Source of the DNA: Gekko japonicus | Taxonomy: Eukaryota | DNA: 64,000 bases | Reading direction: 5' to 3' | Assembly: GCF_001447785.1 (NCBI RefSeq) | Contig: NW_015168044.1 | Coordinates: 595,940 to 659,939, forward strand | Shown here: one piece after another, positions 1-64,000 of the stretch | Layout of the letters: each line of letters opens with the position of its first letter | Numbering within the stretch: position 1 is the first letter of the stretch | The notes under the pieces: generated by a model | What the model was told of the DNA's origin: nothing | Database searches by the model: none | The model's input: the letters and a program-made list of their open reading frames with translations, nothing else | Translations under genes and position numbers: made by a program

Positions 1-2203
1 ATCTTCTGGAAGGGTTGCCAGAAGCTCGGAGAGCCTCTCCCACAAAGTGTATTGGTATCTACTCATACACGCTAAGTACTTGGTGGTCTTCACCACTAGT
101 GCTCCAGTAGAGTAGAAACGTCATCCGACTGCATCTAGCTTTCTGCTCTCCCTGTCTGAAGGGGCAGAATGGGTTCTCTTTGACTTGGATGAGGAAGTAA
201 CTACCATTAAATTTGGTTGAGGATGGGCGAATAAGAATTCCGCTCCTGTTTCTTGGACTCTATACATATGGTCCAAGCGACGTGTGGACACTGGAACCGA
301 TGATGGTTTATCCCATGGTGCTTTAGCTGCCTGTAACAGGACCATGGACATGGGTAGTGCTATAGCCGTCGATGTATCTAGTTGCACCACGTTGTACCAC
401 ATAGCCGTCGATGTATCTAGTTGTACCACATCGAAAACGGCATCTGTAACCTGTGGTTGTGGTTGTACGACTGAAAGGCCAAGGGAGTGAGCCACTCTTT
501 TCACAAGGTCTCCGTAGGAAGTTAAATTTTCAGATGGAGATATAGGTTGGTCATCGGCTACTGCCTGGTTCGGAGAAGGCTGGTCAGGGGAGCTGTGTAC
601 ATCTGAAGGCCCCGTATCAGAATCCTCATCCACAGAGTCAGAGGAATCGGGCTCTGGTAATTGCACCAGAGTGGTTTTGATCTGACTGGTTGGATCTGTT
701 GACGGTGGGATAGGGGGACTGGGAGGACGATATTGATCCTGTCGATGTCGAGAAGGGTCATCAGATGGATGATCCGGAGGACGGGAAAGAGATGCTGAGG
801 GCCTCGATCTATGGGGTAACCATGATCTGTGAGCAGAGTAACAATCTCAATCAGAGTAACCTGCTGGCGTCAACCATGGCATGGATGCGGGGGGGATAAG
901 CCCCATAGAGATAACGTAGTTGGCGATGATCCCAGGAAAGAGCAGGAGGTGGTGGGGGCAGGAAGACTTGTGGGGATCTACTCCTAGAGCGGGAGCGTCT
1001 GGAAGACAGTGTAGCATCAATATCGAAGGGCCGATCCTTGGCAAACAGACGGGGAGGATGACGTTGAGTGTTTGGAGGGATCTGTCGATGCCGACCTGGG
1101 TCAATATCAGCATGGAACTCCGAGACTGTCGATGCCGATGACTGAGCAGAGGGAGAGCGATCCGTGCCCAGGGGACGACTGAGGATTTCGACATTATCGA
1201 TGTTGGAGAAAGGATGCATATCGACCAGCGTGTCATGGTCTAGCTGGTGTGTCAGAGAGTCCATCAGCTTGATGGTCGGTATCGGTGGAGCGACTGGAGC
1301 CTCCGATGCCGATACTGTCGTTGGAGCAGGGAGCACCTTAGGGGCATTACCTGGTGCAGGACCCGCGACTTTTCCAGACTTCGCCGCCTTTAGGGCCTTA
1401 GAGGAACCCTTTTTGGCAGACTTGTGCTCTTTACCCGATTTCTCCTTCTTTTTCACGGGAGTGGGCGCCGAAGACTGCGCTGTCAGTGCCGGGCGCTTTG
1501 ATGTTGACTGGACGATGTCGGACGAGGACTTTGATACCGGAGCCATTGATGTTGATGGTCTGACTGGTACTTCTGGATCCATGACGGAAGTGGAATTAGC
1601 ACCGATTCCAGTAACGCCACCCGGAGACGCGCCGCTCGGTTCTTCCTGGTTTGATTTGAAAACTTGGCACAGTGTCGACAGGACTCTGGTCGGTGTGTCT
1701 CGCCAAGACAAAAAATGCAAAGGGTGTGGCCATCAGGTGGAGCGAGCTTACTGCCACACCCCTTACAACGGTTGAAAAAGCCCCACTTCTTCTCCATAAA
1801 ATAAATGAGATGGAGAAGAAAAAGAGGTGGTGGGGGGGCACGAAGGCCAAACTGAGGTAAAGCGAAAAACTTCCTCCTCAACTAAACAAAATCTTTTTTT
1901 TTTTACCAAGAAATAAGCAAAGGCAAAAAGAAAAGGAAGAGAAAAACTGAAGAGAACTCCAAAGAGCCTCTGAGGAAAAATAGCTACCAATCTGACTGAC
2001 GAAAGGAAGGTGCTTCCAGAGCAGCGGAAAGAAAGGAACTGGCGGGATGTCCACGCCTACCCCTCTGGGCATGCATGGTGAAGTTCCTGTGCATGCCTGA
2101 GGTCTGGGCGTGAAAATCCGTTAAGAGCTTGCTACAATACCGATCGATCTAGCGCAGGCGCACTGTATCCCATGGGTGTGAAACACAGAGACCACGTCGA
2201 AGA
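1..2203 (-). mobile_element. DIRS1-like tyrosine-recombinase retrotransposon, 5' part (terminus + frameshifted gag-like ORF1), continuing past window start
   Basis: ORF 1483..1881 has the Cys/His finger typical of vertebrate DIRS ORF1 (RCKGCGSKLAPPDGHTLCIFCLGETHRPESCRHC); ORF 121..666 has the DIRS gag motif (PWDKPSSVP..RRLDHMY..FLFAHPQPN..DRESRKLD); terminus TCTTCGACGTGGTCTCTGTG on minus near 2203. Confidence 0.8.
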
Positions 2204-4263
2204 TAGATGGGGCCAGCACACAGCCCTGTTTCACACCTTTACTAACAGGAGTTCTACTGGTTAGAGAGCCAGAAATACCCACTTTAATTGGGGCAAAAGT
2301 ATCTCTATGTAGCTCTCGAATGAGCAGTAATAACCGCTGCTCAACATTCATTTTAGCTAACTTTGACTAAAGGCAGTCCCTGTTTATAAAATCAAATGTG
2401 CCGGCCAGGTCAACAAATGCTATATAAAGTGCCTTTGATGGCCCATTTAACCCAGAATGCGCCAGTTGGTAAAGGGTTTGGCAGTGACAGATTGTTCCAA
2501 GGCCCTTTTGAAAACCTGCTTGAGCCAGATGTAGAATTTGTTCTTCAGCCATCCAGTCTTCCCATTTTAACAGCAGGTATTTACTGTATAGTTTTGCCGC
2601 TATATCTAGTAAACTTATCGGTCTATAATTGTGTGGGTCCACAATGTCCCCCTTTTTAAGTATGGGCACCACAATACTCAATTTCCAACCAGAGGGAAAC
2701 ACTCCAGACCCATTAATCTGTGTGAAAACTCTAGCCAGGAAGGGGGCCCACCACTCAGGGAAAACTTCACAGTTCAGATGGTAACATATCTTCCCCCGGG
2801 GATTTTCCTGTGGATAGTGTGGCTATTAGACCTCTAATTTCAAATTCTGAGACTGGTGACCATTCCAGTAGACCTGTAAAGTGTAAGGGTGCAACCTGAA
2901 GGATTTTATTTTGGCCCTCTGGCTGAGGACAATTTAGCCCAAACACATTACAGAAGTAAGTGAACCATACATGGCCTGGGATACGTGCATCAATCTGGCA
3001 GTATGGACTACTTTTTTATTTGCAACCTTTTTTAAAAGATTGGGACAATTATGGAGTTCAGCCAAATGTCTGGTAAAACTCCAAATTTATCAATGAGTAG
3101 GCAAGAGATTGTGTCCACCGATCAATATCACTCTTTAAAAGTTCAATAGGTAGGCCATCAGGCTTTGCGAGATTTAAAAGAGTTAATAAGATCAAAAATT
3201 TCATCATAGGAGACAGGTGGCCAATCCGGCAAGTCAGCAGGCATTGCTCCATTATTTCCTGGGTCTAGGCAGGATGGATCATTGAAAAGGTCTGAATAAT
3301 AAGTTGTCCAATTTCGTGCAGTAATTTTAAAAGATATATATGGCCCAAATAATTTTTTTGAGCCAGAGACCAATGCACAGAAGGTTTTATGGTCACTACA
3401 CTTGATCGTTCTAAGTAGTTGAGACCATTTCTCCATGGCAAAAGTGTGCTTCTTTTGGTCAAACAGCCTTTGACAATCCTTCTTCAATTCTCTGTATCTA
3501 TGAAACGTCCAGGGATAAGTGCCAGAGCACAGCTGCTTGAAAGCATGTCTCAGATGTCTTTTAGCTTCAAAGCATTCCGCGTCGAACCAAGAATGGGAAG
3601 ATGGCTCTGAACATCTAATTGGCTGTGCATATGAGGCTAAGGACTCTATAACAAGTTTTAAGATTGACAATGCCTCATCTAGGGTCTTCGTGTCAAGCAG
3701 GGTTTGCATAATTTGTTTCCCAGTCTCAGAATTTAGCCAGTATAAAGGCCATCTTACTTTTTTTATACTGCATCCAATCAGAATTGGTGTATGGCGAGTG
3801 GGGCCTGCTTTAGATTCCGGAGCCTAATTCAAGGGTCAATGAGATTGGGAGATGGTCGCTCTCAGTACTCTCAGCAAAATCTGGTAATACAGTCTCTCAG
3901 CTTAAGGGAAGAAATTGCATAGTCAACCACACAACACCCTTGAGAAGAGGCAAATGTAAAGGCTCCATTAGGCTCTAGATGAGGGGAGCCATTCAAAACA
4001 CCTAGTTTCAATTCAGTGCACAGATCTACTAGCAGGTGGCCTGCCAGATTGACAGTAGAGTCTTTAGAGATCCTAGATGGTAAAAAAGGTAGTGGAGTAG
4101 AGTCTAAGTCTTCTCAATTCAATAAGACACTTAATTGTTCATTGCTAGAACCAATTCTTGGTTAAAATCCCCTAAAAGTAATAACATCACCTCGGGGGTT
4201 TTCACAACTATCTTACTTAGGAATTCCTTTAGCATATTCCAATGGCCTAAAATAGAATTATTA

Positions 4264-4866
4264 CAAGAAGTGGGACCCGTGATACTCGCAGGGGGGAAGT
4301 ATTCCCCACAGCTCCTGGCCTACAGAAGCAGCAGGAGGTGAGCCCAGCCTTCTCCCTCCGCCCCCCGACAGTGAGGCCTGAGCAGCTCACAGCCACCAGC
4401 CCAAGCTTTTTCCCTCCCCCTCCCTTCCCGGCGGCGGCAAGGCCGGGCTGCCAAGCTTTCTCCCTCCACCCCCCCAAGCAGCAGCGAGGCCTGAACGACT
4501 GCCTGCCCACCAAGCTTTCTTTTCCCACCCCCGTGGCAGCGAGGCTGGCCCGCCAAGTTTCTTCCCTCCCGAGCAGCAGCGGTGGCAAGGCCTGAATGGC
4601 TCACAGCCGCCGGCCCACCAAGCCTTTTCCCGCCCCGCCCCCCCAGTGGCAGCAGCAGCAAGGCAATCCTCAGAGCATTCTCTGCGCATGTGCAGGCAGC
4701 GCTCTTTTACTTTTGGGGGGATTTAAGTATTCTCCCTATAGTTTTTTCAGCACATCTGGGGATTGTCCCAAATGTGCAGGAAAATCTCTTTGCCCCCTAG
4801 GTGCCCCCCGATGTGCGGATTTAGATATCCGCACGCAGGGGGCACCTTGGCTATTAGATATATAGA
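4264..4866 (-). mobile_element. Non-autonomous Helitron
   Basis: Minus strand starts A|TCTATATATCTAATAG, ends with hairpin CCCCTG..CACGGG then CTTG|T (CTAG decayed); GC-rich internal repeats; A|T target, no TSD. Confidence 0.6.
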
Positions 4867-5450
4867 TCAACTAAGGATGGAACATAAACATTAATCAATA
4901 GAAACTGGAATTCTCTATGAGACACATGAAAGGCTTGGGCCAATGGTGGGCCAACTGTAAAACAGTAAAATTGGTTGAGTCTTTGAACAAGCAGCAGAGG
5001 CCTGCTTTAGGTCGGCCCTTTGAATTCAGCTTCTAAGCAGGTAATGAATAGGCAGTAAAGTTGTCAATTGAAAAGTCCCTTAAGGACCAAGTCTCTTGAA
5101 GAGAAATGATGTCAAATTTCTCAATAAGTGTCCTGAAGTCCAAGTCATCATATTTATTCCCCCATTCTGCTATATTCCAAGAAATTATTTGTAGGGTTGG
5201 TCTTCCTATACATTCCAGATGTTGGTTGTTCGGGGCTAGTCAATCTAATTCAACTATACAATTAAAGGCTGTGTTATCTTCTGAACATATACATCCATTA
5301 ATCGCCTCCTGGGTTATACCATGAGGTGAATAAGGTTGTTGGCATTTGTTAGCATTTAAAAGGTATGGTTTTGCAGGATCGTTGGTTAAGTAGTGCAATG
5401 TCATTCCTTGCAGGATGAACAAGGGACTGTTGAAGAGTAACTAAAGAGTT

Positions 5451-5674
5451 CACTCTTTCGAGGGGGCATGTATTTGTATTTGCTGTGAGTGGCTTGGGGA
5501 CCACTAGGACCATCGTAGGTAGCTCATCAAGAGGCATCTCAGCATCAATAATTGATTGGGGTCACTCTTTCGAGGGGGCATGTATTTGTATTTGCTGTGA
5601 GTGGCTTGGGGACCACTAGGACCATCGTAGGTAGCTCATCAAGAGGCATCTCAGCATCAATAATTGATTGGGGG
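5451..5674. repeat. ~111-bp tandem duplication
   Basis: TCACTCTTTCGAGGGGGCATG...AATTGATTGGGG occurs twice head-to-tail. Confidence 0.9.
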
Positions 5675-5999
5675 TTCAAATTTTTAATCTCTTGTAGTTT
5701 ACAGGGCCTGGTGGTCAATCTATCAGTAATTATTTGTTGCTTGGCATTGATAGAAGATCCAGAGGGGTTGGGAGCATCTTCTTCTAAGAAATTAGGTAGT
5801 TGGCCAGAGGGTACACAGGTCCTGAGGTCCGCAAGGGCTATAAGGTCCTGTTGGTTCACTACATCTTTCTCTAACAACATTTCCTGGGGGGACAGGTGCA
5901 GTTCAGATTCAGTGGCTAGGTTAAGGAGGAAGCCGGTGGGCAAGATGGAAGAAAAGAGGAGGGTGCCAGCTATGATGGAAAACTGTTGCTGTCCTCAAC

Positions 6000-6300
6000 C
6001 AAAAGCCTGGTGGAACATCTCTGCCTTACAGGTCCTGCGGAATTGCATTAAGTCCCACAGGGCCCTGATGGAAGACAGTTCCACCAGGTCGGAGCCAGGG
6101 CTGAGAAGGCCCTTGCTCTGGTCGAGGACAGACGGATATCTTTGGGGCCGGGGATCACCAGCAGATTGCTCTCGGCAGAGTGTAACGTTCCCCTGGAGAC
6201 ATACCAGAGGAGACGGTCCCAGGGATACGCAGGTTCCAGACCTCTCAAGGCCTTAAAGGCCAATACCAACACTTTGAATTTGACTTGGCATTCCACTGGA
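6000..6300 (-). mobile_element. L2 LINE 3' fragment
   Basis: FKVLVLAFKALRGLEPAY..RARAFSALAPTWWN is the L2 ORF2 C-terminal motif. Confidence 0.75.
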
Positions 6301-6437
6301 ATATCCAATACATTGCAAGGCCCTTAAGCCGCTCTCGGCCATATCTCTGGGATTAACTGCACAGTGTACAGAACTTTCAAGCACAGAGTATGGTTTTGTT
6401 CCTGCAAAGAGTAAAACAAATCCTTTGTAAAACCTAC

Positions 6438-6538
6438 CGCATGAATCATCTCTGTGAGCAATGGTTCTGGATCTGGCCTCATGTTTAAGTCCTCCAATTC
6501 AAAGCGAACTGCCATGCGAGTCATCTCAATCTCCTCGT
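6438..6538 (-). CDS. PMPCA: Mitochondrial-processing peptidase alpha, exon 6 (101 nt)
   Basis: [34 protein letters not shown]; cag acceptor, gtaggt donor. Confidence 0.95.
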
Positions 6539-6780
6539 CTGTCCCAAGGAGAAGGAACAAGGATGAGCACCGTGGAATCCAGGCCCAGACAGTGCAAGAC
6601 TGTGGGCAGCACAGGGCACGTCCCAACAGGCCTCCACAGGTCAGACTGAATGGTCTCCATTGTGCTGTCAACACAATGTCCCATGTCAGATCTTCACACA
6701 ATGCTACATTTTTATTGGGAAAAGTGGTTCAAGGAGTCATGTATCTGCTCCTTGAAACACCAATATCTCTATTATCTCAC

Positions 6781-6875
6781 CTGACAACCTGGGCTGTAGC
6801 ACCACATCAGCCAGCAAGCCAACTACAGTGTCCAGGCCTTTAACATCTGCAGAAACGGCATACATTGTGGTATCC
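6781..6875 (-). CDS. PMPCA: PMPCA exon 5 (95 nt)
   Basis: [31 protein letters not shown]; AG/GT sites, phase consistent. Confidence 0.95.
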
Positions 6876-7314
6876 CTGCAAGGGAAGCAAAACAGGGTTA
6901 ACATTTGGTTAAAACATGTGGCTTCGGGGTAGCTGTTTCCCAAAAGCTTACAGCCACTTTTTATGGATTCCATCAGCCTCCTCCTCAAATAATGCAATAA
7001 GCAATCTTTAAAATGGTAGTATGAGGCAGCCAATGAACTGAAGCAACCACAGCCCAACACTCAAATGGCACAGAAAATCCTCTGTGAGGGAAGACGGGGG
7101 TAAGCTCAAAAATACAAACAAAATGCAAGCTCCTGTAAGAGTAACAAAACTGGAAAGAGAGACAACTTGCAGAACACCAGTCATAAATCCAGACTGACAT
7201 ACAAAGAAAGAGGAAACGAAAAAGAAACAAATATTGTTGGGCTTAAAAGTGGATCCCAATCTGGAAAGAAAAAAAGACTACTAGCCACGTGCTTCAAGTA
7301 ATACAGAAGCATAC

Positions 7315-7397
7315 CTCGATGCCTGGCAATCACAGATTCCACCATGCTTTTCCAAGGTAAGAAGGATCTCATCCTTACTGCCAAACTGAGCTGTGGA
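7315..7397 (-). CDS. PMPCA: PMPCA exon 4 (83 nt)
   Basis: [28 protein letters not shown]; AG/GT sites. Confidence 0.95.
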
Positions 7398-7645
7398 CTG
7401 ACACAAAAGAAGAGAAGAAAGAATCAACACTGGGTTTAAATCACATTTTAATTTTTGCTAAGTGGGGCTGGACCATAACAGCTTGGGAGGATTAACAGGA
7501 ATCAGTTCAAGAGGCACATTCAAGAGGAGAGGGCACATTTGTGTGCCTCACAGGCGCTCTTGGAAGACTTCTGGAAGAATGCATTTCAGGTCTCCAAGGC
7601 TGCAGAGTAAAGTTCAAGAAGACAACCATAAGCCATATTACTTAC

Positions 7646-7725
7646 AGAAAAAGCCAGCTTTTCCAGAAAATGAGAGATACCACCAATATATTTCGCTTCA
7701 TATCTTGACCCTGAGTTTATAAGAA
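7646..7725 (-). CDS. PMPCA: PMPCA exon 3 (80 nt)
   Basis: [27 protein letters not shown] (degenerate HxxEH of the M16 alpha subunit); AG/GT sites. Confidence 0.95.
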
Positions 7726-8143
7726 CTGTTGAAGCAAAAGAGAGAGGATGTGAGTATTTTGCACCTTAAAAAGACCTCACAGCAAGTTGAGCAGCACATC
7801 CCTTTCTCCCAAACCTTCAGCATTCCAAGTCTACATTCCAAGCCGACCAAAAGATCCTGATTCCGCTGCCCGTTTGGCATTTCCTCCTGGCACAGCATCA
7901 TGGTGCTGCCCATTATTCCCATACACCTTCTGGCCTAAGCCAAGGCTGGGGTGGGGAGAGAGAATGCATGTGCCTATGTTCATGGAACTGCACATGCTCG
8001 CACTGTTGCTTCAATTGTTTAATAAAGTTTCTGTACTCACCATGAATAATTGAAGTTAAGATGTACAAAAACACAAAAGCAGAATAAAACCCAAAAGTGT
8101 TCAAGTAAATCAATCTAAGCATCAAACTACAATTTGAGCCAAT

Positions 8144-8530
8144 TTAGAGACAAAGAATGAAAAACGTGATCTGTCTCTCCCTCCATCCTCTCTTCTCCAG
8201 GCAAAACATACCCCCTTCCTTCAACCTTTCCTCCTGAACCAGTTCCAATTTGATTACATTTTTCTTAAAGTGCAGCATCCAGAACCAAGATCCTCTCTTC
8301 TCCAGGCAAAACATACCCACTTCCTTCAACCTTTCCTCCTGAACCAGATCCAATTTGATTACATCTTTCTTAAAGTGCAGCATCCAGAACCACGTGCAGA
8401 ACTTCAGCAATGGTCTGACCAGCGTGAAGCAAATTAGAACTATTACTTCTTGCGATCTGGATGCCATGCTTCTATTAATGCACTCTGAAAACTCCATTAG
8501 TGTTTCTGCAGCCGCTTCACACTACCTGTG
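8144..8530 (-). mobile_element. Old CR1 fragment with internal ~100-bp duplication
   Basis: LVRPLLKFCTWFW..HFKKD..LVQEERLKEVGMFCLEKR, partly repeated twice. Confidence 0.75.
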
Positions 8531-9803
8531 CACCTGAATTTCAGTATATCCTTGATGCAGTGCTGTTAACTGTGAGCCGTCCTGAGACCATTCGCAGGGA
8601 AGGCGGGATATAAATCCATATAATAATAATAACAACATGGCTGGTTTCTTGTTTTTCCTCTTTATTTGATGAGCAATAATTGTATGCAAGGAGTTTCCCA
8701 AACACTGATCACTGTAAGATCACATCCCCAGTTCCGGGCCATAGCCAGTGGTGGGGCTTTAGGGGCTGTGCCCCCATCGATTAAGGGGAACTCCAATGCC
8801 AACCAGGCAGCAGGTCCCTGGTGAGCCCCAGCACCAGCCAGCAAGTTGGCTCTCGGAGACTTGCTGGCTGATGCATACGCAGAGAGGCAATGGGGCAGGC
8901 CAATAGAGAAGAGCTCTCAGAGAGCCGACTCGCTGGTTGGCTGGCACAGATGCAGTGAGGTGCCAGGGCGGGCCATTCTCTAATGACCCACTCCGGTGCC
9001 TCACTGCATCTGCACCAGCCAGCATGTCAGCTCTCTGAGAGGTCTCAAAAATCCAACCTGCTGGCTGACAGACAGGCACAAAAGCAGTGAGACATCTACT
9101 TGGAGAGCCAAGGAGGCAGTCAAGCAGCAGGGCAGCTTGCCCCGGCACCTCACTGCATCTGTGCCAGCCAACCAGCAAGTCATCACTCTTCTCTATTGGC
9201 CCACCCCGACGCCTCACTGTGTCTGTGCCAGCTAGCAAGTTGGCTCTCTGAGAGCCGACTCGCTGGCTGGCAGCACTTGCTGCCATGCTGCCTCCTCTTC
9301 ACTCGTGATGACATCACCACGATGCCCCCCAAATCCCAAAGCCCCCTGTCAAAAAATTTCCTGGCGACAGTTTCTGGTACTTTAGGTTCATCAGACCCTC
9401 ATGCTGCTTTTGCCCATACTTGAAAGAACAAGTGTCCTCATGGTTTGGGAACCATCAGGCAGAGCCTCTAGCTCAGAAATGCCCCTGCACAGCAGCAAGC
9501 AAGCTCAGATCCCCCTTGCCTTACGGGCTTGCAAGTCAGTTTGAGCACAGTACTCAGGACCAAGACTCAAGAGCTTCTATGTATGTAAAGCTAACCTTCC
9601 ATCTACTATGGGAAGATCTGTTACATATGTACCATTTTTCAAACCTGCTGAAGGAAGACAAAAATTTGCCCAGCCTCAGGAAGACAGATCAATTGAAAGC
9701 AACCAGAGACCCAAAGTCTGATCTGCTCTCTATAAAACCACATACAACCAACAAGAAGGTACATAGTAGAGTATGAAATTCACAAGAAAAGCAACTGTGT
9801 AAC

Positions 9804-11401
9804 AAAACACTCAAACCTTGTCTTATATAAACTTTTAGTTTCTGTTTAAGCAATAAATTGTATCACTAAAATAGAACAACAACTTTAAGGGGATATCCCA
9901 ATTCTATACTACAGTCAACCCAAACCCGAGCTGTTAGCATAAAGAGGTAACAGTTACTTAATACTGCACCAAAGCCTACATCTTACCTGCTCCTTCAAGT
10001 ATACCCATTTGTCAAATAACATCATGAAGATTATACAGAGATATTGGTATATGGTCTCAGATATACCAGGCTGTGAGATTCCACCTCGTATAGCATATTC
10101 ACGTACACAAAATTCAAAAGATCTATTAGTTTTATCTGACTTTAGGCATCTAAAAGATATGAGCCAACAACCTTTGGGTTTTTATTGTTGTGGGTCCTGT
10201 AAAGCATGCAAATATGCTTTGAATACTAGAAAACTTACACATCCAGACACTTTTTATAGAATAGACATAAAAGGTTTCAGCAACTGCAACACAAAGAAAT
10301 ATATATATATCTTGTCCTTTGTAAATGTAGAAAAAAAATACATTGACAGTACAATAAGGGCTATTAAAACAAGGGTGCTTGAACATATCTTGAGAATTAA
10401 AAATTACATTAGAAAAGCCCCATTAGTGGAACACTATAGGCATATGAATCATTCACCTGAATCTTTGAAATTTCTGGATATATATAAATACATGGGGAAA
10501 CCTAATTCTTATGTGGATGTTCAAAAACACCTGCTACAGATGGAAACTAAAATGATTTTTCACTTAATGCATCCAAAAGGACTGAATTTAATGAATGACT
10601 TCTCTTGCTTTCTGTGAATAGTGTAAAATGATTGAATATATACATTCAGTAAAAGTTATACCTTGGTAGTTTTAATTCGTAGGGGTTAGTTAAGTAAATT
10701 ATATATAAAATATAGGAACTTTACAGGTAAGGTTTTAATAGTGTAGTTGTTCTCAGTTTCTAATGATACAAATAAATACTCCTGTTGGTATCACCTTTAA
10801 GAAGAGAGATGTTCAGGAAGTGCTATCTGCAATTTAGCAACAGCAAACACTTCACTCTTGGAAATGGTGGGAAATGCTGTCTAAGTTCCTTATTAAATCA
10901 AGTAAAGGTAGCTATTTTCTATAATTAAACTATATTGCAAATTGCAATGTCATTTTGAGCTAAATATAACATGTGCCTTTGTTTACAATGTTTTATGTAG
11001 AAGTGCTGCGGAGGACTGTCGACTCCCTAACATCATTGTGCCTTTGTTTACAATGTTTTATGTAGAAGTGCTGCGGAGGACTGTCGACTCCCTAACATCA
11101 TTGTGATTATCAAGCACTGGGAAAAATGAAGATTATACAGAGATATTGGTATATGGTCTCAGACATACCCGGCTGTGAGATTCCACCTCGTATAGCATAT
11201 TCACGTACACAAAATTTAAAAGATCTATTAGTTTTATCTGACTTTAGGCATCTAAAAGATATGAGCCAACAACCTTTGGGTTTTTATTGTTGAATAGTAT
11301 AAGAGTTGGTTTGGTTTGTACTGTACCACTAGAATATGTTGATACAATTTATTGCATAAACAGAAACTAAAAGTTTATATAAGACAAGGTTTGAGTGTTT
11401 T
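9804..11401 (+). mobile_element. Penelope-like element (Neptune-type) 3' part with GIY-YIG endonuclease
   Basis: ORF 10009..10617: CGSCKAC Zn linker, then CNTKKYIY..KYIDSTIRAIKTRVLEH..PLVEHY..E..I..PKGLN; inverted terminal copy 9804-9865/11340-11401; internal duplications. Confidence 0.85.
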
Positions 11402-11445
11402 TCTTTTGGATTCCCTGTAAGTGGCTGCAACAGAGTTCTACTTAC

Positions 11446-11651
11446 TCCCAACAGTACAGAACTGGCCAAATTTATTCTGTGAAGCCACCTGCAGTCCATT
11501 CTCAAGCGTGGTCACCTTCGTCTCGAATCCCTGCTGAGTGTCAACAGTTGCAAAGAGAGGTTTTGGCACCCCAGGCAGAGGTGCTGTCAGGGGAATGCTC
11601 GGGTAGCTACTCCCACTACTGCTGTAACTGCGGTAGGCAACCAGTCCAAGC
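11446..11651 (-). CDS. PMPCA: PMPCA exon 2 (206 nt)
   Basis: [64 protein letters not shown]; ccag acceptor, gtaagt donor. Confidence 0.95.
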
Positions 11652-11869
11652 CTGGAGCAAGAAAACAAATGTGTTAGCAAGGACAAAGCCCCTGAGTGAG
11701 GCATGTGTAATCACTGGAGATGCAGTGACGGCAATGGGATCGAAGGGCCCAGACAGACAGCCTTTCTTTTCCTGCTTGGTGAAATGCAGAGACTATAGCG
11801 CCTGTACAAACTACTGCTTTACATTATTCCACGTGGTTCAGTCCTGTCCCCTCTCTGACTGGCAGCCAT

Positions 11870-13345
11870 AGCCCTAAGGCAGAAAGGTCTTCCGAAGTGA
11901 TGGCAGCCCGAGAGCTCGAGAGGGGCCTCCCGCACGTGGATGTCCGGTAGGGCTGCCAGCCTCTAAGGAGTGCCGGGAGCCTTCCTGAACTCCAGATGCC
12001 GGAAGTCAGTCCCCCCGGAGAAAAAGGCTGATCCGCAGCGGCCTCCGTGAACATAAGAGATGCCAATGTTGGATCAGGCCAAAGGCCCATCCAGTCCAAC
12101 ACTCTGTATCACACAGTGGCCAGAAATACCAGGTGCCATCAGGAGGTCCAGCAGTGGGGCCAGGACATTAGAAGCCCTCCCACTGTTGACCCCCCCCAAG
12201 CACCAAGAGGTACAGAGCATCACTTGCCCCAGAGCCCCTATCTATACCTTGTGGCTAATAGCCACTGATGGACCTCTGCTCCATATGCTTATCTAATTCC
12301 CTTTTGAAGCTGTCCATGCTTGTAGCCGCCGCCACTTCCTGTGGCAGTGAATTCCATGTGTTCATCACTCTTTGGGTGAAGAAGTGCTTCCTTTTATTCG
12401 TTCTAACCTGACCGCTCAGTAATTTCATGGAGTGCCCACAAGGAGTTCTTGTATTGTGAGAAAGGGAGAAAAGTACCTCTTTCTCGACCTGCTCTATCCC
12501 ATGCATAATCTTATAAACCTCAATCATGTCACCCCTCAGTCGTCGTTTCTCCAAGCTAAAGAGCCCTAAGCGCCTTAACCGTTCCTCATAGGGAAAGTGT
12601 TCCAACCCTTTTATCATTCGAGTTGCCCTTTTCTGCACTTTTTCCAAAGCTATAATATCCTTTTTAAGGTGTGGTGACCAGAACTGCACACAGTATTCCA
12701 AATGAGGTCGCACCATTGATTTATATAGCGGCATTATGATATTGGCTGATCTGTTTACAATACCCTTCCTAATAATCCCCAGCATAGCATTGGCCTTCTT
12801 TATTGCAGTCACACACTGTCTCGACATTTTCAGTGAGTTATCTACTACAACTCCAAGATCTCTCTCTTGATCTGTCTCTGCCAGTTCAGACCCCATCAAC
12901 GTGTATTTATAGTTAGGATTTTTGGCTCCAATGTGCATCACCTTGCACTTGGCCACATTGAACCCCATTTGCCATGTTGACGCCCACTCGCCCAACTTTG
13001 ACAGATCCCTTTGGAGTGCCTCACAATCCTCACTGGTTTTCACCACCCTGAACAACTTCGTATCATCCGCAAATTTAGCCACTTCACTGCTTACTCCCAT
13101 CTCCAAATCATTAATGAACAAGTTAAAAAGCAGTGGACCAAGTACTGATCCCTGTGGTACCCCACTGCTTACACCCCTCCACTGGGAGAACTGCCCATTT
13201 ATACTCACTCTCTGTTTTCACGGGCCTCCCGGGGCGGGGGGAGAAGAGGAAGCCCCGGGAAGGAGGAGGGGGGGGCGTCCACCTGAGGCCTTTCGGGGGG
13301 CGGGGCAGAGGATAAGTGCTTGATAGTAGTGGGCCGCGTTTTGTT
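11870..13345. promoter_or_regulatory. Remnant CpG-island / expected PMPCA-ENTR1 bidirectional promoter, split by a CR1
   Basis: CpG-rich 11880-12046 (ETS core CCGGAAGT at ~11999) and 13220-13345 (GGGGCGGGG boxes); head-to-head gene arrangement. Confidence 0.5.
12049..13219 (-). mobile_element. Young 5'-truncated CR1 LINE (RT C-terminus + 3' UTR/tail)
   Basis: Uninterrupted 317-aa ORF 12255..13208 with GVPQGSVLGPLLF, KFADDTKL, VRPHLEYCVQFWSP; TCTTATGTT tail. Confidence 0.95.
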
Positions 13346-13359
13346 CGCTCCTTTGAAAC

Positions 13360-13785
13360 ATGTTACAAAGGAATGCTGCTGTATGTTCATAAGTTTACAG
13401 AATTATGACAATAAACTGAAGACATTTCCATGATGTTTAAATCCCAATTGTCTTCTTTATTCCACAGATCTAATCAGTGCATGACGAACATCTCGAGTTT
13501 TCAGAGTTCGTTTCGCAGTCTTTATCAAAATTCTGTTTTGCTGGACTTTTTTCTTTCCAAAGCAATCCACTATAAGGAATCTGTATTTCAGAAAGGCTAA
13601 GAATAGCTGTCAAGAAAATCACAACTTCTTTAACCACGGAATAAAAAAGACAATTGGGATTTAAACATCATGGAAATGTCTTCAGTTTATTGTCATAATT
13701 CTGTAAACTTATGAACATACGGCAGCATTTCTTTGTAACATTGTTCATTTAGATTGCTGTGCCCTTTTTGCGCTCCTTTGAAACA
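13360..13785. mobile_element. Fold-back Penelope-type pseudo-LTR insertion with hammerhead-like motif
   Basis: ~104-bp inverted arms 13360-13463/13638-13741; 15-bp direct repeat CGCTCCTTTGAAACA at 13346-13360 and 13771-13785; HHR-like motif on minus 13483-13528. Confidence 0.6.
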
Positions 13786-13884
13786 GACAGGCCCGTGAGA
13801 GACAGTCTGCAACCCCCCCGTCTGCCTGCCTGCCTCTGGGCATGTGCAGAGCACCTCCACACCTCACTGCCGCCTCCTTTTCAG

Positions 13885-13982
13885 ATGGAGCTGTCGAGGA
13901 GGCCAATCCCTTCTCCTTCAAGGAGTTTGTGCGGAGCCAGAGCCAGCGTGGACCTGGGGCCAGCAGTATGGCCAACCCCAAG
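13885..13982 (+). CDS. ENTR1: Endosome-associated trafficking regulator 1 (SDCCAG3), internal exon
   Basis: DGAVEEANPFSFKEFVRS..PK (conserved EEANPFSF.EF motif); ttttcag acceptor; GC donor AAG|GCAAGT. Confidence 0.88.
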
Positions 13983-14354
13983 GCAAGTGAAGCCCGCTTG
14001 TTTTCTTTGTGGAGTAGCCGGTGCCCTGGCATGCTTGGCCTCCAGTCCTGAGAAGCCTGCTCTTTTGGGCTGGAAGGGGGGAAGAGTAGGTAGGCGTGGA
14101 GGAGATGCCTTTTAATACTGGCAAGATGAGTGTTCCCTCAAGAGAAGCCTTTATGAATCCTCCCCTGCAGGCAACAGAAGGGTGGCACCACTTGTGGCCT
14201 TACTGGCCTTCAGGCAAAGGTCTGGCAAGGACTTGGGCAGGTGGAGCCCCTTGTGGGTGCAGATGGGGAAGAATTGCTTGCCTTGTAGGTTGCCAGCAGT
14301 AGGGGGGTCTGGTAACCAGGGCCATAAGCAATGCCCACTGCCTTTTCACCTGAG

Positions 14355-14570
14355 AGCCAGTTTGCTGTAGTGGTTAAGAGTGGTGGACTCTAATCTGGAG
14401 AACCGGGTTTGATTTCCCCACTCCTCATGAAGCCAGCTGGGTGGCCTTGGGTCAGTCACAGTTCTCTTGGAGCTCTCTCAGCCACACCTACCTCACAAGG
14501 TGTCTGTTGTGGGGAGGGGAAGGGAAGGAGATTGGAAGCCACTCCGAGTGAAGGGCAAAGTATAAATCCA
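14355..14570 (+). mobile_element. tRNA-derived squamate SINE
   Basis: TGTAGTGGTTAAG..GGACTCTAATCTGGAGAACCGGGTTTGAT head; sister copy at 49497-49723. Confidence 0.75.
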
Positions 14571-14839
14571 ATATTCCTCGGCTGTTGGGGATCAGAGGAC
14601 CCAGAGTTTCTTTTCCCTTCTCAAATGTTTGAGTTTCACAGCCCACTTTTGAGTCACAAACCACATACTGAGAGCCACTGATTTAGGCCAACACTGCCCT
14701 ATTGGATAAAAAGGAGACATTATACATTCTTGGCTGTGTGCAAAGAAAGTCTTATCAATTAAAGTGTAAAGTTGCTTGTGACAAGGTATGAAATCCGATA
14801 CCAGTATGAAGACTGATCTTTTTTCTATTGTCACTTCAG

Positions 14840-15217
14840 GAGTCCATCAGGTGCTCTGTAATGCTGGGCGATGATTCCTTATCCCCGAAATCGTTAGGAC
14901 TGAGCTTGGAATGCCAGGAATTATTTTTCTCAGACCCAACAGCTACAAGCTCTTTGCTGGAAGACGAAGGGGATGGATGGAGTGGCTCGTACCGGCCATC
15001 TGCTGTGGAAGAGGCTCACTTGGCCAGGGTTCCCAGCAGCACTTTTGACTCTTTTTCCTGTGACTCCTCTGATCTCCTGACTACTTCACCATGGCAGCTC
15101 AGAGAAAGTGACTGTTACCAACAGGACCCCCTTGGAAAAGGAGACCAGAGCTTATCTCTTGATGAAGAGACTGTAGAAGATGGCTTTTATCAGCCTTTGC
15201 AGCCAAGCTACGAAGAA
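14840..15217 (+). CDS. ENTR1: ENTR1 exon (378 nt)
   Basis: ELFFSDPT..LLEDEGDGWSGSYRPSAVEEAH..LQPSYEE; cag/gtgaga. Confidence 0.9.
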
Positions 15218-16014
15218 GTGAGAGGATTTATTGCCAACACTCTTTTACTTCCTTCCTTCCTTTTCTCTAGAGGGCCAGAATGGGTTTCTCTGCAAGCCAG
15301 CCGTGATGGCCAGAAATCTCAGTAGCAAATTGTTTTACTCCTCCAGATGCCTGTCTGTGATCTTCTGCTAGGCAAGGGCTGAAGTCAAGCTAGCTTAAAA
15401 ATGGCTCCTTCCAGCCATTCCTCTGGGTGTGTTCTGTAGCCTCCTACTGCTTTTAAACTTTGCAATAGATGAGGAAATGGAAGGACAGTGAAAACCCCCC
15501 CCCCTTCTCTTGTCATCCCTGGTTTTTCACAACCAGTTGGCTAAGAGGCTGGTGTCTCTTATATTTTCAGCCCAGGCTGTGGGTTGACTGTGAAAATTGG
15601 CAGCTTTGGCTGGTGCAGAACTAGTAATCTGCACTTCAGATTTCATTCTTTTTCCAAAACAAATTTCTTGTTTTCCCAACTGTAAACAAAGCATAAAACG
15701 TATGGGCACTATCAATTAAACCCCAATCTACCTCCTGGCTAGTTGAATGTTCACCAGTTATGGTCCATTAAAATATGGGAACTAGAAGTTTTAAATTAGC
15801 CTCAGATTAACCATATTGTTTTGGGTACTGCCAGTATACACAGGTAGTTTGAGGTAAGGCTGAAGCATCTAGGTGTTTTAACATGATAGGAATCTACAAA
15901 ATCTTCTGGATAGAAACTTTACTCTCTGCCTGTAATACTTGAAATTGGGGTCACCATGATAGTAGATTCTGGACTGACAAAAGGAAGTTCTGTGTCACAA
16001 AATGGGTATAGATC

Positions 16015-16116
16015 AGGATGGAAGAAGTGAGCAGTGACTCATGAAAGCTCATACCCTACTACAAATTTTGTTAGTCTTTAAGGTGCTACTAGTCTCTTAC
16101 TTTTTTCTGCTGCTAC
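16015..16116 (+). mobile_element. Penelope pLTR fragment (degenerate hammerhead core)
   Basis: GAAGAAGTGAGCAGTGACTCATGAAAGCTCATACC..GTTAGTCTTTAAGGTGCTACT. Confidence 0.65.
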
Positions 16117-16426
16117 AAAATGGGTAGTTGATTTGTCAAATTCACTGCTTCAAGATGTGATGATGGCTACTAGCTCTGATGGATTTCAAAGGGGGTTGGA
16201 CAGATGTATGGTAGATAGGTCTATTGTTGGTTATTGGCCATGATACCCAAATAGGGCCTCTAGGCTTTGAGGTGAACTGCGTCTGATCAGCCATTAGTGA
16301 AAATGGAATACTGGACTACACAATCCCTAGTTTCTGTCTGGTGGGCTTTGTCCAGCAGTTCTCACATACGTGATACGGATCAGAGGTAGACTTCTGTTGA
16401 GGGTGTTCTCGCTCCTTTTTTTGTAG

Positions 16427-16500
16427 CTAAAACAAGACAGTTCAAAGTTGAAGAATAAGATCAGCTGCCTTCAAGCAGTTTGTGAAGCTCAGGCAAACAG
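16427..16500 (+). CDS. ENTR1: ENTR1 exon (74 nt)
   Basis: LKQDSSKLKNKISCLQAVCEAQAN; coiled-coil start; AG/GT. Confidence 0.9.
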
Positions 16501-16833
16501 GTACTGTGTTTATTCAAATGATCCTGAACATAAGACAATCCCCACCATGTTGTCTGTGCAAAAAAATTATAGAATGTGACTGTAATTTGCACGCAAATGG
16601 AATATATAGTCTTGCCTTCGAGTACATGCGGGTATGTTCTCAAACAGGTCCAACAAAATATGTCTCCAGTGTAGCTGTGGCAATACCTGTGGTTTCCTAG
16701 CCTTTCTGAGTATTCAAGGGGCTTCACATGTGCTTAGCAATGAGAGAAGCCTGATACATCCTCCAAAATACAAAAGCTTGTTGAAGAGAACACCCACAGC
16801 CAAATGCACACTCTTTGCTTTCTTTTAAACTAG

Positions 16834-16945
16834 GGTAAAAGAACTGGAAAGAATGGTACAGGACCACAAACTAAAAGAAGCCAAGGAGGCCCGGGACTTG
16901 GAAGCTATGGTGCAGCAGGTGGAAGAGAACCTACAGCTGATGACT
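16834..16945 (+). CDS. ENTR1: ENTR1 exon (112 nt)
   Basis: VKELERMV..EARDLEAMVQQVEENLQLMT; tag/gtgagt. Confidence 0.95.
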
Positions 16946-17727
16946 GTGAGTTGAGCTGCATCTGTAGTGTGAAGCAGTGCCTGTACACACGAGGAGCTGC
17001 TGAGGGATCAACTCCCACAGATCTATATTTGCTGCTGTCTCCTGGGCAATGCACAGTTTTGCTGAAGATGCAGGGTCCGTTGCGGAGAATTAATACACTG
17101 CCCCAAGGAAGGAAGAAACTCCTCTCTATCCCCATCTCCTGTAGCAGAATCATTACACTCCTGAGTCCTAATCTGCCTCCTGGGCCACCCATAAACTTTC
17201 ATCACAGTTTAAGAATCAGTCGAGAGATTATAGTTCAGAAATGAAAGTATTAAAAACGGTGCTAAAAGCAAATGTCCAGCACCTCCACTTGTTTTTGTGG
17301 TAACCCCTCCTCCCCTGAGGGGGTTGGCACTCCTCCCCCCACCCAAGTATGGGCACACGAAGTTGCCTTTGCATCCGTGGGGATTTGGTCCACCTAGGTC
17401 AGTACTGCTTGCTTTAATTTTTCCTGAGAAGGGATTTCCATAGTTTTATTTTACAAAATTTATATCCCGACTTTCTGCCCCCAGAAGGGCCACTGATGCT
17501 GCCCATATTCACAACCTCAACAAGGAGAGTTACAACCTGGAGGCACCTTTGGCTGCAACATACATCCCAGGGCTAAAATTTACATCCCATTGTTGCACTG
17601 TTTGTAGGTTGAATGTAAAATAAAAATTCCCATTAATTCATTTGGGGGATTTCCCAGATCCCAGTCCTGCACTTCAACCACTATAACACACCAGACCTCG
17701 GGTTCCCCTGGCAGAATAGCTCTCGAC

Positions 17728-18269
17728 TAGGGGTGTGCAAAAAAAAATAAATATTTGGCCCATTCGGATTCGGCCAAATCGGGCAGAATCAATTTCGGCT
17801 GGCAGTAAGACTCGCATGTCAGTTTCGCAGGGTCCTCAAACAGGTTGCCCCTAACCCCTCCATTGTTCTCTATGGTGGGAAAAAGTTACTTTTTCCCCAC
17901 TATAGAGAACAATGGCCGGGATAGGCGCAACCTGTTTGGGGGCCCATAGAATTGGACCCCCTAATTCAATGTTCTTCAAACTTGGTTGGTATCTTGGGGA
18001 GAGGCCCCAGCAGCTACCCTGCGAGTTTGGAGCCTCTCCCTCAAACCCCCTTTTCTCCAGCCCCCAGAATATACCCTATGTTTTCGCCATTGATTTCAAT
18101 GGCCCATAGGATATAATGGGGCCGAATTGCCACCGAAATTCGGTGGCAATTCGGCAACAAGCCGATTCAGATCAGAGAATCTAAATCGGCCTGCAGCAGC
18201 CTGAAAAGGGTCCAAATGGGCCATTTTCGGGGGTGCATTTGGTTTGGACGAGCTAAATACACATCCCTA
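17728..18269. mobile_element. Non-autonomous hAT-type DNA transposon
   Basis: TIRs TAGGGGTGTGCA / TACACATCCCTA; degenerate 8-bp TSD CTCTCGAC/CTCCTGAC. Confidence 0.7.
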
Positions 18270-18375
18270 CTCCTGACTGCTTGCATTCCTTAGCTGCATT
18301 CTGCAGCTTGTTCCATTTCATCTGGCCCAGTCCTCACAGCTGCCAAATAAACTGTCTTGCTATTTTCTTTTCCAG

Positions 18376-18438
18376 AAACGGGCAGTGAAGGCAGAGAATA
18401 GTGTCATAAAGTTGAAGCGGGAAAATGCACAACTTCAG
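18376..18438 (+). CDS. ENTR1: ENTR1 exon (63 nt)
   Basis: KRAVKAENSVIKLKRENAQLQ; ccag/gtatga. Confidence 0.95.
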
Positions 18439-19016
18439 GTATGAGTTCTGCCCCTCCTGCTGGGGCAGAAGCTACAACGGTGAAGGAAGCACTGTGCCAT
18501 AAATAGCTGTGAGCTGCTAAGCCCTGACTGGTGTGCCGGAGCTGGTGCTTCAGAGGTTGTTGCAGACACTTCAGCAGTCACTGTGGAGACTGGCTCAGGG
18601 TGCATAGCAGTTGCAATTGCACTCCCATTTCTCAACCAATGTATTGTTTTAGATATTACTACTATTAGCGGCTTATTGTTTAAGATTATGCCCTGGGGTT
18701 TTTTGCCCAGTGGGGATGCAGCCCAGATTATACCTTTCTCTCCCTCTGCATTTTTCACAGCAAGCCTGTGAAGTAGGTTAGGCTCAGAGAAAGTGACTGG
18801 CCCAAGGTCACCCAGCCAGCATCTTTGGCAGAGTGGAGATCTGAACGTGGGTCTCCCAGATCCTGGTGCAATGCTTTAACACAACATACACTGGCTCTTC
18901 TCCATGTGCAACTGCATTGTGTGTAGTGCTATGTGTAACTGCCACTGCAGCTGCGCTTTTTATAGAAGCAGTTGCCAAGTTTTCTTCCCCCCCGTTCCGC
19001 ACCCCCCACTTGCAAG

Positions 19017-19222
19017 CAGGGTTCCCTCTAAGCTGAGTTAGTGTGAGCTAGCTCACAGAATTTTAGCCTCCAGCTCACAGATTTTTGTCTTAGCTCAGGG
19101 AGGATGAGTCCAGAGCAAGCTAATTTATGCAGTAGCCAAATCATTTGCTCATAACTTTAATGCCAGCAGCTCACAAAGTAGAAATTTTGCTCACAAGACT
19201 CCACAGCTTAGAGGGAACACTG
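19017..19222. mobile_element. hAT MITE
   Basis: TIRs CAGGGTTCCCTCTAAGCTG / CAGCTTAGAGGGAACACTG; perfect 8-bp TSD CTTGCAAG. Confidence 0.9.
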
Positions 19223-19888
19223 CTTGCAAGCCGTTTATAGTGCTTTGTGGGTTGACTGGGGAAGATTTTCTGTATGTCTTCAGTGTCCTGGGACTTATAA
19301 ACTGGCATCTCACCAGAAGACAGTGAGAACTTTTTTGCCTGGATATTCAACAAGGAAACTGGAAACAATACGATGTTCACAGCAGTTGCACTTTTCTAAA
19401 AACAGGGGTGTACTAATCTAACGTAGGATTGTGGAAACTAGTAGCAAGTTCAGTGGCAGGGGGGTAGCCAATGGATCATATCCTGGACCCTGCTTCAGAT
19501 GTGGTATTGGGTAAGTCCCTGTGGGACTTGGTACTCACACAAGGTGCTGTATGGCTGACAGGCACCGTTGGCATCCCCATTTAAATGCGATGTACAAGTC
19601 CCACGGGCGGGCATTTGCACTGTGGCCTGGCCTAGTTCCCTGGGACCTGAAGTTTCAAAAGGCAAAAACGACTCAAGCCACTGTCCTGAGCGAGCACGGA
19701 GAGAAGTCTGAGTGAACTCAAGGAGACTGGATTTCCAAGTAGGAAGTCCTTAGGACTGCACTGTAAGCAACGTTCAAAATTACTGTTGGCTTCTAGACTC
19801 AAAGGTGTCCTTTGGAATGTAGACTTCCTGTACTTTTCATCCAGTTGTGCATGGAGCTTTGATGTAATCAACTTCTCTTTCGCTTTCC

Positions 19889-20378
19889 TTTTTTTTGGTA
19901 AACAAATTTTATTTTCTTAGGAATTCAACATATAGAAATAAACCATTTCATCCATTCCATTGTCTACCCCATTCCCATTTCCTCCCCTCCCTCCAGTGGC
20001 TTCCCGCAATGCTTCCCCCCCTACTCCGCATTACTTTACATCCTCAATTATATCATTTTCTTATCATTACAATCTTAAGATAACATCATTTGACTTAATA
20101 TTGATCTAAACATATTAAGTTTTGTTTCACATCCCAGTTCTTTTCCAAATATATTTTAAAGTCACTCCATTCTTGAAAAAACACATCATCTTCTTTGTTA
20201 TTCAACTTTTTCGTAATTTTATCCATTTCTGCCATGAACAGAACTTTTTGTATCCAGTCTTCAATTTCTGGTACTTTCTCTGTTTTCCAAAATTGTGCAT
20301 AAATCATTCTCGCAGTTGTAATTAAGTACCAGAATAGAGTCTTTTTAGTCGTATTGATTTCCTCCATTTTTAATCCTA
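19889..20378 (-). mobile_element. 5'-truncated L1/Tx1-type LINE (ORF2 C-terminus, 3' UTR, polyA)
   Basis: LGL..LFWYLITTARMIYAQFWK..P..EDW..AEMDK..F..EW; AATAAA then A-run at 19889-19896 on minus. Confidence 0.8.
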
Positions 20379-20381
20379 AAG

Positions 20382-20521
20382 GGACAAATGAAGAATTGCC
20401 AGCTGGAAAATGAAGCCTTGAAGTCCAGTCATTCGGCAAATCTGGCTGTAATGAAAAAAAATGCGGATATTGCCTTGCAGAATCTTCTTGCTATCGTAGC
20501 AAAGTCTCATTCATCTATCAA
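20382..20521 (+). CDS. ENTR1: ENTR1 exon (140 nt)
   Basis: GQMKNCQLENEALKSSHSANLAVMKKNADIALQNLLAIVAKSHSSIK; aag acceptor, gtaggt donor; phases fit neighbours. Confidence 0.92.
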
Positions 20522-20694
20522 GTAGGTTTTTTGAAACTTTCAGTAAGTACACTAAAATGTCAGATGGTGGCAGTTTGGTAGCTGTTGTAAGGATTTAAAT
20601 TAGCCTTGGCCTCCTCTGTCAGCTGCTAATATAACACATGACTTCCCTGCCTTTAAAAACATTTGGGTAGTTTAGACTAATTATGCCAATCAAT

Positions 20695-21125
20695 CAAACC
20701 TTTATTGGCATAGATTGAAAAAGAAAACAACAACGTAGGAACCACAGATTTTAAATACACAAAGACAGTCATCCTGCCAGAGCTTTAACCTCATATTCTC
20801 TAACCCTCATGGCAATAGAGAGGAACCTTGCCACTGCAAAGGTGATGTCAGGACGGTGATCTGATGGAAGGAAGATACTAGTCTCTCTTCTGGACAGCTG
20901 TGCCTATTGATCAAAAGGGAGCTGATTAGAACATCCCGTATTTTATTGTAGAATTCACAATTAAGCAAGATGTGGGTAATCAGTTCTGTTTTCCTGCTAC
21001 TACATAGACAGGTCCTTTCAGGCTAGGGGACATTTGCAAATCTACCATAAAGGACTGGAGATGGTAAAGCGTCAAAACGTGCAAGCATAAAAGCTCGTCT
21101 TAGTGGGGGGGCTGTAAGCTAGCTA
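20695..21125 (-). mobile_element. RTE-X-like LINE 3' fragment
   Basis: Minus translation RRAFMLARFDALPSPVLYGRF..RTCLC..HILLNCEFY; AATAAA tail. Confidence 0.6.
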
Positions 21126-21129
21126 GTCC

Positions 21130-22870
21130 ATGTTGGGTGCTCATTGCCTTGGCCTCCTAGCACCAGACAAATGGTTGAGCCACAACAGAGATTGGGTTGG
21201 AACTTTAGGTCATCAGCCTTTACCTGTATCTTCAGACTTCTGGTGGAGGGATGAGACCCCCTCATCTAAACTAACATCAGTAAAAGGTGTGTGGCAGCCA
21301 CCAGGGAAGAATGAGGTCTCTGCCCCTTCTGCAAGAAGCCCTCCAACTGGGGAACTGGCCAAACACCACACCATAACCATCTCAATTCATGACTTCAGTG
21401 GCAGATTTCAACACCAGACATGGCTGGTTTAATCCTCAGAATCTAGGGAAGCAGTTTCTAAACCAAGGTCTTCTACTAAGCAGTCACCAGACATCTGAGA
21501 CAATCAGTTCTGGATTTCTTCCCCTCTCCTCCCAACAAGAAGCTTCCCAGATCCTTTTGAGGTCAAAGACAGAAGGGAAAAGAGGCACTCAGTCACCCTG
21601 GCACAGAGGCATGCTTAACAACTACTCTGTGACTCTCTTTGCAGCAAGGGTTTCTCAACAAGGCCACTTGGAAGACAGTGGAACTAAATTTTGTAATATT
21701 GGCCAAGAGGTCATACTTCTCAAGACTCGTAGCCACAGCAACCATCCAGGGATCCTTCTGACAGCATATGATGTCCTTACTCGGGTCCAGACTGGCATTG
21801 CTTCTTTGCCTGGAGGCTGGTGGGTCTTGGAAAGCTTTGGATATTCAGCAGTCACCAGTGCTGGCTTCCTGGAGACCCTCGACGGACATGATCTATGAAG
21901 CGTCATGGAAGGCATTTATAAGACACTTCTAATGCAAATATGTGGATTTCTGAATGGAAAGTGACATGTTTCTTCAGCTGTTTCCAGCAAGGACTTTGTC
22001 CAAATACCCTGCGGAAAAACAGGCCACTGCTATTTTGGAGGGTTTTTCCTCCGTACATCATGTCCAGTACCTCAAGGGTGCATCCCTTGTCAACCTCCCT
22101 ACTATACAGTGGGATCTACAGAAGATCCTCAAGGTGCTCCGCAAAGATTCAATTGAACCCATTCCTCTGGATTCTGTCTTTCGAGGTTGCCTTTGGCTGA
22201 AGGATATCAGAGCTCAGCATTCTCTGAGTAAGCAAAACTTTGCGTCAGCCACAGGAATTCAGTGGTGATATGAACAGACACCCATCTTCATTCTCTTTGT
22301 GTGGAAACCAAGAGGTGGTTCCGTCATTCTGCTTGAACATCAGTAAAAGATTCACAGATTATTTCTGTGAAAAGGAATGGCACAGATTGAATGCCCAGAG
22401 ACATTAAAATTTGCATCATGCTATAGTCTGTGTGTCCTCAAATGCCCTTTTTGTGTCCTTTCACCTTCATTCATGGGGTAGTTTCCAAATCCACAATTGG
22501 CAGGAAGATAAAAACCTGTACTGCAAGGGCGCACAAGCATCTTTCAGTCCTTTCAGGGGTTACAACCCACTCTATGGAGGCATAGCAACCTCTGCAGTCT
22601 TTTCTGCAAATGCCCAGATGTAAGAGATCTGTAAGGCAGCTTCCTAGGCCTCCTATTCCGTGTCTTTAGATATTACAATGCATCCTGGCTGTGGCCAGGA
22701 TATTATTGGGAACAGAGAACCCTTACTCCAGGTTCCATTGTGTACCTTCAGAAAGAATGAGAGATTGTATTTATCCAGCTACATCTTGCACCTTTTTGGG
22801 CACAGCCCTTAGAAACTAAGTCCTAGCAAACCCATGCAGCAGAATGAGGTGGCAGAGAGCGAATGGAACA
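21130..22870 (+). mobile_element. Highly decayed DIRS fragment (RNase H / tyrosine recombinase region)
   Basis: Remnant YR C-terminus (GIATSAVFSANA..EICKAAS) at ~22570-22680; many stops; boundaries approximate. Confidence 0.55.
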
Positions 22871-23226
22871 CACCATTTCAGTTTGCAAGGGATTTCATTT
22901 TTCAAAGTTCATGACAATTATTATTGCATGTTTAGTGGGAAACTAGCACAGTGTGTAAAGGGGTAAGCTGTATCCTTTCTCCCTGAAGTGTTAATGCTGG
23001 ATTTTACAGGAACTGTTTACAGAAACAATCCCCACCTGCTGTGTGGAAAGGTACAGCTTATTTTGCCACTTCAGAATTCTTGTGCTGCATGCGTGGACCA
23101 GGCCTTAGATCAGGAAGGTGGTGCATCTGTTTCTTCTATGCTGCTGCAAGACAGGTTTTTAGGATCCTGCTGCAAAGGGAAAGATTTTGCAAGAGCTTCA
23201 CCACAGCCCAGCCATGAGAGTGAGTG

Positions 23227-23425
23227 GGTGGTCTCAGTGGCAGAGCATCTGCTTGGCATGCAGAAGGCCCAGGTTCAATCCCTGGTATCTCCATTTGGAA
23301 GATTCAGGTAGGAGGTGATGTGAAAGACCTCTGCCTGAGACCATGGAGAGCTGCTGCCGGTCTGAGTAGACAGTACTGACTGTGATGGATCAGGGGTCTG
23401 ATTCAATATAAGACAGCTTCATGTG
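23227..23425 (+). mobile_element. tRNA-derived SINE (Ala-like head)
   Basis: GGTCTCAGTGGCAGAGCATCTGCTTGGCATGCAGAAGGCCCAGGTTCAATCCC plus body shared with the 55271-55605 copies. Confidence 0.75.
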
Positions 23426-23433
23426 TTCAAGAG

Positions 23434-26039
23434 TAGGGGTGTGCATTCGGGAATTCCGAGCCGAAAAAAATCCCAAAACCCCCTATTTTCAGGATTTTTC
23501 GGCTTTCTGGATGCCGAACAGTCCCTGAGCCTGTTCTGAGTTCCGGGGGAAAATCCCAGAAAAAATTGGGGAGGTTTTGGCTTTTTTTTGGCAATGCCGA
23601 AAATGGCCACTGGGGGACCAGGAAACCCCATTTTCCTGCCATTTCCCCCTCTTTCCTGCCTCTTGCTCCTGTTTCCAGGAGGGAGGGGGAAAGAGGGAAC
23701 TTCAGACAGCCAATCACTGCAATGCATTTGCAAATGCATTGCAGTTTGCAACTTTTTGCAAGGCTGTTGTTGCCACTGCCAGCCCAACCACTAGCTTGCT
23801 CCTTTCCCAGGGAAGGAGTACTGGTGGCCAATAGGGTTTTGGCATCTGCTCTCTGCCAATCACAGAAGGTGTTTCTTTTTTAAATCCTTCTGTGTATGCC
23901 CGGAGAACATAAAAGGAGACAGTCTCTGGTGGTTGATGCCATTGCTGCTGTGCTGTTCCTGGATCCTGTGTGCTGTGTTCCTGTTGCTGGTGATGAGAGA
24001 GAGCTGCCTGGCTTGGCTTGGAGGAGATTGTGTGTGGCTGGCTGGCTTCTGTTGCTGCCCCTGCCCTGCTCCTTCAGCCTGCCCGCTTTCCTCCCTCCTG
24101 CGTGGACCTCCTTGGATCGAGAGCAGACATCAGCCTGGTTTACTTTATTAGCACAGTTTTTTAAAAAAATTATTTTTGTTTTGGTGTTTTGGGGCCTGGG
24201 GGTGGTGTGAGTAGGCCTCTAGGGCCTTGGGCCTCTTTCTGGGTTTTATTTGGGGGGTGGGTTCTTCTAGTTTCTCTTTTTGCAGTGTTTAATTTTTTTT
24301 TTACTGTGTGCTTTCCTTTGGCTTGCCTTGTTGGGGGGGTTTTCTTATGAGGGGGAGTTAGTGAGTTCTTCTAGTTCTGAGTTCTTCTAGTTTTTGCCTG
24401 TTTGTTTTGCATTTTAATTGTTTTTTCTATGCTTGATTTTTCTTTATTGGCTTTCAGCTTCTCCTGGGGGGGTGTTTACTGGTCTCCTTCCTGGGGTCTA
24501 GGCTCGTTTTTGGTTTTGAGTTTTGTTGTGGTTCTTTCTGTTGCTTGTCTGCAGTTTTTTTGTTGAGTTGTGTTGTATTTTTTTCTGGGCTTCTGGAGGG
24601 TTTTTTTCCCCCGGGGGGTGTTACAGACTAGGCCTCTTCTGCCTGGGGCCTAAGTTCTCTCTCTGGTCTACTACCTACAGGTGACACTTCATGCACCTGA
24701 CGAAGTGGGCTGCTTTCACACCAAGCCATGGTTTTTGGGCAAATCACTGTTTAGGGAATGTGTGGTGGGTTGGACTAGATGACCCTGGGGGTCCTTTCCA
24801 ACTCTGTGATTCCATGACTCTGGCCGCAGAGATGTCAGAGAGAGAGTCATTTGTTGCAAGGGCTGGTTGGCACAGGTTGTGGGGGCCACCGTGCACTGGT
24901 TCTGCTGCTGGCCCCTGAAGAGAGGTCCAACTCCCAAATCTTTTTCAGCCTCTGGGCACCTTTGGATTTCCAAACCAGGCTAGGCAAGTAGCCACCTTCT
25001 GGGCATGGAGGAGCGTCCTTTGGGGGTGTGGGGGAGAGGTAGTTGTGTGAATGTCCTGCATTGTAGGGAACGGGGACCCACCCTCAGCCCTGGGAGACTG
25101 AGCAACCAGCCGCTCTGTGGCTCGGGATGTTTTCGCCTGCCCCTGTCCGGTGGGGGTGGGGCTATTTTCCTTCCTTAGTTGCTGCCACCACTCACTGGAT
25201 TCACACCGCCTTCCTAGATGGACAGTGAGATCCCTCTGGATGATTCCCCAACCCAGGGAAGTGGGTATCTTAGTCTTTGGGTGCCCCCTGGAGAGTTGGT
25301 AACCACTCTGATTTGGGTTCCCCTGACCTCCTTTGCCTCTGTTAATATGCTGAGTGGGGGATTGCACACCCCTAGCTGATTGCTCACTTGCACAGGTCCT
25401 GCCTGGGCGGGGGGGGAGATTGCTCTGGTTCTGCTGCTGGGCCTGGCTAGTGGCAATGCACACATGCTGCCTCAGTCAATGTAGGCTGCTGCTGCTGCAG
25501 AGATTCTCTGGTTTGAACTAAGTTCTGTTGGTTTTGGGCACTGACTGGCACATTGGCACAGGTTGTGAGGGGGGGCAGAATTGGTCTGGTTCTGCTGCTG
25601 GGCCTGGCAAACACCACCACCACACCTCACTTAGTCTCTTACAGGGAGAGCTGCCTGCCTTTTCCCCACCCCCAATTTCCCATAGGAAACAATGGAGAAC
25701 TGGGGGCACCCTCTTTGGATGCCCCTGGAATTTGACCCCCCGGTCCAATCTTCTCAAAACTGTGGGGGTCTTTTGGGGAGAGGCTGGAGCAGCCACGGTC
25801 CAAATTTGGAGCCTCTACCTCAAACCCCCTCCCAGCCCCCTGCAAACTTTCCAGAGGATTTTTGCTATTGACTTCAATGGCCCCATTGAATATAATGGAC
25901 CTGAATTTTTTGGGAATTCCGAAAAATTTCGGATATCTATGCTTTACCAGTATAGGTATTCGGGTTTTTTCGGGAATCCCGAAAAAAATCAGGTTCAATA
26001 TATCCGAATTTGACCAAAAAATTTTTTTGCACACCCCTA
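23434..26039. mobile_element. 2.6-kb non-autonomous hAT-type element
   Basis: TIRs TAGGGGTGTGCA / TGCACACCCCTA; 8-bp TSD TTCAAGAG/TTCATGAG; subterminal TTCGG/CCGAA repeats; right arm homologous to 17728-18269. Confidence 0.8.
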
Positions 26040-26357
26040 TTCATGAGTAGCCCTCACAAGGAGACCCTCCAGTCAACTGAAGGGGAAAACCTTCAAGGTA
26101 AGATTAGTGTTTCATTCTGTGCTGCAACAAGCATATTCATATATGTATACTTTATTCTGAACCACATGCCAGAGTTCCCAACCCTGAAAACATTCTGGAA
26201 AGAAACCAGACAGGAAAACAAAGGCAGGTTGGGTATAAGGACATAACATGTAACATTTTGCTATCGCAGCTGTAGCCGTTTCCTTGCTTTTGGCACTAGG
26301 GTTTGTCCATGTTGCTTCTCTCTGTTTTGCTCATAATAACCTGCCTCATTTTTCTAG

Positions 26358-26451
26358 GCAGCTGCTGTCTGGGGCAGAAGGACTGCAACTCGTAGCTGAT
26401 CTCCTCAAGTCTATAGACAGATTCTCTGAGATACCAGAAGATTCACCATGA
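26358..26451 (+). CDS. ENTR1: ENTR1 last coding exon to TGA
   Basis: QLLSGAEGLQLVADLLKSIDRFSEIPEDSP*; tttctag acceptor. Confidence 0.95.
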
Positions 26452-26970
26452 AAACCGCAAGGAAGATTCTTGGAGAGACTTGATTTACATATTGGAAATG
26501 AGTATTGAAAAAATGCCTTGCCGTAGCATTTAACACGCTATAATTTTTTAGAATGCAGCCCTTACACCTTGATCCAGGGCAAGTTTGCAACCCTGACCCT
26601 TTCTTAACTTACAAATGCTACCTAGAGGTCCCCTTTCTCATTTGGCTGGGGCTAGCTGGTCATGCTGTCTGCATCTTGTTTAAAAGGTGCAGTAAAAGAT
26701 TCGTTATTTATTGAGAGCTTTGTTCAAAGCTCTCATTTGGCTCTCTGTCCTAGGAAGCATTGATGTGTGTCTAAAGTATTCCTTTGCCGGAAAAATTGAT
26801 TTCCCCCCAAGTTTTCTAATATGAACAAGGTAAGATGAAAGATGTATAGTCACCTTTTGTGTAGTAAAGAAACAAAAACATTAAAGACTTGACAAGTTTC
26901 CTGAATGCATCATTTTGAAACTTTTTAATTCCACTGATTTGTAATAGTTATTTCATTTTAATTTTCTTAA

Positions 26971-26976
26971 AATAAA
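26971..26976 (+). terminator. Probable ENTR1 polyadenylation signal
   Basis: AATAAA ~520 nt after stop followed by GT/T-rich tract. Confidence 0.55.
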
Positions 26977-27907
26977 ATGCTCATATAAGTAATTTTGTTT
27001 GTTTATTCACAAGAACATAATTTGGGCTTATAGCCAGAACGATTCCTTTCGTATATTCCATCACTTGCTAATGAGTCGCTCACGAAGCTGTTCAGTCTCT
27101 GCTTGATTTGGAAGAGTTCTATGTTCCCTTTTCAAAGACCTGATCAAGGTGGCCAACAAATTAAAAATAATTAAAAATAGCATTAAAAACTATTAATAGT
27201 AAGCCATTAAAGGGCTTCTCTTGTGTTCTGCACACAGGACTATACCTCCAAGTTGAACTTTAGTTAGCATAACTTGCCTGACTTCACCTGCACCTTGGCT
27301 GAACCCAAATTCAGATTGCAGTAGTGAACATACAAAGTTTCCCCTGAAAACTAACAGCATCCAGTTGCAACCAAGAAATACCTGGTTATTTTCCAAACTC
27401 TCAGCTACTGTCAACAGAAGCAACTGAGCACTCAGGATAGGAAGATGGGTGCCTTTCAGTAGGAGCATGTGTAGGTTAATGCTGGGTTTTAATTAATGCC
27501 CCGCACAATGCAGTCCATTGTGTTCAACGCCTTGCACAATGCACGAAAATTCAGTGACCCCCCGCTCTGTGCCCAGAGGAAGTGTAAATAATAAAAAAAA
27601 ATCCCTGGGACAATCTGGCCTGGAAGAATCCTGACCCCAAAATAGCCATCGGCATTACCCTGGGTGTATAAGAAAGGGCCACAAGCCGAGCACTGCCTCA
27701 TCCCTCCCACTCACAATCTGCCTGAATTCATAGAATCAGCAGAGCCCACCACCTCCTGAGGAAGCCTGTTCCACTGAGGAACTGCTCTAACTGCTGGGAA
27801 GTTCTTATTAATGTTTAGTCAAAAACTCCTCTGATGTAATTTCAACCCGTTGGTTCTGGTCCAACCTTCTGGGGCAACGGGAAACAACTTCACTCCATCC
27901 TCTATAT

Positions 27908-28138
27908 GTAAAAGGTAAAGGTTCCCTTGCTCGAAAGCCAGTCGAATCCGACTCTAGGGTTGCGGTGCTCATCTCCGTTTCAAAGCCGAAGAGCCAGCAC
28001 TGTCCGAAGAAATTTCCGTGGTCATGTGGCCGGCATGACTAAACACCAAGGCGCACGGAATGCTGTTACCTTCCCACCAAAGTGATACCTATTTATCTAC
28101 TTGCAATTTCTTGCTTTCGAACTGCTAGGTTGGCAGCA
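27908..28138 (-). mobile_element. Sauria-type SINE (truncated)
   Basis: Reverse complement of the 60520-60800 copy; (ACCTTT)n tail. Confidence 0.85.
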
Positions 28139-28574
28139 GTAGGGGTATGCAAAAAAAAACACCAATAATCCAGAAAGTTTTAGTTGGGGTCTATTGGACC
28201 TGAAAAAATTCAGGATTTCCAAAAAATCCTGGATCCGGTATTGGGATCTGGGATTTTTTTTGAAATCCCGATTTTTTTCCAGGTCTTACCTTTACTGCTG
28301 ACATCGCTGTATGTTTAGGCCTGAAGCCAGCCTGTTCCCTGGAACCACCTTATGAAACCACTAAATGGTGCCTTACAATTCCAGCCCAGAAAGGTAGTTC
28401 AGAGGGATACGATGGTCAAAAGCCACGAAGAGGCGCAGAAGAATGAACAGGGCTTTCATACGCGTGGAGTAATGCACTCTAGGAACTATTTGCAAATGGA
28501 TTTTCTTGTTTTGCACAGGAAAATTCAGATGCAAACGATTCCTAAAGTGCATTGAGAATATGCATTATTAAAAA

Positions 28575-30706
28575 CTAGGAAAAAGGCCCGTTATGGAAAT
28601 AAATACAACGGCCTCTAGAAAGGGTCTCTGGGCGGGTGTCCTGGCCTGCTCAGAAGGCAGAGCATCACTTGCCCCAGAGCCCCTATCTATACCTTGTGGC
28701 TAATAGCCACTGATGGACCTCTGCTCCATATGCTTATCTAATTCCCTTTTGAAGCCGTCCATGCTTGTAGCACCCACCACTTCCTGTGGCAGTGAATTCC
28801 ATGTGTTAATCACTCTTTGGGTGAAGAAGTACTTCCTTTTATCCGTTCTAACCCGACCACTCTGCAGTTTCATGGAGTGCCCACGAGTTCTTGTATTGTG
28901 AGAAAGGGAGAAAAGTACCTCTTTCTCTACCTGCTCTTTCCCATGCATAATCTTATAAACCTCAATCATGTCACCCCTCAGTCATCATTTCTCCAAGCTA
29001 AAGAGCCCTAAGCGCCTTAACCGTTCCTCATAGGGAAAGTGTTCCAACCCTTTTATCATTCGAGTTGCCCTTTTCTGCACTTTTTCCAAAGCTATAATAT
29101 CCTTTTTAAGGTGTGGTGACCAGAACTGCACACAGTATTCCAAATGAGGTCTCACCATTGATTTATATAGGGGCATTATGATATTGGCTGATCTGTTTTC
29201 AATACCCTTCCTAATAATCCCCAGCATAGCATTGGCCTTCTTTATTGCAGTCACACACTGTCTCGACATTTTCAGTGAGTTATCCACTACAACTCCAAGA
29301 TCTCTCTCTTGATCAGTCTCTGCCAGTTCAGACCCCATCAATGTGTATTTATATTTAGGATTTTTGGCTCCAATGTGCATCACCTTGCACTTGGCCACAT
29401 TGAACCCCATTTGCCATGTTGACGCCCACTCGCCCATCCTTGACAGATCCCCTTGGAGTGCCTCACAATCCTCACTGGTTTTCACCACCCTGAACAACTT
29501 TGTATCATCCGCAAATTTAGCCACTTCACTGCTTACTCCCATCTCCAAATCATTAATGAACAAGTTAAAAAGCAGTGGACCAAGTACTGATCCCTGCGGT
29601 ACCCCACTGCTTACCACCCTCCACTGAGAAAATTGCCCACCTACACTCACTCTCTGTTTTCTATGAACTAGCCAGTTTTTGATCCATAAAAGGACTTGTC
29701 CTTCTATCCCATGATTTTTGAGCTTACTTAGGAGCCTTTGATGAGGAACTTTATCAAAAGCTTTCTGGAAGTCAAGGTAAATAATATCTATTGGATCCCC
29801 CTTGTCCACATGTTTGTTCACCCCCTCAAAGAACACTAACAGGTTAGTGAGACAAGATCTTCCCTTACAGAAACCGTGCTGAGTCTGCCTCAATAGGTTT
29901 TGTTCATCTATGTGCCTACTAATTCTTTCCTTAATAATGGTTTCCACCAATTTACCCGGTATCGACGTCAGACTGATTGGCCTGTAATTTCCCGGATCTC
30001 CTCTGGAACCCTTTTTAAAGATGGGAGTGACATTTGCTACCTTCCAATCCTCAGGAATGGAGGCAGATTTTAAGGAAAGATTACATATTTTTGTAAGGAG
30101 ATCCAGAAGTTCACATTTGAGTTCTTTCAGAACTCTCGGATGTATGCCATCTGGGCCTGGTGATTTATCAGTTTTTAAGTTGTCTATCAGTTTTAGGACC
30201 TCCTCTCTTGTCACCTTGGTTTGACTCAGGTCTTTCAACACCCCTCCTGAAATCAGCGGTTCTGGAGTGGGCAAGCAACTTTGTATCTGGAGTGATACAG
30301 AGCCCACCATTTTCTCCCTGGGGACTGATCTCTGCCGTCTGGAAAGCAGTTGTAATTCTGAGTGATCTCCAGCCCTCACCTGGAGATTGGACACATATTA
30401 CCTCAGAACAGCAAAACTGTTTAGAATGTTAGAGGCAAAAGCCAATCAAGTCGCATATGCAAACGACCTCTGTGTTCCGAGGCAAAGGCCAATGAGGCTG
30501 CATATGCAAATAACCTCTGTGTTCTGACTGGCTGTGGGGGGAGAGGAAGAGCAAACTGTTTAGAATGTTGGAGGCAGGACTCAGGCAAAGCAGCCAGTGG
30601 ATAGGGAGACCCTCTGAACGACAGATCAGAGAGCGAACTGATTTTGGAGCGTGTGGAATGTTCTAGAGAAGTGCCACCACCATTCAGCTTTTATTTATAA
30701 GGGAGA
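28575..30706 (-). mobile_element. Non-autonomous Helitron containing a CR1 segment
   Basis: Minus 5' A|TCTCCCTTATAAATAAAAGC; 3' hairpin CCGTTGT..ATAACGG then CTAG|T; no TSD. Confidence 0.75.
28657..30280 (-). mobile_element. CR1 LINE RT region, same young family as 12049-13219, lacking both 5' end and 3' tail
   Basis: ORF 28985..30394 with KSPGPDGIHPRVLKEL, NYRPISLTS, YLDFQKAFDKV, FADD; CGA>TGA stop at 28985. Confidence 0.95.
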
Positions 30707-30719
30707 TGTGTGAAGGTAG

Positions 30720-31292
30720 CCCTTGTCATACTACCTCTGTCCATCTCCCAATGTAGGTCCTCCTCCAGGGCGACCAGTTTATTCAAGTCCCCTAACCAGG
30801 CCTAACACCAGACTGCAAAGGATCTGTACAGCTCAGGCCACCCAGTGAAGCTTGCAGTTGTCCAGCTACCACCTGTTCAATCACCTTGCTCAAGAATGGA
30901 ATATTTCTGACTGGATGATAGTTACTGAGATCTCCTGGGTCCAGGGTAGGCATCTTTAGAAGTGGACACACTGCAAACCTGTTTTATGGCTGGAGTACCC
31001 CCCGCCCCCCGTGGCATTAACTACTTTTGATCTAGTCAGCCAGCCCGTCCTGACAGATTTTTGTTGTTGTTGTTCAGTCGAGTCCGACTCTTTGCGACCC
31101 CATGGACCAGATCCCGCCAGGCCCACCTGTCTTTCCGCCGTCCTCTGAAGTTGGCTCAATCCTGACAGATTTAAGTAAGTAGAAAAGGCAAGGGTTACAC
31201 AAGCGGGTGGTAGGCCTCAAATCTCCAAGGATCCTGTCCACATCCTCAGGCTGAATAAATGAAATAGTATCCCGGATGACTGGACAAGTCAC
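30720..31292 (-). mobile_element. L2 fragment with nested BovB/RTE 3' fragment (31061-31159)
   Basis: EDVDRILGDLRPTT L2 motif; nested piece ends GACTCGACTGAA(CAA)n and is flanked by 13-bp TSD TCCTGACAGATTT (31048-31060, 31160-31172). Confidence 0.75.
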
Positions 31293-31383
31293 TAGGCCGG
31301 CGCCATCGGACCCCCTGCCACGGCTCAGGTGGAGCCCGAGCGGAAACTGATGCGAGAGGGGTCATCTGCTGAACGCGGAGCAC

Positions 31384-32344
31384 AAGGGCCACAGCCCCCA
31401 CCCTCCTGTAGGCCAGATTCCCCCCCCTCCCCGGCCACTCAGAGGGGCTCCTCCGGCTGCCGCTGCGCCGCTGCAAGGAGACCGGGGGAGCGTTTTCTGG
31501 GCTGCCTTCACGCTTTAAAACGGGCTGCCTCCCTGCAGCCCCTCGGCAAACCTGGGAGCCCCCGCCCCTGCCGCCCGGGGCCGTGCCTCCTTCCGGCCAG
31601 ACATCAAAGCACAAATTGCTGCAAGGTTCTTACAGTGAAAAAGATGGACAATAATAGACTATAAATAATGAGCTTTATGATGTTTAATTCTTGTATTTTC
31701 AACGACAGGATGCCATCAGAAGAGTGATGACACCAAGAGAAGGACGAACCTCTCGAGTGATCGTTCATTTCGAAGAGTTTCTTTTTCAAACAGATCTCAG
31801 TTCTGTAGTTTTTCTTAATATGACCAAACCACAATGCAGTTCTTACACTCAACAACTCTGTTTCAGCTCTAGTTGTTGAGTGTAAGAATTGGATTGTGGT
31901 TTGGTCATATTAAGAAAAACTACAGAACTGAGATCTGTTTGAAAAAGAAACTCTTCGAAATGAACGATCACTCGAGAGGTTCGTCCTTCTCTTGGTGTCA
32001 TCACTCTTCTGATGGCATCCTGTCGTTGAAAATACAAGAATTAAACATCATAAAGCTCATTATTTATAGTCTATTATTGTCCATCTTTTTCACTGTAAGA
32101 ACCTTGCAGCAATTTGTGCTTTGATGTCTGGCCGGAAGGAGGCACGGCCCCGGGCGGCAGGGGCGGGGGCTCCCAGGTTTGCCGAGGGGCTGCAGGGAGG
32201 CAGCCCGTTTTAAAGCGTGAAGGCAGCCCAGAAAACGCTCCCCCGGTCTCCTTGCAGCGGCGCAGCGGCAGCCGGAGGAGCCCCTCTGAGTGGCCGGGGA
32301 GGGGGGGGAATCTGGCCTACAGGAGGGTGGGGGCTGTGGCCCTT
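31384..32344. repeat. Near-perfect 474-bp-arm palindrome (13-nt loop)
   Basis: 31384-31857 is the reverse complement of 31871-32344 (only a few mismatches seen); mirrored ORFs in track. Confidence 0.95.
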
Positions 32345-32620
32345 TAACAATTCTCTTGTTCCTGCTTCTTTCAAACGCTTTGGAATAAATTTTGCTTTAA
32401 CCTTTAAACGTGGATTTATTTTGGAGTCATTGGAGATTCAACAGGTGTCATCACTCTTCTGGTGGCATCCTGTCGCTGAAAATACAAGAATTAAACATCA
32501 CAAAGCTCATTATTTATAGTCTATTATTGTCCACCTTTTTCACTGTAAGAACCTTGCAGCAATTTGTGCTTTGATGTCCATTGTATTGCTGTTCCCTTGA
32601 TTGCTATCCTTCCGGCCAGA
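31602..32620. mobile_element. Fold-back Penelope-type pseudo-LTR insertion with hammerhead-like motif
   Basis: Inverted + tandem copies of an AT-rich unit (third copy 32444-32578); 14-bp direct repeat TCCTTCCGGCCAGA at 31588-31601 and 32607-32620; HHR-like motif 31939-31985. Confidence 0.6.
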
Positions 32621-33294
32621 GCCAGCGCGGACCCAGGGCAGGCTTTCCAGGGCACGAGGCGAGCAGACTGGCAGACCCAAGTCCCGGCCGGGGCCGCCGC
32701 CTCCGCGCTCCGGGCCTTCGTCGCTGTTCCCACGCGGCTCCCTCGCCGCCGGTCTTCCAGCCTCCCCCGGAGAAGCTTTCGGGACCGGGCGGGCGGAGTG
32801 AGCGAGCCAGCGGCCGGCGCCTGCGCGAGCCACTGCGGCGGGACTGCGCCTGCGCGCCCGCCCCGCCCCCCGCAAGGCCCGCCCCNNNNNNNNNNNNNNN
32901 NNNNNNNNNNNNNNNNNNNNNNNNNNNNNNNNNNNNNNNNNNNNNNNNNNNNNNNNNNNNNNNNNNNNNNNNNNNNNNNNNNNNNNNNNNNNNNNNNNNN
33001 NNNNNNNNNNNNNNNNNNNNNNNNNNNNNNNNNNNNNNNNNNNNNNNNNNNNNNNNNNNNNNNNNNNNNNNNNNNNNNNNNNNNNNNNNNNNNNNNNNNN
33101 NNNNNNNNNNNNNNNNNNNNNNNNNNNNNNNNNNNNNNNNNNNNNNNNNNNNNNNNNNNNNNNNNNNNNNNNNNNNNNNNNNNNNNNNNNNNNNNNNNNN
33201 NNNNNNNNNNNNNNNNNNNNNNNNNNNNNNNNNNNNNNNNCAGGCGGGTCGCGGCGGGGGTGGCTGGTCCGGACGGAAGCGCTGCGGCCGCGGC
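32620..33294 (+). promoter_or_regulatory. SNAPC4 CpG-island promoter
   Basis: Very CpG-rich; NRF1-like TGCGCCTGCGC 32845-32855, GC boxes 32856-32885; island also extends to 31290-31600. Confidence 0.75.
32886..33240. other. Assembly gap (N), probably hiding SNAPC4 first coding exon
   Basis: Run of N within the CpG island; next exon starts in phase 1 without ATG. Confidence 0.9.
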
Positions 33295-33820
33295 CAGGGC
33301 CGGATTTAGACTCGCTGAGGCCCTGAGCTATACAAAACCCAGAGGCCCCCCTACTGTTTTAAAATTACATCAGCTGGTCTCAGAAAAATTTAAAATATAT
33401 GCGCCTTTTTAATATTTGAAACCATTTTTTTATATTGTGTTTCTATTCGAGGCCCCAGCAGATTGCGAGGCCCTAAACTGGAGCTGCGGTGGCTCAAGTG
33501 GTTAAGACGCTGAACTGCAGGCTGTGGAAGGTCGGTAGTTCAGCAGTTTGAGACTCGGGTGCTGCATGACGGAGTGAGCTCCCATCTCTAGCTCCAGCTC
33601 CTGCCAACCTAGCAGTTCGAAAGCAAGAAATTGGGAAGGTAACAGTGTTCCGTGCGCCTTGGTGTTTAGTCATGCCGGCCACATGACCACGGAAACGTCT
33701 TCGGACAGCGCTGGCTCTTTGGCTTGGAAACGGTTAGAGTCGGACTCGACTAGCTTTCAAGCGAGGGAACCTTTACCTTTAAGCTGTAGTTTATTTAGCT
33801 TATGCGTAAATCCGGCACTG
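33295..33820. mobile_element. hAT MITE with nested Sauria-type SINE (~33480-33780, +)
   Basis: TIRs CAGGGCCGGATTTA / TAAATCCGGCACTG; TSD GCCGCGGC/GCTGCGGC; SINE head GGAGCTGCGGTGGCTCAAGTGGTTAAG and ACCTTT tail. Confidence 0.85.
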
Positions 33821-33931
33821 GCTGCGGCCCTTCTTTGTCTTCCGAGTCGGCGGCGGGTGTGTGTGTGTGTGTGTCTCCTGAGGATTTACAGTCGCTTACC
33901 TGTTATCTGTGTAACCTTCTTATCCCGGCAG

Positions 33932-33969
33932 AGGACGATGAAGAGGATTCAGACGCTTCCTTTGCTTCA
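33932..33969 (+). CDS. SNAPC4: snRNA-activating protein complex subunit 4 (SNAP190), short acidic exon
   Basis: EDDEEDSDASFAS; ggcag/gtaagt; phase 0 into next exon. Confidence 0.7.
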
Positions 33970-34569
33970 GTAAGTAAGCAGTCGGAGGGGGGAGAAGGCC
34001 ACGGAGTCGCGTGGGCAGACCCTCCTTCCTGGTGCAGGCTTGGCGGCTGCAGGCCCAGATGGCCTCCCGCAAGGGGGTCTCTGGCGTGTCTGCATCCTGC
34101 TTCGCTGGCCTTTCTGAACCCTCTGATGCGGCTCTCTCTCGAGGCTCACACCTCTGAGGAGAACGCCTGGTGCTGCTGGAGCCTCAGTTTCCCAAAGAGG
34201 GCTGAGTAGGAATGGCCATGGACTGCATTTTTGCAGTTCGGTTCATGGTCTGTGGCTGAACCATACCACAAACCTATACTAACCGAGAGGTGGGTTCACA
34301 AACAAAACCAGTTAGTGACCCCTGCTTTCTGCTCCCTGCTGCTTTTCATGGCAGTGGAAAGCAGTGATTTAAATGGCTCCCATGGACTGCCACTCAGCTG
34401 TTTGGTTTAAATGGCTCAGAGCTGAACCCAAGAAAGCTCCTTTAAACAGTTGAAACATGCAAAGCAATTAGATCCAGTTTTTCACTTTGCATAACTTAAA
34501 ACATCATCATGTTACATGTTAATTTGCTGTTATGTCCCTGTCTATAAGTTAGAACCTCATCTACCATTC

Positions 34570-34665
34570 CAGTGTATTTGAACAAGTGTGCCTTGCACAC
34601 GAAAGTTCATACCTTGAATAAGCCTTTGTTGGTCTTAAAGGAGCCACTGGATTCTAAATTTGTTC
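34570..34665 (+). mobile_element. Penelope pLTR fragment with minimal hammerhead fold
   Basis: GTAT-TTGAACA-A-GTGTGC ctt GCACAC-GAAAGTTC-ATAC..GGTCTTAAAGGAGCCACTGGA. Confidence 0.65.
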
Positions 34666-35246
34666 ATACAGAGCAGTGTTTCTGATCTAAGCAGCTGACC
34701 ATCCAAGAGCAGCTTGCTCCCACTGGTCGGCTGTTTTGGCAGCTTTTGCAGGGAGCAGGGGTTAAAAGCTCTGCTTTTTGCTTCCTATGAACTTCCACGA
34801 ACTGCCTTAAAAGTTTGTGGAGGTTTGTGGCCGGGCAGTAGTTTGCAAACCATGAACTGACCATGAACAAAGGCTTGCGAGCCGGTTCATGCCCGTCCCT
34901 AAAGTGGAAGCAAACCTGTGCATACATTTCTCTTGGCTGTTGTGGAAGCAGGAGGTGGTTCATGGCACTGTGCAGAGTAGCATGAGCGAAAATCATGGGG
35001 TTGGAGGTTTCTTGAATGGGATGAGAGGCCAGGCATTTTAAGCTTTCTTGTGCCTGGGGATGACCAAAGGGGCTGATGGCTATTGAGGAAGGTGGAACAT
35101 GGAAAGCAGTTAGGGAGGGGCACACCAGTAGCATTCTCCACTCACTCTGCTGAGATACTTGTTGTATTCCTTGCCTGTTTAAATAAGTGGTGTCGTGCCC
35201 CCCCCCCCCCCCCCCCCCATTTTCTCCTCATGTCTTCTTGGATCAG

Positions 35247-35417
35247 GAGGAGAGCCCAGATGGGAGGAAAGGCAGTTCGGATGAGGACTGTGAGAGAGAG
35301 CTTCACCTCCCTGAAACTCCAGAGACCTGCCTGCAAATGAACCTGGTCTATCAGGAAGTTATCGAGGAGAAGATCAAGGAGGTCAACATTCTGCTTTCCC
35401 AAAACAAAGAACAGCAG
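35247..35417 (+). CDS. SNAPC4: SNAPC4 exon
   Basis: LPETPETCLQMNLVYQEVIEEKIKEVNILLSQNKEQQ; AG/GT. Confidence 0.95.
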
Positions 35418-36299
35418 GTGAGCAAAGTTGAACCTGCTTTAATAATCTGTTGAAGTGTTTTAGTTGCTGGGAAGGGGAGAGGTGTACTGGAGAAAGCAGT
35501 GCTTGAATGCACCAGAGATACAAGGAGAATTTCAAGTTGGGAGCAGGAAGCACAGATGTGCTTTTGCCCCTTCTGTTAACTGTATCAAAAGGTTCTGTTG
35601 GTGACCACAAAGTGAACTGCAGTTATCAGGCGAGGGTGTTGGGCGTGTGATCCTTCTGCCCGTTTTTCTTGTACATTTGGATTTTAAAATGTAGAGTTCA
35701 AGTAGAATGTAGGAAAATAAGATCTGGGTTTTCCACCAGTAAAGGAAGATATCATTGAATGGGCTACACCTCCTGTTTGCCCTGCAGGTGGGGCATCTGC
35801 AAGTTAATTACAAAGACTTAGATATCTGGCTGGAGGCCCAACTGCTCCTTCCTTCAATGCTTCCTGCAGGTTAGGCCTACGTTCTTGGTTGCTTCTACTT
35901 GGCTGTCACTTTTAAATGCCAGAACATCTCAACCTTCTGCAGCCTTGTGGAGTCTGTAGACAGAGACCAGCAGTAGTCTGCTGTGCTGGTGGAGGCTGTT
36001 CTTTTGCAGAGGTTTCTTGCCCTGCTTTTGAAGCTGCTGCTGAGTCAGTGATGCCGCTCCACCTGAGGCTGCATTCAGGGTGGTTCCAATCCTGGGGTCT
36101 GGTTGTGCTACTCTTGGTCACAGAATGGGATGTTCACAGGGTCCTCTAGGTGCTACTGTGGGACCCATTTGAACCTCACAGGCGCACCCCTCTGTGAATT
36201 CTGACTTTCAAGAGAGCATTTCTCAGGGCCTTGTCTGCTGGGAAGGAGTTCTGCATTTTCCAAAGGGGACCTGTTGCTCCAAGAACCAATCTGGTGAAT

Positions 36300-37570
36300 T
36301 TTTAATGTCAGGGAGTTTAGTGGTTAGGCCACTCCTGAAAAAGCTATCCTTAGATCCTAGTGATCTGGCCGACTCCTGCCCAGTGTCGAACTTACCGTTC
36401 CTAGGAAAGGTAGTTGAGAGGGCAGTAACGGTGCAGCTCCAGGCTTTCTTGGATGAAACGACAACCTTGGATCCCTTCCAGTCCGGGTTCCGCCCTGGCC
36501 ATGGGGTGGAGATGGCTTTGGTCGCTCTCATGGATGGTCTCTGCAGGCAGCTGGATCAAGCCAGGTCAGTGCTGCTGACGTTGCTTGACTAATCAGAAGC
36601 GTCTGACATGGTTCATTATGACCCTTTGACCCACAGCCTCACCGGCATGGGGATTCGGGGGACAGCCTTACAGTGGTTTACCTCCCTTCTCCAAGGTCGA
36701 GTACGGGGGTGGCGCTAGGGGAGAGGGCTTCATCACAGTACCCATTGGTATGTGGAGTTCCTCAGGGGCTATCCTCACCCCAATCTTATTTAACATCTTT
36801 ATGCACCCCTTGCCCAGCTGGCGTGGGATCATGGGCTGGGTTGTCACCAGTGCGTGGATATGACACCCAGCTCTGTCTGCTGATGAGCAGCTGGCCAGGT
36901 GCCGCCCCAGGAAACCTGGCCAGGGGTTTGGAGGCCGTGGGTGATTGGTTAAAACAGAGCAGGCTGCAATTAAATCCAGCAAAGACGGAGGTCCTGTGGC
37001 TGGGGGGGGGGGAGCTGGGACGGGTTGTCAACTCTCCTCTTGATGGGGTGCCGTTGACAGCTGCACCATCTGTCAAGACTTTGGGACTCAGGAGCAAGCA
37101 ATCCTAGATGCCTCCCTTTCAGTGGAGGCCCAGGTCACTAAAGGGATTAAGCCTGCATTTTACCATCTTCACCAAGTTAAACGGTTGGCCCTGTACCTGT
37201 CACCCTCCGATCTGGCTATGGCGATCCATGCCATGGTCATCTCTAGGCTAGATTACCGTATCTTGCTCTACGTAGGGAATTAAGGTTGATCTGGAAAATG
37301 CAACTGGTCCGGAATGCAGCCGCGAGAGTTTTGACTGTAGCCAAGAGGCTACAGTTAGTTCTGGCCCCTCCCCCCTTGCTTCCCTTCTGTATTTGTTGTT
37401 TATTGCCCCTTCTTGTGAATTTTTATGCCATCTTAAATTTTATAGTAACTGCCTTTTTTATTTTTGTATTTATTGTTTTTTTAAAAAATGTTTTTAATTG
37501 TATATGTATAAATTGTCACCCGCTCTGAGCCAGTTCTGGGGAGAGCGGGTTGTAAATCAAATAAATAAAT
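36300..37570 (+). mobile_element. L2 LINE fragment (RT to 3' tail)
   Basis: PVSNLPFLGKVVER..LDPFQSGFRPGHG; GVPQG; LNPAKTE; (AATA)n tail. Confidence 0.85.
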
Positions 37571-37799
37571 AAAAGGGTTTTTTCTTCATGTCTCATGTTT
37601 TAGTAGCTTGGCACATACTAGGGATCTATCTTCAGCCAGATAATAAAGTCTTTGTGATTCATTTGCACATGCCCTGGTTTTGGAGGCCTAAGCCATTCGA
37701 CGATACACTGGATCCGATTTTTGGGTTGGGGATACATGTGGATCTGATGACTATGGATATAGTCCCATGGTCTGTCCACTTTGCCCTGAAGGTCCAGCA

Positions 37800-39470
37800 G
37801 ACCATACCTACCCTGTGTAGACGGTGAGCGTATTTATGCTCGCCCGCGAAGTCAAATGGACCCTAGTCGGCTTCAGGAAGCTCTGCTGATCCAATGCCCC
37901 CTGGGACCTCATTAGATGAGCTGGTGGAGGACTGGGATAACCAGCTCTCTGAAGCCATTGACGAGATTGCCTCCCAGCGCCCTTTGCACCCCTGCACCAA
38001 AGCAGCACCGCTGTATACCATGGAGCTGCGGAGGACAAAGTGGGAGCTAAGACAGCTAGAGCAAAGGTGACGGCGTGCTCGTGACAAAGTGTCACAAACA
38101 TTGTATAGGATGTTTATGAAGGCCTATGGCAGTGAAGGCTACAAAAAAGGATTTCTGTGCGGCCTCCATTGTGTCTGCAAGCTCGTGCCCAGCCCAGTTG
38201 TTTAGAGTTATTCGGTCTATTACGACTCTGCCACAGGGCAGACTAAATAGTAGGGAATTGGCTATTGGCCGTGAGGCATTTGCGAACTATTTTGCAGATA
38301 AGATCGTGACTCTCCGTCACAATTGAGACAGTAAAGGAACTGGAAGCCCCCTGTCCATCTTCTGGTCCAATATTGGACCACTTTGATCGACTCTCCTGGG
38401 AGGAAGTTGACAGGATCCTGGCAGCAGTGAGGCCCACTACCTGCCTCCTTGACCCAGGCCCTTCCTGGCTAGTGAAATCTTGTGGGGGGGAGAGCATTTG
38501 AGCTCCTCTGGGAGAAATGATCAACTTGTCCCTTTCTACTGGGACTTTCCCAGAAGCTTTGAAGGAGGAGGTGGTGGTTCGGCCACTCTTGAAAGCCATC
38601 ACTGGACCTGACGGTCCTGACCATCCACCACCCAGTATTGAATTTACCATTCCTGGGCAAGGTGCTTGAGAGAGCGGTGGCCTTCCTGGATGACACTTCC
38701 ATCCTTGACTCCTTCCAGTCCGGCTTCTGCCCTGGCCACGGGATGGAGACGACTCTGGTTTCCCTCACAAATGACCTCCGTAGACATCTGGACCGAGTTG
38801 TTATTAGACCTAACAGCAGTGTTTGACATGGTTGACGACGATCGTATGACCCATCGCCTCACCAACATTAGGAGTTCAGGGGACTGCCTTGAAATGGTTT
38901 TCCTCCTTTCTCCATGGTCAGGGACAGAGGGTGGCACTTGGTGAGAGGGTCTCCCTGCAGTACCCACTAGAATGTGGAGTGCTGCAGGGGGCGATCCTCT
39001 CGCCATTGTTATTTAACATCTATATGCGCCCCCTCGCCCAGTTAGTCTGAAATTATGGCCTGGGCTGTCACCAGTATGCTGACAACACCCAGCTCTGTCT
39101 GTTAATGGACAGCCATCCGTCTTCTGCTCCCGGAAAGCTGGCTGAGGCGTTGGAAGCTGTGGCTGGATGGTTGCAGCAGGGTCGATTGAAGTTAAATCCA
39201 TTGAATCCTGTACCTGGGTAAAGAGGGCACAGATGTGGGCACCAGGCTCCCTACACTGGAAGGGGGCACCTTTGGTGCCAGCCCAGGCAGTGAGGAGCCT
39301 GGGAGTAACTCTGGGTGCCTCTCTGCCCATGGAGGCCCAGGTTGCCGCAGTTGCCAGATCTGCATTCCTCCATCTTAGGCCGATCAGGCTACTGAAGGCC
39401 CCCCCCCCCCCCGGGACTTAGCTACAGTGACTCATGCAGTGGTCCCTTCCAGGCTTGATTACTGCAACCT
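37800..39470 (+). mobile_element. L2 LINE fragment
   Basis: NLPFLGKVLER..DSFQSGFCPGHGMET; SLGVTL..MEAQVAAVARSAF. Confidence 0.8.
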
Positions 39471-39569
39471 TGTCCACATGTTTGTTCACCCCCTCAAAGA
39501 ACACTAACAGGTTAGTGAGACATTACAGAAACCGGTCTGTATTAATGGGTCGGAGCTTTCACCGGTAGC

Positions 39570-40310
39570 TATATCAGTCAATTGGTTTATTATAGTCAAA
39601 GACTGAACAAATAACATTTCATAACTAATCTATAATACGTCCAAATGTAACCAAATATCAAAATATGGCGTTCAAAGCAGACACAGCTTAAAACCTGGAT
39701 ATACAAATTCCAATACCAAATCTAAAATTTTAGACCTAAAATTAATAAAATGATTAGATATTTTTGTTTAGCAGCTTTTTCCGGAGTCTTATAGCTTGAA
39801 TAGTAAATGTTGCCACTTTTAAAGAAATTTCTTGGTCCATATAAGCTAAAAGCTTATCTAAATAAAATCTGGAATCCCTCCCTGGGAACTGGCTACAAAT
39901 CAGTGATATATAGACCGAATATTCTGATAAAGTTTACACTTGAGTAGTACATGTTCCCTTGTCTCTATCTTACTCTCCCCGCAGATACAGTCTTTCATCA
40001 TATGGCCGCTTTTTGTATCGGCCCTGTGTAACCACTGAGGGCAGCATATCCACTCTCATAAGAGTAAATGCTCTTCTATAGTCAGCTTTATCGAGATTCT
40101 GAAGGTATGGCATCATTACAACTTGATTTAATTTCTCCATGCCTGGAAGATAGGATTTAATCTGCAATAGGTCATGCTGTCTCTCAATATCCAAAATTCT
40201 TTGTTTTAAAAACAGTTTGATGAAACTATAGTCCATCTGCGTCAAAAAGTGTTTAGAGAGACCATCAAAACCCAATTTGAGCTCTGTTTCTTTAACCCAA
40301 AATTGTGTTG
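39570..40310 (-). mobile_element. RTE-X-like LINE 3' fragment
   Basis: KQRILDIERQ..RRAFTLMRVDMLPS..GRY..ER. Confidence 0.65.
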
Positions 40311-40728
40311 TGGAGACTGGGCTTTACAACCTCACTGAACAATTTATACGCTCCTTGGGATATTTACAGGCCAAATCAGTTATAAGGCAATATAATCTTG
40401 CCGCGCCATGGCCTTATTGCTAATGGACCTGGCATTGCGCAACATCCGTGTCAAAGAGGGGTCTATCCTCCTAGCCCTCACTTTTTGTGCCATTAGTGCC
40501 AGGAAATGGGAGTGGTGGGCTTGCCACTGAAGATGGACACAGTTCTTCAAAAACTGCAGCCCAGCCAAGTGAGCAAGCAGCAGCTTGTCTAGCAGGGGTT
40601 AATTTGTGTGTGATTTTCCCTTTGGGGTGTAGTTGGAGTGGGTGACCTTCAAGTGTTCTCTGATTCTCTTCCAAGCCGGCTTTTGATGTGCCGTGTTGAT
40701 GTTCTCTTCCCTTTTTTGTCCATGGTAG

Positions 40729-40854
40729 GAAAAGCTCACCAGGGAGCTTGCTGGGCCCAGAGTGGCAAAGACCAGTGATGGAAAGGCCATGCCAGCAAAT
40801 GTGTTCCTGGGCCATTTCATGAAGCCATATTTCAAGGATCAGACGTCAGGAATC
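40729..40854 (+). CDS. SNAPC4: SNAPC4 exon
   Basis: EKLTRELAG..DGKAMPANVFLGHFMKPYFKD; tag/gtaagt. Confidence 0.95.
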
Positions 40855-41177
40855 GTAAGTATAAGTGGTGGGATACAGGCCGGCGTGGAGCTGTTGCCTC
40901 GAGAGCTGGGCATCGTCCTTGGCTTGCAGCCTGCTTGTTTGCATCAGGATTAGGAAGACGCTTTTCAGGCAGGCTCTAATTGCCCCCAGGTGCTATTTCC
41001 TTAGCCCCCCTGGCCAGTGCTGATTTTGGCTCTTCCAGACTCTGGATCCGTGGCTGCCACTAAGCTATCAGTGAATGTCTGATTACAAACAGGCACACTT
41101 AAAGAGGTGGGGATCATTTTGTGGCCGGAATGGTCCCCCAGAGCTGAGAACTGTGATGGAGTCGAATTGTGTGGTTT

Positions 41178-41644
41178 AAGAACATAAGAACATAAGAGAC
41201 ACCAATGTTGGATCAGGCCAAAGGCCCATCCAGTCCAACACTCTGTGTCACACAGTGGCCAGAAATACCAGTGTCATCAGGAGGTCCAGCAGTGGGGCCA
41301 GGACATTAGAAGCCCTCCCCCTGTTGACCCCCCCCCCCCAAGCACCAAGAAGACAGAGCATCACTTGCCCCAGAGCCCCTAGCTATACCTTGTGGCTAAT
41401 AGCCACTGATGGACCTCTGCTCCATATGCTTATCTCATTCCCTTTTGAAGCCGTCCATGCTTGTAGCACCCACCACTTCCTGTGGCAGTGAATTCCATGT
41501 GTGAATCACTCTTTGGGTGAAGAAGTACTTCCTTTTATCCGTTCTAACCCGACCGCTCTGCAGTTTCATGGAGTGCCCACGAGTTCTTGGATTGTGAGAA
41601 AGGGAGAAAAGTACCTCTTTCTTTACCTGCTCTTTCCCATGCAT
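41178..41644 (-). mobile_element. CR1 3' fragment (same young family)
   Basis: (TTCTTATG)n tail; near-identical to 12049-12505. Confidence 0.95.
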
Positions 41645-41681
41645 GTGGTTTGTCTGATTCTTTCCCCCACCCCACTCCCAG

Positions 41682-41760
41682 GGTCCTCCTGCCAACAGCG
41701 ATGCCCGAGAAAAAGCGATGCGAGGCATAAAACCTTTTGAGGATCTGATCACTACAAAAT
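41682..41760 (+). CDS. SNAPC4: SNAPC4 exon
   Basis: GPPANSDAREKAMRGIKPFEDLITTK. Confidence 0.95.
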
Positions 41761-41970
41761 GTAAGGGGGGCTCTGGGGTTCTCAGCAGTTCAGTTGGTGA
41801 GGGGTGGGCCCTTGCGTGGTGGAGCACGCAGGGACCAAGTTCCTTTGGGACTGCTAATGGACAGTGGTCTTCCTGAAAGCCTCCAGTTGCACCTTAACTG
41901 GGGCTTCCCCACTGGAAGGGGTGCTTGACCGGGTGACTTCTGTAAGCCATCCCTGTTCTTTCTTCCCCAG

Positions 41971-42052
41971 GGAAGAGCCGAGAGAAGCTGTTGCTCCATC
42001 AGTCTGTGGTCAGTGATCATTTGCAGCATCTCCTTCAACCAAAACTTTTGAA
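41971..42052 (+). CDS. SNAPC4: SNAPC4 exon
   Basis: WKSREKLLLHQSVVSDHLQHLLQPKLLK. Confidence 0.95.
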
Positions 42053-42606
42053 GTAAGTATGGATCCTGCCAAAACGTTCTCAGTTTAGGAATCAGGAGAG
42101 GAGTCACACCAATTGTGTCCAAATCTTGGAAGACTTTCCCTTCTAGACTGTGCACCTGGCTTATTGGTCTAAGGCAAAAGGGAGTCAGTGCCCTTCCCTG
42201 AAGAGCCAGCTGTCTGACACTGTGGAGAGAACAGGAACGAGGGAGGAGATGGACAACAGCAGCAAGGAATAGACGCCTGAGAATAAAGGGGCCCAGATGT
42301 GCCCTTTGGGGCTGTGCTCCCCCACTGAGCTGTGGCCCTTTTGCCATTCCAAAAGTGTCCAGAGTCCAGGGGAACCCCTCAGTTGGGTGGCACTGTCCCT
42401 GGCCTAAGACCTCTTCCACCCTGTCCGGCAGGTTCACCGAGGGCTCTTAGTGCAGAGCTCTGGAGGCCAGGCAGTGCTGCCTTCCTGGCCCTCAGCAAAT
42501 CTCTGCAGTGCCGCAAGCCGCTGCCTGGAGTTTGGGACTGTGGGAGTGAGCGGAATCTGCTCTCTTGTTTGCGCCTGGAGTTGTTCACAGCGATGTTTCT
42601 GCACAG

Positions 42607-42711
42607 GGTTGAGTATCTGACTGACAAGCTGGCAAGATCCCGGGATGAGATGGAAAAGCAGATCTTGACAAAGCAAATCCAAGAAGTCGAGCGTGAAATG
42701 AACAACATCGA
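42607..42711 (+). CDS. SNAPC4: SNAPC4 exon
   Basis: VEYLTDKLARSRDEMEKQILTKQIQEVEREMNNI. Confidence 0.93.
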
Positions 42712-43574
42712 GTAAGCAGGAATGGCCTTTGCTCAGAGGAAGCACGTGGGAGCTGAGGGGCTGTGCTTGTGCTTTTCCAAAAAAACCAAGCTGTTTCTGG
42801 CGGTGCTTGATCCCGCAAGGTTTACAGCCCTTTGACTGCTGAACAGGCCGTGAAATGGCAGCTGGGAGAATGCAGTGGCCGTCTAACTGTTGGGCAGCTA
42901 CCTCAGTTCCAACCCTTAGTGTGCCCCAGTCAGGCCAGGGACCTCCGAGCATGTAAGCGAAGCCCTGGAGAGTCATTGTCAGCTGTTCCTTCCCATTCCC
43001 CACTGAGCCGGCCCCCAGGAGGGCATGTTGGACATGGCTCCAAGTACCCAACGTTTCTTTCTAACTGGGGACCAGTATTTGACGTTTCAAGGCAATGGGG
43101 TGCATTGAGCTTTGTCTCTTGGCGCTGTTCAAGGAAGAAGGCTAATAATCTGTAGCTGTTCACATCGGCAGTAATGCTGGTTGCAAGTGGATTAGAGTCT
43201 TGAGTGAAGCTCCGTGGTAATGTTACCATGTAGTTTTTGAAAGCAAAGGTCCAATGAAACCCAGTTCCTTGAAATTTTCCAGCCTTAAAGGCTGTCTTGG
43301 TGATAATTTGGCTATATAAGTGATATATTTCAGTGCTAAGGGTTCATTAAAAACAGACATACATTTTTTAAAAGCAGGTCTTTGCAATTGTGATCTGTCA
43401 TTTCATGAAAACCACCACTTACTCTTCATAGCCCGTTTGTGGTGTCCTGTTTAGCTCTGCTTTTGTGCCATTTCTGCATTCAGAAGAAGACTGTTAGAAT
43501 AGTGGTTTGGTGCAAGAGCATCATGCTCCCCCAAGAGATGTAACTCTGCCCTCTCCTCCTCCCACCCTTTCTAG

Positions 43575-43647
43575 ACAGCTGCCAGAGGAGGTTTTGCTGG
43601 GAAACAGACTCGATAAGCATGACTGGGACAAGATTGCCAATGTCAAC
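43575..43647 (+). CDS. SNAPC4: SNAPC4 exon (Myb half-repeat)
   Basis: QLPEEVLLGNRLDKHDWDKIANVN. Confidence 0.95.
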
Positions 43648-43739
43648 GTGAGTAGCCCAGGAGGTGGCGGTCTTGCCCGGACCTCCTCTGTGGAAAGGGG
43701 GGAACACATGCGAGTCCTCCTTGCTCGTGGTTGTTCTGG

Positions 43740-44190
43740 GTATTTATTTATTTATTTATTTTATTTTATTTTATTACATTTATATCCCGCCCTCCCCGCA
43801 CGCGGGCTCAGGGCGGCTTACAGTACACAGGTGTAATACTACACCATAGTTACACAATAAAGCACGCAGTGCAATAAAGTACAGTTAAAACATTTAAAAC
43901 ATTATCAGACGACTAAAATACAATGGGCAACTCCCAAGGATCCAGCGCGATTAAAACACTCCCTCCCTATTGCACATCCTATTAAGTTAAGAAAAAGAGG
44001 GGGGGGGATAGTATGACCCCGATGTTCAATGGCCAATCAGCCTAACCTGGCGGTACTACTCTGCAGGCCCTGATTGGTGGTAGTGGTAGCGGCGGCAGCT
44101 CCTATTCAAAAGCCTGGTGGAAGAGCTCCGTCTTACAGGCCCTGCGGAACTGTAACAGGTCCCGCAGGGCCTTGATCTCCTCTGGGAGCT
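43740..44190 (-). mobile_element. L2-type LINE 3' end
   Basis: (TTTA)n tail; minus ELPEEIKALRDLLQFRRACKTELFHQAF. Confidence 0.7.
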
Positions 44191-44376
44191 CTTCTTCCTA
44201 CTTCTTTGTCCTTTTTGTTCTAGTTATGTTCAAAGACCATGCAGAGCTTTGTCAGCAGCTGTTGCCTAGGCCATGGAGAAAAGGTATGCCGGACCCTGGC
44301 CATGTAGGGTATGGAGAGAGGGAGAGAGAGAGCAAATGCTTTTTCCCTCGCTTCACCCTCTCTGATGTGCTTCTAG

Positions 44377-44541
44377 TTTGAAGGAATGCGCAGTGCAAAA
44401 GAGCTGCAGAAATACTGGCAGAATTCTGAACATCCCAGCATCAACAAGACAGAGTGGAGTGAGGAAGAGATCGAGAAACTCAAAGGAATTGCTGCCAGAC
44501 ACAAGTGCCTCAACTGGGACACGATCGCCCAGGAGCTGGGG
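44377..44541 (+). CDS. SNAPC4: SNAPC4 exon (Myb repeat)
   Basis: FEGMRSAKELQKYWQNSEHPSINKTEWSEEEIEKL..WDTIAQELG. Confidence 0.96.
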
Positions 44542-45094
44542 GTAAGGGCGTGGCTGAGGCGGAATCACTTGGCTGGGCGCTTGGAAGCTGACGTGGCCGT
44601 TGGGAAAAGGCGGGCTGCTCAGTTTAAGAGGATTTCCAGCACAAAGGTCTCTTGGGCTGCGGCAGAACGGCGAGGTTTGAGCCCAGTGGCGCCTGAGAGA
44701 CCAGCAAGAGCTTCAGGGTCTCGGCTTGCGAGAGTCAAGTTCCCACTGTCGGGCCTCTGATGAAAGGAGCTTTGACTTAACATTGCTGGTCTCTAAGGTT
44801 TTGCCGGACTCTCATCTAAATATAAAGGGCCGCGTGGAGTGTGGACATGCTTCGGCAGCTACTGCTGACTGTGTGACTGGAGCTACGCTGTGGCAGCAGT
44901 TTGGGGGATGGCTTTGCCTCCTGCAGCCAGCAGCCATTTTATTAAAATTCCAAAGGCAGCCACTGGCCCAAAAAGGTTGGTTGTGCTACAGCAAAGCTCG
45001 GTCTGCATAGATGCCGTGTGTTCGGTTGATGTCTCTTGCACCACCCTGCTGTCACCTGAACAGCTGTCTCTTCGGCCACCTCCCTCCTCCACAG

Positions 45095-45242
45095 ACGCAG
45101 CGAACTGCCTTCCAGTGCCTGCAGAAGTTTCAGGTGAACAACAAAGAATTCAGGCGGAGTGAGTGGGCCCCAGAAGAGGACCGGATGCTCTCGCAGCTGG
45201 TGCAAGAAATGCGGGTGGGGAACCACATCCCATACCGGAAAA
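45095..45242 (+). CDS. SNAPC4: SNAPC4 exon (Myb repeat)
   Basis: TQRTAFQCLQKFQ..EWAPEEDRMLSQLVQEMRVGNHIPYRK. Confidence 0.96.
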
Positions 45243-47136
45243 GTAAGCTGCCCCTGCCCCCAAGAGGTTCCGTTTAGTACCATTGCAGCACACACGCCCC
45301 TTCCCAAATCCCAACCTCTGTGTTTGTACTTGTATCCTTCCCTTTTATGCTCTCAGGGTCTAGAAGGAGCTCTCTTCCTGGCCTCTGTGTTGAAGACTTT
45401 TCAGCTTCTTTAGGGGTCCCTTCCCTGTGGCGTGTGGCTTGTCCTGCTTGAGTCGTCTGGTTCAGCTGCCTGATGCCGTGTCCCCACGGGGTCCTCTCCA
45501 GTTGCAGGGCATGTGGGTGCCTCAAGAGCCTGTCTGGTTCTTGAGGCTTAAATCTCTTTGTTCCTTAAAGTCATATTAAGGTGGCTGATATTGGTGAGGG
45601 TTTGGTCCTTTAAAAAAAAGAAAAAGTAAGCCCCCCTTCCTGATCACACCCAAGGGTAGGTGTGGTTCCGAGTTGTGCTTCCAGCAGCCGCAACCAGTGG
45701 TAAAAATATGAAGGCCTCGGTGGGGGGGGAATGAAATGTTTGGGGAAAGAATATGTTTTTTTTTTTAAAAAAAATTCTGATAAACTTGGGGGACCACTGA
45801 GAAAACCCCTCCTGTGGAATATTTTCTCTTTTAGAATTACTAAAATGTTTCTCAAGGCAGGGCTCGGCAAGTCCCAGGCGCCCAGTTGCTATGACACCTA
45901 GAAGTTTCACTGCCTTACCTGGTATTGTTGTGTCTCTCAGTGAGAAATGAAAAACTTATTTATCATTTCACATGACAATATATCTTGTTGTATAGCATAA
46001 AAATGAAGGTCTCTTGGTTGGTTGCTTGTTTCTTTACCTGTTCACCATGCAGTGGTGGTGGATGAATTGATTTCTTCAACAGTTGCTTTCTATACTGGCT
46101 CCAGCATTCAATTAAAAGTAGCTTTTAAAGCAATAATAGAATTATCAAAAATAAAGGAGAAGTTGGGCTAGCTAGTTAGTTTAGGTTTTTGCTGCAGCGT
46201 TGGCAGCTAGGGCTATCCCTGTATTTATTTATGTGCCACAGTTTTGTCACTGCTACAATAAAATTATGAGAAACTGAAGAGGCTAGGGTTACTACAAATA
46301 ATTAGAACAACTGGTAATTAATATATGAAACTGAAAACTGAAAGGCTCCAATTTTGGAGCTGGAGTTTACATCCAAAGAAGATTTGTCGAGGCCTTTCTT
46401 AAGACAAAGTTTTTCACTCTTGAAAGCATGAAAAAATTGAGTACTTTTTAAGTGGAAAAATTGGGGAACTTGGGGGAGCACTATGGTTTACTACAGAATT
46501 TCTTTTCTACCGTCAACTTTTTTTCTACCGTCAACCTCTAAGATGGCAAAAAGATACATGTCCTGTGGTAGCATAGGGTGGAGCAATTTGTAGCTCTTAA
46601 GTATTGGGTATATGTACAGTTTTGTGTGTGGAAAACAAAGCTATTTATACTGTGAAATTCCATAAATATGCTGATAGTACTGTTTTTACATACTAAGTTA
46701 TAAATGATTCAAATAATGTTACAAATAACGTTGTTAAATCAGTAAGTAGTAGTAGAATTTATTACCATTGCTAGACCAGCCACATATATATAGTTATAAT
46801 AGTAGGTTAAATCAGTAAAAGAGGTTTAAGTTTAATAGGCAATTTTGTTTTCGCGGGGGGGGGGGGGGGGGTGGGGTTGCGTGGCTTCAGAATCTCCAGA
46901 AAGGTTGCCTCTCTGGTCAGTGCTGGAGTGGGGAAGACACAAGCCCTTGGGCGGTGGCTTGAGGGTTGACCTTTGAAGCGGAGGTTCACAAGGGAGCGAG
47001 TTGTGCTCGGGTCATTTGCACGTAAAGGGCTGGCTCTGCAGGCATTGTGCTGTTCGAGCTGCACTTGGCACTTGTGTGTGGGAAGAGTCTCCCGGGCCAG
47101 GAAACGAGTGAGTTGAACGTTCTCTGTAATCCACAG

Positions 47137-47243
47137 TTGCCTACTACATGGAAGGGAGGGATTCTGCCCAGCTGATCTATCGGTGGACCAAGCGACTGGA
47201 TCCCAGCTTGAGGCACGGATCCTGGACCCCAGAGGAAGATGCT
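47137..47243 (+). CDS. SNAPC4: SNAPC4 exon (Myb repeat)
   Basis: IAYYMEGRDSAQLIYRWTKRLDPSLRHGSWTPEEDA. Confidence 0.96.
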
Positions 47244-47279
47244 GTAAGGAAGGGCTGTTTACTGCTGCTGTTGACTAGT

Positions 47280-47887
47280 TGTAGGATAGTCTGCTTTCCG
47301 GGGCAGATTGTGGGGAACCGGGTTGGGCTGGGCCGAGAGGCGGGAGTCAGGTCCGGTCCAAGGTCATTGCCAGGAGAGTCAGAGCGATAGCCGAATCGTA
47401 AGTCCGAGAGAGGGGCCAGGAAGCCAGGAATCCGAACACGAGTGGGGTCTGAGAACAGGAGCCGAAGTGGATGCGAGGTTCGCACGGAGGCGACTCATGG
47501 CTTCCATAGAGAGCCCAGTCCCAAGTGGGAGCGATATAGGCCTCCGGCTCTGCTTCCCTTGGCGGCGGCCCCTCTCCTGCTCGCACTCAGGACTTGGTGC
47601 TCGCCTTCCCTGCCAGCGTGCGTATTGGCAGTGGGTGGCTAACTCCTTGTGGAGCCGTTCCCTCAGCCGAACCACCCACGGAGGTGAGTCAGGTGGGCTT
47701 CCCGGTTGCATCTGTACCTCCTCAGCTGCTGCAGGGGCGGGGGCTACAGGCTTGGGCACTGGCGGCAGCACACTGTCAACTCCCAAGTAGTCAACGGGAC
47801 TGGCTTCTGGCTCTGACAATGCCGGTGCCTCTGGCTGTGCTACCAACTCAGGTGGGGGCCCGGTGTGGTTGTTGTCGCCCTTGACAG
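47280..47887 (-). mobile_element. Possible LTR (Gypsy-like) fragment
   Basis: TGT...ACA ends, CpG-rich, AGTC-repeat texture like 59562-60233; no TSD found. Confidence 0.4.
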
Positions 47888-48313
47888 GAAGACCTGTCTG
47901 GGCCTAGTGCCCTGTTTCCAAGTGGGAAGCCTACAGTCTTGCCAGCCAGCACTCTGGCATCTTCCCACACCTCCCTCCATCACTTCTGCCACCCCGAGCC
48001 CTGGTCCGGAGGAGCCTGCAGGACATGAACAAATATGCGGCTCCAAGCTTGAGTGCAGGAGAGAATCCTGGCCATTGGACCTGGGGTGGGTGCCAGCCGA
48101 AGGGGTGGATCTAATGCCAGGGAGCGGAACAGAGAAAGCTCCTTGGGGATACGTGTAACCGTGTGAGACCCGGCATTCCGGAGGTGTTTGGGGTGATGCT
48201 TCCTTTTTTCTTCCTGCCACCATTTGCTTGCAGGGTGGGGGGCAGCGATGAGCCTGGGGCCAGTGACAGTGGGATGATTGTAACCTGCCTGTGCTTCTGT
48301 GTTGCTTCCTCAG

Positions 48314-48408
48314 CTGCTGCTGAAGGCGGTTGCAAAATATGGGGAGCGGGACTGGTATAAGATCCGAATGGCGGTCCCGGGGAGGAACGACATTCAGTGC
48401 CGAGACAG
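48314..48408 (+). CDS. SNAPC4: SNAPC4 exon (Myb repeat)
   Basis: LLLKAVAKYGERDWYKIRMAVPGRNDIQCRDR. Confidence 0.96.
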
Positions 48409-48748
48409 GTCAGTCTCTCTGTTCTGCATCTGCTCTTGGAGGACTATTTAGGTGATGGGAATTCATGGCAGGTCAGGCACTCTTGCTGAGATTTCTCTGG
48501 CCTCTCGTGTCCTTGGGGGGGGGGGCTGAGTACCCTACAAGGAAATCTGTGGATAATGAAAGGGAATGAAACAATAGCAAGGTGATAGACAATTCAGGGG
48601 ATCTGCAGGCGGGAATAGCAGAGGCTTGGAACTGATGGCGAGACGGAGTTGCATGAAGGAGCCAGGAGACCTTCTGGGGGGGCCTCTGCCCTCCACGGTC
48701 ACGGTGCCCTCTTCCTTCTCTTTCCCCACCACCAACCTCTCCTTGCAG

Positions 48749-48843
48749 GTACTTGCATGCTCTGCACTATGATATAAAGAAGGGCAAATGGAGCGAGGAA
48801 GAAGAGAAGAAGTTGATTGAACTAACAGAAAAGTACGGCGTGG
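48749..48843 (+). CDS. SNAPC4: SNAPC4 exon (Myb repeat)
   Basis: YLHALHYDIKKGKWSEEEEKKLIELTEKYGV. Confidence 0.96.
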
Positions 48844-49496
48844 GTAAGGCAGACGAGTGAGCGGGCCTCTTTTTGCAGCCGGCGGTTTGAAAAATGGCTG
48901 CCCTGCATGGGTCTGTCCTCGAAGCTGACCCCAAACCTGCAGCTGGCCTCTTTGGTGGGGCTGGCAGATGGGACTGAGTCACTCCCGGCCGTGGCCTCTC
49001 TGCTGGCTGCTGATCAGTTTCCGAGTCCAATTCCAGATATCGGTGCTCACCTCAAAAGCTCCCTCTTCCTGCGTGTCTTCGTGCAGCAGCTTCATTCTTC
49101 CCAGCGAGGTCTCCCCCCCCCCCCAAATCTAAGGGATGTTTGACCACAGCCCAGATTCCAGCTTTTCGGTGGCTGCCTTTGGAAGAGGCCAGGGGGGCTC
49201 CTGCTCTCCCAGCTTTTGGGGTAGGCTGTAAGACAGAGAGCTCCGTGGGCATATCCTGAGCACAGCAGGCACACCCTTTGGAGGCGGGGGTGGGGGTTGG
49301 AGGTGCTTGGACTTTATGTGTTTTATCCGATTGTTTCTATACTGTCATAACCCAGCTTGGGTCCTGAGACGCTCGAGGGAAAGGTGGGTGTATATGAACT
49401 GTACAAATAAAAAGAACCTTTGGTTTGGTCACACAGAATGTGGTCTGCCCGGGACCATTTTCCTCTCTCTCGGCATTTTCCCTATGGCTGTCTTAT

Positions 49497-49723
49497 CCCA
49501 GTTTGGTGTAGTGGTTAAGTGTGTGGACTCTAATCTGGGAGAACCTGGTTTGATTCCCCACTCCTCCACTTGCACCTGCTGATGTGACCTTGGGTCAGTC
49601 ACAAGCTCTGGCACAGCTGTCCTTGAAAAAGAGCAGTTTCTGCCAGAGCTCTCTCAGCCCCACCTACCTCACAGGGTGTCTGTTGTGGGGAGGGGAAGGG
49701 GAAGGAATTTGTAAGCCGCTCTG
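49497..49723 (+). mobile_element. tRNA-derived squamate SINE, ending at N-gap 49724-49923
   Basis: TTTGGTGTAGTGGTTAAGTGTGTGGACTCTAATCTGGGAGAACC; homologous to 14355-14570. Confidence 0.8.
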
Positions 49724-50262
49724 ANNNNNNNNNNNNNNNNNNNNNNNNNNNNNNNNNNNNNNNNNNNNNNNNNNNNNNNNNNNNNNNNNNNNNNNNNNNN
49801 NNNNNNNNNNNNNNNNNNNNNNNNNNNNNNNNNNNNNNNNNNNNNNNNNNNNNNNNNNNNNNNNNNNNNNNNNNNNNNNNNNNNNNNNNNNNNNNNNNNN
49901 NNNNNNNNNNNNNNNNNNNNNNNTTTTCCTTTGGTTGCGCTCCCCCACCGTCTGTTTCCCCCACGTGAGCCTGCAAAAGGGTTCCTGCACCACCCATTCC
50001 CCTTGCTGGAGAGTGGCTGAGGGGGCAGTTCCTCCCCTCAGACTCTGGAAGCAGGTGTGACTCACCTTCTGTTCCTGCCTGCCTGACTTCTTGTTCTGCC
50101 TTGGACTAGAGCGCAGATTGAGAAGCCTGTGGAGGAACCCTCTTGGCAGTTTTTTGTGGCCTTCTCACACACACACACACACTTCGAATTTTTCTTTCGC
50201 CAAGGTGTAGACTACACATAATTGGCCATTTATTCTGAGTCCTAACAACTTCCTCTCTTTAG

Positions 50263-50348
50263 GTCACTGGGCAAAAATTGCTTTGGAGTTGCCCCACCGC
50301 TCCAGGTCCCAGTGCCTCAGCAAGTGGAAAATCCTCCTGGGCTATCGG
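50263..50348 (+). CDS. SNAPC4: SNAPC4 exon (end of Myb domain)
   Basis: GHWAKIALELPHRSRSQCLSKWKILLGYR. Confidence 0.96.
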
Positions 50349-51814
50349 GTACGTTAAGTTGCTGTGAGTGTTTTCCCCTCTGAAGGATTTGAGCAGCCGT
50401 TTGGAGGAGGTGTGCTGGGTTGAGCCTGGGACATGAATGGCGAGGGATTGGCCTGCTCTGTTGGGACGAGTGCCTGAGGAGTGGGGGCTGTCAGGCCTGC
50501 GTGCCGAAATGTCGGAAGGGTGGTCTTACATCCTCCCGTTTCCAGTGTGAGAGTGCAGGATGCTCAAGGCTGTGCTCCATACTTTAGACATAATTTTTTT
50601 ACTATACTAGTTTTATTTGGGGCCTATTATATATTTTTTATTCTTTGCCACTATATTTCACTTGCTTTATTCAAGTTGTTATTTTTTGTTTTCTAACTTC
50701 ACTGGTAGTGTTAGCTTCTTCCCCACCCCCTTATGTCCTTACCACCCTTTGGTTAAGTACACAAGGGAGTGTGCTTTGCCACACACCCCAACTCCCTCAC
50801 TGGGTTTCTGAATGTTTTGATTTCTGATATGTCAGTTTTGTGTTCACTGATGTTGTCACATAGGGAACAACACATTGTCCAGTGTACATAGCGGAAGAGC
50901 ATTGTTGGCACCTGATGGCATAGTGGATGATGCGTAAAGGGATGAGTCTAGGATGGTGTAGCTGATGTTGCTGGATCCTATAATAGTCTCACCTGAGCAT
51001 ATGTGGGGATGCTCACCTCGCAGTCTAATGATGCCTTCATTATTTCCACTGGGGGAAGCTCTTCCGCTTTCATTCTTTCCGCTGGGGTCCCCATTGGATC
51101 TGTCCTTGGCCCTGTTCCCTCTGCACACAGTTGTTGGGGGACCACATTAATCCCCCTGATTTCCCAGTCCCATCAGTGTGTCACAGCCATCGCTGCCTGT
51201 CTGAGGCCCCTCCCCTTTCCTCCCAAGCCTTCACCTGTTCATACCCTTTCTATATCCATCCATCCACTCACCGTCCTCTCTACTGATAAAGCATGAAGCC
51301 TCGCCTTTAGTTCCCATGCTCAGTCTGTTGCCAGCTTATGCCACTGCTTCCTTAACAAGATTGCCAAAATACACCCCTTCCTGTCTGCTGTCTTTGTCAG
51401 CCTCCAATTCATGACCTGGCCATTTTTTTATTTTATTTTTTGCCCTGCGCAGTGCCTCCTTGGTCTTCTGCTCTCACGCTTGAGCTCCTTTGCTTCCATC
51501 TGATGCTCTGCAGGTAGATTCAGTCACGTGTCCTGTTCTAGTCACATGAAGTCTCTCGTCAAAGCCCTGCACGAGCTTCCTGCCAGCTCCTGCTTCAATA
51601 CAAACTCTGTAAACCCCCCCCCTCCTTATGTCCTGGTACTACTCCGCCTGTGACCTTTGCTCTCCGGCCCTCTTCTGTCTAAAGCTCAGGCAACGCCCAC
51701 CTTTCTCCCTTGCTGCCCCTTAGAACTGCTTTTAGAGCACCTGCCTGAAGCCACCTCCGAGCCAAAGACATCACAGAAAAGGAGGGGGAAGCCCCCAACT
51801 TTCCCCATCCCCTC

Positions 51815-54635
51815 ACATATTGAAACTAAGCACCTGGTAAATATTGATTCCCTCTGGAGTAAAAGAATAGTTTAAGATGTTGTTTAACTAAAGAAATATT
51901 GCGGGATCTATGGGTTGTCCATTTAAGATTATATTGAAAAGTAATCCCTAGGTATTTGAAGTTTTTAACCTGGGCAATCTCAGTTTTCCCTACTGTCCAC
52001 TTCGTAGGCTTCCAATGTTTATAGAACACTAGAACTTTGAATTTTGAGTAATTAATGACCAAAGAGTTATCAGTACAAAATTTATGAAAAGCATGCAAAT
52101 ATCTGAGAAGTCCAACCCTGGTACAAGAAAGGATTGTAGTGTCGTCCGCATAGAGTAGAAGGGGGATCTTTTGAGATCCCAATTTAGGAAGGGTGGCCAT
52201 TAACATGTTCCAGCCTTAGCGGAAGATCATTCAAAAACAGATTAAAGAGGAGTGGGGCCAGTATGCAGCCTTTTTTTTTTTTTTACTCCTTTTAAAGTTG
52301 GTATTGTAGCCGTTAGATGACCAGATTCCGAGAATTTAACTTGAGACTGTAGATGAATAGAGCTTTGTGATTAAAAATCATAGTCGAGGATCAATGTTCA
52401 AAGTTCCAAGCTTTCTCCAAAGCAATCTGGAAACTGAATCGAATGCACCTTTTAAATCGATGAAGGCTTCATACAGTTTTTTTAGTACCCGATTTCATAC
52501 ATGTATCGGCCAGAAAAGTTAAAAGAAAGCAGTGGTCTACAATGGAGTTACCTTTCAAGAAGCCAATTTGTTCAGGACTAATTATCTGCTGGGACTGTAT
52601 CCATGTTCTTAGCAGTCTTTCTAGGAATTTGGCATATAACTTGCCAATTATAGATAAAAGAGTGATTGGCTTGTAACTTTCTGGGCAATTAGGATTTCAT
52701 TGATAGAGTTCAACAATGACTGGGGAATCCTTCCAGATTGATTAATTAAAGTGAATTGATTGGCTAGTGGTAAGGACCACCAATGAGGGTGTTTGCAAAG
52801 AACTTCTGCCGGGATCCCATTGGGACCCGGAGCCTTACCTGGTTTCAGTTCTGAGATCAATTCAATCACTTCATCCGCAGTTACTGGAGGCCAGTTGGGT
52901 GCAGTGTTCCCTCTAAGCTGAGTTATAGTAAGCTAGCTCACAGTCTTGTAGCCTCCGGCTCACACAGTTTTGTCTTGGCTCAGGAAGGATGGCTCCAGAG
53001 CAAACTAATTTATGCGGTGGCCAAATGGCTCGCTCACAACTTTAATGCCAGGAGCTCACAAAGTAGAATTTTTGCTCACGAGACTCCACAGCTTAGAGGG
53101 AACATTGGTTGGGTGTGTCTCCTGGGATAGTGTTGTTGGTGTCAAAAGAGATATTATCAGGGGCATCAAAAATTGTACTGTAATAATCAATCCAAGTTTG
53201 AGGGGGGATGTTAGGATAGGAGGGCATTACGCTATTGTTCATATAAGAAGATACAACTTGCCAAAAAGATTTATTGTTATTGGATTTTAATGCTTGGAAT
53301 AGTTCAGACCATTTCCTATCATAGAACAGCCTATTTTTATTAAGGATAAAATCATGATAAAGGTTATTTTGATCATGGTAGTTATTTAATTTATCATAGT
53401 TGTTCGAACTGCGGAATTCTTTATATGCAGACCGAACCTGCCTTTTAACTGATCGAACCAAATTCCTTAATTTCACATTTCAAAAATGATGCTTATAGTG
53501 CAACCTGGTTGGCGTATATTGATTAAAAAAATCAGTCAAATCGGCTTTTTCTTAGAATATTTTTATTCACTGGATAAAATCTCTATTTTCCAGATTATCA
53601 AACAGAGACTGTTTGACCTTGAATTTTCCAGATTTTGTCCTGCACAATTTTGTATATTCAGGCTCAGTTGAATCTTCCAATTCAGTATGACCAGATGGCC
53701 CATTATTTCCATAACTTAGTTCAGCCTTCACACTGTACTAATTACCAAATGCTAAGAACAAGCAAGAAGAATTTTCTATCATCATGACCTGCTTTTGAGC
53801 TTTCTAAAAGCATCTGGTGGGTCATTAGAAACTGAATGTTGGATGCAACTGACCTTTTGTTTAATACAGTAAGGCAATTCTTGTGTTCTTAACAGCACAG
53901 CATGATTCTTTGAGGTTTCATGTCATGGTAGACCATTCTTGCTTCTCTGACCACCATCACCTGACATAAAACTTATAAAGAGAACAGGGATATAACTTGT
54001 TCCTTGGGAAAAGCACTGGGAGCGGATTCAGTTTACTTGGTATGTTTAGAACCACACTGATGGATTATAGCTTGAACACTGATACACATGTGGGGACAGA
54101 ATGTCGAACAACAAACAGAGACTGTTTGACCTTGAACTTCAAATGTTATGTCCTGCACAATTTTGTATATTCTCTCAGGCTGAGTTGAATCTTCCAATTC
54201 AGTATGGCCAGATGGCCCATTATTTCCATAACTTAGTTCAGCCGTCTAAATGTTTTCCCCTCAAAAGTGCTCTTAGGTCGGTTTCATAGAATTCCCCTAC
54301 ATGAAAGGTTATGTTCATGCCCTTTAAAATCTGTAGATTCAATATATCATGTTATTTTCGACTGTCAATTTCACTCAGGCTTATGCAAAGAATTGCTGTC
54401 ATCTTTATTTCCTCTTAATTATAGTTCTAATAAGGAAAAAGCTATTCAGTATCTTCTAAAGGATGTTAATCCTGATATCACAGCTATAATGGCCAAGTTT
54501 CTTGCCGAAGCAGCCAAAGTTAGATCTATGCTCCTAAAGGAATGATTTGTTCGCTATGCTTTTAAATTTTCATGCTGTGTTATTGTATATCTATGTATTT
54601 TACTATTATGCCATTAAAGGTATTTGACTTTGACT
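51815..54635. mobile_element. RTE-X-like LINE: RT part on minus (~51815-53525) and 3' part on plus (~53530-54635)
   Basis: LLYADD, FKYLG, KAPGPNGIPAE on minus; GRF..ERLCSC..HVIFDC on plus with ATTAAA/(TTTGAC)n tail. Confidence 0.7.
52902..53107. mobile_element. hAT MITE (same family as 19017-19222)
   Basis: TIRs CAGTGTTCCCTCTAAGCTG / CAGCTTAGAGGGAACATTG; perfect TSD GTTGGGTG. Confidence 0.92.
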
Positions 54636-54870
54636 TCACTGAAACTAAGCCTAAGCACATTTAACTAACCATTCGCGGCATGCTTAATTCCTGCCTCTCC
54701 CTTGGCTAAAAGTTTATTATAGCTAACTCCTCAGAGGAGGGATCTGACTATTTGTAATCTGTAAAATGCCATGCACTGTGGCATTGTAATAGTAAAGTTA
54801 AGCCTTGTTTGAAAGCAAAAGAGCTGCAGGTGCCCATAGAAGTCATTTGTGTATTCTTTTGTGTTTACAG

Positions 54871-55239
54871 AAGAACAAGCGGAGGAAGCAGAGGAATAAC
54901 CTTGACCAGGAGTGGCGACCAGAGTCCAGCAGTGAGGATTCAGACCTGGCCCTGAAGGAGGACGGTGCTGAGGAGGAGGAGTCCCCCAAGCCTGAAGCCT
55001 GGAGAGTGCCCAGCTTAGACTTGTGGATCCCTGCAAGGCAGAATCCGTCCAGCATTCCTGGGGAGCTGGCCTCTGTGACTGTGCTTTCAAAGGGCCTTGA
55101 TGTGAACAGAAAGCTGAGGCCGATCCGTGGTAAACTTCTTGTTGCAGAAAAGGACCAAGCTCCTGAAGGTCTTGAGTCCAGGACATCTCCATCGGTTAAT
55201 ATTCAGGCAGAGGAGGAATTGGCTGTGGAAGATACCAGA
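54871..55239 (+). CDS. SNAPC4: SNAPC4 exon
   Basis: KNKRRKQR..SSSEDSD..VPSLDLWIPARQ; tacag/gtacgt, phase 0/0. Confidence 0.88.
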
Positions 55240-55270
55240 GTACGTCCTGGCAGCTAGGGCTGTCCCACAT

Positions 55271-55605
55271 GGGGGCTGTGGCTCAGTGGCAGAGCCTCTG
55301 CTTGGCATGCAGAAGGTCCCAGTTTCAATCCCCGGCAGCATCTCCAGTTAAAAAGGACCAGGCAGTGGGTGACGGGAAAGACCTCTGCCTGAGACCCTGG
55401 AGAGCTGTAAAGAGGGGCCGTGGCTCAGTGGAAGAGCCTCTGCTTGGCATGCAGAAGGTCCCAGTTTCAATCCCCACCATCTCCAGCTAAAAGGACCAGG
55501 CTGCAGGGGATGTGAAAAACCGCTGCCTGAGACCTTGGAGAGCCGCTGCCAGTCTGAGTAGACTTTGATGGACCCAGGGTCTGATTCAGTATAAGGCAGC
55601 TTCAT
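55271..55605 (+). mobile_element. Tandem (dimeric) tRNA-derived SINE
   Basis: Two heads GGGGCYGTGGCTCAGTGG..GCTTGGCATGCAGAAGGTCCCAG at ~55271 and ~55414. Confidence 0.8.
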
Positions 55606-55649
55606 CTGTGTCTCTCTCACTAGCCAGCCTTTTGCCCTGCAGGGCAAAC

Positions 55650-56720
55650 AAACGGGCTGTAGTAGGCAAGGCCTTCCCCTGATGTTGCCTCCTAGCTCTG
55701 GTATTCAGAGGTTCACTGCTCCTGAATAGCAGGGTTCCTTTGCTTACTGTGGCTAGTAGCCACTGAGGGGTCCACCCTTAATGAATATCTAATACCTTTT
55801 AAAGTCACCTATACTCATGGTTGTGACTACATCCACTGGGAGTGAGTGCCACACTTTCACTGAGTAATGAAGTACTTTCTTTGTTTTTCCTGAATCTGTT
55901 GCCCATCGATTTTGTTGAGTGCCTTGATTTCTAATACTCTGGGAGAGAGAGAAAAAGCTCTCTATCCACCATGCCTAGTTATATAAACCTTGACCCCCCC
56001 CCCCTAAATTTGTACTACTACAGTATTCTATATTTAAAAGCCCCAAGCTTGTAGCCTTTCCTTGTTGGAAAGATGCTTCGGCCCCTTAACTCACTTGGTG
56101 GTCCTCTTCTGCATTTCCAGCTCTGCTCTATCTTTTTTAAAAATGCAATGACTAGAATGTTATTTCAAGTGAGGCCTCAGCATAGACCTCTGTAGAGACA
56201 TCAGTACATGGGCAGTTTTATTTTCAGTCTCTTTCCTAATAATCCCCATCATGGTGTTTACCTTTTTCACCACTGCTGCACATTCAGTTGACATTTTTAT
56301 TAAGCTGTCCACTACAACCTCAGGATCCCTTTCCCTCTCAGTTGTGAGCCATTCAGACGCCATCAGTGATGGGGGATTTTTTGTTTTGGTGTACACTTGA
56401 ATTTCGTTAGCTGTGTTGTTGCCCACTCCCCCAGTTTAGAGAGAGCCTTCTGGCGCTTTCACACTCCACCTTGGTTTTTACCACCCAGAATACTTTGGCA
56501 TCACACACAAACCTGGCCACTGCACTACTCGCCCCCAATTGCAGATCACTTTTGAAAAAATTAAGCCACACAGGTCCCAATACTGATTCTCCATGGTGAG
56601 AACTATCCATTGATTCCTGCTTTGTATTGTTGAACCAATTTTGAATCCATAAGAAGACCTCCCCCCTTTATCCCGTGACTAAGCGGAGGTACCCTGTCAG
56701 AAGCCTTCTGGAATTCAACT
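55650..56720 (-). mobile_element. Old CR1 fragment
   Basis: ERDPEVVVD..CAAVVKKVN.MMGIIRK..MLRPHL; SVLGP. Confidence 0.75.
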
Positions 56721-56986
56721 TACCCACAACAAGCCTTCTGAACCTTCTCCTTGGACTCCTTTACAGAAGCTGTGCTGCCTTTCCCCTCTTTTTTGTCAGG
56801 TTTTCCATGCGCCACAAATTACCACAATAAGCCTTGGTAGGCTTCTGAAACATTTTCATGACTTGCAAACAGGCTGACAGGATTTGTGTGTTGGGTGCCA
56901 TGTTCTTTCCTAAATGTCTGTTTTCACTTAAATGGGTGTGGGCTAAAATCCCATTTGCTTGATGAGCATTTTGTTTTTTCCTGCAG

Positions 56987-57079
56987 ATTTCCAGAAGCAA
57001 AAAGGACTCATGGAGGGTTTCTTTGGCCTATGTGAAATGTGTCTTGCGGAGAAACAGCTATGACTTGCAGAGGAGAAAT
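56987..57079 (+). CDS. SNAPC4: SNAPC4 exon
   Basis: ISRSKKDSWRVSLAYVKCVLRRNSYDLQRRN; strong acceptor; phase 0/0. Confidence 0.8.
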
Positions 57080-57910
57080 GTAGGTACCTTTCTTAGGCTC
57101 TCTTGTGTATGTCTCTTGGAAGGAAATGAAATGGCACAAGCTGTTCTCTTGGGTGCATGTGATTGGTTTAGAGGTGTTCAGTCTGGGCTGGCTTCGGAGC
57201 ACTGGGAAGCCAGGATCGAGCACAGGCTTAGCCTCTGAACTGTTGAAATGAGTGTTAATGGGACGGAATGGGGGTGGTATTGGTGCTTGGTTTTTTAATC
57301 TGTATGTCTAATGGTGATGTGCGGCCTCATCCGTCGATACCTAAATCCATGAATCAGGGCTAAACAGTTGTTGAGCAGATTTTTCTGCAAAGTTGGGGGA
57401 CTCCCCAGGTTTGCAGAAAAATCTGACAAGTAAAAACAAACATGGAAGGTTTAAAATCCCCCTCCCTCGAATTTTTTTAAAAAAGCATCTGCACATGCAC
57501 ATGCAGAAACACAACTTGGCCAGTTCAGCTGATGGCGGCCATTGCTGCAGGAAGCCATTGCAGACCCAGCTGCTGTGGTGGAGCACGCCAGGAGCCTCTC
57601 CGTGGCTGCCGGGGCGGAGCATTCTGAAAGCCGCTGCCGTCGGCACTGGGACTAAGGGGGCTGGTGGGGCCTGGAGCTGCGATGGGGGGGTAGGGGTGGG
57701 CTTCTCCCCTGCAGGTGTAGCGGGCCTCCCCCTTGTTTTGCTCTAATGTTGCCGTTGCCTGTCTTGAGACTTTGGGTGAAGCAGGATGGAAGTTCAAGTA
57801 CATGTCTGGATTTTTCAGTGGGCTCTGGGTAAAGCAAGTTTTAATTCTGCTCAGTAGCCTGGGATAGTTTCTGCATCTAAGTTAATATTCCTCTTTTGCA
57901 TTACATACAG

Positions 57911-58133
57911 AGAGAGAAACACAGAAAGAGGCGCTTTGCTTCTGCTTCACAGAGGAGGGGCCTTGGGAGAGATTTGGTCCCCCCAGCCAGGGAGCCTGCC
58001 AGAGGCCAGAGAGACGGGATGTGGAAGATGACGCTCTACCGGCGGCTTTTGATGGCGGTGTCCCCCTGGGCTGGGAGCAGGGTGCAGGCCTGGGCCCAGC
58101 GGGTCAAGAGCGAAGCGTCCCACAAGTCCAAAG
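57911..58133 (+). CDS. SNAPC4: SNAPC4 exon
   Basis: REKHRKRR..TLYRRLLMAVSPWAG..; cag/gtacct. Confidence 0.85.
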
Positions 58134-59226
58134 GTACCTGGCAGCCCCGGAGGCCAAGAGCAGTTTTATAGAGTTCACCTTTTCCCTTCTGAGGAAGAAA
58201 GTGATGATTTTATTTACTTGTTGGCCACACTTTTTTTCTCCCCTTCTTTCCTCAAAGGAGATCCGGGCAGTTTTGTAGTAACTGGCCCAAGTTAACCTGG
58301 AGGGTGTGATGGTAGGCCAGGGGCAGGCACCAGAATGTCTCTCATTGGAGGCCCTCTCTCACAGTCATGCTGATTAGAACAATCAGGTGGCCTAAAAGCA
58401 TTCAGCCGCTGCCTACAGGTTTAAAGGTGGGATTTACAGGGCCGGTTTTGCAAGGAGGATTTTGCAGCAAACTCCTGTCTCCCCATTGCCAGCCCACCCA
58501 CCTCCCATCTCCGCCTGGCAGAGATAATCTGCCTTGCCCCTTGCTCTCCCGGGCCTCTTTAAAAACAGTGTGGCAAGCCAAGACTTGTGTGCCAGTTTCC
58601 AAGCTCATGTGAGGGGAAGGACTCTTGAAAGAGGTTGAGAAGGCTTGTTGGGGATGCACAACTTCCCATATTGCTTTTGAAGAGGGAGCAAAGAGGCGTA
58701 AGGAGCATTTCCTCTCTCCCCTCTGCAGAGCCACTGCTGCCTCTGCCTCTAGTGTTGGGGGGGGGGGATCTGAGGCTGTCTTCTGTACATGGGGCTTACC
58801 TGATCAGTTAGATTCGCTGGGCACCTTAGAGTACATTTCAGGCTCATTCCTGCCAGTCCACCGTTCCTGACCCAGAGCACTAGATCTTGCTTTCCCGACA
58901 GAAGAGGTCAGGGAATGCCTGAGCCAAGTCCCAGCTGTGCCCCTTCTTTGGCCTCCTCCTCCCCCCAGCACACCCTCCAAAGAGTCCCTGAAATCCTTTC
59001 AGCCTGTTCCATATGTCTGCTCCAATGTAGCAATAAATGCAGTCTTTGTAGGATCAGCTTTTCTCAGCTAAAGAGTGTTGTGCTTTGAGCCACGTGAGGT
59101 CCCTGTGATGGAAGGTTCAGTCTTGTACAAGGAACAAGAATTGAAGTGAAGCTGGGCCTCCTTAATTAACATATTTCCCAGGATATTTTGGTTAAACATA
59201 TTTGTCTTTCTTTGGTGGAATTATAG

Positions 59227-59297
59227 TGGAATTCATCTTCAAGTACCTGCAGATAGCCAGTCTCAAAAGTACTCCCGTGTTCACGCTTTTCATTCAG
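59227..59297 (+). CDS. SNAPC4: SNAPC4 exon
   Basis: EFIFKYLQIASLKSTPVFTLFIQ (conserved STPVFTLF). Confidence 0.9.
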
Positions 59298-59561
59298 GTA
59301 TGTGCGACCTTCTGCTACGTTTTCATCCTCTTCTCTCCCCCCCCCCCTTCTCTGTAGCTAATCTTGGAAACAGGCTGCTCTAGCTATGATATTGCTGAGA
59401 CAGCTCAGGGGGCAAATGGCCAAGTTCTTCATGCAGCTGGTTTTGAGCCATCAGGCGTGGTCACAATGGCAGCTGGTGCCCTCCCACCCTGCCTCACTGT
59501 GGCCCGATCCAAAGCATGTTCTGCACACGAAAAGCCACCTTCAGAGCTGAACAATGATGGG

Positions 59562-60233
59562 TGTCACGACAGGGCCAGTGGGGCAAGGCAGAGAGGGAGA
59601 GTTTACAGTCTAGTCCAAGAGTCAAGCCAGAGAGATCAAAAGAGTCTGAGCAAAAGCCCCAGGCACACAAAGCCAAGCCGTAGTCAAACGTTACCGATAG
59701 AGTCCAGACAAGCCAGTATCGTAGTCAGGAAGCGGAGCCCAGGATCAAGAGCCAGAGGGGTCGTCAAAACGCGGACTGGAGTCAGGAACCGGGAAATCAG
59801 TCAGGAGCTAAACAGAGTCAGAGGTGCAGAGCTTCTGGTCCAACGGACAAGTTTGCCAGCATAGTTTGCTAGCAGCCAGCGGTCTGTTCCAAATAGCGTG
59901 CTGGGTCGTTATCTCATTAGCACGGCTTTGCAAAGTCCTTGATTCTGTTAGTAATCTGGGCTTAATGATCAAGCAAGCGTGCCTCCTTGCGCCTGGTTGC
60001 CAAATCTCTGTCTCTGATTCCTCAGCCGGTCAACAGGTGGCGGAGAATCGGGTGGCGTGTTGCTGGGGCCAGGCATTGCCCAATTGGCGTCAGGTGTAAA
60101 CTGTCCTGGGGTTTGGCGTTCATCCTCCCTGGCACTTAGGTTTGGTGAGGACCCTCGTGCTTCTGATGATGTTAAAGGCACGGAGTCCTCAGTTTCAGAG
60201 TTCCCAGGCGCCGGGTCCGGTACAGGCATGATA
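59562..60233. mobile_element. Solo LTR (Gypsy-like)
   Basis: TGTCACG...CATGATA ends; 5-bp TSD ATGGG/ATGGC. Confidence 0.65.
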
Positions 60234-60519
60234 ATGGCTCTAGAAAGTAGGATGGAGAAATTGGCACAGAAGCAGCTTCACTGGGACTTTGAGTGGGCCC
60301 ACTGGGTGCACTGTAACTTGGGTGCTTCATTTAGCAACTTTCTGCTGGAGCAGAACTTATTCTTGGAGATAGTTGTACTACCTCAAAAGGTTGCTGTGAG
60401 GTGTATGTGACTCAAAGTGGCCTTGACTCAGCCCTGAGGAGGCCCCATGGAACAGCTTCCACACCCACTCCTCCGTCTTCCAGTTATTTACACCTCAATG
60501 GGAATTCCTGGTAAATAAA

Positions 60520-60800
60520 ACCCGGGTGCCGCAAGACGAAGTGAGCTCCCGTCTCTAGTTCCAGCTCCTGCCAACCTAGCAGTTCGAAAGCAAGAAATTG
60601 CAAGTAGATAAATAGGGACCACTTTGGTGGGAAGGTAACAGCGTTCCGTGCTCCTTGGTGTTTAGTCATGCCGGCCACATGACCACGGAAACGTCTTCGG
60701 ACAGCGCTGGCTCTTCGGCTTTGAAACGGAGATGAGCACCGCAACCCTAGAGTCGGATTCGACTGGCTTTCGAGCAAGGGAACCTTTACCTTTACCTTAC
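60520..60800 (+). mobile_element. Sauria-type SINE (5'-truncated)
   Basis: GTGAGCTCCCGTC..CAGCTCCTGCCAACCTAGCAGTTCGAAAGC..(ACCTTT)n. Confidence 0.88.
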
Positions 60801-62537
60801 TCTTTTAATCAAGCACACTTTCTCCACCCCCCACCCCTTTAAGGTTATGGGAAAAATCAATTTGAAGGCAAGCTTGAATTAAATAGATAGATAGAATTTT
60901 CCCCTAGGAATGACTGAGATGTTTGCAGGCTCCCAGGACTGTTTTTTCTTTAATTGTACCACATGTCTGTGTCTTGCCAGGCCTTGGTTGGTAACAGCTT
61001 GTCATGTTGCTTTGGCTTTGATTTTCTCCTCTGAAATTGGTTTTGTTGCTGGAGTGGGTTTGTGTCAGGCTTGTGGCTTGCATTGGGTTATCTGGTTTGA
61101 CAGTGGCTTGGATCCTTGGGTATATATTGGTCTAGATTCTCAGACATTTGTTGGGCTTGCAACAGCTCTTGTTAAATCTGTTTGCCTTGGAGGATTCTTG
61201 TGTTTCACATTGGTGCAGATTCTCGGGTTGTACATTTGTTGTGTTAGGACTGCCACGTTGTCCCATGCTTCTGCTGAGATTTCCCAGTTCTGCATTGATT
61301 CCTTGAGCTTGTTGGTTCTTTCTGCTTTGGGCAGTTTTTAACCAGTGGTTGCTTTGCTAGTTTTTGTGTCTTCAGCTCTTCTTTGCCCTGCAGAAAACAT
61401 GGAATTCCTCTCACCCCTTGAAAACAGTGGAGGATAGATGAGGGCACCTTGTTTATGGACCTCTTGGTTCAATTCTCTTGAAACTTGGGCAATTATTTAG
61501 TGGCAGGCATAGAAAACCCCAAGATCCAAATACCAAAGCGGTATTTGGAAGCTGGATAATTGGGAATACTGATATTTTCCCGCTCACTGATATCCAAGTC
61601 CCAAAAAGTCTGGGGTTTTTTCCTGAGGTGCACATCCCTCCTAACAACTGTTTCTAAAAAAACAAGCCTGCAGCTAGAGAGAGCCCCATAATTTATTTGA
61701 CCCTCTAGCACCTCTTCTCCCCCACCTCCTTAGAGAAAGTGAATTTTGAATGGCTCTTTCAAGGACAGCTAGGAGGGTCAGCTTTACCCCCCCCCCCCCA
61801 AGTACACAGAAAATGCAAAGGCACAGGTTGGCACCTGTCCCAGACAGGAGTCAAAAGTAGGATAGTGCCAAATACAAATGAATGATTACCATGTAGTGAG
61901 GATTATTGCCTCACAAGGTGGAAGGCTGATCCTATTAACCAATGGGAGAACTGGCTGCACTCTGGAGAAGGAATGGCTTGGGGTGATGTGGAGCAGTTTT
62001 CAAGCAATACGAGATGGAAGAAATGGGGGGGGCAGCAGGTAAAACCACTTTTTTGGTCTCCATCGATGGAGGAGGGAGGGGAGTGCCTTTGCGCGTGGTG
62101 GGAGAGAGGCTCAGGAGTGATGTTCAGCTCAGGCTTCAGAACTGTGGGACTTGCTTCCTGGCACCTTGCAATCTCTGGCCACTCACAGGAGGCTGCAATC
62201 CAACAGGGCGGCTGCCTCTACGGGGGGGTAAATTAAATAAACTCAAGGAATCGCCCTCAGAGCAAAAGCTCATCTAGCCTCAGCCTCGCCAGGTTCCGTA
62301 GGCATCTCCCGCCCTTGTGTCAGAGATGGTCTGGCTGAATGCTCTGGCCACACATTCCCCATGCCTTCAGGCACAGATGCCTGACAAACACTACAGGAAA
62401 AGGGGCAGTGGATTCTCGGAGTCCCGTTTCTCACTACTTACACACAGCCCCTGGTCTTTGAACACTGTTGTTCTCTGCCATGGATTCTGCCTGTCTTCCT
62501 CCAAGAACATAACGCGAGGCATTATGTGGCCCTACAG

Positions 62538-62645
62538 CTGCTTCATATTGATGTTGATGGCTGCATGAAAATCATCCAGAAGAGGAAATCCCGGCAGCTG
62601 GAGCTCCTGGAGGCTGTTGCTGGGGATGCGAGAGGCGCCGATCAG
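62538..62645 (+). CDS. SNAPC4: SNAPC4 exon
   Basis: LLHIDVDGCMKIIQKRK..; tacag/gtactg. Confidence 0.9.
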
Positions 62646-62937
62646 GTACTGGCCCCCATTGGTGCATGCGTCCATTGTCTGCACACCTCCCTTGAGCCCA
62701 GAGGGCCTCACAGCAACCCTGCTGTGGTGGGGGTGGGAGGGGGTCCCTCCGAATGCTGTTCTTGGTCTGGAAAGAGGCTGGAGAATTGAAGCTGCCATCA
62801 GTGAGCCTGAGGCAGGAAAGCAGTGCTCTCACCCCCCACACATGCGCAGGCATGCCACCGCCCCCACTCCCTCACAAAGGTGAACAAATGGGCACCGTTC
62901 ACCAGGACATTCTCCCCCTGCGAGGGCGCAGCCTTCC

Positions 62938-63572
62938 TAGAGATGTGAAGGCCCGGAAAAAAATCGGAAAAATTCGGGGGAAAACCAGTTTTTTTTCCGT
63001 TTTTTTCCTGAAGCCTTTTTTGTTATTTTCCGAAAAATTGGAAAAATTGAAAAAATAAAATAAAATAAATTGACTATGGAACGTTTTATTTTAACATGAT
63101 GAATAAAATATTTTAAGACCAGGTGTTCAAATATTTTCCAAATCATTTCTAAAATATATATATATATGACATCAGATTGATCTAATTTCTGTGCACTGAG
63201 GACAAGCAAGTCCTAGGTTACAAACTGAACTCTCCAATGCAAGAACAAGATGCATTTCTTTCTTTAGGAGGTGCTATTGTCAGAAGAAAATAAAAAGGTT
63301 TCAGGTTTGTTTTTGCATGTGGGTGGGTATTCTGTTTGTAATAATTGTTTGGATACACTATATTTTTAATATGCTAGTTGTGATAATTTCATGCCAAGTA
63401 AAAATGTCATATTTTATGTTCCTAAAGTAACAGAATGACTTTCAATCTAGAAAATACAAAAGAAATGCTAATGTAGCATTTTTTTTCAATTTTTCCGAAA
63501 ATTTCTGTTTTTTCCCGAAAAAACCCAGGGTTTTTTCCGAGTTTCAAAATTTCCGGAAATTTTACATCTCTA
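62938..63572. mobile_element. hAT MITE
   Basis: TIRs TAGAGATGT / ACATCTCTA; perfect TSD AGCCTTCC; CGGAAAA subterminal repeats. Confidence 0.9.
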
Positions 63573-63652
63573 AGCCTTCCTCTGTTTCACTGCACTTTGG
63601 GGAGCTCGTGTCTGTGGGCCACTGATGTTTTCCCTTTTCTTGTTTCTCGCAG

Positions 63653-63677
63653 GCTTCTCCCTCTCAGGATCCTGCAG
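63653..63677 (+). CDS. SNAPC4: SNAPC4 25-nt micro-exon
   Basis: ASPSQDPA; long pyrimidine tract + cgcag, CAG|gtattt donor. Confidence 0.7.
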
Positions 63678-64000
63678 GTATTTGCCCCCGTTCGGCTTGT
63701 GCTTGAAGCCCGTCTCCCAGGCCACTGTCGCTAGCCAAGCGGTGCATGCCTCGAGTGGGAGAGGAATAGGCCACTCCAGAGTTTGCCAGCCCTTGTGTGG
63801 GAGTAGTCTGGTGCCTGCCCCAGGTCGCTTGTGCTGTGCATTAGGGAGTGCTGTCAGTGCATGGCCTTTGCTCGGGGCTGATGCTGAGCGGACCCCGCTG
63901 CAAGCTCTCCCCCCCCCAAAGTCCCAGGCTGCGGCTGCCCACCCCCCCGCCACTTTGGGGGATCTCCCTCTCTCTCTCCTCACCTTCAGGGGTGTCCCCT

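Follow-up and report, generated by a model that had tools for sequence, protein, structure and literature searches.

Retroelement insertions into the polypyrimidine tract or the AG of an acceptor are a classic example of harmful insertions, and genomes contain few of them. Several described systems come near to the locus reported here. In NF1, 4 of 14 Alu insertions hit the AG or polypyrimidine tract of an acceptor, as in our case, and the next exon is skipped (PMC3219598). In canine merle, an antisense SINEC_Cf stands at an intron/exon border of PMEL with its oligo(dT) first, a cryptic acceptor lies by the T tract, and the original exon start is still usable (PMC6091007, PMC7349775). In BLOC1S2, MIR/AluSp sequence supplies a branch point and splice-site sequence (PMC6822395), and polymorphic Alu elements near exons shift inclusion of the nearby exon (PMC6326789). 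Finally, mammalian LINE copies that survive near exons are short and antisense-biased (PMC3088655).

In the gecko Gekko japonicus, a truncated antisense L1 copy separates the old polypyrimidine tract from the start of a conserved coding exon of ENTR1 (SDCCAG3), called exon 7 here. Our preferred reading, which we regard as probable, is that the L1 copy supplies the branch point and tract of exon 7, that the normal exon start has been kept, and that some skipping is probably the cost. This differs from each described system. The NF1 cases are de novo pathogenic Alu insertions, whereas the gecko element is a truncated L1 carried by both animals, inclusion of the exon persists and skipping is at most a side product. 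In merle the element is a SINE, its target duplication measures 15 bp, its T tract is 25–105 long and exonisation is in frame; by contrast, the gecko locus has an L1 with T8 and a duplication of at most 4 nt, exonisation was not seen, and the product of the cryptic site would contain a stop. The cases of PMC6822395 and PMC6326789 concern new exons made of transposable elements or tuned alternative exons, while the gecko L1 stays intronic and likely replaces the signals of an existing exon. The gecko copy, like the mammalian survivors, is short and antisense, but PMC3088655 gives a mammalian statistic and ours is a zero-distance squamate survivor whose reason for survival is visible. In the literature searched we found no report of a fixed LINE that has taken over both the branch point and the tract at an exon already in existence. 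The variant described here would be an in-place swap of both signals at an existing conserved exon, at a single locus.

The ENTR1 gene and the inserted copy

The window, that is, the whole stretch of 64,000 nucleotides analysed here, holds seven ENTR1 coding exons, placed by tblastn between 13842 and 26451. Joined together they equal the Gekko japonicus RefSeq ENTR1 isoform X1 letter for letter (333 aa), and the 47 residues of exon 7 match gecko and lizard ENTR1 at 65–89%, which identifies the gene. Exon numbers 6, 7 and 8 are working labels (Table 1). The exon behind the L1 is intact and in frame, as the initial annotation had stated, and its segment is conserved, with 119 of 121 proteins containing it; neither exon 7 nor full ENTR1 had a Pfam match above cut-off.

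Some further features of the gene were recorded. The first codon of exon 7 (20382-20384), 2 nt from the insertion, encodes Gly; at the same position 119 other ENTR1 proteins have Ala (64), Val (44), Thr (7), Leu (2) or Ile (2), and none has Gly. The intron after 13982 starts with GC at 13983-13984 (a GC-AG intron), and this join is required to reproduce isoform X1. Both RefSeq isoforms, X1 and X2, have their start upstream of an AG at 13883-13884 (window 13842-13884). The first ENTR1 exon of other geckos is absent from both isoforms, and tblastn did not locate that exon within the window.

Table 1. Coordinates (window positions) of the features discussed in the text
Feature	Position	Strand	Remarks
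ENTR1 exon 6	18376..18438	+	63 nt, phase 0-0, donor GT at 18439
Likely old branch-point motif TTGAT	19859..19863	+	A at 19862; motif match
Old host polypyrimidine tract	19871..19888	+	now ~490 nt from exon; single-copy depth to ~19888
L1 A8 tail (T8 on +)	19889..19896	-	some of the T letters may be host
L1 3′ UTR, ~200 nt	19897..20097	-	AATAAA 19913-19908, G-rich tract, ORF2 stop codon 20097-20095
Cryptic acceptor TTTTCTTAG in L1 3′ end	19912..19920	+	most family copies have CAG
L1 ORF2 C-terminal 94 codons, open	20098..20380	-	5′ truncation at 20380; frame 20379-20098
Predicted new branch point TTGAT, L1-derived	20354..20358	+	A at 20357 (-25); motif match
L1-derived polypyrimidine tract	20358..20377	+	17/20 pyrimidines, 31 nt AG-free
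Junction zone	20374..20380	+	TCCT also at 19886-19889; all 7 letters match L1 family
Acceptor AG in use, AAG type	20380..20381	+	45 junction reads, X22
ENTR1 exon 7	20382..20521	+	140 nt, phase 0-2, in C-terminal region
ENTR1 exon 8, last coding exon	26358..26451	+	target of skipped form

The segment 19889-20380 is a 5′-truncated antisense L1 copy of a high-copy family, which consists of the ORF2 C-terminus, the 3′ UTR and an A8 tail. The description of about 490 bp of antisense L1 with the poly-T end first is borne out by ORF2 homology, by an AATAAA 11 nt ahead of A8, and by repeat depth: summed DNA contig depth is 5e4-2e6 over the L1 segment versus 50-176 in the flanks and exon (two DNA runs). 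An exhaustive protein search with the ORF2 peptide gave 173 relatives at E<=0.001, and a word-based protein search with the same fragment gave no match. A 1245-aa Podarcis protein that has endonuclease and reverse transcriptase domains (Exo_endo_phos and RVT_1) aligns with the peptide over its own final 90 residues, at 37% identity over 84 aa. RVT_1 was found in 4 of 7 long ORF2 relatives scanned, in 3 of them above cut-off, and one long relative (P0055) matched human L1 ORF2p with an E of 1.5e-127 versus 4e-25 for R2. The fragment alone gave nothing above cut-off in Pfam. ORF2 homology suggests that the copy, which is itself without the RT domain, is L1 and probably not Tx1.

Reads of two DNA and two RNA runs (RNA runs X21 and X22), taken from 24 listed runs that are all of one organism, were compared over 19700-20680. 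L1-family RNA reads enter the poly-T at 19889 (205 in X21, 11 in X22) and match through 20380 and beyond (116 in X21, 14 in X22); past 20380 they stay in frame with ORF2 by hand translation and resemble homologues. The limits of 19897-20378 first assigned to the element were thus too narrow, and the copy spans at least 19889-20380.

No second L1 copy was found within the window by blastn. Other reverse transcriptase fragments lie on the minus strand at 2136-2859 and 29525-30304, with 26–41% identity to L1-like ORF2 proteins. Two-copy tandem duplications of 112, 105 and 65 nt (97–100% identity) at 5450-5673, 8185-8392 and 10972-11105 are either recent or assembly artefacts, and N runs at 32886-33240 and 49725-49923 mark assembly gaps. 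The L1 family is abundant in RNA run X21, where 3327 reads match over 19700-20680, nearly all on L1, versus 437 in X22 with similar numbers of letters read, and DNA carry-over is possible.

Acceptor sequences before and after the insertion

The pyrimidine run 19871-19896 exists as initially described and is composed of the tract proper (19871-19888) followed by T8 (19889-19896). The single-copy tract stops at the L1 tail, and the exon starts after the last L1-matching base plus G, which suggests an insertion inside the tract/AG of a 3′ splice site where tract and acceptor would once have been adjacent. Because L1-family reads enter the poly-T at its first letter and match to the last base before this G, neither the T run nor the AAA in front of the exon can be assigned to the host; the AAA of 'AAAG' may belong to L1, to the host or to both, or may reflect microhomology. 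The sole sequence common to both L1 ends is the 4-nt TCCT, itself L1-matching and a possible target duplication; no target duplication of 5 nt or more was found between the L1 ends.

Several empty sites may be considered. They range from a blunt join of the T run to AG, through 'TTCCTTTTT/AAAG', to CCTAAAG, the last of which may imply a 4-nt duplication together with 7-nt microhomology. All 15 scored variants give a normal acceptor, in which 17–19 of 20 letters are pyrimidines and the branch motif falls between -30 and -39, and the old tract is severed from the exon under every one of them. Hence the core reading of the initial annotation, that the L1 parts the old tract from the ENTR1 exon, holds. 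Its claim that removal of the L1 restores 'TTCCTTTTT/AAAG' is unsupported as an exact site, this being one of several possible empty sites, all of which make a normal acceptor. Its L1 endonuclease cut at TTTT/AA is likewise unsupported as worded, with boundary letters that match the L1 family and ends that share just the 4-nt TCCT.

At present, no branch motif or tract other than those in the L1 sequence lies close enough to serve the AG at 20380-20381, in agreement with the earlier proposal that both signals now come from the element; the branch point is predicted by motif match. With the L1-family letter, the branch motif would become TTGAC. Intact members of the family continue with AG past 20380 and so have their own latent acceptor AG one base beyond the AG in use. 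In a comparison of six ENTR1 acceptors, with exon 2 left out, pyrimidine counts were 14–17 of 20 and the L1 tract equalled the best of the six; the exon 7 acceptor was also the only AAG among them.

Antisense L1 contains 64% pyrimidines versus 51% in the intron. Cut points of the L1 that score as well as the actual one number 5 of 438 (1.1%). Under a looser rule (14 of 20 pyrimidines plus branch motif), 55 of 438 L1 cut points pass versus 10 of 1360 in the host intron, and without the branch motif 164 of 438 L1 cut points pass; all of these are crude counts from overlapping windows, with the strict threshold set post hoc and no trained splice model. We read these counts to mean that antisense L1 is a good tract donor and that the actual cut point belongs to the best it offers, for which survivor bias, microhomology or a combination of the two could account. 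We also considered compensatory improvement after insertion and rejected it for now, as the copy-specific changes at 20358 and 20362 are pyrimidine for pyrimidine.

Use of exon 7 in RNA and alternative explanations

In RNA run X22, the end of exon 6 appears as a loose part at 20380 in 45 reads, which confirm the junction 18438->20382 that had been listed for checking, and the start of exon 8 appears as a loose part at 20522 in 27 reads; this junction support comes from one RNA run, of an animal presumed to carry the insertion. Exon 7 depth in X22 is 51-72, and intron depth is 0 on both unique flanks. In X21, exon 7 depth is 2-8, and no spliced alignment was among those listed. Reads of X22 over the L1 come almost all from other family copies: a letter other than that of the family was read in 1 of 21 reads at 19954, 0 of 21 at 20028, 0 of 39 at 20043 and 1 of 16 at 20362. 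L1 sequence in ENTR1 mRNA (exonisation) is thus limited to at most 1 read in X22, where nonsense-mediated decay (NMD) was not blocked, and upstream acceptors plus retention amount to at most 11.5% (95% bound, 1 versus 45 reads, X22). Since 45 reads use 20382 and at most one carries the upstream intron, the branch point and tract of exon 7 are likely L1-derived.

The cost of this arrangement is the less firm part of our reading. RefSeq ENTR1 isoform X2 (269 aa) is exactly the computed exon 6 -> exon 8 product, which is frame-shifted, and its stop sits in the last exon; X2 would therefore escape NMD. The suggestion to look for exon skipping has accordingly found an exact match, in the form of a model and not of read counts. 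RefSeq predicted models rest on read-supported introns. In a pattern search of ENTR1 proteins (the protein set comprised 120 of 322 matches, with 14 clusters opened), the frame-shifted exon 8 ending occurs in 1 of 148, namely isoform X2, and the exon 6 -> exon 8 product occurs in 0 of 5 further gecko species whose models extend into the last exon. The exon 7 segment is held by 56 of 62 squamate proteins, and the five without it besides X2 end otherwise. Proteins of Varanus, Hemicordylus, Podarcis lilfordi and Sphaerodactylus and one partial protein were set aside as candidates, being without exon 7 but not carrying the frame-shifted exon 8. Exon 7 is probably skipped to some extent, the predicted isoform X2 being a hint of such leakage.

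The skipped form might instead be splicing noise that is unrelated to the insertion, with the L1 signals working free of cost. This is the best placed of the alternatives, though we consider it unlikely. The L1 tract is as strong as those of other ENTR1 acceptors, exon depth and the counts at both junctions are those of a well-included exon, annotation runs differ in what they keep, and other lizards also have variant models around the junction. Skipping may be background because other squamate models vary around the same junction; the variant ENTR1 models include two of Podarcis that skip exon 6 in frame and those of Eublepharis with another ending after exon 7 (P0285, P0288, P0164, P0277). 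Against a cost-free replacement stand the restriction, among the 148 proteins, of the exon 6 -> exon 8 product to this species and the AAG of the acceptor, unique among the six compared. The link between L1 and skipping is hence a fair lead, not a result.

An improbable alternative is hidden competition, in which an AG at 19920 (or 20348) is served by the old branch point together with the old tract and T8, and NMD clears the products. The cryptic acceptor TTTTCTTAG ending at 19920, named initially as a competitor, does exist, but no competition was seen in X22. Splicing to 19920 would lengthen the mRNA by 461 nt and bring in a stop after 4 codons. With 19920 or 20348 in use, the stop would lie 586 or 164 nt upstream of the last junction, and therefore NMD could hide the products of both sites. 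The two sites have 11 and 9 of 20 pyrimidines and no branch motif in range, which argues against this possibility, as does the lack of a trace among the X22 reads at the four positions given above. Merle does use such a site beside oligo(dT), but its short T tracts (25–55) splice normally (PMC6091007, PMC7349775), and the gecko tract has 8.

It is very improbable that the old branch point and tract act at a distance, with the spliceosome scanning as far as the AG at 20381. Both old signals are still intact, and distant branch points exist in vertebrates, but these need an AG-free stretch, and 15 further AG intervene between the old tract and exon 7.

The insertion itself was followed in DNA. 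The right junction is bridged by one contig per DNA run (20303-20680 in DNA run X1, 20281-20680 in DNA run X2), which reaches 78 or 100 letters into the L1; left contigs are unbroken to 19915 and 19910, below the 31 letters set for a bridge. The L1 is present in both DNA samples, and no empty allele was among the 8 joints listed in the two DNA runs, both from one study. A C at 20362 is unique to this copy in both DNA runs, and the remainder depth there (66.5 and 94.0) equals that of single-copy contigs. At least 8 of 492 positions (>=1.6%; 8 found among 40 of 195 rows) differ from >90% of family depth in both DNA runs, so the copy is not brand new. The insertion is likely fixed in the species, on the basis of two DNA samples from one study, one of which may have yielded the window sequence. 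It is scarcely credible that the insertion is an assembly artefact or a rare allele that the RNA-sequenced animals lack: those animals are ungenotyped and the window has gaps, but the right junction is bridged in both DNA samples, 20362-C is present in both at single-copy depth, the copy has diverged from its family, and at 20362 a letter other than the family's stands in 4 of 177 X21 reads, close to the flank depth.

A possible course of events and its meaning

According to our preferred reading, in which L1 signals took over exon 7, the L1 endonuclease would have nicked the plus strand where pyrimidines gave way to purines in the old acceptor, with priming of the poly(A) tail at that spot. 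The resulting copy ends at 20380, within ORF2, and its end may have been joined via 1–7 nt of microhomology, with a target duplication of none or 4 nt. In accordance with this, truncated human L1 insertions can have short target duplications and show microhomology in nearly 80% (PMC2912911); these data are human, and junction habits of gecko L1 were not found in the literature. By its motifs, antisense L1 at this point has a branch motif, a 17/20 tract, an AG-free gap and its own AG one base on, and U2 snRNP and U2AF would read these L1 signals together with the AG at 20380-20381. The swap may have been good enough for tolerance and likely fixation, and imperfect with respect to its AAG acceptor. 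The cost would be a minor skipped mRNA that escapes NMD and encodes a 269-aa protein without the normal C-terminus. It would seem that the ENTR1 insertion owes its survival to the replacement signal that came with the element.

A further, rather doubtful idea is acceptor-guided self-repair, in which the end of the host acceptor pairs with the most similar part of the L1 cDNA (here over at most 7 nt) and steers truncation to a latent antisense acceptor, leaving the exon with a branch point and tract already in place. If this were true, then with antisense L1 as rich in pyrimidines as here, splice-signal turnover might recur at constitutive exons in L1-rich reptile genomes, with truncation hotspots at latent acceptors and species-specific leaky isoforms like ENTR1 X2.

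A single locus alters no general picture. In human cells, ENTR1 requires its last 16 residues to bind Dysbindin and to sort Fas (PMC6629679), and the ENTR1 coiled coil is able to multimerise (PMC5073310). If skipping is real, the product loses this end of ENTR1, and the truncated form might matter. The ENTR1 L1 would represent a natural transplant of splice signals at a conserved coding exon, one that can be tested with minigenes.

Follow-up and report, generated by a model that had tools for sequence, protein, structure and literature searches.

A hammerhead-like motif with a U3-A8 core in the pseudo-LTR of a probable Penelope-like family of Gekko japonicus

In Gekko japonicus, an almost perfect palindrome lies upstream of SNAPC4, and each of its arms holds a 47-nt stretch that can be laid out like a type-I hammerhead ribozyme with U3 and A8 in place of C3 and G8. 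This raises the questions of which element brought the motif to this locus, whether it is akin to the hammerheads of Penelope-like elements (PLEs), and whether an RNA that carries it would be cut. We addressed these questions in the window, that is, the whole stretch of 64,000 nucleotides analysed here (contig NW_015168044.1, positions 595,940 to 659,939), and in sequencing runs and published hammerheads. The insertion at the palindrome is called element A, and a diverged sister insertion in the same window element B (Table 1).

Table 1. Features of the two insertions and their motifs, in window coordinates
Feature	Position	Strand	Remarks
Element B	13340..13785		duplication, inverted pLTR, sense piece, tail
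Sister hammerhead-like motif in element B	13483..13528	-	U3/A8, N7=U, extra A, CTCGAG, GUC
Left target-site duplication of A, 13 bp	31588..31600	+	last base common to pLTR end
Inverted pLTR copy without tail, 271 nt	31600..31870	-	motif inside
Identical motif copy in inverted pLTR	31743..31789	-	by sequence identity
Sense pLTR copy with motif	31871..32128	+	from repeat comparison and DNA runs
GAG, may pair with loop II CUC in a 3-bp knot	31930..31932	+	-9..-7 from U3; presumptive, chosen post hoc
Type-I hammerhead-like motif	31939..31985	+	core, helix II, GAAA, helix III; predicted cut after C31985
CTCGAG palindrome, loop III	31971..31976	+	also in element B and the RNA-read variant
Inverted copy of unique left flank 31384-31599, 216 nt	32129..32344	-	possible assembly fold-back
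Part of an unrelated repeat of very high copy number, 99 nt	32345..32443	+	contig depth up to 3e5 vs ~45 in unique flank
Sense pLTR 3' piece	32444..32578	+	131/135 identical to 31994-32128; starts 8 nt after predicted cut
28-nt tail	32579..32606	+	family sequence by depth
Right target-site duplication of A	32607..32619	+	empty allele joins here, both DNA runs

Sequence of the motif and its chance rate

The initial annotation had proposed a type-I hammerhead layout within the pseudo-LTR (pLTR) of a Penelope-like element, with an identical copy on the minus strand. The letters are indeed there, and the proposed layout is supported. In our register, U3 U4 G5 A6 A7 A8 A9 occupy 31939-31945 and an extra A follows at 31946. 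This A had been counted into stem II by mistake; the stem itself is present, as a helix II of 3 bp (GAA/UUC) with the loop ACUC (31947-31956). G12-A14 (31957-31959) lie within the GAAA, and helix III (31960-31984) comprises 6 bp, A15.1-U16.1 and UGAAC/GUUCG, around a 13-nt loop, after which C17 stands at 31985. The hammerhead core (U4 G5 A6, A9, G12 A13 A14, A15.1-U16.1 and H17) is complete in both A and B. The 3-8 Watson-Crick pair is U3-A8 in A, in B, in the main contig of the family and in a variant found in RNA reads. The extra base between 9 and 10.1 and the CTCGAG of loop III are common to A, B and the read variant, and G10.1-C11.1 closes helix II in both elements, over 3 bp in A and 1 bp in B.

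Scanning both strands of the window with a descriptor returned three U3/A8 sites (the motif, its mirror copy and the one at 13528 on the minus strand) and one weak C3/G8 site, with no C3/A8 or U3/G8 site. All three U3/A8 sites have five further helix III pairs and the GUC. In 200 dinucleotide shuffles, any paired core occurred at a mean of 0.65 sites per window and a helix III of at least 5 bp at 0.025 sites per window, while the combination of U3/A8, helix III of at least 5 bp and GUC occurred in 0/200. The motif is not a product of chance, because a diverged sister element and three RNA reads keep the core, helix III, CTCGAG and GUC. As had been anticipated, standard searches miss this U3/A8 variant: three Rfam scans, run without a positive control, gave no match to a hammerhead family at E up to 10, their 13, 4 and 4 weak matches being to other families. 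A pattern scan of metagenomes gave 16 exact matches, which we set aside as chance or unrelated since none of the 16 has CTCGAG in the loop and 15 of the 16 contigs have at least 55% G+C.

Anatomy of the insertions and their surroundings

The arms of the inverted repeat in element A (31384-31857 and 31871-32344) are complementary at 472 of 474 positions, and both mismatches lie near the centre, outside the motif. Since the two arms are one duplicated sequence, the motif counts once, and the mirror copy, which had been offered as support, adds no evidence; it is element B that provides independent evidence for the motif. The 13-nt 'spacer' between the arms (31858-31870) resembles family sequence upstream of 31871, as seen at a loose end before 31871 and in a junction contig of the DNA run X1. 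The palindrome also reaches 216 nt into the unique G+C-rich flank. The 99-nt repeat piece at 32345-32443 is transcribed (RNA depth ~550 in run X20) and is presumably an LTR end, by its looks. No open reading frame is attached to A or B, neither reverse transcriptase nor endonuclease, and the main family contig reads ACG in place of the ATG at 31960-31962, so that no start codon is kept.

Element B was first detected by BLAST (E 0.004). Its target-site duplication (13340-13360/13765-13785) agrees at 19 of 21 positions; the inverted pLTR runs from 13637 to 13360, is ~278 nt long, lacks a tail and contains the motif, and a sense piece (13638-13741), which starts 19 nt after the cut site, is followed by a tail of ~23 nt to ~13764. 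The B motif has a helix II of 1 bp, a helix III of 6 bp that are all Watson-Crick, and a 16-nt loop with CTCGAG. A and B are identical at 32/47 positions in the motif and at 93/211 in the rest of the pLTR (Fisher p 0.0035, with boundaries chosen by us), and within the motif they differ where a hammerhead tolerates it, namely at N7 (A or U), at 15.2 (U-G vs C-G) and in the lengths of helix II and the loops. The tails of A and B have a ATTGCTGT.CCCTT block in common. TCCTT is found in the target-site duplications of each element, and CCCTT near the end of each tail (n=2), a likeness that could reflect target preference or priming homology.

Both elements thus consist of an inverted 5'-truncated pLTR beside a sense pLTR piece, with a tail on one end and a target-site duplication. 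An inverted 5'-truncated pLTR with a tail at one end is a PLE arrangement in the available part of PMC8557442, where the tails measure 30-40 nt as against 28 nt in A and ~23 nt in B. We infer that A and B are Penelope-like insertions, at a locus that retains no open reading frame. A non-LTR retrozyme was considered and rejected: such elements, as far as the accessible text describes them, are head-to-tail tandem units with a hammerhead in each (bioRxiv 10.64898/2026.07.22.740005), whereas the copies here are inverted or single.

SNAPC4 does lie downstream, as had been annotated: a Myb-repeat exon at 44377-44544 matches a solved SNAPC4 chain at E 1e-19, and a CpG-rich stretch begins at ~32600. 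The label of promoter given to the palindrome locus is presumptive only. In RNA that ran through both arms, the motif would be enclosed in a long duplex, and since such a read-through hairpin would hide it, the copy at this locus, next to the SNAPC4 CpG island, is likely no more than a passive passenger.

Other repeats of the window were inspected for relatives. A stop-free frame of 224 aa at 9943-10617(+) has protein-model features that match eukaryotic GIY-YIG clusters at 0.96-0.97, with no Pfam match; going by these features, it probably represents the endonuclease end of a different PLE family. By its motifs we take this remnant to be Neptune-like. It is flanked by two repeat pairs, one of them inverted (9804-9865/11340-11401) and the other direct (10024-10190/11126-11292). 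No sequence link between the remnant and the A/B pLTR was found, nor a protein link to the open frame of the pLTR (E 0.07), and relaxed scans and an A+B profile revealed no hammerhead beside it. The same scans and profile found no hammerhead motif in two degenerate palindromes, at 8834-9270 (66%) and 17830-17945 (85%). A perfect head-to-tail duplication of 112 nt (5450-5673) and a perfect overlapping 69-nt repeat (10972-11105) are also present, either of which is possibly an assembly join. Two long open reverse-transcriptase frames, at 28985-30397(-) and 12255-13217(-), belong to a LINE family, presumably CR1-like; they are 96% alike over 1007 nt and the family has therefore been recently active.

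Family copies, alleles and transcripts in sequencing runs

Four of the 24 listed runs, the DNA runs X1 and X2 and the RNA runs X20 and X21, were mapped on 31858-32700 at 80% likeness. An empty allele, in which 32162 is joined to 32607, occurs in both DNA runs; a contig spanning the pLTR-flank junction was obtained in X1, with none among the 16 of 334 pieces listed for X2. Given the empty allele in both DNA runs and the junction contig in X1, the A insertion is likely polymorphic and recent. The depth of the junction contig (46.6, vs 41.9-46.5 for the other allele) fits one copy and not two, and the joint 32344/32345 is unsupported by any listed X1 joint. The mirrored flank 32129-32344 is thus possibly a fold-back of the assembly, but X1 does not have to come from the animal that was assembled, and such a gap proves nothing.

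The family has many near-identical copies. Its main contig in X1 (31930-32091) has a depth of 894 vs 42-47 for the flank alleles, i.e. ~20-fold, depth not being copy number. It differs from the window only at 31961, 31969 and 32051. U3 and A8 are kept, and C at 31961 turns the U-G pair of helix III into C-G. The U2.1/C1.1 mismatch that abolishes helix I in A is also found in this contig and is therefore not a private decay of A.

RNA coverage of the pLTR is low, with a depth of ~5 in X20 (3% of the run, both orientations) and 3-4 in X21. Three X21 reads with 2 starts define a third variant of the motif, which keeps U3/A8, the palindrome, the extra A, G10.1-C11.1, the GAAA, a 6-bp helix III and the GUC. 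In this variant N7 is U, the third helix II pair is G-U, GG immediately precedes U3, and loop III has three changes that leave CTCGAG intact; the sequence after the cut is barely covered. No pile-up of RNA ends at the predicted cut was listed and reads cross it, at a depth of only 3-5 that gives little power. A search of indexed runs returned no RNA run among the matches listed. No C3/G8 relative of the A/B family was seen, and the covariation at 3/8 that the initial annotation proposed to test is accordingly not demonstrable inside the family.

Relation to known hammerheads and the question of cleavage

The U3/A8 combination had been presented as a compensatory form of the 3-8 pair. This agrees with the literature, and the variant is not new, the form being already published. 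U3-A8 is a natural covariation of the active pair (Perreault et al. 2011, PMC3088659), and it is found in ~1,300 Schistosoma mansoni PLE hammerheads (Cervera and De la Pena 2014, PMC4209133), to go by the accessible parts of both papers. The latter source gives as marks of PLE hammerheads a nucleotide after A9, G10.1-C11.1 and a palindromic 15.2-16.2/loop III. The motifs of the Cercyon PLEs of S. mansoni resemble A and B in type-I order, U3-A8, the extra base after A9, G10.1-C11.1, the helix/loop III palindrome, their location in the pLTR and in occurring in inverted pairs as well (PMC4209133, in part). Indeed, in Fig. S3 of that paper the row S. mansoni 4 (UUGAAAAA) equals the A core and the row S. 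mansoni 3 (UUGAUAAA) the B core.

The proportions of the helices are another matter. Read by eye, the metazoan examples of Fig. S3 have a helix I of at least 2 bp (56/56), a helix II of 3-8 bp and a helix III of at most ~3 bp with a loop of at most 4 nt, as compared with 0-1 bp, 1-3 bp, and 6 bp with a loop of 13-16 nt in A and B; their cores, also by eye, are U3-A8 in 2/56 rows and C3-G8 in 11/11 vertebrate rows (PMC4209133). The term 'minimal' used in the initial annotation is therefore inappropriate, helix III having 6 bp. We likewise rejected a min-HHR, which has little or no helix III, a long helix II and a need for a dimer, because A and B have a helix III of 6 bp and a helix II of 1-3 bp. 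The accompanying rationale of cleavage in a dimer does not apply as worded, since a 6-bp helix III can close within one molecule. Fungal and protist PLE type-I hammerheads share with A and B a large helix III, with variable helices I and II, but according to the text and legend they reside in endonuclease-less telomeric elements; the one tested cleaves as a monomer (PMC4209133, in part).

A vertebrate comparison is PAc (Poseidon), a PLE of Anolis carolinensis, in which, according to the available text, the hammerhead lies upstream of the pLTR end with an optional tail, as in A and B (Frangieh et al. 2024, PMC11167929). As in the A-family reads, no RNA-seq ends fall at the cut. In contrast, PAc has a C3-G8 core and its open reading frame begins at helix II, while A keeps no start codon. 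The PAc hammerhead cleaves only with its protein and is dispensable for insertion in vitro (PMC11167929). The hammerheads of Perreault et al. are like A and B in U3-A8 covariation and in a helix II of 1-2 bp with a helix I-II knot, but the knot tested there has 6 bp and helix I is present, whereas the knot of A and B is a 3-bp guess (PMC3088659, in part). No report of the A/B architecture in a vertebrate PLE appeared among the papers listed in literature searches, although Lunse et al. 2016 (PLE hammerhead variants, via PMC6765202) may describe one, and the part of PMC6155905 available contains nothing against a hammerhead-like PLE reading of A and B. On sequence, then, the U3-A8 core is already known and what is unusual is the proportions, with a long helix III and almost no helix I. 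The motif would work like a PLE type-I hammerhead and likely descends from one.

The weakness of stem I, which had been noticed before, is real: in register, helix I has 0 bp in A and the main family contig and a single pair in B, and 24% (A) and 36% (B) of 1000 shuffles form flank duplexes that are at least as good. Because helix I with its 1.1-2.1 pair is absent, we file the motif as a hammerhead-like variant, without established ribozyme status. A type III reading through a hairpin 5' of U3 (31922-31938) was rejected by eye, since it would put C at 16.1 and the hairpin is missing from B. We also rejected the idea that splicing supplies helix I, as it does in D. virilis, since neither A nor B has an upstream pyrimidine tract (by eye).

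Both the fold of the motif and any cleavage are matters of prediction. The hammerhead-constrained fold lies above the minimum by 6.5 (A) and 13.8 kcal/mol (B). The predicted pair probability of helix III is 0.0 in A with 30-nt flanks and 0.95-1.0 in B, that of helix II is 0.09 (A) and 0.0 (B), and the folding z-scores (+0.72, +0.43, -0.45 and -0.63 for A; -1.86 and -1.53 for B) are not notable. A self-duplex of the helix III region reaches -17.3 (A) and -18.4 kcal/mol (B), vs -4.6 and -8.0 per monomer, so that two RNAs might pair through CUCGAG. Since 14-19% of loops as large as these contain a 6-nt palindrome by chance, only the conservation of CTCGAG counts. Loop II ends in three bases that are complementary to a 5'-flank triplet, CUC/GAG at -9 in A, CUG/CAG at -7 in B and, by eye, UUC/GAA at -8 in the read variant. 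As 10-18% of control windows per element also yield a partner, a knot between loop II and the 5' flank is to be taken as a post hoc lead.

We therefore favour, with a probability of about 0.7, a type-I hammerhead with the published U3-A8 core in the pLTR of a Penelope-like family that is likely young. The RNA of the element would be cut after GUC, only poorly by the hammerhead alone because helix I is almost absent, and cutting would likely need the element's protein or a partner RNA. Weak hints of cutting come from the genome itself. In an X2 contig (depth 106), 8 letters are missing at 31986, if the place given by the tool is the first missing letter; this is the only pLTR indel among 11 of 13 rows. 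Moreover, the pieces with a tail begin downstream of the cut, by 8 nt in A and 19 nt in B. As a counterpoint, the sense arm 31871-32128 starts 115 nt before the cut, and the adjoining repeat 32345-32443 may explain the start of the sense piece in A.

The alternative to be taken most seriously, although we consider it improbable, is a catalytically dead derivative that has lost helix I and in which the core, helix III and CUCGAG persist as a signal for protein binding or RNA dimerisation, or as part of an internal promoter. The near absence of helix I in A, B and the main family contig, the stability of the self-duplex relative to the monomers and the in vitro transposition of PAc hammerhead mutants (PMC11167929, in part) would all suit such a signal. 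Yet every catalytic position and the GUC are kept in A and B, one contig carries a deletion at the cut, and a helix I of just 2 bp is known in D. virilis PLEs (PMC4209133, in part). An efficient stand-alone monomer, in which helix III closes in cis and the knot between loop II and the 5' flank compensates for helix I, ranks far behind both weak assisted cleavage and the dead signal and seems to us very unlikely. The 6-bp helix III with its high pair probability in B and the complementary triplets of A, B and the read variant would be expected of it; knotted hammerheads whose helix II has a single pair are on record (PMC3088659), and fungal PLE hammerheads with a long helix III cleave as monomers (PMC4209133), according to the accessible parts of these papers. 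However, the knot has 3 bp, was found post hoc at the chance rate given above and leaves the 1.1-2.1 pair unsupplied, and A misfolds in the model. That A/T-rich repeat DNA resembles a hammerhead here by chance, or that the palindromic assembly created the motif, is scarcely credible: the palindrome may be partly mis-assembled and Rfam gives no match, but the shuffle counts, the diverged element B and the presence of the motif in independent runs contradict it.

A bolder form of the favoured reading, assisted cleavage by a type-I hammerhead, is rather doubtful. It would make the motif a vertebrate Penelope hammerhead of inverted proportions, with the U3-A8 core, a stable 6-bp helix III bearing a conserved kissing palindrome, a helix II of 1-3 bp that three covarying pairs tie in a knot to the 5' flank, and a helix I that is almost absent. 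It would cut in vivo only together with the element's protein or in an RNA dimer, leaving genomic footprints in the form of a deletion at the cut and of pieces that begin just past it.

To conclude, searches whose descriptor requires helix I or C3/G8 would overlook the entire A/B family. As to the role of hammerheads in PLEs, the one reconstituted element needed no cleavage in vitro (PMC11167929, in part). If the reading of inverted proportions is true, the footprints of the cut would show directly that insertions are shaped by the cleavage of PLE hammerheads.
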